Of a DNA stretch of 32,000 nt, positions 1-32,000 are shown piece by piece. The notes beneath the pieces were generated by a model. That model ran no database searches. It saw only the letters and a list, made by a program, of their open reading frames with translations, and had not been told where the DNA came from. The translations under genes were made by a program, and so were the position numbers. Within the stretch, counting starts at the first letter, position 1. Each line of letters starts with the position of its first letter. Source of the DNA: Candidatus Velamenicoccus archaeovorus (lineage in GTDB: Bacteria; Omnitrophota; Gorgyraeia; Velamenicoccales; Velamenicoccaceae); assembly GCF_004102945.1 (NCBI RefSeq), contig NZ_CP019384.1, positions 1,380,001-1,412,000 of the forward strand, read 5' to 3'.

Positions 1-1671
1 CTGATCGTCCTGGGCCGTAAAACCAGACAGATAAGGAAAATACGGCGGCGTCTTGCCGTTCAGGACGCGCGGATCATAAACAAAATTGCGGCCGTACCCG
101 TGGATGGGCGTCGTCCCGGAGAACTGGCCGAACGCGCCGTAAAAATCCGTGATGACGCCGCCCAAAAGCGTGGCCGTGCCGCGCGGCGCGCCCGAGTCGT
201 AACTATCCACCGTAAATTCCCCGTGAGGCGCCATGATGATGCCGTGGATCTCGACGTTGTTCGGCGCGCTCGTCCCGATGCGCACATCGCCTCCCCAGGC
301 AATGATGCCCAGCATGTTGTCGGCAGCCGTGCCCGTGTCCGGATTGATCCCGCTCAAAGGACTGGCCGTATATTTCTCATAGCGTACATTGTTGGAAACA
401 ACAATATCCCGTTCGGCCGACACCGTCACGGAAGAATCTTTTTGCACGGTCCCTGAAAATGACGTGATATCGTCCAAGGAATAAATCAATGTCCCTTCGT
501 TGCCGACGCCGTCCGGCAGGCCCGTATACGTCGACGTGCTGCCGCCGACGGTCTGCACCGTGGTCTGGTTAGCCGTGCGGTTGACCGTGATATTTTTCGT
601 CGTCGACCCCTGCGTGATGGTATAGACGGCGTTATCGCTTGCGTCGACGCTCATCGTCACTCCGGCATCCCCCTTGATCAGGATGCCCCCGGTGAGGGCG
701 CCGTCGCTTTCCGGCACATAGATCCCGTCGGAACCTGGATTGGACATCGTTCCCAGGGCCTGGGTTTTGAGATCGTTCTGCGTCACGGTAGAAGGAAGAT
801 TGATCAAACTGTAGCCGCGCGTAAACCCCACATCAAAGATAGGCACGTCCTTCGTGCCATTGGCATCCGCATCCAGCAGGATGGACGCCCCTTCGTTGTA
901 AAACCTGGCCTTGGTTTCATGCTGAGTGACTTCATCCGAGAAATGCCCCGACGGATTATTGGCAAAACTGAAACGTTCGTTCGTCGAGACAGGCCCTGTA
1001 AAATTGGTGTTCTCCGTAAACCAGACGGTCGTGCCCGAAGGCGTGGTGTGGTGGCTTGTGAATAATGCAAATTTGGCAAAGTTGGCCCGAAGGACCGTCA
1101 AGGTAAACTGTCCCTGCCATAAGCGGATGGTTTTTAGCACAGGGGGATTCACGGCCGAAACGGACCCTTGGGAGCTGATCGTATAAAGATAAGGGAAAAT
1201 AAATATATCCTGGGCAGGATTCGTAGGCGCGCCGTTGGACGACACCATGAGCGTCGAGGTATAGTTACCGCTGATCCCCGTGTTAAGATCAGGCGCGGTC
1301 AACGTCAATGTCGCGGTATCGCCGGATACGGAGAATTGCGGCTGCCCCGTCGCGTAGGCAAAATCCTGCAAGAAACCCAAGGAATTATTCCCTGTCACAT
1401 ATGTCGAAAAGGTGGAGGACGTCCAATGCTGGGTATCGTCTTCCACCCTCCCTTTCAAATCCACGCGGATACGCTTTTTAAGCTCTGCCCGTGCCTGCGC
1501 AGCCCCTCCCTCAGCCAAGGCCAGGGATTGCATCGCATATTTCTGGATATCCACCGACGTCTTCTGGGTCAGCGCGCTTGAAAAAAATATGCTCGCCAGG
1601 ACCAAAAGCACGGCCACCCCCATCAGGACAGCGGCCAGCGCAACTCCTTTTTCATTCTTGTATTTTCCCAT
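1..1671 (-). CDS. Large PilX-N/GspK-like pilus-associated protein, C-terminus cut by window edge (>=557 aa)
   Basis: Absent from the ORF track because it runs off the left edge. ATG at 1671-1669 follows an AGAGGGA SD, and the frame stays open to base 1. The N-terminus MGKYKNEKGVALAAVLMGVAVLLVLASIFF is a basic stretch plus hydrophobic helix, as in PilX N-terminal domains. The rest is T/S/N/G-rich. It is the third gene after two prepilin-type genes. Confidence 0.6.
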   Translation of the reverse strand, partial: MGKYKNEKGVALAAVLMGVAVLLVLASIFFSSALTQKTSVDIQKYAMQSLALAEGGAAQARAELKKRIRVDLKGRVEDDTQHWTSSTFSTYVTGNNSLGFLQDFAYATGQPQFSVSGDTATLTLTAPDLNTGISGNYTSTLMVSSNGAPTNPAQDIFIFPYLYTISSQGSVSAVNPPVLKTIRLWQGQFTLTVLRANFAKFALFTSHHTTPSGTTVWFTENTNFTGPVSTNERFSFANNPSGHFSDEVTQHETKARFYNEGASILLDADANGTKDVPIFDVGFTRGYSLINLPSTVTQNDLKTQALGTMSNPGSDGIYVPESDGALTGGILIKGDAGVTMSVDASDNAVYTITQGSTTKNITVNRTANQTTVQTVGGSTSTYTGLPDGVGNEGTLIYSLDDITSFSGTVQKDSSVTVSAERDIVVSNNVRYEKYTASPLSGINPDTGTAADNMLGIIAWGGDVRIGTSAPNNVEIHGIIMAPHGEFTVDSYDSGAPRGTATLLGGVITDFYGAFGQFSGTTPIHGYGRNFVYDPRVLNGKTPPYFPYLSGFTAQDDQ

Positions 1672-1697
1672 AATCTTTCCCTCTTTCATCTTTCCTT

Positions 1698-2315
1698 CTA
1701 AAACTCGCCTTCGGCCGGCTCCTCAACCGTTGTGCCGGCTGAAACCGTCATGTTCAAATTGCGCAGCGTTATTCGGGATTCCCAATCAAAACCGGCCTCT
1801 CGCCTGGTTTCTATTTCCATCAAGACGCGCGGGCAGGCATCGGTCACCGCGGCGCACCCCGAACAGCCGCAATCGACAAAAAAGTTTTCTACGGACGTTG
1901 CCGCCACGGTTTCGGCGGCCGTCCCTTCCTTCATCAAGAGGCGCGACGCATTGGCAGGATCGAGCTTAAAGGTGACCTTCTGCAAAGACGTCACGATGCC
2001 GGAGGCGTTAAAGATGGGACGGTAAAAATCAATGCGCGTGTTATTGGTGATCGACACCGGATAATGCGTGCCGTTGATCACCCAGTCGGGGTTCGCCTCC
2101 CTGACCAGCCCCGACAACTTGTCGCCTGCCCGCCGGGCCTCCCGGCTCTCGATGATCTTGCCCCTGCCGATCTCCCAATCCCTGTCGGCATTCCTCAAAA
2201 TGAGAGCGAACATGGAAAACATGATAAGAAAAATACAAAAAACCACGACCAGCTCGATCAGCGTATGGCCGCGACGGTGCTTTAAAATCTGAAAAAAGAC
2301 TTTACTTCGCAACAA
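1698..2315 (-). CDS. Prepilin-type N-terminal cleavage/methylation domain protein (GspJ/PilW-like pseudopilin)
   Basis: The N-terminus has KHRRG|HTLIELVVVFCIFLIMF: Gly, then a hydrophobic helix with Glu at +5. Its start overlaps the upstream pseudopilin gene by 14 nt. Confidence 0.7.
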   Translation of the reverse strand: MLRSKVFFQILKHRRGHTLIELVVVFCIFLIMFSMFALILRNADRDWEIGRGKIIESREARRAGDKLSGLVREANPDWVINGTHYPVSITNNTRIDFYRPIFNASGIVTSLQKVTFKLDPANASRLLMKEGTAAETVAATSVENFFVDCGCSGCAAVTDACPRVLMEIETRREAGFDWESRITLRNLNMTVSAGTTVEEPAEGEF

Positions 2316-2790
2316 GACTCACCACCTCTGCGGACGAATCGAGACGGCTGTTGTTGTTGACGTCCTCACCGACATCCAGAGCCCCGTTGAAATTCCTATC
2401 TTCCCCGACAGTCCTGTTGAGCCGCGTCGCATAAGACGCGACAAGACGCACCTTTGTCAGCGTTGCCGGATACCCGGAAAAACTGGTGGTCACCTCCACG
2501 CGCCCGCGGCTGGACCGATTGGCTGGAAACCCGTAATCGGTCAAATTAAAAGGGCCTGCGGCCGCAGGAATGCTGTCAAAATCCATCGCCCTGATCTCTT
2601 CAAGCCTGGCCAGGAGGCTGTTGCTGGCCAAGGCATGGTCCCGCTGCATGTCCGTCAGGACGAACATGCTGACATACGTCAACAGCAGACCCGACAACGT
2701 CACGGCAAGGATCGCCAACGCCAAGACGACCTCTATCAGAGTGAACCCTGCCGGATAACGGCGCGACGCCTCTGTTTTCTTCCGAGACAT
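2302..2790 (-). CDS. Prepilin-type N-terminal cleavage/methylation domain protein (GspI/PilV-like pseudopilin)
   Basis: Track ORF 2302-2979 trimmed to the internal ATG at 2790. This gives MSRKKTEASRRYPAG|FTLIEVVLALAILAV, a canonical G|FTLIE prepilin motif. The upstream 63 codons are G/R/S-rich junk. Confidence 0.75.
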   Translation of the reverse strand: MSRKKTEASRRYPAGFTLIEVVLALAILAVTLSGLLLTYVSMFVLTDMQRDHALASNSLLARLEEIRAMDFDSIPAAAGPFNLTDYGFPANRSSRGRVEVTTSFSGYPATLTKVRLVASYATRLNRTVGEDRNFNGALDVGEDVNNNSRLDSSAEVVSLVAK

Positions 2791-2985
2791 CGGCAAAAAG
2801 CACAAAAAACTTGAAACAGAACCCGGAACCCGAAGCTTCTTCTCCGGGGAAGAAAGCCTTTTCTCCCGTCCTGCACCGACGCAAGAGACCGCGGCTGCTC
2901 CCCCGCGCTCATCGCCGCCGCGCCCCTCCAGTCCCGATCCCGGAGAGTCCGCCCTATCGAAAAAATCTTTTCTCTCCATATATAA

Positions 2986-3014
2986 ATTATATAATTTTTG
3001 CCGTTGTGTTACAA
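2986..3014 (-). promoter_or_regulatory. Candidate sigma70-type promoter for the pseudopilin operon
   Basis: Minus strand reads TTGTAA (3014-3009), a 17-nt spacer, then TATAAT (2991-2986). It lies about 195 nt upstream of the ATG at 2790, implying a long leader. Confidence 0.4.
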
Positions 3015-3189
3015 TGCCAATCGCCCGCAGGCCCCGCTTCTCGAATAATCTCCATAAGAAGACCCGGGATCCCGGCGGGCCTCCGCAAAAAACTGCGCAT
3101 TCTCATACAAGCCTCATCCCCCCTGCCAGTCTCCTGGAACCCCACGGAGGATTCCCTCCCAAAGACAACCGCATTTCCGCCACTACAAC

Positions 3190-4209
3190 TTAGGCGGACC
3201 CGCCGATCTTTAGCGGCGGGCATCTCCGGCCCTGGCCTTGCCCTGCCGAAGGCGGGGCAGGCCGCCGAGACCGGGGAATTCCGGCCGGGGGATTAAAATC
3301 TAAAAAGCAGAAAAACCTGTCGGAAAAATTCACTTCGAGGATGGAGCGGCCGTTGAGACAAACCGTAAAACTGCGCCCGTTGAAGGAAATCCTGTTCCCT
3401 GCCTCGATGGTCCGCATGATCCTGAGGACTTTTTCATCTTCCGGCCCCAGGGCCCCTGTTTCCAGCAAGAGCGGAGTAACACAATTTACGGCCGCGTATC
3501 GGATCGTGCCGCGGCGCATGGAGACAGAAAACCTGACGTAATTCCCTGACCGGAAAACAAGAACAGGCGCTGCCAGACCGGACATGAGTTTTTGCGCAAG
3601 GCCTGGCCGATAAGACTCATAGAAGGAAAGAACCTTATCTGCCAGCTCTATGGAAGAAGGACAGTCTAAACGACAGGGCCAGTGAAATATCAAGGGGTGG
3701 CCGGCGTAACGGTTCAGGCGTGCGTCCGGCTGCCAATAAAGCCGGCTTGCATAAGAAGAAGACGGGAACCGCCCAAGATAGTCTTCGACATCGCAAATGA
3801 AAGACCAGGGATTACCCTGGGCCCTGAACCTCGCGACACAACACGACGGGTATCCCAGGAGGCGGCCGTACTCACGGACATGCCGGCGCCGCCGAAACAC
3901 TCCGTCGTGAATATCGAACAACCTTTCGACGTCTTGACGCCTGCGGGAAAAAATGATCTTAACATTCTTCCCAAGCCGGAGCACCCGATAATACAAAAAT
4001 AGGCGCTTCAAAAGAACCGCCAGGTTCCTGATCGCCGTCATATCCGTCTGCGGCAAACCGTCAAAAGTCCCCGAAGGTTTCAATCCGCCGTAGACTTGCA
4101 AAATAAAAAGCTTGTGGCTGTCCGGCAACGGGACCGTTGCGGCGATGCGGCGGAAATCTTCGGCTATGCGCCTCTCCTCCTGCGAAGGGGAAAAATCTCT
4201 CCTGGACAT
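3190..4209 (-). CDS. Hypothetical protein with conserved-looking Cys motifs (LLGYPSCCV ... HWPCRLDCPSS)
   Basis: 339-aa ORF with no competing ORF. The GYPxCC plus PC..C pattern recalls what I remember of DUF483-type proteins, but this is unverified. There is no obvious SD. The C-terminal 35 aa are P/G/R-rich. Confidence 0.55.
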   Translation of the reverse strand: MSRRDFSPSQEERRIAEDFRRIAATVPLPDSHKLFILQVYGGLKPSGTFDGLPQTDMTAIRNLAVLLKRLFLYYRVLRLGKNVKIIFSRRRQDVERLFDIHDGVFRRRRHVREYGRLLGYPSCCVARFRAQGNPWSFICDVEDYLGRFPSSSYASRLYWQPDARLNRYAGHPLIFHWPCRLDCPSSIELADKVLSFYESYRPGLAQKLMSGLAAPVLVFRSGNYVRFSVSMRRGTIRYAAVNCVTPLLLETGALGPEDEKVLRIMRTIEAGNRISFNGRSFTVCLNGRSILEVNFSDRFFCFLDFNPPAGIPRSRRPAPPSAGQGQGRRCPPLKIGGSA

Positions 4210-4307
4210 GGATTTTCAAAACAGAAAAGGCCGCCCTTGGAAGAGGACGGCCCTTCTGCCGCTTACGGCATCTGTCGCTTCAAAACAAAAAGCCGCGGCC
4301 ACAGCCT

Positions 4308-4553
4308 TCATTTTATGAGTTTATTGTAAAGCCAGGCAAACAGCAGACCGCCGATCAAGGCGTCAAAAAATGCCCATAGGGCGCCCACCAAACTCCCCAG
4401 GATCGTCGGATTATAACCGACATAGGCCCCGGAAAGAAGGGCCACAAACCCCACGGCCCAGCCGGTCAGCATACAAAGGATCGCTATCAGAAAAACCCCA
4501 ACGGCCCAGACGATGCCCGCCGCTAACCCGAAAGCTTTCACATTAAGCTTCAT
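4308..4553 (-). CDS. Small integral membrane protein (81 aa, ~3 TM)
   Basis: Strong SD (AAAGGAGA) 7 nt upstream of the ATG. The sequence is wholly hydrophobic/Gly-rich (GWAVGFVALLSGAYVGYNP...WAFFDALIGGLLFAWLY). Confidence 0.65.
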   Translation of the reverse strand: MKLNVKAFGLAAGIVWAVGVFLIAILCMLTGWAVGFVALLSGAYVGYNPTILGSLVGALWAFFDALIGGLLFAWLYNKLIK

Positions 4554-4589
4554 GGCATTTCTCCTTTTGGTCTATGCAACCGGCCCAGG

Positions 4590-4976
4590 TTATGCGTCTT
4601 TCCCCTTGATCAACAGATAGAACAACACCGCCAGAAGCACCGTCTGAAATTCAATGCCGCCCATCGGATGGGATGATGAAGGCAAAAAACTCCATTGTCC
4701 CCAATGGATCATGTAGATAGCGGCCGCCATCACGGGAATAATGAGGAGACTCCCCACGCGCGTCGTCCACCCCCGGTCGTTGACGCAACCGCCGATAAGG
4801 ATCAAAACCGATCCCATGGTTTCGCATACGGGAACAGCCAGGGCGATAAGCCATGGGAGCTTCATCATAGAAGCAAATATGGAGATAGTCGGGAATTTGG
4901 TCAAACCGTGAAACAGAAAAACAGCGGCAATGGCCAACCGCAAAAACCAATGGGCCTGTTTCTTGACCATTTCCAT
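4590..4976 (-). CDS. DoxX family membrane protein
   Basis: 128 aa. FLRLAIAAVFLFHGLTKF is a typical DoxX N-terminal signature, and there are 4 hydrophobic segments. An AAGGAGG SD is present. Confidence 0.8.
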   Translation of the reverse strand: MEMVKKQAHWFLRLAIAAVFLFHGLTKFPTISIFASMMKLPWLIALAVPVCETMGSVLILIGGCVNDRGWTTRVGSLLIIPVMAAAIYMIHWGQWSFLPSSSHPMGGIEFQTVLLAVLFYLLIKGKDA

Positions 4977-5443
4977 AAAACCTCCTTAATTCCGCCTCTG
5001 GCGGATTAACCCCTGCCTGCCCGCCGGGCAGGCGAGCCTGCGCCAGTCCATTTCATGAACGCCTCTGGCGTTTGTGAGTGAAATGGACAAGCGCCCGCCA
5101 CCACTGCGTCGGCGGGCGTCCGCCGAAGAACTAGTGGCGGACGTTTTGGCCAGGGGTCTTTCTTTTAAAAATCCTTCCGCCTCCGGCAAAATTAGGCCCT
5201 TCGCTTATTTGGTATTGCGAAGGCCTACCCTTTCTGGGTTAGACCCTCCGCTATGTGGTTACCCGACTCTATCGGATGAGTCGGTATGCCGCTTTCTGCG
5301 GCATGCGGAGACCTACCCTTTCTGGGTTAGGTCCTCCTCTATGTGGAATGCGGAGACCTACCCTTTCTGGGTTAGGTCCTCCTCTATGTGGAATGCGGAG
5401 ACCTACCCTTTCTGGGTTAAGCCCTATACCGAAGCGCTCCTCC
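4977..5443. repeat. REP/BIME-like array of nested imperfect palindromes, including a 45-bp unit repeated 2.6x in tandem (5305-5420)
   Basis: Units 5305-5349 and 5350-5394 are identical (gcggagacctaccctttctgggttaggtcctcctctatgtggaat), with a partial third copy to 5420. Longer variants lie at 5190-5304. Additional hairpins lie at 4986-5009, 5014-5030, 5048-5089, 5092-5117 and 5119-5143. Confidence 0.85.
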
Positions 5444-5830
5444 TTACAAATACGTCAGGATCTTGTCGAGCACCTTGCGCGAAGCATCTTTGTCGCCGGG
5501 CACGCCGACACGGATGTCCAGGCGCGACTCCGTCGTCGACACAGGACGGATGTCGATCCAGAAGGATCTTCCGTCCGTATAATCTCCCACGAACTGGACG
5601 ACATCCTCCTTGACGGTTTCCTTGGTGACCAACAGTCTCATCGCGGCCAGGGCGGACTTGGTCGCCTTCTGAGTCTTCGCGAACGAAGCATTGACCTGCT
5701 GGGTAAGCTTGCCGCCGAGCCATGTGGCTGTCCCGGCCCCTCCTGCGGCTCCGGCAACGACAGCCACGCATCCGGCCAGATGTGCCGAAACCACGCCGAC
5801 GATCAACATCCCCCATATCCTCTTAAACAT
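5444..5830 (-). CDS. Lipoprotein, DUF3568-like
   Basis: Track ORF trimmed to the ATG at 5830, directly after an AAGGAG SD. MFKRIWGMLIVGVVSAHLAGC carries a lipobox (LAGC). A Gly/Ala-rich linker is followed by a small domain. Confidence 0.7.
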   Translation of the reverse strand: MFKRIWGMLIVGVVSAHLAGCVAVVAGAAGGAGTATWLGGKLTQQVNASFAKTQKATKSALAAMRLLVTKETVKEDVVQFVGDYTDGRSFWIDIRPVSTTESRLDIRVGVPGDKDASRKVLDKILTYL

Positions 5831-5869
5831 AAAAACTCCTTTCTTAAGACGGCACAAAGAGAAAACGGC

Positions 5870-6844
5870 CTAAAACCAGTTTTTGCGTTTGAAATACGCC
5901 ACCATCGAGATACCGACGAGGGCCATGAAGCCCAAAACGCTGTAATACCCCAGAGGATGGTTCAGCTCCGGCATATGCTTGAAATTCATGCCGTAGATGC
6001 TGGCGATCAAGGTCAGAGGCATCATGATGGTCGCGATCACCGTCAGCGTCTTCATGATCTCGTTGAGACGGTTGGAGACGACCGACACATAGGCTTCCAT
6101 CGCGCCCGCAATGACCTCGCGCGACGTGCCCACGATATCATTGAGACGGATAAGGTTGTCGTAGATGTTGCGGAAATAAACGGAATTGGACGGCGATATC
6201 CATTCGAAATCGCCCCGCTGGAGCAGGCTGATGACATCGGCTTGCGGGCCGATCGTGCGGCGCAACGATATGACGTCGTTCTTGAGATGATAAATCTTCT
6301 TGAGCGTCTCCTGGGTCGGGTCGCGGAAAAGCTCGTCGCTCATCTCATCCACCAAGTTGTCGAAATCATTGATCACAGGAAAATAGCTATCCACGCAAGA
6401 ATCAAGGATCGAATACAACAGCATGTCCGCGCCCTGCAGAAGGATCGGGGATTGTTTCCTGATACGGTCTTTGCAGACGGACAAAGACGGAACGGGCTGC
6501 ATATGGCAGGTGATGAGATAGTTCTTGCCGAGACAGCAATCCAGCTCCAGAGTCTTGACCTTGCCGTGCAAGCCCGCATCATGGGACTCAAGGGCGAACA
6601 TGACGAGAAACATATAGTCTGCGAATTTCTCGACCTTGGTCCGCGCGCTCGGCATAATCAGGTCTTCGACGGTCAAAGGGTGCAGATTAAAAACGGAAGT
6701 CAACAGGTCCACGTCCGCGTCGTCGAGGTCCATCAGATCCAGCCACAAAAGCGTCCGGCTGTCCTTGATAACTTCTGCCACTCCTTCAGCCGTCAAGTCC
6801 GTCTGCAGCCCTTTGTCCGGATGATAAGCAAAGACTTCGAACAT
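5870..6844 (-). CDS. corA: Magnesium/cobalt transporter CorA
   Basis: 324 aa. The C-terminal YGMNFKHMPEL contains the GMN signature between two TM helices, and the length is typical. Confidence 0.9.
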   Translation of the reverse strand: MFEVFAYHPDKGLQTDLTAEGVAEVIKDSRTLLWLDLMDLDDADVDLLTSVFNLHPLTVEDLIMPSARTKVEKFADYMFLVMFALESHDAGLHGKVKTLELDCCLGKNYLITCHMQPVPSLSVCKDRIRKQSPILLQGADMLLYSILDSCVDSYFPVINDFDNLVDEMSDELFRDPTQETLKKIYHLKNDVISLRRTIGPQADVISLLQRGDFEWISPSNSVYFRNIYDNLIRLNDIVGTSREVIAGAMEAYVSVVSNRLNEIMKTLTVIATIMMPLTLIASIYGMNFKHMPELNHPLGYYSVLGFMALVGISMVAYFKRKNWF

Positions 6845-6877
6845 ATCGACCTCTCGCGGGGGTTGTGATTCTTTTTT

Positions 6878-6906
6878 AGTCTAATCTCAAAGATAATGGG
6901 AGTCAA
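6878..6906 (-). promoter_or_regulatory. Candidate promoter for corA
   Basis: Minus strand reads TTGACT (6906-6901), a 17-nt spacer, then TAGACT (6883-6878), about 35 nt upstream of the corA ATG. Confidence 0.35.
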
Positions 6907-6989
6907 GCGATATCACGGAACGATGGAAAAAATTTGTGCGCGAGAAACTGCTGTGCGCCGTTACACAAAGACAAGCCCGTCTTTCATCT

Positions 6990-7949
6990 TTATAACACAA
7001 CGCCCTGGAGGAAATTAAACAGATAACCCGTAACGATGATCGCGATGGTGGTCAGGCCGAAAAAGACAAGGATGAGATGAAGCCGCATGGCCCGTCTGAG
7101 CATGACGGCCTCCGGCAGACTTAAAGCCGCGATGGCCATCATAAAAGCCAATGCCGTCCCCAGGGGAATGCCTTTCTGGAAAAGGACGATGGCAACCGGC
7201 ACGATCGCCGCACAACTGCCGTACATGGGCACGCCCAGGAGGGTCGCGACGGGGACGGAAAAAAATCCCGTCCGGGCCATGATCGAATGGACCGCCTCCT
7301 GGGGCACATAATTATGGATCAAGGCCCCCAGCGCCACTCCCGCCAACACCCACAACCAGATCTTGTGGACAATGGTCGACGATTCCCGCCAGCCGTAGGC
7401 CAGCCTATCCCTGAAGACAATACAGGGAGGATCTTCGGCGCATTCGGCGCGGCGCCTGGCCAGGTCGCTGACGAGGTATTTTTCAAGGCCCATCCTCCCA
7501 AGAATGAAACCCGTGACTGTGCCGATGGCCAACCCACTGGCCACATAGAGCAGCGTTATCTTCCAACCGAAAAAGCCCAGCATCAACACGACCAGATATT
7601 CGTTGACCAGAGGCGAGGTGATCAAAAATGAAAGGGCGACTCCGAGAGGCAGGCCCGCCTCCATAAAACCCAAAAACAACGGGATGGAAGAACACGAGCA
7701 AAACGGCGTCACCGCACCGAAGAGCGCGGCAAAAAAATGCCCCCCTATGCCCTCTCTGTCCATCCAGCGGCGGATCTTTTTCTGCGGCAGATATGTCCTC
7801 AGGACGCCGACGACAAAAATCAGGAAAAAAAGAAGGATCAGGATCTTTGCGGCATCATACACAAAGAAGTGCGCCGCGCCTCCCAGGCGCGTCGCCGGAT
7901 CCAACCCCAGGATCCCGTAAACCACGACATCCACCAGCTTCAGCAGCAC
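6990..7949 (-). CDS. Permease of the DUF318/ArsP-like family
   Basis: 319 aa and polytopic. It contains [13 protein letters not shown], the TPFCSCS motif characteristic of ArsP-type organoarsenical/metalloid permeases. It sits downstream of ArsR. Confidence 0.8.
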
Positions 7950-8089
7950 GATGGGCCTTTCTTAGCGTCGCCCTTGCGGCAGCAGCAGCCGGCCCGGGCC
8001 TTTTGCTGGAGTTTATTGTCCATGGCCTCGAACCATCGCGACCAGAATCCTTTCTTTTTTGCCTCGGGCTGTTTATTTTTTTCTTCCAT
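7940..8089 (-). CDS. 49-aa Lys-rich peptide with C-terminal CCC...CC cluster
   Basis: Track ORF trimmed to the ATG at 8089, which follows a GGAAGGAGAGG SD. Sequence: [49 protein letters not shown]. It overlaps the arsR stop region and the permease start, suggesting translational coupling. Confidence 0.55.
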
Positions 8090-8444
8090 AACGCCTCTCC
8101 TTCCTCTTGCAACGGCACAACTCCGTACGGTTGACATGTTTTATTTTCCCGGCGTCCCGGACAATGTCGGTATCGTCATCCAGCCTGCCCTGGAGATCCT
8201 TCAACAGTCTCCCGGCATACCCGTCCGCCTTCCTCAAATGATAGTTCGTCCAAAAACCATCCTGCGCGCTCGCCACCAAGCCCGCCGCGCCGAGTTTCTT
8301 CAAATGCCTGGAAACGGCCGGCTGGGTCACGCCGAGGATATAGGCCAGCTCGCAGACGCACATGGGGCGCCTCTGCAACAGCTTGATGATCCGGATGCGG
8401 TTTTTGTCGGCCAGGGCCTTGAACATCTTCTCCAGGTCTTTCAT
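8073..8444 (-). CDS. ArsR/SmtB family metalloregulator
   Basis: ALADKNRIRIIKLLQRRPMCVCELAYILGVTQPAVSRHLKKL is a winged HTH with a CVC metal-sensing motif. Confidence 0.9.
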   Translation of the reverse strand: MKDLEKMFKALADKNRIRIIKLLQRRPMCVCELAYILGVTQPAVSRHLKKLGAAGLVASAQDGFWTNYHLRKADGYAGRLLKDLQGRLDDDTDIVRDAGKIKHVNRTELCRCKRKERRYGRKK

Positions 8445-8473
8445 GGGGTCCCCATAAATTGCATAACCATTTT

Positions 8474-8489
8474 GTTATATAATTATAAC
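8474..8489. promoter_or_regulatory. Inverted repeat GTTATA-N4-TATAAC, candidate ArsR operator/promoter
   Basis: AT-rich dyad 30 nt upstream of the arsR ATG, in the divergent intergenic region. It overlaps TATAAT-like hexamers. Confidence 0.35.
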
Positions 8490-8563
8490 ACGCCCGCGCC
8501 GGCCGTCAAGGATAAAAAAAGACACGGCGCATCCGGCTTCCTCCCCTGGACGGAAAAACAGTA

Positions 8564-8615
8564 AACCCATATTCCCCGGACTAAAGGACGGAGCTTTAGG
8601 CCGCGCAGAGTCAAA
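8564..8615 (+). repeat. Short copy of a dispersed element (aacccatattccccgg ... ggagctttaggccgcgcagagtcaaa)
   Basis: Both end blocks recur at 19152-19167 and 19230-19255. Here they are 10 nt apart; there they are 62 nt apart. Confidence 0.8.
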
Positions 8616-8839
8616 AAAATGGGAATCTCCTCTGGCGCAGACGGCAGCCAAGCGATATGATATTTGCGAAGCTCCTGCGGCACGCCTGCCTGTTCGTCTC
8701 AAGACAAGCAGGCAGATCCGGTCGGCGGCTTCTTTTTTCTCGTTGGATAGCGAAAACCTGCGCCAAACCTTCGTCCCCGGACAGCCTAGAATCCGGGGCT
8801 TTCGGGTACATGGCAAAAGACGGTCATAAAGGAGGAAAC

Positions 8840-9394
8840 ATGAAAAAGCATGCCTTGGTCATCCTGCTGTGTTGTGTCGGTTTTCTTGTCGCGCCCCTTG
8901 CATTTGCCGCCGGCAACAAGATGGGCGGATGTCCCATGATGCAGAAAATGGACAAGATGGGACCGGAAGAGGAATTCTATCTCAGGGCCTTTTTCCTTTT
9001 GTCCCATGCCGATGAGATCGGACTTAGCGACGACCAGCTCGAAAAGATCGGGGCCCTCAAGCTGAAGATCAAGAAGAGCCTGATCATGGAAGACGCGCAA
9101 ATCGAAACGCTGGCGCTCGATATCGCCGACGCCCTCAGGCAAGACCAGCTGGACGCCAAGAAGATCGACGGCCTTGTGGACAAAAAATACGACCTGAAGA
9201 AGCAAAGGACAAAAGAGATCATTCAAGGATACATCGACCTTCGGGACATCTTGACGAAAGACCAACGGGACAAAATGAAAAAAATAAAACCTGCCTCCAT
9301 GATGGGCGGGATGAAAACCATGGGCATGATGAAGATGGGCGGCGGCGCCCCCAAGGAAGACGCCGGCATGATAGGGCAAGAAACCGAACAATGA
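8840..9394 (+). CDS. Periplasmic CpxP/Spy/ZraP-like (LTXXQ) protein with Met-rich ends
   Basis: Track ORF trimmed to the ATG at 8840, after a GGAGGA SD. Signal peptide MKKHALVILLCCVGFLVAPLAFA. LTKDQ motif. Met-rich CPMMQKMDKM and MMGGMKTMGMMKMGG tracts. Confidence 0.7.
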   Translation: MKKHALVILLCCVGFLVAPLAFAAGNKMGGCPMMQKMDKMGPEEEFYLRAFFLLSHADEIGLSDDQLEKIGALKLKIKKSLIMEDAQIETLALDIADALRQDQLDAKKIDGLVDKKYDLKKQRTKEIIQGYIDLRDILTKDQRDKMKKIKPASMMGGMKTMGMMKMGGGAPKEDAGMIGQETEQ

Positions 9395-9410
9395 TCTATC
9401 CCGAACAAAG

Positions 9411-9445
9411 AAAAAATCCGGGCCTTTGACCCGGATTTTTTCTTT
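9411..9445. terminator. Rho-independent terminator (bidirectional, between convergent genes)
   Basis: A6-ATCCGGG-cctttga-CCCGGAT-T7, with an A-run and a T-run flanking a 7-bp GC-rich stem. Confidence 0.6.
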
Positions 9446-9473
9446 TATCCGTTCTCCAAGCCTACGGAAGGCA

Positions 9474-9947
9474 TCAGGCCGCTTTGGGAAGCCTTAACAA
9501 AAGATACATGTTCTTCAAAAGAAGGACGCACCCCGTCAGGCAGAAAACGAGTCCGATGCCAAAAACAACCTCTTCGGCCACGAGGGTATTGAACACCTTG
9601 TGCGGCAGCTTGATCGTTTCGATCGCCACCTCCATGAAAAGCCCGATCAGCAAGTAGTTCAAGCCGTAAAAATGGCAGACGGCATCGGTCCTCTTCTGCC
9701 CGTCATCCAGATATTGCGGATAAAGCTTGAAGAACTTCATCAACGTATCCCTCTCTTCCAGGGCCACGCCGTAAGCCACAAAAATCGTCGCGATCCCGTC
9801 GAGGAGATTTTCAATAGAGAGCGCATCATTACCGGCCCGGAAAAAAAGGATAAACGCATCATAGACCACCCCGAGGGTGATGAAAAACAGAAGGCCGTTC
9901 AAAAAAATAATGGTCCGCCTGTGGGTCAGCGCCAGGGGAATATTCAC
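9474..9947 (-). CDS. Hypothetical membrane protein (157 aa)
   Basis: GTG start 6 nt after an AAGGAGG SD and 27 nt downstream of the mbfA stop. It has 4 hydrophobic segments and no family I recognise. Confidence 0.6.
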   Translation of the reverse strand: MNIPLALTHRRTIIFLNGLLFFITLGVVYDAFILFFRAGNDALSIENLLDGIATIFVAYGVALEERDTLMKFFKLYPQYLDDGQKRTDAVCHFYGLNYLLIGLFMEVAIETIKLPHKVFNTLVAEEVVFGIGLVFCLTGCVLLLKNMYLLLRLPKAA

Positions 9948-9974
9948 AAAAAACCTCCTTATTGTTTGAAAACG

Positions 9975-10841
9975 CTAGACATCGATGCCGAAGACTTTTC
10001 TGATGACCAGGCCGATGGCGAAATTAAGCGCAGCGATAGTCAGGCTCAAGCCCGCCATCTCCAGGAACCTCTTTTTAAAATCGAGGTTTTTGGCGACGGA
10101 GATATAAAAGGTGAACAAAAAGACGATCAAGAGGGCGCCCAACACAACCCAGCTCAGGCAGGCATAAATATTGGAAAAGATGAAATAGGGCAAGACGAGG
10201 ATGGTGACCGTCGCGACATAGGTCAGGCCCGTGTAGATGCTGGCCTTCAGCGGACTCTTCGACGTCTTTTCATGCTTGGTGGAAAGATATTCCGCAGAGG
10301 CCATGGACAAAGACGCTGCAATACCCGTGATCAACCCGACAATGGCGACGAGCCGGGTCTTTTGCAGCGCCAGCGTAAAGCCTACCAGGGCGCCCGTCAA
10401 TTCCACGAGGGCATCATTGAGACCCAGGACCATCGAGCTGACATACTGCAGCCGTTCCTCGTCGATCATGCCCAGGAGCCGTTCTTCGTGGTCTTTCTCG
10501 TCCCGGATGATCCCGTCGATCTCGCAAGAGACGCTCCGCAATTCCCCGTAATAATCCTGGGCGGCATCCTCTCCCGATTCCAACAACCTCAGGGCGAAAT
10601 TTAAACCGAGGGTACGGGCCAGGAAAACAAAAAAGAGGGCCTTCGTCCGGTTCGGCTCGACGCCTTCCCCTGTCAGACCCTTGAAAAAATCGTGGTGCCT
10701 CAATTCTTCGGCTGCGATCTTCTCCAACACCGCCCTGTGGGCCGGGGCCGCGGCCGAAGCCAGCCGGCTGTAGATGACGTGCTCCGTCATCTCGTTGGAC
10801 TGAGCCTTCTTTACCTTCGCCTGTAAAACCGCAGTCAACAT
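9975..10841 (-). CDS. mbfA: Ferritin-like/VIT1 fusion (MbfA/CCC1-type iron transporter)
   Basis: N-terminal erythrin-like helices (EMTEHVIYSRLA ... EELRHHDFF ... DEKDHEERL) are followed by a VIT1-type membrane domain. The start could instead be the upstream GTG at 10892. Confidence 0.8.
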   Translation of the reverse strand: MLTAVLQAKVKKAQSNEMTEHVIYSRLASAAAPAHRAVLEKIAAEELRHHDFFKGLTGEGVEPNRTKALFFVFLARTLGLNFALRLLESGEDAAQDYYGELRSVSCEIDGIIRDEKDHEERLLGMIDEERLQYVSSMVLGLNDALVELTGALVGFTLALQKTRLVAIVGLITGIAASLSMASAEYLSTKHEKTSKSPLKASIYTGLTYVATVTILVLPYFIFSNIYACLSWVVLGALLIVFLFTFYISVAKNLDFKKRFLEMAGLSLTIAALNFAIGLVIRKVFGIDV

Positions 10842-10928
10842 CTTTTCGTACCGCCTTCCTTTGCCGTCATGCTGCAAATTTTCTGTCCCCACGGGGATAG
10901 GGGTAAAAACGGCCTGCGCCTCTCTTTC

Positions 10929-10967
10929 TATTTAACGCAGAAAAAGACGCATGTCAACACATGACAT
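10929..10967 (-). promoter_or_regulatory. Candidate mbfA promoter with palindrome over the -35
   Basis: Minus strand reads TTGACA (10957-10952), a 17-nt spacer, then TAAATA (10934-10929). The palindrome ATGTCA-N5-TGACAT (10951-10967) covers the -35. Confidence 0.35.
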
Positions 10968-11009
10968 CCAGGCAAGGACGCTGGGACAAAACGGCGGAAA
11001 ACAGGACAT

Positions 11010-11864
11010 TCACGCCTGACGGCTTAATCTTTCCTCGAGAAGGGGTATGACGTTGCCGGAAAGCAGGAATGTCTTGATCTTGTCGCTGCGGGAAAGCTCG
11101 TGCCTTTTTGGCAAGAGTTCTTGGGAAAGTCTGTCGGCAAGCAGATCTTTCTGAAGGGCGAAATCGGCGGCATCCATCCGCCGGGCTTCTTCGAATGCCT
11201 CTAAAACCTTAAACCGCAAAACCGCCTCTTCTTCACCGGTGACAGCCCTCCTGTTTTTCAACTGTCCGATGGCGCGCGCGGCCAATTCATTTTTCCTGCG
11301 CTGGAAAGTCTCGGAAGACATGCGTTGCGCACGTTCCAGCAAACGGCAGACGCCGTCCGAAGAACTCGCCTGGCCGATACGGCCCTGCGAAACAATAGGG
11401 ATGACGCAAGGACGGTAAGCATCCAGGGCCGCAAGCTGATAGGGTTCCAGCCGCCCTTCCACTTCCGCGGCAATCTCCTCAACCCGGGCCTGCGCCTGAC
11501 GAAGCGCGCCCTCTGCTTCCGTCTTGATCTTATGAAAATGCCTGGCGTCTTCCTTTTCTATGACGACACGGCCCTCCTGGACCTGTTCCTTGATGGCGGC
11601 ATAAGAATCCGTCAGGCCTGCCTCGGCCGATGCCATTTTCTGTTGCGCGCTGTCGCGAAGCTGTTGGGCTTCCCTGGCCTTTGAGATAATAAATGCCGCC
11701 TGGTCCCTGGACAGCTCCAGACCATTCAAAAGGTTAAGGATCTGGATATCTTCACGCAACTCTCGAGAATTCCGCTCCCCCTCCCGGATGCAATAACCTG
11801 GCGCCGGCAAGGACAATTCCAGGATGCAGGCAAAAACCAGCATAACGACCATAACATATCTCAT
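11010..11864 (-). CDS. Secreted coiled-coil protein, hypothetical
   Basis: Signal-like N-terminus MRYVMVVMLVFACILELSLPAPGYC. The rest is E/R/A/Q-rich helical sequence with an LSRDQ (LTXXQ-like) motif. Confidence 0.6.
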   Translation of the reverse strand: MRYVMVVMLVFACILELSLPAPGYCIREGERNSRELREDIQILNLLNGLELSRDQAAFIISKAREAQQLRDSAQQKMASAEAGLTDSYAAIKEQVQEGRVVIEKEDARHFHKIKTEAEGALRQAQARVEEIAAEVEGRLEPYQLAALDAYRPCVIPIVSQGRIGQASSSDGVCRLLERAQRMSSETFQRRKNELAARAIGQLKNRRAVTGEEEAVLRFKVLEAFEEARRMDAADFALQKDLLADRLSQELLPKRHELSRSDKIKTFLLSGNVIPLLEERLSRQA

Positions 11865-11897
11865 AAATCCTCCTCATCCCCTTAGACGTCGGACCCC

Positions 11898-11940
11898 AAA
11901 AAAAGTTTACCCCGTCAGAAACATTATTTTCTGACGGGGT
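11898..11940 (-). terminator. Rho-independent terminator after rlpA
   Basis: Minus strand has a CCCCGTCAGAAA...TTTCTGACGGGG stem followed by TAAACTTTTTTT. Confidence 0.55.
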
Positions 11941-11975
11941 CCTGTCGCCTGCGGAAATCCTTATCGAAAAACAGG

Positions 11976-12368
11976 CTATTCTTTTGCGACGATCTCCATT
12001 TTGACGGGGGCCAACCCCTTCTCAAGCATGCCCATCTGCCGGGCCGCAGCCCGGGACAAATCTATGACGCGGCCGGGGATATAGGGCCCACGATCGTTGA
12101 TCCTCACGGTCACTTGGCGGCCGTTTCTCAGGTTTGTGACCCTGACAAGGGTGCCCATGGCCAAGCGTCTGTGGGCTGCCGTCATCTTCTCCGGATCAAA
12201 AACCTCGCCGTCGGCCGTCTTCTTGCCCATAAAACGCTTCCCATACCATGAGGCGATGCCGGTCATGCTGTAAAGATCGTGGAACTCCATGAGGCCGTAG
12301 ACAAAGAGGACAACAGCCGTCGTCACAAAAACAATCTTCTGCTCTTCGGAAAAACGGATAAAAATCAT
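11976..12368 (-). CDS. rlpA: RlpA-like septal lytic transglycosylase (DPBB domain)
   Basis: ASWYGKRFMGKKTADGEVFDPEKMTAAHRRLAMGTLVRVTNLRNGRQVTVRINDRGPY is a canonical RlpA core. Confidence 0.85.
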   Translation of the reverse strand: MIFIRFSEEQKIVFVTTAVVLFVYGLMEFHDLYSMTGIASWYGKRFMGKKTADGEVFDPEKMTAAHRRLAMGTLVRVTNLRNGRQVTVRINDRGPYIPGRVIDLSRAAARQMGMLEKGLAPVKMEIVAKE

Positions 12369-12380
12369 AGCCCCATGACC

Positions 12381-13487
12381 CTATGGATTTTTACTGCCGA
12401 TAACGGCGCGGCCAAGGGCTGGATGTTCCTCCACGCTGCCGTAGTGAAAAACACAAAAGCCGCCGCTGCCCGACTCCGCGCAAAACCGCATCTGGCGGAC
12501 AAGGATCCAGGGCGAGGCCGCTAATTTATATGCCGGCACCCCCACCATGACCTTCGTGAAATCAGCAACCTTGCTTTTGGCGTTGCGGACGGATTTTTCG
12601 AACTCCTCCGCATCCGGAGAATAACTCATGAATGTCACGAAATCCACAAGCCCTGTCTTCACCCACGACGGCCAATCCTGGAAAGCCTCGGCGTATGCCC
12701 GGATATAGGGGGCGCAACCCGTGGCAGCCACGCCGATGCCCGGCCGCATCGCGCGCGTTTTTTCAACGAGCTCCCGCAACAGCTCCGTCACCTGAGTCCG
12801 CTTCCACGCCTGCCAGGCCGGATCGTTTTTTCCCGCGATTTCGCGCCCGGTCGCCTTGCGAAAACGCTCCATATTCATAGGCGTATAGCCATAATCAGGG
12901 CTGGGATCGGGATAGCGCACATAATCAAAAAGGATGCCATCCAGCTCGGGGTAGGCGGTCAAGATCTCCCCGACGATTCCCGCAAGCTCCCGGCGGACCC
13001 TCAGGTCTCCCGGCTCCAGGAAATACTGGCTGTCGATCCTGTAATCCTGCAGCTTCTTCTTGGCATTGAGGTTCCTCGTGAGGATCTCGGGCCCATACTT
13101 GTTGAGGAGCCTGGCGTTCTTATTATTGCTGAGGCTCAGCATATTAAGCCACGCATACACACGGATACCGGCTCGATGGGCCTGTTTCATCAAGAGTTTA
13201 AGAGGATCTTCGGAAAGGCGGCGTCTGGCATCGTCATAAGGAGCAGGATCTGCTATGGTCGAGGGAAACCAGGCTTGGTTGGCGCGGTAAATCTGCACAA
13301 AGAGGATATCCGTGCGTGCCTCTTTGGCAAAATCGATGAGACGGGTTATCTCCTGGCGGCTGGAAAGAACAGGCGGGTCTTGCAAGACAGTGACAAAAAG
13401 ACAGCGCTGAAAGGCATCTTCGCCGGCCGCAAAAGACGGGCAAAGAAAAAAGACACAGAAAGTAAATAACAAAAATTTTTGTCTCAT
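12381..13487 (-). CDS. Glycosyl-hydrolase-like 10 (GHL10/YngK/DUF187-type) exported protein
   Basis: Track ORF trimmed to the ATG at 13487, giving the signal peptide MRQKFLLFTFCVFFLCPSFAAG. The TIM-barrel-like pattern (ILFVQIY..., RVYAWLN, DGILFDYVRYP) is typical of GHL10. Confidence 0.7.
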   Translation of the reverse strand: MRQKFLLFTFCVFFLCPSFAAGEDAFQRCLFVTVLQDPPVLSSRQEITRLIDFAKEARTDILFVQIYRANQAWFPSTIADPAPYDDARRRLSEDPLKLLMKQAHRAGIRVYAWLNMLSLSNNKNARLLNKYGPEILTRNLNAKKKLQDYRIDSQYFLEPGDLRVRRELAGIVGEILTAYPELDGILFDYVRYPDPSPDYGYTPMNMERFRKATGREIAGKNDPAWQAWKRTQVTELLRELVEKTRAMRPGIGVAATGCAPYIRAYAEAFQDWPSWVKTGLVDFVTFMSYSPDAEEFEKSVRNAKSKVADFTKVMVGVPAYKLAASPWILVRQMRFCAESGSGGFCVFHYGSVEEHPALGRAVIGSKNP

Positions 13488-13539
13488 TGGAGGCCTACCT
13501 GTAACGCCCCGGACCCTGCCTGTCACAAACTCCTGCTGA

Positions 13540-13956
13540 TCACGAAGGGTGTCGTCTGAACGGCCCCTTTGTCTTTGTGCCCCGTGGCAGAATGTTCCTC
13601 TCTCCCTGTTTGCGCTGTTCGATCTCGACATGTAGCTGTTTGCAGATGATACTCTCTGCTTCTGCCCTCGTCTCGGCCACCTTAAGAAGCTCTTCCTGTA
13701 ATCTGATTCTCTCGCCCGTTTCTTTCTTTAACTCGATCCACCGGCGCCAGGAATAGACGGCGAACCCGATGCTGATGGACAAGAGGGTCATGACGACCTC
13801 GTCCACATAGATGATATGCCGGGGGTGTCTTTCCAGGAATCTCACGATAAAGATGAAGATATCGAAATAATACGAAAGGATAAAGACCAAAAAGGCGAAG
13901 AAAAAAAGAAAAAGCAGGTCTTTGCGGGCGTTTGTCGTCATTATTATTTTTTTCAT
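13540..13956 (-). CDS. Hypothetical membrane protein with C-terminal coiled coil
   Basis: 138 aa with three hydrophobic segments, then ELKKETGERIRLQEELLKVAETRAEAE. A weak GAGG SD is present. Confidence 0.5.
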   Translation of the reverse strand: MKKIIMTTNARKDLLFLFFFAFLVFILSYYFDIFIFIVRFLERHPRHIIYVDEVVMTLLSISIGFAVYSWRRWIELKKETGERIRLQEELLKVAETRAEAESIICKQLHVEIEQRKQGERNILPRGTKTKGPFRRHPS

Positions 13957-13983
13957 GGGGGCAACCTCAAGAAATGTCCGCCG

Positions 13984-14232
13984 TCATTTACATGTACATG
14001 CCAACTTGCAGAGAGAAACTCCGACCATGGCATAAGCCACAAGCCTGGCGGTTAAGATGACAACCAAGCTGCCCGGGAATACGACGGCACTCAAAAGATG
14101 CGAGATGCCGAAAAGCCCGAAAGCAATACCGATATAAAAAGACGCCTTGATCTTGCTCTTGCGGTAAACAATAAGGCCGACGACCCAGATGATGCCGCAA
14201 AGAAGTGCATTGATCCCGCTGACAATATGCAT
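13984..14232 (-). CDS. Small membrane protein (82 aa)
   Basis: AAGGAGGGAG SD immediately upstream of the ATG, and 3 hydrophobic segments. Preferred over the overlapping 13988-14269 frame, which is R/C/Q-rich. Confidence 0.6.
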   Translation of the reverse strand: MHIVSGINALLCGIIWVVGLIVYRKSKIKASFYIGIAFGLFGISHLLSAVVFPGSLVVILTARLVAYAMVGVSLCKLACTCK

Positions 14233-14332
14233 ACTCCCTCCTTTTTAGTTGGGGGTTATTATACCACAAGGATTCAAAACCCCCTACAGCATGATGCCAT
14301 AGGGGGTCGAAGACAGGGATCGCGCCTATCTT

Positions 14333-14953
14333 TTATCTGCGCGGACTTGAGGCCTTGTTTTTCGGGATCGTGATCGTCAAGATGCCGTCTTTGTATTCCG
14401 TCGTCATCTGGTTGATCCTGGCGTCCTGCGGCAATAGAAACGTGCTCGTAAAATTGCCGGACCGCGATTCCTGGGCATAGAAATTGCGGCCCTTCTCTGT
14501 TCCGCCCTTTGCGGTCTCTCCGGACACGATCAGCTGCCTGCCTTCTGTGCGGACATGGATGTCTTTCTTCTCAAAACCAGGCATGCTGATATTGATGATG
14601 TACGCCTTGTTCTTATCGCGAAAACTCTGGCCTGAAGCGGCCGGCGCAGGAAGGTTCAGAAAATCTTTCTGTTCCGGCCCCGAATAAAAACCGGTGTCCT
14701 GCATGCGCTGCATCCGTTCCCGCATTATCTCCTGCATCCTGTTCATCTCATCAAACGGCTCCCGGGCCCGCATGTCCATCATGAAAGCGGGATTGTTCTC
14801 AAGAGAGCTCGGCATGGGAAACGGTTGATATTGCACGACGACGTTCTTTTGCTGGGCTTTTTCTCCGCTGTGCCTGCCCATCAAATAAGCGTTCTCAAGG
14901 AGAAAAGCCGCCGCCAGCACAATAACCGCCCCTAAAATGATTTTGTTTTTCAT
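14333..14953 (-). CDS. Hsp20/alpha-crystallin family protein with N-terminal signal/anchor and Met-rich linker
   Basis: The C-terminal domain AYIINISMPGFEKKDIHVRTEGRQLIVSGE...FTSTFLLPQDARINQMTTEYKDGILTITIPK is a classic ACD. The N-terminus MKNKIILGAVIVLAAAFLL is hydrophobic. An AAGGAGG SD is present. Confidence 0.8.
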   Translation of the reverse strand: MKNKIILGAVIVLAAAFLLENAYLMGRHSGEKAQQKNVVVQYQPFPMPSSLENNPAFMMDMRAREPFDEMNRMQEIMRERMQRMQDTGFYSGPEQKDFLNLPAPAASGQSFRDKNKAYIINISMPGFEKKDIHVRTEGRQLIVSGETAKGGTEKGRNFYAQESRSGNFTSTFLLPQDARINQMTTEYKDGILTITIPKNKASSPRR

Positions 14954-15540
14954 GCGAACCTCCTTAATTCCGCCTCTGGCGGAATTAGGCCCTCCGCTAT
15001 GTGGTATTGCGGAGGCCTACCCTTTCTGGGTTAACTCCGCAGCGTAGCTAAACAATTTCTGGCTGCCCGTCCGAGCCCTGCGAGGACTGGGTGCAGACAG
15101 AAATTTTTAGCTGTTTACGCAAGGAGTAACGTTTATTTCCTTTAACCTTCCACCTCTGGTGGGATTAGGCCCTCCGCTATGTGGTATTACCTGGCTCAAT
15201 CGGATGAGCCAGTATGCCGCTTTCTGCGGCATGCGGAGGCCTACCCTTTCTGGGTTAACTCCTCCACCCGGCCTAATCGGATAGGCCGGTGTGCCGCTTT
15301 CTGCGGCAGCGTATCTTGAGAATTTATGGCTGCACCTGGCCCCATCTGAAGGGCCACACCTTGCCTTATCTGACCGGCAAGTGCGCCACTTCCTGTGGCG
15401 GTGTTCCGCTTCCTGCGGAACCCGCCCCGTTACAAATGGAATTTGTAACGGGGCCCGTCCGAGCTCTGTGAGGACTGGTTGCAGACATAAATTGTCAAGA
15501 TGCTTACACGAGGAGTAACGTTAATTTCCTTTCTCTAATT
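14954..15540. repeat. ~590-bp chain of REP/BIME-like palindromes and two copies of an ~80-nt element
   Basis: REP-like units at 14986-15035 and 15166-15259. An 80-nt element occurs at 15065-15143 and 15453-15532. A perfect 13-bp-arm palindrome lies at 15425-15453. There are more than 10 further small hairpins. Confidence 0.85.
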
Positions 15541-15612
15541 TTATAAAACCGCTAAAATTTTGGCAACAAAATTTTGAATGCAGCCTTCTTGCGCTTCTTC
15601 GGCATATTCCGT

Positions 15613-15641
15613 TTGTCAATAAAGCCGCTGCGAGCTACAAT
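15613..15641 (+). promoter_or_regulatory. Candidate promoter placing the TSS at or near the SDR start codon (leaderless)
   Basis: TTGTCA (15613-15618), a 17-nt spacer, then TACAAT (15636-15641). The ATG at 15648 is 6 nt after the -10, and there is no SD in between. Confidence 0.4.
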
Positions 15642-15647
15642 TGTCGT

Positions 15648-16442
15648 ATGAAAAAGAATATGAGAACCAGAAGGGTCGCTATTGTGACCGGCGCCGACCG
15701 GGGGATCGGGTTCCAGATATGCCGGCAGCTGGGCGAGCTTGGATTTCAGGTCGTGCTCACCTCGCCCGACCCCGGACAAGGCAAAGCCGCGGCTGAAAAA
15801 CTCAAAAACATGGGCCTCGCCGTCGTCTATCGCGTCCTCGACCTTCTGAACGACAGACAGACAGTCGCCCTTCGCTCCTTCGTGATGAAAAAATTCGGCC
15901 GCGTGGACGTCCTCGTCAACAATGCCGGCATTTCTTTGGACGCAGGAATGAGCAAAGTTGAAGGCCTTCTGCGGCGCAGGATCAAAAAGACGCCCAGAAA
16001 AATGGACTACGGCGAAGGACCGGGCATTCTTGAGGCCGGCATGAACGTCATGCGCGCAACCCTTGAAGTCAATACACTGGGCGCTTTGAAAATGTGCCAG
16101 GCGTTCATCCCCCAGATGATGAAAGCCCGCTATGGACGGGTGATCAACATCTCTTCGACGCTGGGCCAATTGAAGGACATGACAGACGAGGAAAAGGTCC
16201 CGGCCTACCAACTCTCCAAAACCGCTCTGAATGCCGTCACAAAGATGGTTGCCGACGCCTGCCGCGGCACAAACGTCGCCGTCAATTCCGTCTGCCCCGG
16301 CTGGACCCGCACAGACCTCGGCGGCCCCGAAGCCCCTCAATCACCCGAAGAAGCCGCCAAAGACATCGTCTGGCTCGCCACACGGCCCGATAACGGCCCC
16401 ACCGGACAATTCTTCCAGCACAGGCGCCGCATCGCCTGGTAG
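15648..16442 (+). CDS. Short-chain dehydrogenase/reductase (carbonyl-reductase-like)
   Basis: VAIVTGADRGIGFQICRQL is a TGxxxGxG Rossmann motif. NNAG is present, and so is a YxxxK-type YQLSK. Confidence 0.9.
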   Translation: MKKNMRTRRVAIVTGADRGIGFQICRQLGELGFQVVLTSPDPGQGKAAAEKLKNMGLAVVYRVLDLLNDRQTVALRSFVMKKFGRVDVLVNNAGISLDAGMSKVEGLLRRRIKKTPRKMDYGEGPGILEAGMNVMRATLEVNTLGALKMCQAFIPQMMKARYGRVINISSTLGQLKDMTDEEKVPAYQLSKTALNAVTKMVADACRGTNVAVNSVCPGWTRTDLGGPEAPQSPEEAAKDIVWLATRPDNGPTGQFFQHRRRIAW

Positions 16443-16460
16443 CCGGACTTTCCTGCAAAT

Positions 16461-16486
16461 AAAAAACCGCCTCTTGCGGCGGGTTT
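16461..16486. terminator. Bidirectional terminator between convergent genes
   Basis: A6-CCGCC-tcttgc-GGCGGG-TTT. Confidence 0.5.
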
Positions 16487-16521
16487 CATCACGAAACTCC
16501 GGAATCCTCAGGGCCGCGGCG

Positions 16522-16989
16522 TCAGCTGCCTTCCTGCCTGATGACGCCCCGGGGGCTTATCTCGAAACATTCCCCCACCTTGATTTTATACACCAGAAAA
16601 CGCTCGGGAATATCTACTTCAAATTCCTTATGGGGCTTGCCGATATGCACCCCGGCCACAACGCGCTCCACGGAAAGCTCGATTTCCCTTTTGCGCAATT
16701 CTTCGACGCACTCATCGTAAATCCTGCCCTTTTCGATGATCTCCGCCGTTCCATCCAGGATATATCCTGCCAAAGACCTGACATCCATTAACGTCAAGGA
16801 GGCTTCCGGACGGACTTTCAGGTTTTCAAAAGTCCTGCCGATGCTGTAATCGATGAAATAAACCGTCCGGCCGTCTATCTTCAATAATAATTTCGGAGCG
16901 GCGTTAGGTTTGCCCGCCTTATCAGCCGTTGCCACGGCAACAAATTCCCTTGCTTTCAAAAACTCCAAGGCTTTGTCTATGATATTCAT
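16522..16989 (-). CDS. Pyridoxamine 5'-phosphate oxidase-like FMN-binding split-barrel protein
   Basis: Track ORF trimmed to the ATG at 16989, 4 nt after the upstream stop. FVAVATADKAGKPNAAPKLLLKIDGRTVYFIDYSIGRTFENL is a typical Pyridox_ox_2 pattern. Confidence 0.65.
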   Translation of the reverse strand: MNIIDKALEFLKAREFVAVATADKAGKPNAAPKLLLKIDGRTVYFIDYSIGRTFENLKVRPEASLTLMDVRSLAGYILDGTAEIIEKGRIYDECVEELRKREIELSVERVVAGVHIGKPHKEFEVDIPERFLVYKIKVGECFEISPRGVIRQEGS

Positions 16990-16993
16990 CGCG

Positions 16994-17605
16994 TTAACCC
17001 GTTTTTCTGCACGCCTCAAGCCATGCGTTAAAAACAGCCGGGAATTTCTCATAGGCCCGCATTTGAGCTTCTGTCCACGATTTTTTGGCCTCGGCCGTAT
17101 ATTTCACGCGGTCCTCAACCGTCTCGTGGATGATCTCTCGAACCGGCTTGACGGCATTCTTGGTCGGACGCAGACCGTCCCAATCCTCATTGACAGGGAA
17201 ACCCGCTTTTTTAAGACCGCTGTCCCATGTCGCGTCTATCAGGACCCATTGACCTTCGACATGGGCCCGGCAGGCCAGATGTGTCCCCATCGGCAACTCT
17301 TTGACGATGCTGCGCAGGTCCGGCGGGTATTTGATGCGCGGGTCGTCCCAGCTGTAAAGATACGTGCAATACCTGACCGGGATACCGAACTTTTGAAAAA
17401 ACATGCCTAAAAGAAAATGCTTGGGGATGCACGACCCCTTGCCGAGCTCCAGCATCCCTGCCGGGCCCAAAGCCGGGTCTCTCAATTCCGGGACAATGGC
17501 ATAGGGTATGTCGCGGATATGATCATAGACGGATATCCGGGCCTCTTTCGAGTCCAGATGCGCCGTCCATTGTGAGAATTTAGCCGGAATAATGTCGTCA
17601 GGCAT
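16994..17605 (-). CDS. Transglutaminase-like cysteine peptidase superfamily protein
   Basis: GKGSCIPKHFLLGMFF (Cys nucleophile context) ... HLACRAHVEGQWVLIDATWD (His/Asp) give the Cys-His-Asp core arrangement. Confidence 0.8.
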   Translation of the reverse strand: MPDDIIPAKFSQWTAHLDSKEARISVYDHIRDIPYAIVPELRDPALGPAGMLELGKGSCIPKHFLLGMFFQKFGIPVRYCTYLYSWDDPRIKYPPDLRSIVKELPMGTHLACRAHVEGQWVLIDATWDSGLKKAGFPVNEDWDGLRPTKNAVKPVREIIHETVEDRVKYTAEAKKSWTEAQMRAYEKFPAVFNAWLEACRKTG

Positions 17606-17625
17606 GGCGGGATCGAATGCCTTAT

Positions 17626-18783
17626 CTATTTCCTGTTGGGGCGTATCACCCAGTAATCAACGCCCTCTTTGACATTCACCAGATAAAGGCGCCTGTTGCG
17701 GGACACGGAATCCCCAAAGAGGCGCATGTAAAAATCGTCGTAAAATTCCGGGGTCTCGATGTAATAGGTATGGCCGCCTCCGGCCTTATTGACCAGCGTC
17801 ACATCGACGATTGAGATCCTGTCGGGGTCCAAAGACTTGAGATAAAGCAGGTCCTGGGCCTCTTCAAACTGACCGTAAGACTCTGTCTGGACCCTCTGGC
17901 GGCCGAGCTTTTTCTCCCGGTCGATGATCTGCGCCATCAATAAGGCCTTGTCATTGGAAGCCACATAGACCGTCAGCTGCCTGGCGAGAGAGGCGATCTC
18001 TTCCTTGAACTTTTCGTTAAACTCATTTTTGGATACATCCGGCGCTGCCATGACAACGTGGGCCAGCTCCGCCTCGGCATCCGCGAGATCGCCGTATTGG
18101 GTCATTTTCTCAAAAGCCTTGGAGACGACCTGGCAGCCGAGGCTTGAAGATTCAAGCCACAGCCTCTTCGGCTTGACCTCCCGGATGATCCTTGTCAAAA
18201 GTTCCCCCAGATACTGTCCTGAAGCTGTTGCGGATCCCCAGGCCCTCTCATAACCCCTGAAGGCGCCCCGGTAGTCACCGGGCCAATCAAAAAGCAAGAT
18301 CGGCGTATTCACATCGAGAAAATACGCAAAATAAGCGGCCTTGATGGCCGTCAGCTCAAAGCTATCCTGATAGCCGAACACCAGCACAAGCAGCGACTGG
18401 TGGGGAGAATTTTCGACAGCAGAAGCAAGGCGTTTCATAAAATCCTCTTCGCCGAACTTCACGACTTCCTCCACGCCGACGTCGCCGCGTTTTTTGAGCC
18501 TCTTGGGGACGACCCTGCTTATTTCCAATCCGGGCCGGATACTCGCCTTCAGCGTCCCGGTTGTCAGGCGGTCTTCCATCTTTGACGTAAAACGCAGTTC
18601 ATCGCCCTCCTGCACGGCCCGGCGGTCCGTCGCATAAAACAACTCGATGATCCTGTAGTCGCCCTGCATCTCGTATGGAAGCCGGTGATAAAGTTTTTCC
18701 TGCCAATCGGCAGAATCATCCTTGACAGGGACGGTCGAACACCCGGCCAGCAACAAAAAAATTACAGCTGAAATTTTTCGCAT
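17626..18783 (-). CDS. Lipoprotein alpha/beta hydrolase (DUF900-like)
   Basis: Track ORF trimmed to the ATG at 18783: MRKISAVIFLLLAGC carries a lipobox. LVLVFGYQDSF ... WLESSSLGCQV is a nucleophile-elbow-like SxSxG. Confidence 0.7.
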   Translation of the reverse strand: MRKISAVIFLLLAGCSTVPVKDDSADWQEKLYHRLPYEMQGDYRIIELFYATDRRAVQEGDELRFTSKMEDRLTTGTLKASIRPGLEISRVVPKRLKKRGDVGVEEVVKFGEEDFMKRLASAVENSPHQSLLVLVFGYQDSFELTAIKAAYFAYFLDVNTPILLFDWPGDYRGAFRGYERAWGSATASGQYLGELLTRIIREVKPKRLWLESSSLGCQVVSKAFEKMTQYGDLADAEAELAHVVMAAPDVSKNEFNEKFKEEIASLARQLTVYVASNDKALLMAQIIDREKKLGRQRVQTESYGQFEEAQDLLYLKSLDPDRISIVDVTLVNKAGGGHTYYIETPEFYDDFYMRLFGDSVSRNRRLYLVNVKEGVDYWVIRPNRK

Positions 18784-18960
18784 CAGACCTTTCCGGCTTC
18801 TTCGCGGATGGCAGCTACTTATGAATCTCCCCCTGCTCACCCTGCCCAAAGCAGGGCAGGCACGGGGTTTCTTACCTCGATGACCCCGCATCGTAAGATA
18901 TCGTAAAAATTTCTTGCCCAGGGCTGCCGGGCGCCAAATTTTTCCGATACTCGCGGGGTG

Positions 18961-19006
18961 ACCCAGAAAGGGTAGACCTTCCTCATTCCACATAAAGGAA
19001 GGGTCT
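18961..19006 (+). repeat. REP-like unit, opposite absolute orientation to the copies at 5190-5420 and 14986-15259
   Basis: ACCCAGAAAGG-GTAG-ACCTTCC-loop-GGAAGGGTCT. The palindrome arms differ from the other copies but still pair. Confidence 0.75.
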
Positions 19007-19151
19007 GATCTTCGCCGCATTCTGCGGCTTGATTAAAACCTCTGAAATATTGTATCACAAAGATGGGGCCTCGCGGACTAAAGTCCGTTTTTTGCCGGGC
19101 CGCGACAGCCTGTTTTCAATATATCCCTTATCGCCTCTTTATGCTATAGTC

Positions 19152-19255
19152 AACCCATATTCCCCGGGCAGGCCGGGGCTTGTTTCGGGTACCTCTAAGC
19201 GGCCACAACACTCTTGCGCCCTGAAGGGTGGAGCTTTAGGCCGCGCAGAGTCAAA
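19152..19255 (+). repeat. Long copy of the dispersed element seen at 8564-8615
   Basis: Shares aacccatattccccgg and ggagctttaggccgcgcagagtcaaa, with 62 nt between the blocks. Confidence 0.8.
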
Positions 19256-19310
19256 TCCGGACGGAGCGTCCTTGCGGAGAAAACGTTCCCGCAATATCAA
19301 CGAAAGCGCC

Positions 19311-19994
19311 ATGCAAAAAGACCATCTGAAAGGAATAAAGATCGTTTACGAAGACCGCGATATCCTCGTTGTCGATAAGCCGCCCAAACTCCTGACGATG
19401 GCCTCGAACACGGAAAAAGAAAGAACCGCCTACCACATCCTGACCGATTATGTGCGCAAAGGCTGCGCCGCATCGCGCAACCGCATCTTTATCGTCCATC
19501 GCCTGGACCGGGACACGTCGGGAATCGTCATCTTCGCCAAAAACGAAAGAGCGAAAAACTCCCTTCAGCAACAATGGGACCAGACCGAAAAAAAGTATCT
19601 GGCCGTCGTTTACGGCAGCTTCCCGCAAAAATCCGGAGAGATCACGTCCTATCTGGCCGAAAATGCCGCGCACATTGTCTTTTCCACCCGTGACCGGTCT
19701 ATCGGAAAGCTTTCCACGACCATTTATAAAACCCTCAAAGAGACAAAAGGATTCAGCCTTCTGGAGGTCGATCTGGCAACAGGGAGAAAAAACCAGATCC
19801 GCGTCCATTTCGCCGAAAAGGGCCACCCCATCGTGGGTGACCGCAAATATGGTGGAAGAGACGCCATGCACAAGCGCATGGCGCTCCACGCCTATTCGAT
19901 CTCTTTCCTTCATCCCTGGAACGGCAGGAGAATGATATTAAAGACGCCCGTCCCGGCGTATTTCACGGAACTTGTAGGAGATTTCACTCTTTAG
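19311..19994 (+). CDS. RluA-family pseudouridine synthase
   Basis: Track ORF trimmed to the ATG at 19311. ILVVDKPPKLLT ... HRLDRDTSGIVIFAK (catalytic Asp motif) ... GRKNQIRVH. Confidence 0.9.
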   Translation: MQKDHLKGIKIVYEDRDILVVDKPPKLLTMASNTEKERTAYHILTDYVRKGCAASRNRIFIVHRLDRDTSGIVIFAKNERAKNSLQQQWDQTEKKYLAVVYGSFPQKSGEITSYLAENAAHIVFSTRDRSIGKLSTTIYKTLKETKGFSLLEVDLATGRKNQIRVHFAEKGHPIVGDRKYGGRDAMHKRMALHAYSISFLHPWNGRRMILKTPVPAYFTELVGDFTL

Positions 19995-20004
19995 GAACAG
20001 CCTC

Positions 20005-20040
20005 TCGTTAGCTCAACAAAAAGGCCCGCCTATTTTGGCG
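20005..20040. terminator. Bidirectional terminator (rluA-family gene / brnA)
   Basis: A-run, then GGCCCGCC-tatttt-GGCGGGCC, then TTCTC. On the minus strand the stem is followed by TTTTTG. Confidence 0.5.
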
Positions 20041-20116
20041 GGCCTTCTCATAAAAACTCCCCCTGCATGACGATTTCGCAACTGGCTAAAAACAAAGGAA
20101 GCGGAAAAAATATTAA

Positions 20117-20365
20117 CTACTGTGCCTGTGCTATTCTATGAATCAATTCGGATAGAAAAGTCTGATACTTAATACCTAAGCGCTGGGCCTTATGTTTGAT
20201 GTTTGCAAGGTCGTGACTATTCACTCGGATATTTAAAACAGTATCTTTTTTTCTTGCAGCTATAGCTTGAACAATCTGCTCATACTCATTGCGGTCCACA
20301 GGAACGAATTCTTCAAGACTATCTTCAATAGCCTGCTCTTCTCTGGTTAATTTAATCTTTCTCAT
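20117..20365 (-). CDS. brnA: BrnA-type antitoxin
   Basis: 82 aa. NIRVNSHDLANIKHKAQRLGIKYQTFLSELIHR matches the ribbon-helix-helix-like BrnA C-terminus. It overlaps brnT by 14 nt in an AT-rich region. Confidence 0.75.
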   Translation of the reverse strand: MRKIKLTREEQAIEDSLEEFVPVDRNEYEQIVQAIAARKKDTVLNIRVNSHDLANIKHKAQRLGIKYQTFLSELIHRIAQAQ

Positions 20366-20621
20366 GGCGTTTCCCCTTTTTATAAAGTTTCATTAGTTTT
20401 CTGCTTGGATATATCGTTTTTAAAAATATTGCATCTCCCTCTATAATATACGGCACAGCCCATAAATAGCCTTTATGCTCATATACAAAGATTTTCTGAT
20501 CTTGTCTGCGAGGATGCTTAATAATATCAATGAGTTTCGAAGCTACAATTTCTTCAAATGAAATACCTCTCGTCCGTTTCAGTCGTTCACTTTTAAGCGC
20601 ATTCCATTTAAGCTCTTTCAT
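20352..20621 (-). CDS. brnT: BrnT-type (DUF497) toxin
   Basis: The track start is a TTG inside the promoter, so the ORF is trimmed to the ATG at 20621. MKELKWNALKSERLKRTRGISFEE ... IFLKTIYPSRKLMKLY is a typical DUF497 pattern. Confidence 0.8.
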   Translation of the reverse strand: MKELKWNALKSERLKRTRGISFEEIVASKLIDIIKHPRRQDQKIFVYEHKGYLWAVPYIIEGDAIFLKTIYPSRKLMKLYKKGKRHEKD

Positions 20622-20642
20622 AAATACCTTTTGTATATACAA

Positions 20643-20670
20643 ATTGTATTATAAAAAATAAATAAGTCAA
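20643..20670 (-). promoter_or_regulatory. Candidate brnTA promoter
   Basis: Minus strand reads TTGACT (20670-20665), a 16-nt spacer, then TACAAT (20648-20643). Confidence 0.45.
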
Positions 20671-20680
20671 GAAAATTTCT

Positions 20681-20713
20681 AAAAAAATAGCCCTACTCAT
20701 TTGAATAGGGCTA
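20681..20713 (-). terminator. Rho-independent terminator
   Basis: Minus strand reads TAGCCCTA-ttcaaatgag-TAGGGCTA followed by T7. Confidence 0.55.
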
Positions 20714-20722
20714 TGCTAAAGA

Positions 20723-20743
20723 TGGCTCCCCCGCGAGGACTCG
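20723..20743 (-). pseudogene. 21-nt exact copy of the tRNA-Asn 3' end (att-like scar)
   Basis: tggctcccccgcgaggactcg is identical to 21095-21115. Confidence 0.8.
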
Positions 20744-20760
20744 GCTACTGATGTTTTTTT

Positions 20761-20825
20761 TGGCTCCCCCGCTCGGGTCGTCGCTCGGTTGCCTGCCTCG
20801 CTCAAAAACTCGAACCTCGGACCTG
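20761..20825 (-). pseudogene. Interrupted copy of the tRNA-Asn 3' end
   Basis: tggctcccccgc (12 nt) and actcgaacctcggacctg (18 nt) both match the tRNA-Asn 3' region. They are separated by a 35-nt insert where the intact gene has 4 nt (gagg). Confidence 0.7.
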
Positions 20826-21051
20826 TCGCTCCTCGCCTGCCTACTAAATTTATTCATTAAGGATGTCGGCAGCTCGGTCGCTCCCCATAGGGGAACCCAA
20901 TGGTTCCCCCTTTGGCGTCGCCCGCCTCGGCCTTCAGCCAAGGCAGGCTCCTGTCACCCCCTCCCTAGCATCCAAACGATATGCTTAAGGGGAAAACGGT
21001 CTTTTCCCCTTAATAATCCCCTTTTTAGGTCCTCGATTCGTCTCCCAGAAA

Positions 21052-21092
21052 GCCAAATAAAAAGGCCCACTAAACTTCAGTGGGCCTTTTTA
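21052..21092 (-). terminator. Rho-independent terminator after tRNA-Asn
   Basis: Minus strand: CCA, then AATAAAAA-GGCCCACT-gaagttt-AGTGGGCC-TTTTTATTT. Confidence 0.65.
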
Positions 21093-21094
21093 TT

Positions 21095-21446
21095 TGGCTC
21101 CCCCGCGAGGACTCGAACCTCGGACCTGGTGGTTAACAGCCACTCGCTCTTAAGTTTGTTGCTCCCTGCTGTACGCAGGTGGGTTGATATTGGGATCAAC
21201 CTCTCCCGTTTCTTTTCTATCGAGTCATGCCGGGAGTTCGGACTATCGCTTTGCCGTTTAATACGGCATTCCGTCGCTTAGTCTCTCACGCTGTCCTTTT
21301 TTACAGGACTTGCGCCTTGTCACCCACTCCTGGGCCTCCAAGTCAATCAGACGGAATTTAACGTCGGCATTGTTTCCGGAAGTCAGAGAGCCATGCCACT
21401 CGCTCCCTGCCTGCCGGCAGGCAGGTACCGACTGAGCTACGGGGGA
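21095..21446 (-). tRNA. tRNA-Asn(GUU), interrupted by a 276-nt intervening sequence in the D-loop
   Basis: Exon 1 (21446-21427) reads TCCCCCGTAGCTCAGTCGGT. Exon 2 (21150-21095) reads AGAGCGAGTGGCTGTTAACCACCAGGTCCGAGGTTCGAGTCCTCGCGGGGGAGCCA. Joined, they form a canonical 76-nt cloverleaf with anticodon loop CTGTTAA and an encoded CCA. Confidence 0.75.
21151..21426 (-). ncRNA. Group-I-intron-like intervening sequence
   Basis: Pairings occur in canonical order. P1: exon GUCGGU with GCCGAC (21368-21363), giving U-G at the junction. P3: UUCCGUC/GACGGAA. P4: GACUUG/CAAGUC. P7: AGACUA/UAGUC. P8: UGCCGU-AUUAA-ACGGCA. Three 3' hairpins follow. There is no omega-G at the inferred 3' junction. Confidence 0.5.
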
Positions 21447-21491
21447 ATAAAGCTATAAAGAACGGAAAATCCACCCTGAAGGGGTGGAAAG

Positions 21492-21520
21492 ATTATATGC
21501 GAAAAAAAGACGAGCGTCAA
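21492..21520 (-). promoter_or_regulatory. Candidate tRNA-Asn promoter
   Basis: Minus strand reads TTGACG (21520-21515), a 17-nt spacer, then TATAAT (21497-21492), about 45 nt upstream of the tRNA 5' end. Confidence 0.5.
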
Positions 21521-21526
21521 GGAGCG

Positions 21527-21616
21527 CTTTATATCTCCCTGTGCCCCTTCCATGGCCCGCGCCAGGGTCGCGGGGTCTGTGTATTCCAGGTTGAAACCCA
21601 CAGGCGGGCCGAGGCC
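21527..21616 (-). pseudogene. Duplicated, frame-disrupted fragment of the recR 3' end
   Basis: About 85% identical by eye to 24226-24314 (recR stop codon plus the last ~29 codons), with a 1-nt indel. Shared blocks are ctttatatctccc, ttccatggcccgcgccagggtcgcggg and tattccaggttg. Confidence 0.7.
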
Positions 21617-21641
21617 AGGGCCGGGGATTTCTGCGCTCCGA

Positions 21642-22925
21642 TTAAAATTTAAACCTTTTTACCGTAACATACGTGACGGTAAAAATCCCCGCCTCTATCA
21701 GGATCGTCGATAAGGCGGCGCCGATATAAGAAAAGGAATATATCAAAAGGAACATGAGCGGCAGGCCTATCATGGCCATGACCACGTGTATCCTTGAATA
21801 GATATGCGTCTTGCCGCACACCAAAAGAAACTGGACGCGGAAGGCATTTGCGCTTATAAAAAATACGGCAATAAGCAGCATCCTGAATGAGAATACCGAC
21901 GCATGATAATCTCCGCCGCAGACTATCCTCACGAAAAAATGCGCGAATATAAATATCAAAGGCAACGTTATCAAAGAGATATTGATGGTTATCTGCTGCA
22001 CGTGCCACATTATCTCATACGCCTTTCTTTTGTTCCGGTTGAATATCTTGCTTAAACGTGGAAAAAGCGCCTGAGAAAAGGAAGACAGCGGAAATGTCTG
22101 AACAAAATTGGCCATCTTCTCGGCGATGGAATAGAACCCTGTGATCGTGTTATTTGTGAGAAGACCGATACAAAAAATACGCGTCGTCGTGTAGGCATTT
22201 ATCGCTACGTTGGAAATAAAGATGTCCCACCCTGCCTTCATCTGTTGCCGAAAATTTGCATATTTCGGAAAATGGAACGACACGCCGAAATGCCTGAAAA
22301 CCCTATATTGTCCAAGTATGCCTGTCGCCAGAAATACTGCGGAATTAATAAGCGGGACCATAAGATAGTCCTGCGGTTCGGCTACGAACGAGAATATGAG
22401 AGCGGTGTATAATATGCCGCCGAGTATATTCAAATCAGCGATGTGCTTCATTCTTTCCGTGCCCTGGAAGAACCATAGGGGGAAAAGCGTGCTGCCGGCT
22501 ACGGTGCCGAAACTGAACACGTAGACCATCCAGTCGCTTCTGAACTTGGGAACGGCGAATACGATGCCTGTCATCAACAACAAGCTTAAAAAGGCCAGGG
22601 CTATCTTCGCCGTCATCACAGACGAGAAAACCGAACATATCTTTGCGTGCTCGTCGTGGCAGAGCGAGATCTCTTTCGTGGCCGAGATGCTGAACCCGTA
22701 ATCCGTCAAGATCATGAAGTACTGGACAAAGGCCTGCGCAAAAGAAATCAAGCCGAACTTTGCCGGCCCTATGGCCCTAAAAAGGTAGGGAAAAATAATG
22801 ACGGGCAAAAGATATGTCACGGCCTGGAGGACGGATAAGGAAGTAAAATTTCTCATGACCAGCATGAATTCTTCCGGATCCACCAATTTAGCCGCCTTCT
22901 TGATCATCCTTATTATGAAAAGCAT
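21642..22925 (-). CDS. Wzx/MOP-family oligosaccharide flippase
   Basis: 427 aa with ~12 TM segments. The N-terminal pattern (NFTSLSVLQAVTYLLPVIIFPYLFRAIGPAKFGLISFAQAF) is typical of polysaccharide-biosynthesis flippases. The gene is AT-rich. Confidence 0.75.
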   Translation of the reverse strand: MLFIIRMIKKAAKLVDPEEFMLVMRNFTSLSVLQAVTYLLPVIIFPYLFRAIGPAKFGLISFAQAFVQYFMILTDYGFSISATKEISLCHDEHAKICSVFSSVMTAKIALAFLSLLLMTGIVFAVPKFRSDWMVYVFSFGTVAGSTLFPLWFFQGTERMKHIADLNILGGILYTALIFSFVAEPQDYLMVPLINSAVFLATGILGQYRVFRHFGVSFHFPKYANFRQQMKAGWDIFISNVAINAYTTTRIFCIGLLTNNTITGFYSIAEKMANFVQTFPLSSFSQALFPRLSKIFNRNKRKAYEIMWHVQQITINISLITLPLIFIFAHFFVRIVCGGDYHASVFSFRMLLIAVFFISANAFRVQFLLVCGKTHIYSRIHVVMAMIGLPLMFLLIYSFSYIGAALSTILIEAGIFTVTYVTVKRFKF

Positions 22926-22983
22926 AGGTCTAACCTACCACCCTTGACCAGCGGTGGTCAACATATTGTGATATAATCTTGCC

Positions 22984-24201
22984 ATGATCAAATTTCCCGA
23001 GAACTTCTTATGGGGCGCTGCGGCATCGGCCTATCAGGTCGAGGGCGACAATATACATTCCGACTGGTGGCAATGGGAAAAAGATGCCGGCAAAGAAAAT
23101 TCCGGACATGCCTGCCGCCACTATGAATTTTATGAAAGGGATTTCGACCTAGCAAAAAGCCTCGGACACAATGCCCACCGCTTCTCTATAGAATGGGGCC
23201 GCATCGAACCCAGGCGCTCGGAATTCTCGGAAGAAGCATTGCAGCATTATATCGACGTCGCGCTTTCTTTAAGGGCGCGCAATATCGAGCCGATTGCGAC
23301 ACTTCACCATTTTACCAACCCCATATGGTTTGCTGATTTAGGAGGATGGGAAGACAAGCGGTCTGTCGAGCTCTTCCTGCGATATTGCGAAGTCGTCGTG
23401 CGCGCCTTGGCCGATAGCGTGCATTATTGGATCACCATCAATGAACCTACGATATATGCATCCCACGCCTATATTTTTGGCGCATGGCCGCCGCAGGTAA
23501 AGTCAACCTTGAGGGCCAAAAGAGTTTACGACAACCTCTCGCTTGCGCATATCAAGGCCTACCAGCTTATACATAAAATATATAAAAAATCTGGGCACGC
23601 AGATCCGGCCGTGGGCATCTCGCAATATACGCAGGCATTTGTACCGTGTAAGCTGGACTTAAAAAACAGGTTTGCGGCATACCTGAGAGACAGAATATTC
23701 AATTTTAACTTTCTTGACAGGCTGGCAAAGCATAGAGCCATGGATTTTATAGGGGTCAATTATTATTTACGCCAATTAGTGGAGATTAAAAGACCGGGTG
23801 TCCATAACCTTTTTATGGACACCTGCGAGAACAACCATTATCCAGTCAAAAAAAATTCCCTCGGCTGGGATATTTACCCGAAGGGATTGGCGGACATTTT
23901 GCTAAAGCTGAAAAGATACCGCCTCCCTGTGATGATCACGGAAAACGGCATATGCACGCAGGACGATGGGCTGCGCTGGGAATTCATACATTCTCATCTG
24001 GAAAGCGTGCACCAAGCCATGAAAAAAGGTGCGCCTGTCATCGGCTATCTTTACTGGTCGCTTATGGATAATTTTGAATGGGATAAAGGTTTTGCGCCCC
24101 GCTTCGGATTGGTCGAGATAGACTACAATTCATCCAAAAGAACTGTCAGGGAAAGCGCAAAAAAACTCGCCGAGGTTTATAAGACGGGCATCTTAAAGTA
24201 A
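22984..24201 (+). CDS. Glycoside hydrolase family 1 beta-glucosidase
   Basis: FLWGAAASAYQVEGD, TLHHFTNP, ITINEP (acid/base Glu) and ITENG (nucleophile Glu). Confidence 0.9.
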   Translation: MIKFPENFLWGAAASAYQVEGDNIHSDWWQWEKDAGKENSGHACRHYEFYERDFDLAKSLGHNAHRFSIEWGRIEPRRSEFSEEALQHYIDVALSLRARNIEPIATLHHFTNPIWFADLGGWEDKRSVELFLRYCEVVVRALADSVHYWITINEPTIYASHAYIFGAWPPQVKSTLRAKRVYDNLSLAHIKAYQLIHKIYKKSGHADPAVGISQYTQAFVPCKLDLKNRFAAYLRDRIFNFNFLDRLAKHRAMDFIGVNYYLRQLVEIKRPGVHNLFMDTCENNHYPVKKNSLGWDIYPKGLADILLKLKRYRLPVMITENGICTQDDGLRWEFIHSHLESVHQAMKKGAPVIGYLYWSLMDNFEWDKGFAPRFGLVEIDYNSSKRTVRESAKKLAEVYKTGILK

Positions 24202-24227
24202 GTCCTGTCGGAGCTAAAAAGCCGGCT

Positions 24228-24830
24228 TTATATCTCCCGGCGCCCTTCCATGGCCCGCGCCAGGGTCGCGGGATCCGCGTATTCCAGGTTGGAACCCACG
24301 GGCAGGCCGATGCCGATGCGCATCACCTTGACGCCCAGGGGCCGCAGGAGTTTCGTCAGAAAGATAGCGGTGGCCTCGCCTTCCGTGTCGGAATCCGTGG
24401 CGATAACGACTTCACGCACCTCTCCTTTTTTGACGCGCGCGATCAGGCCGTCCACTTTAAGGTCGTGCGGCCCCCGGCCTTCCAAAGGAGAAATCGCGCC
24501 CAAGAGCACGTGATACGTGCCATGGAAATTCGCGCTGCGCTCGATGTTCTCGACGTCCTTGGGGCTTTCGACGACGCAGACGATCGTCTGGTCGCGCCTC
24601 AAGTCGCCGCAGATACTGCAGACGTCCGTCTCGCTGAAATTATTGCAGACGCTGCAAAACCGCACGCTCTCCTTGACCTTCGTGATCGCCTCAGTCAGGA
24701 GCGTCACATCTTCTTTGGAGGTGTCCAGCATGTGATAGACAATCCTCTGGGCGCTGCGGCGGCCGATACCCGGTAGTTTCATCAACTCTTCGATCAGCTT
24801 CTCTATCGTCGCAAGACTGTATCCGGCCAT
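24228..24830 (-). CDS. recR: Recombination protein RecR
   Basis: LIEELMKLPGIGRRSAQRI (HhH), a CSVCNNFSETDVCSIC zinc finger, and a Toprim domain. Confidence 0.95.
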   Translation of the reverse strand: MAGYSLATIEKLIEELMKLPGIGRRSAQRIVYHMLDTSKEDVTLLTEAITKVKESVRFCSVCNNFSETDVCSICGDLRRDQTIVCVVESPKDVENIERSANFHGTYHVLLGAISPLEGRGPHDLKVDGLIARVKKGEVREVVIATDSDTEGEATAIFLTKLLRPLGVKVMRIGIGLPVGSNLEYADPATLARAMEGRREI

Positions 24831-24832
24831 GG

Positions 24833-26497
24833 CTATTTTCCGACCACCTTCCCTTTAAAAAGGTCCATCGCCGATTTGAAAAACGGCGTCTCTTCAAAAT
24901 GCGCTTCCTCTTTGGCCGCAGGCGCCAACCCCTGCACGATATCCAGCTTCAAACGCAGGCGCGCGCCGCAGACGCTCGCAATCGCTTCTTCGAGGACCTT
25001 CAGATTATCTTTATGCTCCAGGGTCTCCTTGAAAAATACGGCGGTCCTGGGAAAGCCTATCGTCAACAAGCCGTCCTCGCACCGCACAGGCGAGGCTTCG
25101 CGCAGATATGTCGAAACCGACATCTTGACTCCCGCCAAGTGGCGGATCAACCTATCCCAGCTGTTCTGCACGTCCTGCAGGGAGCAGGATTTTTCGGAGG
25201 AGACTTCGCCGGCTTCCATGGAAGATGACTGCAGGTGAAGACCGACGGATTTCTCTGGCGGGACGAATGAACTCAAACGGTTATCCGCCGAACCCCTCTC
25301 TTCCCTCAAAACAGAAAGAGGCTTTTTGACGGGCGGGGCTGCGGCCTTGACGACAGACGGGCCGGCATTCTCTTTGACCGGCCGCGGCAAAGGCTGCTCT
25401 TTTTTGGCGCTGCCGCCGGCCAGCTTGACGGCCAGTATTTCCAGCGGGATGCGCGTGGTGCTTAGCTTTCTCGACATCTCCTGCGCCGCAAAGATCTGGT
25501 TGATGGCCACCATGATGTCTGCCAACTCCATGCGCTGCGCCTGGGAAGAGATCTGCGCGATCAGCTCCGCGGGCAGATCCACGAGCTCCTCGCGGCCTTC
25601 CTTCATGATCTTGGCGACCATCAGGTTCCTGTAATGCTCCAGGAGGCCATCAAGAAAATAATTCATGTCTTTGCCTTTGGCGCTGATCTCCGCGATCAGG
25701 CGTAGCGCCGTCGGCGCGTCGCCGGCGCGGCAGGCATCCACAAATTTCAAAAAGACGTCCTCTTCGATGATGCCCAAGATCGAAATAACATCCTCAAGCT
25801 TGATGTCCTTCTGCGAAAAGGCGATCAACTGATCGAGGATGGATTCGGCATCGCGCATGCAGCCGTTGGCCGCCTTGGCGATGGCCAAAAAGACGTCTTC
25901 GCCGATGGGAAGCTTTTCATCGGCGGCGATCTCCTTGAGTTTTTCGATGACCTTGAGGTTCGGGATGCGGACGAAATCGAACCGCTGGCAGCGCGACAGG
26001 ATCGTCGGCAATACTTTCTGGGGCTGGGTCGTGGCAAAAATGAACGTGACGAAAGACGGCGGCTCTTCAAGCGTCTTCAAGAGCGCGTTGAAGGCCTCCG
26101 GGGTCAGCATGTGGACTTCATCGATGATATAGACCTTGAACTTGCCGTTCAAGGGCGCAAATTTGACGTTCTCGCGCAGGGACCGGATCTCGTCGATGCC
26201 GCGGTTGGACGCGCCGTCGATCTCGATGACGTCCAGGCTGCGGCCCTCGGCGATCTCTTGGCAGGCCGGGCAAACCCCGCAAGGATGCTGGGTCGGCCCT
26301 TGCTGGCAATTTAAAGCCTTGGCTAAAATGCGCGCGCACGAGGTCTTTCCGACGCCCTGCGGCCCGGAGAAGAGATACGCGTGCGCCAGTTTGTTGGATT
26401 GGATGGCGCTCTTGAGGGTTTTGGTGATATGGTCCTGGCCGATGACTTCGTCAAAATTTTTCGGCCGCCACTTCCTGGCAAAAACGAGGTAAGACAT
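24833..26497 (-). CDS. dnaX: DNA polymerase III subunit gamma/tau
   Basis: ARKWRPKNFDEVIGQ, GPQGVGKTS (Walker A), a CGVCPAC zinc module, and VYIIDEVHML. Confidence 0.95.
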   Translation of the reverse strand: MSYLVFARKWRPKNFDEVIGQDHITKTLKSAIQSNKLAHAYLFSGPQGVGKTSCARILAKALNCQQGPTQHPCGVCPACQEIAEGRSLDVIEIDGASNRGIDEIRSLRENVKFAPLNGKFKVYIIDEVHMLTPEAFNALLKTLEEPPSFVTFIFATTQPQKVLPTILSRCQRFDFVRIPNLKVIEKLKEIAADEKLPIGEDVFLAIAKAANGCMRDAESILDQLIAFSQKDIKLEDVISILGIIEEDVFLKFVDACRAGDAPTALRLIAEISAKGKDMNYFLDGLLEHYRNLMVAKIMKEGREELVDLPAELIAQISSQAQRMELADIMVAINQIFAAQEMSRKLSTTRIPLEILAVKLAGGSAKKEQPLPRPVKENAGPSVVKAAAPPVKKPLSVLREERGSADNRLSSFVPPEKSVGLHLQSSSMEAGEVSSEKSCSLQDVQNSWDRLIRHLAGVKMSVSTYLREASPVRCEDGLLTIGFPRTAVFFKETLEHKDNLKVLEEAIASVCGARLRLKLDIVQGLAPAAKEEAHFEETPFFKSAMDLFKGKVVGK

Positions 26498-26554
26498 CTT
26501 TTATGTGCATCCTAAAAGAGGAAGAGATCCGCGTCAAAAGTATTTCCAGTGTTC

Positions 26555-26582
26555 ATTATACAGGATTCCGAAGATTTTTCAA
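26555..26582 (-). promoter_or_regulatory. Candidate dnaX promoter
   Basis: Minus strand reads TTGAAA (26582-26577), a 16-nt spacer, then TATAAT (26560-26555). Confidence 0.45.
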
Positions 26583-26734
26583 GAAACGCTTCTCTCCTGC
26601 CAGGCGATTCTCAGGAAAAATCAGCAGAAAAAACAGCCGTAACGCAGAAAAATCAACAAACAACCCCTTGAAGCTTGCGCTACCTGCCTCGATGATGCAT
26701 GCCCTTCCCTGAAAACAACCATAAGGCCATAACC

Positions 26735-26877
26735 TTGAAACAGTTACATTTATAAGGTATATTTTTATTAAAGGAAAAACGGGAGGCAGCTGGGCCATTC
26801 GTGAGGATGGGTCGTAAAAGAAATTGTTGATCGTTTTTCGCAATAACCTATTCTACGGTGAAGAATAGGTTTTTTTA
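26735..26877 (+). ncRNA. Candidate ~110-nt small RNA or terminator-containing leader upstream of the receiver gene
   Basis: TTGAAA (26735-26740), a 17-nt spacer, then TATATT (26758-26763). A terminator follows: CCTATTCT-acggtga-AGAATAGG plus T7 (26847-26876). There is no ORF inside. Confidence 0.35.
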
Positions 26878-26907
26878 TTATGCGTATAAACGAAACAAGG
26901 GAGGGGT

Positions 26908-27303
26908 ATGTTTTCCGGCGGCAAGGTGGTCCTCATTGTCGATGACGATCCGGGCATTGTCCAGGCGCTCAGAGCCATCCTGGAACGGCACGGCTGCCGG
27001 ACCTGCATTGCCATGGACGGCAAAGAAGCGCTGGAAAGGATCGACGAGAGGAAACCCGATCTGATCATCCTCGACCTCTGGCTTCCCGAGGTTCCCGGCG
27101 AAATAGTCTGCAAGATCATCAGAAAAAACGAAAAATTCAAGAACATCCCCATCATCATGGTAACGGCGAAATGTTCGGATGTAGACCGCGTCATCGGCCG
27201 CGTGATAGGCGCCGATCGCTATGTGAACAAACCGGTTGATGCGATGGCGCTCTTGAAGATCGTTCAGGACACCCTCAACAGCCGCAGCGGCATCCACCAT
27301 TGA
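26908..27303 (+). CDS. Single-domain response regulator (CheY-like receiver)
   Basis: VVLIVDDDPG ... DLIILDLWLP (phospho-acceptor Asp) ... IPIIMVTAK. A GGGAGGGG SD is present. Confidence 0.9.
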   Translation: MFSGGKVVLIVDDDPGIVQALRAILERHGCRTCIAMDGKEALERIDERKPDLIILDLWLPEVPGEIVCKIIRKNEKFKNIPIIMVTAKCSDVDRVIGRVIGADRYVNKPVDAMALLKIVQDTLNSRSGIHH

Positions 27304-27517
27304 CTTCGCCTGAGACCGCCAGAGATACCACCGTCTTATGACCATCCTTTTTTCTAAAAAAATCAAAGCGCCTGATGATTCCCGTTGTCCATAAATACGT
27401 GATGAGCGCGACCAGGGCGATCAGAAAAAACAAACACCCCACGCGCACGGCGTACTTCAAGACGACGAGAAAAATAACGATGAGCGCAATGATCGCTATG
27501 ATCCTGGCAAAGTCCAA
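27275..27517 (-). CDS. Possible small membrane protein (80 aa, TTG start)
   Basis: An AGGAG SD lies 5 nt before the TTG at 27517. Two hydrophobic helices (IIAIIALIVIFLVVL, LFFLIALVALITYLW). It overlaps the receiver gene's 3' end by 29 nt. The longer track ORF (to 27787) is R/P-rich and runs up to the tRNA-Ser 3' end at 27790. Confidence 0.3.
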   Translation of the reverse strand: MDFARIIAIIALIVIFLVVLKYAVRVGCLFFLIALVALITYLWTTGIIRRFDFFRKKDGHKTVVSLAVSGEVNGGCRCGC

Positions 27518-27787
27518 GGAAACTCCTATAAATGAGGAACGGCAGGATTCAAGCAGCGGCTTTCCGACGTTCGCCGGAAGAAGAACATCGGAACATCCAT
27601 GAAAAGCAACGCCGGAGCCCCTGGCTCCGGCATCCCTGTCTGCCTTGACTGAAAGGGACGGCAGGCGAGCTTTTCGCCGCCTCGGCCTCGACCTTGGCCG
27701 TAGGCCAGGGCGGGAAAAAACATACACTAAGGTACGGCGCCGGAGCCAGAGGCTCTGGCATCCGCCTTTTGTCGCGAAGGGCGACAA

Positions 27788-27878
<91 letters not shown>

Positions 27879-27909
27879 GTTTAATTGCACATCCCGAAAG
27901 TTTTCCAAG

Positions 27910-28338
27910 TCAATATAAAAAACTTCTAATCAAAGCATCAAGCTTCTGAAAAGCTTCCTTGCTATGGTAACGCAACTTAAAAGTGCCGTTTGGATTCGGC
28001 CTGTATTTACTATTCTTTGCTTGAAATACAATCGTTTTATTAAAATTTCCCAAAGGAATGCCGCTTATTCGCGACCACTTTTTCTCTAGCTTTATTTTAT
28101 GAATATCGTTGTATATAAAAAGCTGTCCCTTTAATCGGACCCTGTCAATCTTGATAATTTTGTTTAAAAATTCTGCGAACAGACTGATAATTTTAAAATT
28201 ACTGTTTGTAAATTCAATAGCCCAATAGTAAACATTTTTTCTTCTCTTATCCTTGCGTAATTGGGTTCCCTCGCAACAATATAATATGGCTCCGATAATA
28301 GACAACTCTCTTTTGCTGAACTTACGCTTAATATTCAT
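27910..28338 (-). CDS. AT-rich ORF, possibly a single-motif LAGLIDADG-type homing endonuclease
   Basis: 142 aa. ELSIIGAILYCCEGT occupies the position of the LAGLIDADG helix plus acidic residue. A later GTFKLRYHSKEAFQKL pattern is also present. It is strikingly AT-rich compared with its neighbours. Confidence 0.4.
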   Translation of the reverse strand: MNIKRKFSKRELSIIGAILYCCEGTQLRKDKRRKNVYYWAIEFTNSNFKIISLFAEFLNKIIKIDRVRLKGQLFIYNDIHKIKLEKKWSRISGIPLGNFNKTIVFQAKNSKYRPNPNGTFKLRYHSKEAFQKLDALIRSFLY

Positions 28339-28355
28339 CCCCCCATTTTACGATA

Positions 28356-28817
28356 TTAATTATTCTTCGCTCTCTGCTTCCTAAAAAAATCCTGCAGCAA
28401 ACCGGCGCATTCCTGCTCCAGGACCCCTCTCTTCACTCTGATCCGGTGGTTCAATTTTGCGTGATGGAGGATATTAAGGACCGAGCCGCCGGCGCCGGTC
28501 TTTGGGTCCGATGCGCCGAAAACAACGCGGTCGATACGTGAAAGGACAAGGGCCCCGGCACACATGCTGCATGGCTCTATCGTCACATAAAGGGCGCAAT
28601 CTTTCAACCATTTAGCACCCAGATGATTGGTGGCCTGCGTCACGGCGATCATCTCTGCATGGGCTGTCGGATCCTTCAAAAGCTCCACCTGGTTCCACCC
28701 CCGGCCGATGATATGATTTTTGTGAACGACGATGGCCCCGACAGGGACATCCTCTGAATCGGCCGCTTTGTCCGCTTCCTTCAAGGCATACCTCATGAAA
28801 TATTCATCGGAGAACAT
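28356..28817 (-). CDS. tadA: tRNA-specific adenosine deaminase TadA
   Basis: HAEMIAV (His-Ala-Glu) and PCSMCAGAL (PCxxC) deaminase motifs. The start is chosen at the ATG giving MFSDEYFMRYALKEA; 28862 and 28796 are alternatives. Confidence 0.9.
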   Translation of the reverse strand: MFSDEYFMRYALKEADKAADSEDVPVGAIVVHKNHIIGRGWNQVELLKDPTAHAEMIAVTQATNHLGAKWLKDCALYVTIEPCSMCAGALVLSRIDRVVFGASDPKTGAGGSVLNILHHAKLNHRIRVKRGVLEQECAGLLQDFFRKQRAKNN

Positions 28818-28942
28818 GGAATAAAAAGGAAGGTTAAGAAGCCGAAACCGCCCCTGCTTCAACCGCGATATTGATCCTTCGCAAAATTATGGAAAACAAA
28901 CCTCGGTTTGCTCAAGACAAATCTTTGCTGCGCAAAAATTTA

Positions 28943-29220
28943 GTGCGCCCAAGAGGATTTGAGTCTCGCTTCGGCCTTCGGCCGGTCTCGACACCGGGCC
29001 GCTCACCTTCTCGCGGCCCCGCTAAACGGTCGGACTTACTCGTCCGACCAGCGGCCTCCGGTTCAAATCCTCTTGAAAAAAGTGCGCCCAAGAGGATTTG
29101 AGTCTCGCTTCGGCCTTCGGCCGGTCTCGACACCGGGCCGCTCACCTTCTCGCGGCCCCGCTAAACGGTCGGACTTACTCGTCCGACCAGCGGCCTCCGG
29201 TTCAAATCCTCTTGAAAAAA
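28943..29220 (-). repeat. Two identical 139-bp tandem units carrying the tRNA-Arg 3' end and its inverted copy
   Basis: Units 28943-29081 and 29082-29220 are identical by eye. Each starts (plus strand) with gtgcgcccaagaggatttga, the same 20 nt as 29221-29240 at the tRNA-Arg 3' end. Each ends with ggttcaaatcctcttg plus A6. Confidence 0.9.
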
Positions 29221-29221
29221 G

Positions 29222-29295
29222 TGCGCCCAAGAGGATTTGAACCTCTAACACCTAGCTCCGTAGGCTAGTGCTCTATCCAGTTGAGCTATGGGCGC
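29222..29295 (-). tRNA. tRNA-Arg(ACG)
   Basis: GCGCCCA-TA-GCTC-AACTGGATA-GAGC-A-CTAGC-CTACGGA-GCTAG-GTGTT-AGAGG-TTCAAAT-CCTCT-TGGGCGC-A. 74 nt, with no encoded CCA; it is followed by CTTTTTT. Confidence 0.9.
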
Positions 29296-29304
29296 AGGGT
29301 TACT

Positions 29305-29333
29305 ATTTTAATATCCACAAGCTTTTCTGACAA
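29305..29333 (-). promoter_or_regulatory. Candidate tRNA-Arg promoter
   Basis: Minus strand reads TTGTCA (29333-29328), a 17-nt spacer, then TAAAAT (29310-29305), 9 nt before the tRNA 5' end. Confidence 0.4.
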
Positions 29334-29512
29334 GCGTAATTTAAGTGACGCTCCTACGGCAGAGGCTGACGACTTTTTTGCCTGCGGAACTCCGACGATC
29401 CTTCGGATGCCGGCACTCCGATCCAGAAGGCCCTGACAGAAGCCGAGAACCTTCTGGCGTCGGAGTAATTATTATCTTGCATTTAGCGCAGAAATAAGGT
29501 ACCTTTCTATCT

Positions 29513-30520
29513 ATGAAACAGCGCCTTCAATACCCCATCCATAACAGGAGGGGCAAATATCTTGCCCTCCTCCTTTCTTTTATCGTCGGGATATTGTCCG
29601 GGATATCCGGTCAAATCCTTCTCAACAAATACCTGCGGAACAAAGGGCCAACCTTCCAGGAAATCCGCAAAGGGGGCTACGCCTTCATCAGTCCGCTGAT
29701 CGACTGCGAAACCCAGGAGGTCATGCCGGAGCTTATCAATTTCAGGAAGAAGATAGCGGATGCCGTGCGCAGGCTGCTGGACAACAAGGAAGCGCTCGAT
29801 ATCAGCATTTATTTTCGCGACCTGAATAACGGCCCCTCGTTTTCCATCAACGAAAACAAAGGATTTTCTCCCGGAAGCCTGTTGAAAATCCCGGTCATGA
29901 TGGCTTACTTCAAAAAAGCGGAAACCGACCCGGATATCCTGAAAAAGACGCTGACGTATCAAGCGAAGCCGACAGACAACGTGGTATTCTTTGAGCCTGC
30001 CCAAAAACTGAAGTCGGGCGAGTCGTATACCATAGAAGAATTGATCCGAAGAATGATCATTTATTCTGACAATGAAGCAGCAAGCCTGCTGGTTGAAAAC
30101 GACAAGACCACCTTCAGCTCTGTCCAAAAAAACCTGGGTATCGAATACTGGGAATACGACCAGCCGCCAGGAACGATGCGCGACAGATCCTACGCCTCTC
30201 TCTTCAGGGTCCTCTTTAACGCTTCATATCTCAATGCCGCCCTGTCGGAGAAGGCCTTGGAGCTCTTGAGCGAAACCCAGTTTCCGTTTGGCTTGAGGGC
30301 TGGGGTCCCGGCAGAAATCAAGGTCGCCCACAAGTTCGGCGAACGCGGCGAAGGCCTGGTCTTATACCTGCACGACTGCGGCATTATTTATTATCCCCGC
30401 CACCCCTATCTTCTCTGCATCATGACAAAGGGGGGCAGCATGAAAAGCCTCGACAAGATCATCCAGGAAATCTCGCGCCTTGTCTATGAGGAAGTGGACA
30501 GGCAAGCCTCCGCCTCTTAA
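29513..30520 (+). CDS. Serine hydrolase, class A beta-lactamase-like, N-terminally anchored
   Basis: GSLLK (SxxK), YSDNEA (SDN) and HKFGE (KxG-like). N-terminal TM segment LALLLSFIVGILSGISGQILL. Confidence 0.8.
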   Translation: MKQRLQYPIHNRRGKYLALLLSFIVGILSGISGQILLNKYLRNKGPTFQEIRKGGYAFISPLIDCETQEVMPELINFRKKIADAVRRLLDNKEALDISIYFRDLNNGPSFSINENKGFSPGSLLKIPVMMAYFKKAETDPDILKKTLTYQAKPTDNVVFFEPAQKLKSGESYTIEELIRRMIIYSDNEAASLLVENDKTTFSSVQKNLGIEYWEYDQPPGTMRDRSYASLFRVLFNASYLNAALSEKALELLSETQFPFGLRAGVPAEIKVAHKFGERGEGLVLYLHDCGIIYYPRHPYLLCIMTKGGSMKSLDKIIQEISRLVYEEVDRQASAS

Positions 30521-30594
30521 ACTTCTTTCCTTCTGTCTCGGCGAAAAAATCGAATCCTGTCAGCCCATGCAAGCGGCGGCTGATGCACGGCCAA

Positions 30595-32000
30595 TCAATA
30601 AACAAATTTCGCATACAGGTGTTCGACGGGAGCAAAATCGTCCGTCAGAAGGCAGGCATCCTCCCTTTCGGCCTCTGAGACATCACGGGAAAACCGTGCG
30701 CACTCCGCCAGGCGGGGCACCTTGATGCGTCCCGAGCGCGCTTGGCCGTCGAGAAGATCGTATAATTCCTGGAATTCCAATCTCTCCCTTTGGCGGCTCG
30801 CCACCATAATGATGTTCATAGGCCTGGCCTTGTCCTGCGGAAGATCAGAAAGAACGCCCGGAAAAACATACACCTGCGCGAACACCGATGCCATGGTTTT
30901 ATAAACGGAACGGAACAGCGCGCCACCGGCCCCCTCCAGGGGGCTGATCAGATTAAAAGCAACCGCGCCGTCTTCTTCAAGCTTTTCATTTACCTCCGAA
31001 AAAAACTCCCTCGTCAAAAGGTGAAAAGGCACGTGGCCGCCCGCGTTGAATACGTCGATGACCACGACATCGTATTTTTCTCTCGTCTTCTGGACGAACC
31101 TCCTGCCGTCATCGACATAAGTCCGAAGCCGGGGCGCGGGAAAAAAGAAAAAGTAATCACGGCTGGCCTTGATGACCGAAGGATCGATCTCCACGACATC
31201 GATCTCGGCATCCGCATAATCGCACAAATAATTCCTCGGCGCGATCCCCCCGCCGCAGCCGATAAACAACACCCTTTTCATTTTCGGAGAGAAGGCCACC
31301 GGAAGATGCAACAGGCTTGTCGTGTTGTGGATGGAGCCGTATGGAACAGACAACGTGATGCCCGACTGTTCAATCCGATTGTCGAAACGCAGCTTTCGTA
31401 TGCCCGCGGCCGGCTCATCGGTAACAACAAGATGGTTATAGAAGGACCCTTTCTGGAAAACAATCACTTCGCCCGGGGAGGTTTCGACGAGCTGAGGCAA
31501 GGGGACTGTCACAAACAGCCAGGGCAGGGCAAAAACGGAAAGAGACGCCAGGCGCACGGGGCGGGCCGGCATCGTCAAAAAAACGACCGCGGAAACCAAA
31601 AGCAGAACAGAGCCCAATACAATAAAAATAGAAAATACTCCCAGGTGTCCGATCAGGAAAAAAGCCGTAAAGAGCGTGCCCAAGACATTGCCGGCCGTCG
31701 ACCAGGCGTAAAGCTCCCCCGTCACGTTACCGACGTTGGCGATATTTTTGACGCTGAATTTGACGGCAAAGGGAGATATGATGCCCAAGATGAAACTCGG
31801 CAAAAAGAAGATCAGGCAAGAAGAGACCAAAGACCCCAGCCTGTCTCCGATCTGAAAAAGAAGCATCTTGTTGACGGGGCCGGAAACAAAAGGGACGGCA
31901 ATGGTCAAAAGCCCGGCCCCCAGCAGCAAGGCCGCCCAGAGGGCATAAGAAGGTTTCCTGTCCGCCAGACGCCTCCCACGTAATAACCGCAGGCCAACGC
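30595..32000 (-). CDS. Membrane-fused spermidine-synthase-like protein (N-terminus beyond window)
   Basis: The C-terminal domain VLFIGCGGGIAPRNY ... EIDVVEIDPSV ... DVVVIDVF is an aminopropyl/methyltransferase fold, and the N-terminal part is polytopic. The track start at 31929 is a TTG, and the frame remains open to the window edge. Confidence 0.8.
   Translation of the reverse strand, partial: VGLRLLRGRRLADRKPSYALWAALLLGAGLLTIAVPFVSGPVNKMLLFQIGDRLGSLVSSCLIFFLPSFILGIISPFAVKFSVKNIANVGNVTGELYAWSTAGNVLGTLFTAFFLIGHLGVFSIFIVLGSVLLLVSAVVFLTMPARPVRLASLSVFALPWLFVTVPLPQLVETSPGEVIVFQKGSFYNHLVVTDEPAAGIRKLRFDNRIEQSGITLSVPYGSIHNTTSLLHLPVAFSPKMKRVLFIGCGGGIAPRNYLCDYADAEIDVVEIDPSVIKASRDYFFFFPAPRLRTYVDDGRRFVQKTREKYDVVVIDVFNAGGHVPFHLLTREFFSEVNEKLEEDGAVAFNLISPLEGAGGALFRSVYKTMASVFAQVYVFPGVLSDLPQDKARPMNIIMVASRQRERLEFQELYDLLDGQARSGRIKVPRLAECARFSRDVSEAEREDACLLTDDFAPVEHLYAKFVY

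Follow-up and report, generated by a model that had tools for sequence, protein, structure and literature searches.

A predicted phage-type group I ribozyme in the D-loop of a conserved tRNA-Asn(GUU) gene of Velamenicoccus

In bacterial tRNA genes, the classical group I introns (tRNA-Leu UAA, tRNA-fMet, tRNA-Ile CAU and tRNA-Arg CCU; subtype IC3) interrupt the anticodon loop. The further types described by Williams (2020) occupy anticodon-loop sites too, and one large survey of bacterial tRNA group I introns considered anticodon-loop sites only. Introns also sit away from the anticodon loop in two other settings. The group I introns of tmRNA reside, by description, in the T-loop of the tRNA-like domain of a molecule that is not a decoding tRNA, and archaeal tRNA introns, some of which are located in the D-arm, depend on a protein endonuclease, which cuts at a bulge-helix-bulge motif, and on a ligase that seals the ends. 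In phages, all introns known by 2014 were found in protein-coding genes (review PMC3984707).

Here, we describe a tRNA-Asn(GUU) gene of Candidatus Velamenicoccus archaeovorus in which 276 nt separate U20 from A21 of the D-loop, i.e., a site outside the 7-nt anticodon loop. The gene lies on the minus strand of a 32,000-nt stretch of DNA (positions 1,380,001 to 1,412,000 of contig NZ_CP019384.1), referred to below as the window (Table 1). An earlier note made from the letters alone had read it as a tRNA-Asn gene that a group I intron splits in the D-loop at 20/21, a site new for bacterial tRNAs; re-reading showed that its letters and coordinates for the exons, a palindrome, a copy of the exon-2 start and the A at the intron end are all correct. 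The literature searched contains no prior report of a D-loop group I intron site in a bacterial tRNA and no mention of a Velamenicoccus tRNA-Asn intron, which, together with the survey cited above, upholds the claim of novelty. The reading that we favor, and hold to be probable, is that of a conserved tRNA-Asn(GUU) gene with a phage-type ribozyme in its D-loop, which would be spliced to a 76-nt tRNA.

The classical tRNA introns share with this one the group I ribozyme, a P1 helix drawn from nucleotides of a tRNA loop, a tRNA stem that pairs the exons and the lack of an intron-encoded reading frame. They differ in the site, and their relatives in sister lineages of Velamenicoccus score 75−77 bits with the Rfam group I model RF00028 as compared to 15 bits here. 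The present intron also lacks P2, has a 58-nt P1 loop with the palindrome and the exon-2 copy, and ends in A. Judged by the RF00028 score and the missing P2, it does not appear to have an IC3-type core. Unlike the archaeal tRNA introns, it holds a ribozyme core and no bulge-helix-bulge. IStrons, in which a group I intron is combined with an IS200/IS605-type transposon, resemble it in their mobile-DNA features (a palindromic hairpin near the 5' end and border repeats) and in that excision at the RNA level would take out the whole insertion; they differ in that no transposase or other reading frame is found in the 276 nt. A transposon origin of the intron would be speculation. Nor does the intervening sequence look like an integrated element, as it is a ribozyme between exons, with neither recombinase gene nor cargo.

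Table 1. Features of the split tRNA-Asn gene and its surroundings; coordinates are positions in the window, and L226 is a metagenome contig with the same intron
Feature	Position	Strand	Remarks
tRNA-Asn 3' fragments, direct copies	20723..20833	-	att-like scars of integration at tRNA-Asn; outside the intron
Intrinsic terminator hairpin GGCCCACU/AGUGGGCC, then U-run	21055..21086	-	adjoins the tRNA 3' end; direct reading and Rfam alignment as terminator stem
Exon 2	21095..21150	-	tRNA-Asn positions 21-76, CCA encoded; partial match to the Rfam tRNA model, 22.9 bits
Last intron nucleotide (omega)	21151	-	A here; G in L226 (L226:546)
Group I intron, 276 nt	21151..21426	-	core model match, covariation, L226 homolog
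P9 (CUCCCG/CGGGAG), P9.1 (GGUUGAU/AUCAACC), P9.2 (CCUGC/GCAGG)	21165..21236	-	compensatory changes relative to L226
Catalytic core J1/3, P3, P4, P5, P6, P7, P3', P8, P7'	21235..21362	-	P3/P7 pseudoknot; R1 match, pair counts
P7 5' strand GACUA in GAGAGACUAAG (R element)	21279..21283	-	partner strand UAGUC at 21241-21245; holds the G-C pair that binds guanosine
Internal guide UGCCGAC	21363..21369	-	P1 with exon GUCGGU and intron A+1; U.G wobble at the 5' splice site; kept in L226
Predicted hairpin B, CAGGGAGC with GCUCUCUG	21384..21409	-	sequesters the exon-2 copy
Copy of exon-2 start, GAGCGAGTGGC / GAGCGAGUGGC	21395..21405	-	equals tRNA positions 22-32, inside the intron
Perfect palindrome, 20 nt, CCUGCCUGCCGGCAGGCAGG	21406..21425	-	P1 loop; predicted 6-bp hairpin A; last 4 nt enter hairpin B
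Exon 1	21427..21446	-	tRNA-Asn positions 1-20, with the 5' strands of acceptor and D-stem and the D-loop through U20
Sigma-70-type promoter TTGACG-17 nt-TATAAT	21492..21520	-	11/12 consensus matches; tRNA-Asn transcription unit

The split gene and its locus

When the two exons are joined in silico (U20 to A21), ARAGORN identifies a canonical 76-nt tRNA-Asn(GTT), i.e., the textbook molecule that the earlier note had seen in them, while the unspliced genomic sequence yields neither a tRNA nor an intron call at the locus with ARAGORN or at the Rfam gathering threshold. Exon 1 is identical to the 5' part of the intact tRNA-Asn genes of relatives, and the joined exons differ from the intact genes in metagenome contigs L186 and L187 at one D-loop base. 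In all intact relatives the D-stem has 4 bp.

In at least 11 relatives, dnaX and recR are followed by an intact tRNA-Asn gene, and the window displays the same gene order, as established from synteny at the protein level. The split gene is thus the tRNA-Asn(GUU) gene of this organism at the conserved dnaX-recR-linked locus. A blastn search for empty-site alleles with homologous flanks found none. In sister lineages the same tRNA-Asn locus harbors either an anticodon-loop group I intron or no intron; the former (contigs L322 and L333) score 77 and 75 bits, respectively, with RF00028. Their presence in the same gene indicates that introns have settled in this tRNA repeatedly and are evidently tolerated there.

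The locus is also a hot spot of integration, and other strains carry integrated elements at the tRNA 3' end. The tRNA-Asn fragments downstream of the gene are truncated and are not functional genes. On the flippase side, synteny downstream of the flippase gene is gone in relatives at 70−75% identity, and one strain at 98% has no tRNA downstream of this gene. Among the matches listed, serine-recombinase elements were found in the D-loop of clostridial tRNA-Asn (L030, L123).

A second lineage with the same D-loop intron is represented by L226, where the intron occupies the same site at ~80% identity and terminates in G; U at position -1 and the terminal G fall exactly at the D-loop junctions. 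At the position equivalent to the promoter, the L226 lineage has TTGACG-16-TAAAAT. Within Velamenicoccus, two strain haplotypes differ by four substitutions, which all fall on unpaired nucleotides of the intron and leave the exons untouched (a weak bias, p~0.06).

The ribozyme core and its phage relatives

The helices P3−P8 follow each other in the canonical group I order with a P3/P7 pseudoknot. P2 is absent, the guide being followed by GUUAAA and then directly by P3, and the intron strand contains no open reading frame of 60 or more amino acids. In an alignment of 25 sequences, 98.9% of the cells at the 29 pairs of the core fold are paired, as compared to 37−48% in slid controls, and compensatory changes occur at 12 pairs, including 6/7 of those in P3 and 4/4 in P8; P7 covaries between A-U and G-C in further family members. 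Between the window and L226, compensatory changes are found in P8 (three), P9 (one), P9.1 (three), P9.0 (one) and the acceptor stem (one), where the values for the peripheral helices stem from one pairwise comparison, between the only two D-loop lineages found. P9.2 is replaced in L226 by CCGU-GCAA-ACGG, and a likeness of the 3'-end hairpin to the 5' palindrome is seen in the window but not in L226. To judge from this covariation, the 276 nt between the exons are a genuine group I ribozyme, which is compact and devoid of P2.

Most of the helices drawn earlier from the letters recur in this fold. P3 (UUCCGUC/GACGGAA), P8 and the three 3' hairpins covary, as does P7 in the form GACUA/UAGUC, and the proposed R and S elements, which read GUGAGAGACUAAG and AAGCGAUAGUCC, vary little or not at all among family members and align to the RF00028 consensus AGACUAA / GAUAUAGUC. 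The details of P4 and P6 were wrong: conservation across the family yields P4 as GACUUG/CAAGGC with an A.G pair (not CAAGUC), P5 as CCCA/UGGG and P6 as GC/GC (not CUGU/ACAG), with a conserved inner hairpin GUCCU/AGGAC.

The closest records are split P22-type coat genes and ribonucleotide-reductase genes of phages. A covariance model, R1, was built from phage sequences without any from tRNA-Asn, and it matches the window over model positions 1−118 of 118 with 104.6 bits (E~5e-21), a score that is partly circular because the phage set, which also underlies the core alignment, was gathered by the P4−P6 motif taken from the window, so that P4−P6 is invariant by construction. Members of the family interrupt, e.g., a P22-type coat gene (MW202674) and, in Roseobacter phage CRP-118, the gene for ribonucleotide reductase; 63 IMG/VR contigs belong to it. 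With this match, the covariation and the presence of L226 at the same site, the reading of a tRNA-Asn gene split by a group I intron is borne out, and sequence and predicted fold place the core among introns of a family otherwise found in phage protein-coding genes. The phage introns share with it the core sequence and fold, J1/3 (xxAAA), the layout of P9, P9.1 and P9.2 and, at their predicted junctions, the format of P1 (exon ending in U, intron starting with A, guide starting with UG). They differ in their protein-coding hosts and in a P1 loop of only 6−21 nt with neither palindrome nor exon copy. Searches of viral sequences with an R..P3'..S pattern and with a palindrome-plus-copy pattern returned no matches.

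The search with RF00028 that the earlier note had suggested gives 15 bits for the window (E 0.2−0.3, partial alignment), below the gathering threshold of 50 bits, and 24.6 bits for L226 (E 0.005). The same model misses the whole intron family, including its phage members, and is therefore a poor test of membership; the subtype lies outside the model.

Splice sites and the 5' module

The previously proposed pairing of the guide GCCGAC with exon GUCGGU gains one pair, A+1 with U, to give a 7-bp P1 that appears in the minimum-free-energy and centroid folds of both D-loop lineages. The guide lies 58 nt downstream of the 5' junction. P1 of the window follows the family rule, with U as the last exon nucleotide, A as the first of the intron and a guide that begins with UG. 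Two other placements were rejected. The Rfam alignment uses the palindrome as P1, but pairing of the exon with the segment after the palindrome gives two G.G mismatches and no U.G; UGCCGAC is preferred as the P1 strand because it fits the family rule. Insertion at positions 32/33 of the anticodon loop is permitted by a 12-nt repeat, but would put a C at both -1 and omega and leave the guide unpaired.

The terminal G of group I introns is normally needed by the ribozyme. At the omega position, every Velamenicoccus-type copy examined has A, as had been pointed out for the window, and the guanosine-binding P7 is the same as in L226. Only Velamenicoccus has this terminal A. A combination of A at omega with a G-C binding site should strongly impair exon ligation, to judge from ribozyme biochemistry as reported for Tetrahymena G414A and by Been and Perrotta (1991). 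A 2-bp candidate P9.0 may be formed between AA of J7/9 and UU in the window, and covaries to AU with AU in L226. By direct reading, only one A-U pair of a canonical P10 can be drawn. The predicted spliced junction joins GCUCAGUCGGU to AGAGCGAGUGG (also written as GCTCAGTCGGT to AGAGCGAGTGG), so that the 76-nt product would read ...GGUAGAGC... at this point.

The P1 loop carries a 5' module consisting of the GC-rich palindrome and the copy of the exon-2 start, the latter having been noticed before and confirmed by direct reading. Across palindrome and copy the two lineages agree at 30/30 positions, with 20/20 for the palindrome and 9 nt of the 11-nt copy kept in L226, where an equivalent hairpin B is formed with another 3' strand (CAGG..GCGA / UCGC..CCUG). 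The catalytic core is only 82% identical between the two lineages, i.e., less conserved than the palindrome and the repeat. Because of this identity the module does not represent decay; it appears to be an integral part of the intron, which is either tolerated or useful and may have a role. Both elements are absent from the phage relatives. The exact 20-mer palindrome is also found in an unrelated intergenic spacer of relative L010. The palindrome had been assigned to one family with intergenic palindromes at 5014−5030 and 18843−18862. More than 3 mismatches separate these two loci from it; what holds is a loose set of CCTGCC...GGCAGG hairpins, which are over-represented in the window (4 loci in 32 kb as compared to 0.03 expected, in an arm-based search).

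Fate of the transcript and significance

In the proposed sequence of events, transcription would start from the gene's own promoter. Nucleotides G15−U20 and A+1 of the intron would pair with UGCCGAC to form P1, with the U.G wobble at the cleavage site, and the P3−P9 core would fold, bind guanosine in P7 and allow it to attack after U20. The freed 3'-OH of U20 would then attack the 3' junction to yield the 76-nt tRNA-Asn. [quoted passage not shown] We infer that the intron splices, also in Velamenicoccus with A at omega, and that this gene may be the only one for tRNA-Asn. A fuller version of this scheme is tentative, and we regard it as possible rather than probable: the gene would be the sole one for tRNA-Asn and would be spliced in vivo without omega-G, the second step relying on P9.0 and the D-stem, while the 5' module would serve during transcription as a stand-in or decoy for exon 2 that organises the D-arm until the real exon 2 has been made.

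Among the other explanations, the one that survives best, although we consider it unlikely, is that the intron is real while the gene is dead in Velamenicoccus, such that the G-to-A change at omega blocks ligation and another tRNA-Asn gene is found elsewhere in the 1.97-Mb genome. The A is found in all strains next to an unchanged guanosine-binding helix, and the fragments downstream show that tRNA-Asn is duplicated by integrative elements. On the other hand, these fragments are truncated, the gene occupies the conserved locus, its promoter, terminator and all helices are intact and its exons are unchanged; the confinement of 4/4 strain substitutions to unpaired positions points weakly in the same direction. 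Appreciably less probable is splicing at the next G, 2 nt further on (after CUUAAG, before AGCG), which would join GCTCAGTCGGT to AGCGAGTGG in a tRNA-Asn of 74 nt whose D-stem has 3 bp and which lacks A21 and G22. When the terminal G of a group I intron is mutated, cryptic G residues close by tend to be used instead, and ARAGORN still identifies the 74-nt product as tRNA-Asn; yet A21, which would be lost, is nearly invariant in tRNAs, all intact relatives keep a 4-bp D-stem, and the covariation of P9.0 with L226 places omega at the A rather than at the G two nucleotides on.

It is most improbable that the sequence is no intron at all and instead the remnant of a DNA element with an 11−12-bp target duplication (AGAGCGAGTGGC) and a later insertion of a REP-like palindrome: a 12-nt direct repeat does surround 244 nt once the palindrome is taken out, the palindrome is a discrete unit present elsewhere, and both the hot spot and the clostridial D-loop elements among the matches listed would fit, but what separates the exons is a full group I core without terminal inverted repeats or reading frame, the exon upstream of the left repeat is matched exactly by the guide, L226 has U and terminal G exactly at the junctions, and the catalytic core is less conserved than repeat and palindrome. 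The variant put forward earlier, a gene killed by an element that left an 11-bp target duplication, together with insertion of the palindrome, is unsupported as stated, since both features are perfectly conserved while the core is 82% identical; locus, promoter and terminator are likewise intact.

A D-loop ribozyme that yields a functional tRNA-Asn, the reading we prefer, would mean that ribozymes can take another tRNA loop as P1 substrate and that an intron of the phage type, not IC3, can colonise a cellular tRNA. Because detection pipelines assume the anticodon-loop site, ARAGORN, the curated Rfam thresholds and presumably genome annotation miss the gene, and the organism would seem to be devoid of tRNA-Asn. 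The omega-A variant and the conserved mimic of exon 2 bear on the rules of 3' splice-site selection. As the same gene occurs within one clade with a D-loop intron, with an anticodon-loop intron and without any, intron gain, loss and choice of site become directly comparable. Velamenicoccus is, moreover, an archaea-hunting bacterium. A non-rRNA-depleted metatranscriptome of the culture with 57.9 M reads exists (SRR30230645; PMC13153191), and the group I intron of the Velamenicoccus 23S rRNA accumulates in the archaeal prey (PMC13153191), which makes a second ribozyme, in an essential gene, of immediate interest.

Exons, core and splice sites of the split gene

ARAGORN, and Rfam at curated thresholds, call no gene at the split tRNA-Asn locus in the window, and the Rfam tRNA model detects exon 2 only (22.9 bits). 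Re-reading of the minus strand returned exactly the exon letters and coordinates of the earlier note (see table), and joined in silico these exons are called as a canonical 76-nt tRNA-Asn(GTT) with a 4-bp D-stem and the D-loop AGUCGGUA. A metagenome scan with the anticodon arm of the split tRNA yielded 107 intact tRNA-Asn genes, of which two, on contigs L186 and L187, match the joined exons except at a single D-loop base. Because the joined call is canonical and these natural genes lie one base away, the exon join is genuine and no chance resemblance.

As had been proposed, the 276 nt between the exons constitute a group I ribozyme, with a core of phage type rather than IC3. The suggested search with RF00028, the Rfam group I intron model, was run and gave only 15 bits, in an alignment spanning P3, P4, P5, P6, J6/7, P7 and P3'. 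This score is weak, and not discriminating, because the curated threshold misses the whole phage family described here. A blastn search of the intron against phage genomes matched the interrupting gap in each of two split genes, the P22-type coat gene of MW202674 and, in Roseobacter phage CRP-118, the ribonucleotide reductase gene; the gap of a split phage gene is a classic setting for phage group I introns. A P4-P6 motif common to the window intron and these matches was found in 63 IMG/VR contigs. In an alignment of 25 distinct cores, pairs were counted for an explicit model of P3, P4, P5, P6, P8 and the P7 pseudoknot; pairing was found in 98.9% of cells, compared to 37-48% with slid partners, and both sides had changed in 12 pairs, including 6/7 in P3 and 4/4 in P8. 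Further family members covary in P7 (GACUA/UAGUC versus GACUG/CAGUC). With a covariance model (R1) built solely on 29 phage sequences, the core of the window intron (21235-21362) is matched over the full model length at 104.6 bits (E ~ 5e-21, rough owing to a shortened calibration), and that of a second lineage, L226, at 107.8 bits. As the motif used to choose the phage set came from the window, P4-P6 is invariant by construction and the R1 score is partly circular, while P3/P3', P8, P7 and J8/7 lie outside this motif. One viral contig harbors two different group I introns (L298:2464-2673 and L298:4067-4186), one RF00028-positive (81.2 bits), the other an R1 family member missed by Rfam.

The guide UGCCGAC (21369-21363), found immediately 5' of GUUAAA and P3, pairs with exon G15-U20 and intron A+1, and in both lineages the MFE fold as well as the centroid fold contains this P1. 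Phage members whose P1 is clear have U as the last exon base, opposite a guide G, and A as intron base 1, opposite a guide U (AGACGCT/A with TGGTGTCT; ACGTCCGT/A with TGCGGACGT; the slash marks the junction). The tRNA-Asn introns (GTCGGT/A with TGCCGAC) have the same format, which fixes the predicted 5' splice site between U20 and A21. On direct reading, J7/9 is complementary to the dinucleotide that precedes the last intron base, which gives a candidate P9.0. In one pairwise comparison, its strands change in step (CGAAC with ..CUU-A in the window, CGAUC with ..AAU-G in L226), which puts omega, the last intron position, at the nucleotide given in the earlier note, directly before the 3' junction.

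A second lineage and the terminal A

The metagenome contig L226 harbors a diverged D-loop intron. Compared to the window, its exons show one compensated pair exchange in the acceptor stem and its flanks are unrelated; it has its own promoter (TTGACG-16-TAAAAT) and terminator. Between the two introns, compensatory changes are found in three pairs of P8, one of P9 and three of P9.1, and P9.2 is rebuilt with a GCAA loop. The L226 intron ends in G, and its junctions are fully canonical (U at -1, G at omega). The D-loop intron has thus kept its ribozyme fold in two lineages. The exon join, the core covariation, the P1 format and L226 all support the main reading of the earlier note, and we consider a genuine group I intron at D-loop position 20/21 to be nearly certain.

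The terminal A is found in the complete genome, one MAG and several JGI metagenome contigs, and is specific to Velamenicoccus. The G-binding P7 is identical in the window and L226, and by established ribozyme biochemistry an omega A with an unchanged G-binding P7 should impair exon ligation; function in Velamenicoccus is for this reason only inferred. Splicing could alternatively use a G located two nucleotides further 3', for a 74-nt product still called as tRNA-Asn by ARAGORN, or the gene could be dead and tRNA-Asn supplied from elsewhere in the genome, a single 1.97-Mb contig. The conserved locus, intact signals and helices and unchanged exons argue for function, as do, weakly, four strain-level substitutions, all at unpaired positions (4/4, p ~ 0.06). 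The split gene probably does yield a functional tRNA-Asn.

At least 11 relatives harbor an intact tRNA-Asn downstream of dnaX-recR, and the window order is dnaX, recR, a GH1 glycosidase gene, a flippase gene and the split tRNA-Asn. By this common order, the split gene is the ortholog of the conserved tRNA-Asn gene rather than a stray copy. The flippase and RecR encoded in the window show 100% identity to V. archaeovorus (Omnitrophota) proteins. A strong terminator hairpin directly follows the CCA. The stretch from the promoter to tRNA position 1 contains a 7-bp hairpin, UCCACCCCUUCAGGGUGGA, with UUUUCC after it (21470-21488, minus strand), which is marked as terminator-like in a scan, is kept in the strains and is missing in L226; it could be a leader/attenuator element or a mere processing signal.

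Features of the split tRNA-Asn locus and of related loci (coordinates without a contig name refer to the window)
Feature	Location	Strand	Remarks
tRNA-Asn exon 1	21446-21427	minus	TCCCCCGTAGCTCAGTCGGT
Group I intron	21426-21151	minus	276 nt
tRNA-Asn exon 2	21150-21095	minus	AGAGCGAGTGGCTGTTAACCACCAGGTCCGAGGTTCGAGTCCTCGCGGGGGAGCCA
Promoter of split tRNA-Asn	21520-21492	minus	TTGACG-17-TATAAT
recR	24228-24830		window gene order
dnaX	24833-26497		window gene order
Further CCTGCC...GGCAGG hairpins	3242-3261, 5012-5032, 18841-18860
tRNA-Asn 3'-fragment, direct copy	20742-20723	minus	GAGTCCTCGCGGGGGAGCCA; downstream of split gene
tRNA-Asn 3'-fragment, direct copy	20772-20761	minus	GCGGGGGAGCCA; downstream of split gene
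tRNA-Asn copy	~20833-20808	minus	GAGCGA-CAGGTCCGAGGTTCGAGT, without anticodon arm; downstream of split gene
L226 exon 1	L226:262-281
L226 intron	L226:282-546		265 nt
L226 exon 2	L226:547-599
GIY-YIG element loci	L001:7494-7831; L004:4494-4596; L328:755-1000
Serine recombinase genes after tRNA-Asn	L004:4762-6498; L005:4907-6532; L330:9851-11503
L322 tRNA-Asn, split after CUGU in anticodon loop	L322:7206-7422		RecR 86%; canonical group I intron, RF00028 77.3 bits, ends G
L331-L333 tRNA-Asn, split at same site as L322	L333:1500-1786		RecR 86%; different intron sequence, RF00028 74.7 bits (L333), ends G
L328 tRNA-Asn			RecR 84%; intact
L329, L330 tRNA-Asn			RecR 83%; intact

The module in the P1 loop

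The first 30 intron nucleotides (A, a 20-nt palindrome and GAGCGAGUG from the exon-2 copy) are 30/30 identical in the window and L226, compared to 54% identity in the remaining P1 loop, 82% in the catalytic core and 59% in the P9 domain. This module is absent from the phage relatives compared at P1, where the junction-to-guide distance is 6-21 nt, as against 58-61 nt in the tRNA-Asn introns. In the predicted fold, the palindrome forms a 6-bp hairpin, and CAGG plus the exon-2 copy form a second hairpin with the next, variable segment (GCUCUCUG in the window, UCGC...CCUG in L226), where complementarity is kept.

The palindrome is a discrete unit: in a relative, the exact 20-mer is also found between gatag and tagtt in an intergenic, AT-rich spacer (L010:2915-2934). 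GC-rich CCTGCC...GGCAGG hairpins occur at four loci in the window, against 0.03 expected, and are possibly a REP-like dispersed element. The palindrome family of the earlier note thus holds loosely, as an over-represented set, but both intergenic loci named there differ at more than three positions.

The module could be an exon-2 stand-in or decoy that would manage D-stem pairing during transcription, by analogy with the Anabaena pre-tRNA intron, which reportedly requires exon pairing (Zaug et al. 1993); it could also be a REP-like passenger tolerated inside the P1 loop, or a short conversion tract. In the L333 anticodon-loop intron, the P1 loop itself is enlarged by an insertion of ~72 nt (L333:1500-1575), which starts right after the 5' splice site with the perfect hairpin CAATTCGCC GAAG GCGAATTG and has GAGCGAG ~27 nt in; this may parallel the D-loop intron module of hairpin plus GAGCGAG, or be a coincidence.

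tRNA-Asn as a target of introns and mobile elements

Several lineages harbor, directly 5' of tRNA-Asn and with or without a tRNA intron, a small GIY-YIG gene (80-81 aa; PF01541, E 1e-14 to 1e-16), which looks like a free-standing mobile nuclease element targeting the tRNA-Asn 5' end. Identity between the proteins of L001 and L328 is 62%. In L001, the tRNA 5' end is duplicated over 14 nt (TTCCCCCGTAGCTC) on either side of the ~350-bp insert, L004-L009 retain a degraded 117-bp remnant, and the window is without the element.

On the 3' side, the tRNA-Asn fragments at 20723-20833 are att-like scars left by integrations at the 3' end of the tRNA; a BrnT/BrnA-like toxin-antitoxin pair is found at 20117-20642. 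Some strains and relatives harbor large serine recombinase genes (Resolvase, Recombinase and Zn_ribbon_recom domains) immediately 3' of tRNA-Asn, which is an active site of genomic-island integration. In two Clostridia genomes (L030:2780-2865; L123:5900-5986), a tRNA-Asn 3' fragment begins at GGTAGAGC in the D-loop, directly preceded by the end of a coiled-coil ORF, a putative serine-recombinase C-terminus; if this is a recombinase, these would be integrative elements with an att site in the tRNA-Asn D-loop, a few bases from the intron site. In one strain (L003, flippase 98% identical), the tRNA-Asn locus is replaced by other DNA, and ~4 degenerate ~40-nt direct repeats (ggtct.ccctt.ctgg..tag.tcct...) are found at L003:2260-2450. 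At two metagenome loci (L188:1620-1720 and L213:4540-4640), the D-arm is aberrant and an unusually long A/T-rich insert separates a tRNA-Asn-like anticodon arm from the T-arm (TGTCTGAAAAACTTGAAATAAAGTAGGTTCGAATCC); these may be tRNA-like genes of phages.

In a clade survey, loci were located with RecR as anchor. One gene is found in three states, i.e., with an intron in the D-loop, with one in the anticodon loop or intron-free; ARAGORN gives no call on the split genes of L322 and L333.

A survey of ~80,000 genomes described 21 types of tRNA group I introns, by design tested eight anticodon-loop sites and no others, noted tmRNA T-loop introns and assigned the four classical tRNA types to IC3 (Williams 2020). 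A 2014 review placed all phage introns in protein-coding genes (PMC3984707), and a 2026 paper described a group I intron of V. archaeovorus that interrupts its 23S rRNA gene, with tRNA unmentioned (PMC13153191). In the literature searched, with incomplete coverage, no group I intron is reported from the D-loop of a bacterial tRNA. In contrast to the described bacterial tRNA group I introns, the intron presented here occupies a new site, has a phage-type rather than an IC3 core and harbors a conserved hairpin and exon-mimic module, and its Velamenicoccus copy is without the terminal G.

Follow-up and report, generated by a model that had tools for sequence, protein, structure and literature searches.

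Two perfect repeats carrying tRNA-derived ends lie between a tRNA-Arg(ACG) gene and tadA, the gene of the enzyme whose substrate is tRNA-Arg(ACG), on the minus strand of the 32,000-nt stretch of Candidatus Velamenicoccus archaeovorus DNA analysed here (the window). What kind of element are these repeats, and has their position anything to do with tadA?

The tRNA-Arg(ACG) locus and its two repeat units

The initial annotation had read, on the minus strand, the order promoter, tRNA-Arg(ACG) without encoded CCA, CTTTTTT, unit, CTTTTTT, unit, tadA, and all of these elements are present. A sigma-70-like promoter, TTGTCA-17-TAAAAT (29305-29333), recognised by consensus match only (10/12 positions), ends 9 nt before the tRNA-Arg(ACG) gene (29222-29295), which was detected by ARAGORN and scored 67.1 bits with the Rfam tRNA model. 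This promoter is conserved in L001, an independent NCBI contig from a strain 99.4-99.6% identical to that of the window. Unit 1 (29083-29214, 132 nt) begins 7 nt past the tRNA-Arg discriminator, on the same strand; the CTTTTTT spacer that separates them (29215-29221) lies in the loop of a 16-bp hairpin pairing the tRNA T-arm with the start of unit 1. The junction is repeated identically between unit 1 and unit 2 (CTTTTTT, 29076-29082), and unit 2 (28944-29075) is 100% identical to unit 1 with a tandem period of 139 nt, in agreement with the two identical units first described. What follows is the ancestral tRNA-tadA spacer (28797-28943), homologous sequence being found after the unit in locus L005 and right after the tRNA in L003. 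It contains an AU-rich hairpin, AAATTTTTGC-GCA-GCAAAGATTT (28941-28919), and a promoter scan returned a promoter-like TTGAGC-18-CATAAT (28915-28886).

The tadA gene (28356-28796) encodes what, judged by sequence, is a true TadA: the product scores 189.9 bits against the NCBIfam equivalog NF008113 (tRNA adenosine(34) deaminase, cut-off 150) and carries Pfam deaminase domains. Public gene calls give either 146 or 168 aa, with alternative starts at 28817 and 28862, and the homologues together with one of these calls place the start at 28796 (MRYAL...). The spacer of "about 80 nt" given earlier presumes the TTG start at 28862, and becomes ~147 nt with the start at 28796. A tRNA-Ser(GGA) gene (27793-27878, minus strand) is the third member of a conserved tRNA-Arg / tadA / tRNA-Ser arrangement. 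The promoter, tRNA-Arg(ACG), the units and tadA probably form one operon, and the genes flanking the units code for a beta-lactamase-family protein and TadA. Open reading frames running over the repeat had been taken for mere translations of it, and they are indeed unsupported as genes; the single-unit contig has no gene call there. For annotation, 62-93 aa ORFs across such repeats should be left uncalled.

Each unit starts with CAAGAGGATTTGAACC (hereafter antiT; 29214-29199 in unit 1, 29075-29060 in unit 2), which complements without a mismatch both 16 nt of the tRNA T-arm/acceptor and 13 nt at the unit's own 3' end. It finishes with TCAAATCCTCTTGGGCGCA(C) (hereafter T copy; 29101-29083 and 28962-28944), which repeats the final 19 nt of the tRNA and one base beyond. 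The T copy thus spans the tRNA 3' end from T-loop to discriminator, making a 20-nt direct repeat when discriminator +1 is included, and the tRNA 3'-end copy of 19-20 nt and its inverted complement reported in the initial annotation are both borne out. The minimum free energy (MFE) fold of the unit is a four-way junction with a 13-bp antiT:T-copy closing stem, three hairpins and a 3' tail of 4-6 nt, which is the cloverleaf-like shape put forward earlier. Its energy is -69.5 kcal/mol (z = -5.5; 0/200 shuffles as stable), about equal to that of the antisense strand (-65.5 kcal/mol). The fold is that of a single sequence and so carries no covariation, since the core of this unit type matched nothing in any data set searched.

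Several simple identities for the unit were considered and rejected. No terminator-like site, sought as a GC-rich hairpin directly followed by a U-run, was found in 28900-29300, and the T-runs stand either 7 nt beyond the closing stem or within the loop of the hairpin between units; an intrinsic terminator or attenuator is thus unsupported, and so is the termination-module role once proposed. The Rfam search that had been recommended, run at the gathering threshold and, over 28700-29500, at E <= 10, left the units unmatched and returned the tRNA only, plus chance matches, with no known self-cleaving ribozyme. Nor do the units qualify as tRNA mimics, another role suggested earlier: the Rfam tRNA model and ARAGORN found only the real tRNA and gave the units no score, and just about 36-40 of the 132 nt are tRNA-derived. 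A Rho-dependent rut site does not fit a G-rich, fully structured unit, and an omega- or bridge-RNA-like guide was discarded as no nuclease or recombinase gene is associated. Finally, the T6 run brought up retroposition of a polyadenylated tRNA fragment, an idea rejected because the spacers of other units are mixed AT-rich.

Relation to E. coli tRNA-linked repeats

The initial annotation made no link to any known repeat, yet the build is already known as that of tRNA-linked repeats (TLR / RtT RNA, Rfam RF00391, PMC8144298). TLRs were first noticed in E. coli, behind tyrT, in 1978; PMC8144298 defines them following Egan & Landy 1978 and Rudd 1999. Their hallmarks are a position in a tRNA or rRNA operon, just past the stable-RNA gene, an 18-19 bp 3' identity with the tRNA or rRNA that precedes them, one to five copies at a locus, and transcription with the operon followed by processing into a discrete RNA (PMC8144298). 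They are reported as processed RNAs (PMC8144298; Bosl & Kersten 1991, as cited in PMC3318445), and their function and origin are described as unexplained save for three rRNA-linked copies to which Hfq and CsrA bind in vitro; RrA/B/F also belong to the TLRs (PMC8144298).

Both units of the window lie downstream of a stable-RNA gene in the same orientation, share 19 nt (20 with the next base) at their 3' end with the upstream tRNA, and number two in the window, against one in L001. The unit's MFE fold also reproduces the RtT consensus fold, with its closing stem, enclosed hairpins and unpaired 3' tail. Recognition by the RF00391 model itself (gathering score 45 bits) was not obtained, as no RtT match appeared at E <= 10 in 28700-29500, while the same Rfam library gave the E. 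coli repeats 133-138 bits as a positive control; the RtT model matched none of 10 unit-carrying Omnitrophota loci either. The units escape the Rfam RtT model and are therefore a new sequence type.

The likeness to E. coli TLRs is nonetheless detailed. In both cases the repeat follows a tRNA immediately on its 3' side and in its orientation, ends with the last 18-20 nt of that tRNA, and is found singly or in tandem series of several at a locus; a 5' segment pairs with the tRNA-derived 3' segment to form the stem, with hairpins inside and an unpaired 3' tail, as in Rfam RtT. E. coli argV, argZ and argQ are tRNA-Arg(ACG) genes with TLRs, and those of argV and argZ are likewise predicted to fold into a four-way junction. 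The last hairpin reads GCCC-GAA-GGGC in E. coli, followed by ...GCGAGUA and the T copy, and GGCC-GAA-GGCC in the window, followed by GAAGCGAGAC and the T copy, which gives both a C-GAA-G triloop and then a GCGA-containing purine-rich stretch. Spurious ORFs run over the repeats in both, tpr being the one in E. coli. The differences are that sequence and covariance-model similarity is undetectable and the phylum is another; that the window's T copy lacks CCA, because the window's tRNA gene lacks it; that antiT is a perfect 13-16 nt complement in the window but pairs over 8-10 bp in E. coli, where the T-loop complement beside antiT in the tyrT repeats bears a GA substitution; and that the window's unit is placed between a tRNA and an mRNA gene.

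A covariance model of our own, R1, was built from 62 members of the L005/L081-type Omnitrophota TLR family (see below). It gave no match on 28944-29214. The claim that the window's unit, R1 and the E. coli TLRs belong to the same sequence family was dropped, and that of the same build kept, because R1 misses both the window's unit and the E. coli TLRs. The tie of the unit to the RtT and L005-type families consists of build and short motifs only, as both models miss it. Analogy in build suggests that the window's units are TLRs.

Copy number, relatives and gene order in Omnitrophota

L001 carries exactly one unit where the window has two, a clean 139-nt difference between the two strains. Two, perhaps three, independent assemblies show the single unit, and one Logan contig breaks within it. 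These assemblies speak against mis-assembly, raised in the initial annotation as an objection, as the source of the unit itself; the copy number of two is provisional. A BLASTN search for other copies of the core had been recommended; blastn and nhmmer found no relative in 80 Omnitrophota loci, and there was none elsewhere in the window, in JGI metagenomes (21-mer query), in IMG/VR viral contigs (22-mer query) or among PLSDB plasmids. The dispersed copies that mark a MITE-like element are therefore missing from all of these sets.

Units with the TLR build are, by contrast with this particular core, common in the phylum. Of the 177 tRNAs found in the window and the Omnitrophota tadA loci, about 15 have a copy of their own 3' end within 400 nt downstream, against 3 in the upstream control. 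The window itself has a second TLR-like locus (20723-21046), where a 99.5%-identical strain carries a different variant. R1 matched strongly in L005, L056 and L081, and weakly in L011, L049 and the window (20799-21046). The L005/L081 core had at least 120 metagenome matches; 86 copies lay at most 160 nt downstream of tRNAs with 19 different anticodons, and 83 of these 86 ended in a 10-34 nt copy of the adjoining tRNA's 3' end. In 49 of 62, the right-hand limit of the T copy and the tRNA 3' end agreed to within -1 to +4 nt, and the 5' flank paired better with the tail of its own tRNA than with those of other tRNAs (-17.5 vs -11.9 kcal/mol, p = 2e-12). The variable hairpins keep their pairing with sequences that differ among copies, and the sense fold beats the antisense one in 62/62, with 337 G-U pairs against 150, an advantage that may come partly from G-richness. 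The same core was found behind a tmRNA and, in about six copies without any T copy, in 5' UTRs; it was not found in viral contigs.

Arrangements vary around the common build. L053 has two tandem units differing at ~9/115 positions, and tandem arrays occur also in L066, L096, L097, L102 and L200. A strong terminator precedes the related units at the window's second locus, L109 and L118, and in L125 a pair of related units antisense to the rRNA operon copies the 5S 5' end. Many related units, and E. coli RtT, have an imperfect antiT with a conserved tandem G-A mismatch (GAGAAC opposite GTTCGA). Units of the same build follow tRNA-Ser, and L005-type units stand behind 19 tRNA species with no tadA nearby.

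The repeats had been seen as what links tRNA-Arg(ACG) to tadA. The comparison of loci speaks otherwise: the order tRNA-Arg(ACG)-tadA-tRNA-Ser occurs in 74 of the 80 Omnitrophota tadA loci, the tRNA-tadA spacer is mostly 29-100 nt and unit-free (at most 100 nt with no unit in 39 of the 74), and in L003, the closest other species in the set (90% TadA identity), the same downstream spacer is joined straight to the tRNA. The tRNA-Arg(ACG)/tadA adjacency is independent of the repeats, and the window's units are a lineage-specific insertion, not a tadA-specific regulator.

Proposed readings: trailer RNA modules or mobile elements

We give about an even chance to the reading in which the units are TLR trailer RNA modules, transcribed together with the tRNA and gained or lost through recombination between repeats. 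A transcript starting at the promoter ahead of tRNA-Arg would pass through the tRNA and both units; co-transcription is suggested by the lack of a terminator-like site between them and by the position of tadA in most relatives, too near the tRNA for a promoter of its own. Each unit would then fold on itself, antiT pairing with the T copy so that the four-way junction closes and the copy of the acceptor strand stays single-stranded as a short tail. For the window's unit this self-fold is a prediction; in the L005-type family the antiT:T-copy pairing is supported by the family-wide co-variation of antiT with tRNA type. The nuclease that trims tRNA 3' ends would also cut after each unit, as is to be expected from a unit 3' end that repeats the tRNA 3' end with a U/A-rich follower. 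By analogy with E. coli RttR and RrA/B/F, discrete RNAs of ~132-139 nt would be released, parted from the tadA message. The sRNAs made from tRNA and rRNA 3' trailers (3'ETS-leuZ; RrA/RrB/RrF) are likewise trailer RNAs cut by processing nucleases, and 3'ETS-leuZ reportedly acts in sRNA sponging; RrA/B/F have Hfq and CsrA as partners in vitro, whereas none is predictable for the window's units. The 139-nt strain difference is observed, and we infer that copy number would shift through unequal recombination or slippage between the direct repeats. Several findings speak against this reading: the terminator ahead of some related units, the L125 pair antisense to an rRNA operon, the L005-type copies in 5' UTRs that lack a T copy, the near-equal folding of the two strands of the window's unit, the lack of relatives of its core in the sets searched, and a strain-level turnover that a DNA-level mobile element would explain as well. 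Two of the roles imagined in the initial annotation, processing modules and tRNA-3'-end-targeting elements, both remain viable, the termination part being unsupported.

A serious rival to trailer RNA modules is a DNA-level mobile element, which we consider possible, if somewhat doubtful: the unit would be a miniature non-autonomous element targeting the T-loop/3' end of tRNA genes, its direct repeat a target-derived flank (att-like or duplication-like), its antiT/T-copy pair either a terminal inverted repeat or the target site copied as a folded hairpin, and its RNA structure incidental or serving an RNA/ssDNA transposition intermediate. Precise borders, with an empty site in L003, one unit in L001 and two in the window, are what such an element would leave, and its direct repeat runs from T-loop to tRNA 3' end, a block said to be the classic identity block of T-loop-targeting integrases. 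Integrative elements reportedly use att sites in tRNA genes and can leave cis-mobilisable att-flanked remnants (CIMEs); at such sites too the repeat goes from T-loop to 3' end and the insert leaves the tRNA intact, as in the window. Here, however, the insert is ~112 nt between the 20-nt repeats, without cargo, and no recombinase, integrase or transposase is found in or beside the unit. The L005-type core behind 19 anticodons, a tmRNA and a 5S gene, with termini matching each local target, speaks for mobility, and equally implies that a site-specific integrase with a carried att site would be insufficient. Mobility would also suit the L125 units, which keep the DNA geometry (gene end, element, gene-end copy) while antisense to the rRNA operon, the several near-identical orphan copies in unrelated 5' UTRs, and the strain-level turnover at the window's second locus. 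It is weakened by the window's core having been matched nowhere else searched (Omnitrophota loci, metagenomes, IMG/VR, plasmids), by the absence of the L005-type core from viral contigs, and by the want of any known mechanism that would duplicate a 14-36 nt target and also write a target-specific inverted copy of it. The conserved G-A mismatch argues for selection on structure, not templated copying; the related units' hairpins keep pairing with different sequences, and their G-U asymmetry in the L005-type family points to constraint on a single strand. Correia/NEMIS, ERIC and RUP elements, structured repeats of 100-200 nt that lie between genes, have inverted ends, are transcribed with their neighbours and vary among strains, resemble the units in these small, structured, inverted-end and variable traits. 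They have fixed terminal repeats and short target duplications and are not tied to tRNA 3' ends; their ends are constant, whereas those of the window's units and relatives follow the neighbouring gene.

Two further readings we hold to be improbable. The units could be a neutral scar of an old rearrangement or integration, the second copy being an assembly expansion, a view to which we allow only a slight chance. The 100% identity of the copies, the single copy in another assembly of the same species, the broken Logan contig and the lack of relatives of the core would all suit it; the recurrence of the single unit across independent assemblies, a fold far above shuffles and a non-trivial build shared with E. 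coli and with many independent units of the phylum do not, and diverged tandem pairs such as that of L053 show arrays to be natural for this class. Slighter still is the chance that the units are a cis-regulatory tadA leader, controlling read-through or sensing tRNA-Arg via antiT. They do have the gene of the substrate tRNA on one side and tadA on the other, all on the same strand and probably in one operon; their antiT is complementary to 16 nt of tRNA-Arg, and L005-type copies occur in 5' UTRs right before the Shine-Dalgarno sequence and start codon. Against this, the same order without any unit is the rule in most Omnitrophota, where 29-100 nt part the tRNA from tadA; the closest other species lacks the unit and the sister strain carries one; units of the same build stand behind tRNA-Ser, and L005-type ones behind 19 tRNA species, away from any tadA; a terminator-like site is absent from the units, the promoter-like site conserved with L003 lies downstream of them, and trans pairing with a folded T-arm is unlikely.

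Whichever way the units came in, tRNA-Arg(ACG), tadA and tRNA-Ser make a phylum-wide cluster in which the sole tRNA substrate is encoded beside its editing enzyme; to our knowledge tRNA-Arg(ACG) is the only tRNA substrate of TadA, and no description of a tRNA-Arg/tadA operon was found in the literature searched. On a wider scale, and as a rather unlikely proposal, TLRs may, far from being peculiar to enterobacteria, form a class that spans phyla: mobile elements of structured RNA (or ssDNA) which seek out the 3' ends of tRNA-like genes (tRNA, tmRNA, 5S) and at every new site form anew the ends that fit the target, antiT as the inverted and the T copy as the direct one. Homing could involve a folded hairpin mimicking the target duplex, or an RNA-templated step bounded by tRNA 3' processing. 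If this were true, the window's unit would be a lineage-specific member seen during its spread, close relatives having 0, 1 or 2 copies of it. The elements of the same build in Omnitrophota turn a single-species curiosity into a comparative data set, in which the structure, processing signals and mode of spread of TLRs are open to covariation and population-genomic tests.

The tRNA-Arg/tadA locus and its repeated unit

On the minus strand, a sigma-70-like promoter detected by a promoter scan (TTGTCA-17-TAAAAT, 29333-29305) is followed by a tRNA-Arg(ACG) gene without encoded CCA (29295-29222), by two units each preceded by CTTTTTT (unit 1, 29214-29083; unit 2, 29075-28944) and, after a 147-nt spacer, by tadA (28796-28356). 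The units form a perfect tandem repeat of 139 nt. Each starts with CAAGAGGATTTGAACC (antiT), the exact complement to 16 nt of tRNA-Arg covering the 5′ GG of the T-stem, the T-loop, the 3′ strand of the T-stem and the first two acceptor bases, and ends with TCAAATCCTCTTGGGCGCA(C) (T copy), which is the last 19 nt of tRNA-Arg plus the next base. The cloverleaf-like shape proposed in the initial annotation was recovered by folding, with a predicted 13-bp stem between antiT and T copy closing three hairpins, at −69.5 kcal/mol (z = −5.5, 0 of 200 shuffles being as stable). The antisense strand folds nearly equally well (−65.5 kcal/mol), so that this single sequence does not tell which strand is relevant. 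The identification of tadA was also borne out, the match to the NCBIfam TadA equivalog reaching 189.9 bits for a cut-off of 150.

Downstream of tadA, on the same strand, are a 142-aa ORF (27910-28338) and, last in order, tRNA-Ser(GGA). The ORF had no Pfam match, and only sub-threshold matches in NCBIfam and PDB. It is missing in L003, the closest other species of the set, where 81 nt separate tadA from tRNA-Ser, and is called as 157 aa in L001, a contig of the sister strain. The tadA-tRNA-Ser spacer is also larger in two other loci, L004 and L006 (610-745 nt).

In L003, whose TadA is 90% identical, tRNA-Arg is directly followed by TTAAATTTTTGCGCAGCAAAAATTTG..., the sequence found after unit 2 in the window. 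Insertion was therefore precise, with a 20-nt repeat flanking. The sister-strain contig (JBEEQD010003744.1) is 99.4-99.6% identical to the window across 10.6 kb around the locus and carries a single unit, so that the two differ by a clean 139 nt. As the unit is present there and also on a Logan contig from another run, the unit itself is real; the second copy is due either to a difference between strains or to the assembly. Arrays in tandem are usual for such elements: the two units of another Omnitrophota tadA locus, L053, differ at about 9 of 115 positions, and further arrays were found at tadA locus L066 and on metagenome contigs L096, L097, L102 and L200.

Likeness to the tRNA-linked repeats of E. 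coli

The tRNA-linked repeats (TLRs) of E. coli, first noticed 3′ of tyrT in 1978, number 22 across ten loci, with one to five at each, within tRNA or rRNA operons; no function is known for them, except that three rRNA-linked copies are processed into sRNAs, which bind both Hfq and CsrA in vitro (PMC8144298). All three structural hallmarks of TLRs are present in the window units. We compared these with the E. coli tyrT-tyrV and serV-argVYZQ regions. In the consensus of RtT, the Rfam family of the tyrT operon repeats (RF00391), 5′ GgGaaGGAU pairs with 3′ AUCCuuCcC of the tRNA-derived end, hairpins are enclosed and ccaCCACCA is left unpaired, which is the same logic as in the window unit. The E. 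coli tRNA-Arg(ACG) genes argV, argZ and argQ each have TLRs on their 3′ side. Those of argV and argZ are predicted four-way junctions with the closing stem GGGAGGAU / AUCCUCCC, and their last hairpin, GCCC-GAA-GGGC, is followed by GAGCCGCAAGGCGAGUA and the T copy; the window unit ends with GGCC-GAA-GGCC, GAAGCGAGAC and the T copy.

The likeness is one of build and short motifs only. RF00391 scored 133-138 bits on the E. coli tyrT repeats and matched nothing in the window with the limit relaxed to E ≤ 10, and nothing in ten further Omnitrophota loci with units. The window unit is therefore filed as an element of the TLR kind, and not in the RtT sequence family: its build is known from E. coli, its core sequence is new and its host phylum is distant. 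In the open-access literature searched, TLR-like elements were not described in Omnitrophota, the TLRs found there being from E. coli or enterobacteria only.

Gene order and TLR-like units across Omnitrophota

The window is DNA of a Candidatus Omnitrophota bacterium. Among 80 Omnitrophota loci (L003-L082) retrieved by TadA at 60-90% identity, tRNA-Arg(ACG) lies 5′ of tadA on the same strand in 74, and tRNA-Ser just 3′ in most, often after only 7-20 nt. The tRNA-Arg-tadA spacer is at most 100 nt in 39 loci, often 29-60 nt, which leaves no space for a unit. The proposal that the repeats link tRNA-Arg to tadA thus had to be abandoned. The two genes form a phylum-wide cluster, probably an operon, into which the units have been inserted. 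The arrangement suggests a tRNA-mRNA-tRNA operon in which TadA would be encoded beside its substrate; we found no account of a tRNA-Arg/tadA/tRNA-Ser operon in the literature searched. At least nine species (L016, L017, L030, L041, L050, L060, L065, L068, L079) have an extra gene between tRNA-Arg(ACG) and tadA, with a spacer of 754-797 nt. In L016 it encodes a 237-aa protein resembling, by eye, a histidine-kinase ATPase domain (GLGLSVV motif).

A copy of the gene's own 3′ end was found within 400 nt 3′ of about 15 of the 177 genes for tRNA-Arg and tRNA-Ser in the tadA loci and the window, for 3 in the upstream control. The copied sequence changes between species exactly with its tRNA. Most of these units have an inverted T-arm segment right after the tRNA, and in most the T copy pairs with a 5′ segment in predicted folds, as in E. 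coli TLRs. By inspection, several unrelated cores are used: the window type, L005/L081, L049/L011, L006/L053, L066, L037, and two tRNA-Ser units (L015, L007).

A second TLR-like locus, with an L049/L011-type unit, lies on the minus strand of the window (21046-20723; E = 0.045 with R1, a covariance model built from 62 L005-type members). It contains copies of the 3′ part of a tRNA-Asn(GTT)-like gene (GGTCCGAGGTTCGAGT, 20823-20808; CGGGGGAGCCA, 20771-20761; GAGTCCTCGCGGGGGAGCCA, 20742-20723, all minus strand), whose 3′ half lies on its 5′ side (21095-21156, minus strand). The sister strain carries a different variant at this locus (L001 14086-14700), which indicates fast turnover of such loci.

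The tRNA-Asn-like gene itself (about 21095-21445, minus strand) is interrupted, and was called neither by ARAGORN, with introns on or off, nor by Rfam at the gathering threshold. Its 5′ part, TCCCCCGTAGCTCAGTCGGTA, is followed by a palindrome of 20 nt, CCTGCCTGCCGGCAGGCAGG, within the D-loop and by an insert of about 245 nt flanked by the 11-nt direct repeat GAGCGAGTGGC (21405-21395 and 21149-21139). A weak Rfam group I intron match falls within the gene (21269-21358, E = 0.6). An intron, an insertion or decay to a pseudogene could each explain the interruption. At the 5′ end of the gene, the sister strain has an inserted cassette of 336 nt (L001 13381-13749) whose product is a GIY-YIG protein of 80 aa. 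A direct repeat of 17 nt, TTATTCCCCCGTAGCTC, lies on either side of it and takes in the 5′ end of the tRNA; the cassette is missing in the window (about 21434-21450). A short palindrome, CCTGCC(TG)CCGGCAGGCAGG, appears as an insertion at unrelated sites, in the TLR units of metagenome contigs L086 and L138 and in the tRNA-Asn D-loop (window about 21400-21420), which may point to a tiny mobile repeat of palindromic form. Unrelated to TLRs, a 45-nt sequence is perfectly repeated in tandem (2.6 copies, 5303-5419, plus strand), each copy with a hairpin GGAGACCTACCC-TTTCT-GGGTTAGGTCCTCC.

The larger L005-type family was collected with a 19-mer common to the L005 and L081 cores, which matched at least 120 metagenome contigs. 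Among the matches listed, 86 of 122 copies have a same-strand tRNA within 160 nt 5′ of the core, with 19 different anticodons (Lys, Thr, Met, Arg, Phe, Gln, Trp, Ala, Pro), and 83 of these 86 units end with a 10-34 nt copy of their own tRNA's 3′ end. The sole tmRNA case among the matches listed (L085, 43-640) has an antiT, GGGAATTCGAACCCC, and a T copy, GAATCCCCCCGCCT, that fit the tmRNA 3′ end. On its right side, the T copy stops where the tRNA does (−1 to +4 nt) in 49 of 62 units; its left edge is variable, and CCA is included where the tRNA gene encodes it.

The ends of the family co-vary with the tRNA: the 5′ flank pairs with its own tRNA's tail at a mean of −17.5 kcal/mol, versus −11.9 with the tails of other tRNAs (p = 2e-12). 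Two variable hairpins keep their pairing despite sequence change. In each of the 62 units the tRNA-sense strand gives the better fold (G-U pairs, 337 versus 150 for the antisense). This bias, to which G-richness may contribute, points to a single-strand constraint, most simply at the RNA level. R1 gave no match to the window unit, and the L005-type core is absent from Rfam. In the alignment of the 62 units (A1), there are five GGGG tracts but only two CCCC tracts in the conserved core, along with repeated GCGA...GAGC frames that would give tandem sheared G-A pairs around C-GAA-G or GNRA-closed mini-hairpins. E. coli RtT has the same type of motif (GAGCGAAAGCGAG, GCGAAGC). These traits may mark a protein-binding or G-quadruplex feature.

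Proposed readings: trailer RNA or mobile element

The most likely reading is that the units act as trailer RNAs. The unit would be transcribed as a trailer of tRNA-Arg, pairing of antiT with the T copy would fold it into a closed junction, and a tRNA 3′-end-trimming nuclease would excise it, because the unit repeats the tRNA 3′ end. Recombination between repeats would then alter copy number. Any function of the units is likewise putative, and we consider the chances of the whole scheme being correct as evenly balanced.

Several observations are at odds with it. A strong terminator precedes some units, at the second locus of the window (21090-21050, minus strand, between the tRNA-Asn-like 3′ half and the unit) and on metagenome contigs L109 and L118. 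On contig L125 (560-1140), whose 23S gene has two group I introns, two L005-type units sit between 23S and 5S, antisense to the rRNA operon, and the last part of each copies about 35 nt from the antisense of the 5S 5′ end; they keep the DNA geometry (the end of a gene, then the element, then the copied end) but not the transcriptional sense. Among the matches listed, about six L005-type cores (L110, L121, L153, L182, L190, L201) lie in 5′ UTRs, directly before the Shine-Dalgarno and start codon of unrelated genes, with their own upstream hairpin GGTTCTTTCG...CGAAAGAACC and with neither tRNA nor T copy, so that a core is not always tied to a T copy. These suggest a portable 5′-UTR RNA module; the ORFs that follow in L153 and L201 are Rho-like by eye. 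Together with the strain-level turnover of loci, these observations keep in play the main rival, a miniature mobile element homing to tRNA 3′ ends at the DNA level, which we hold to be possible but on the whole doubtful. Many antiT segments of the L005-type family are imperfect, with GAGAAC opposite GTTCGA making a tandem G-A mismatch in the closing stem, as in the E. coli tyrT repeats; that this mismatch is kept argues for a structure under selection, and against simple templated copying. A scar or an artefact is very unlikely, given the recovery of the unit from independent contigs, and so is a leader specific to tadA, to which the connection of the units is coincidental.

Taken alone, the window unit reveals no new principle. 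The finding opens a class of elements that has stayed unexplained for 45 years to comparative analysis.
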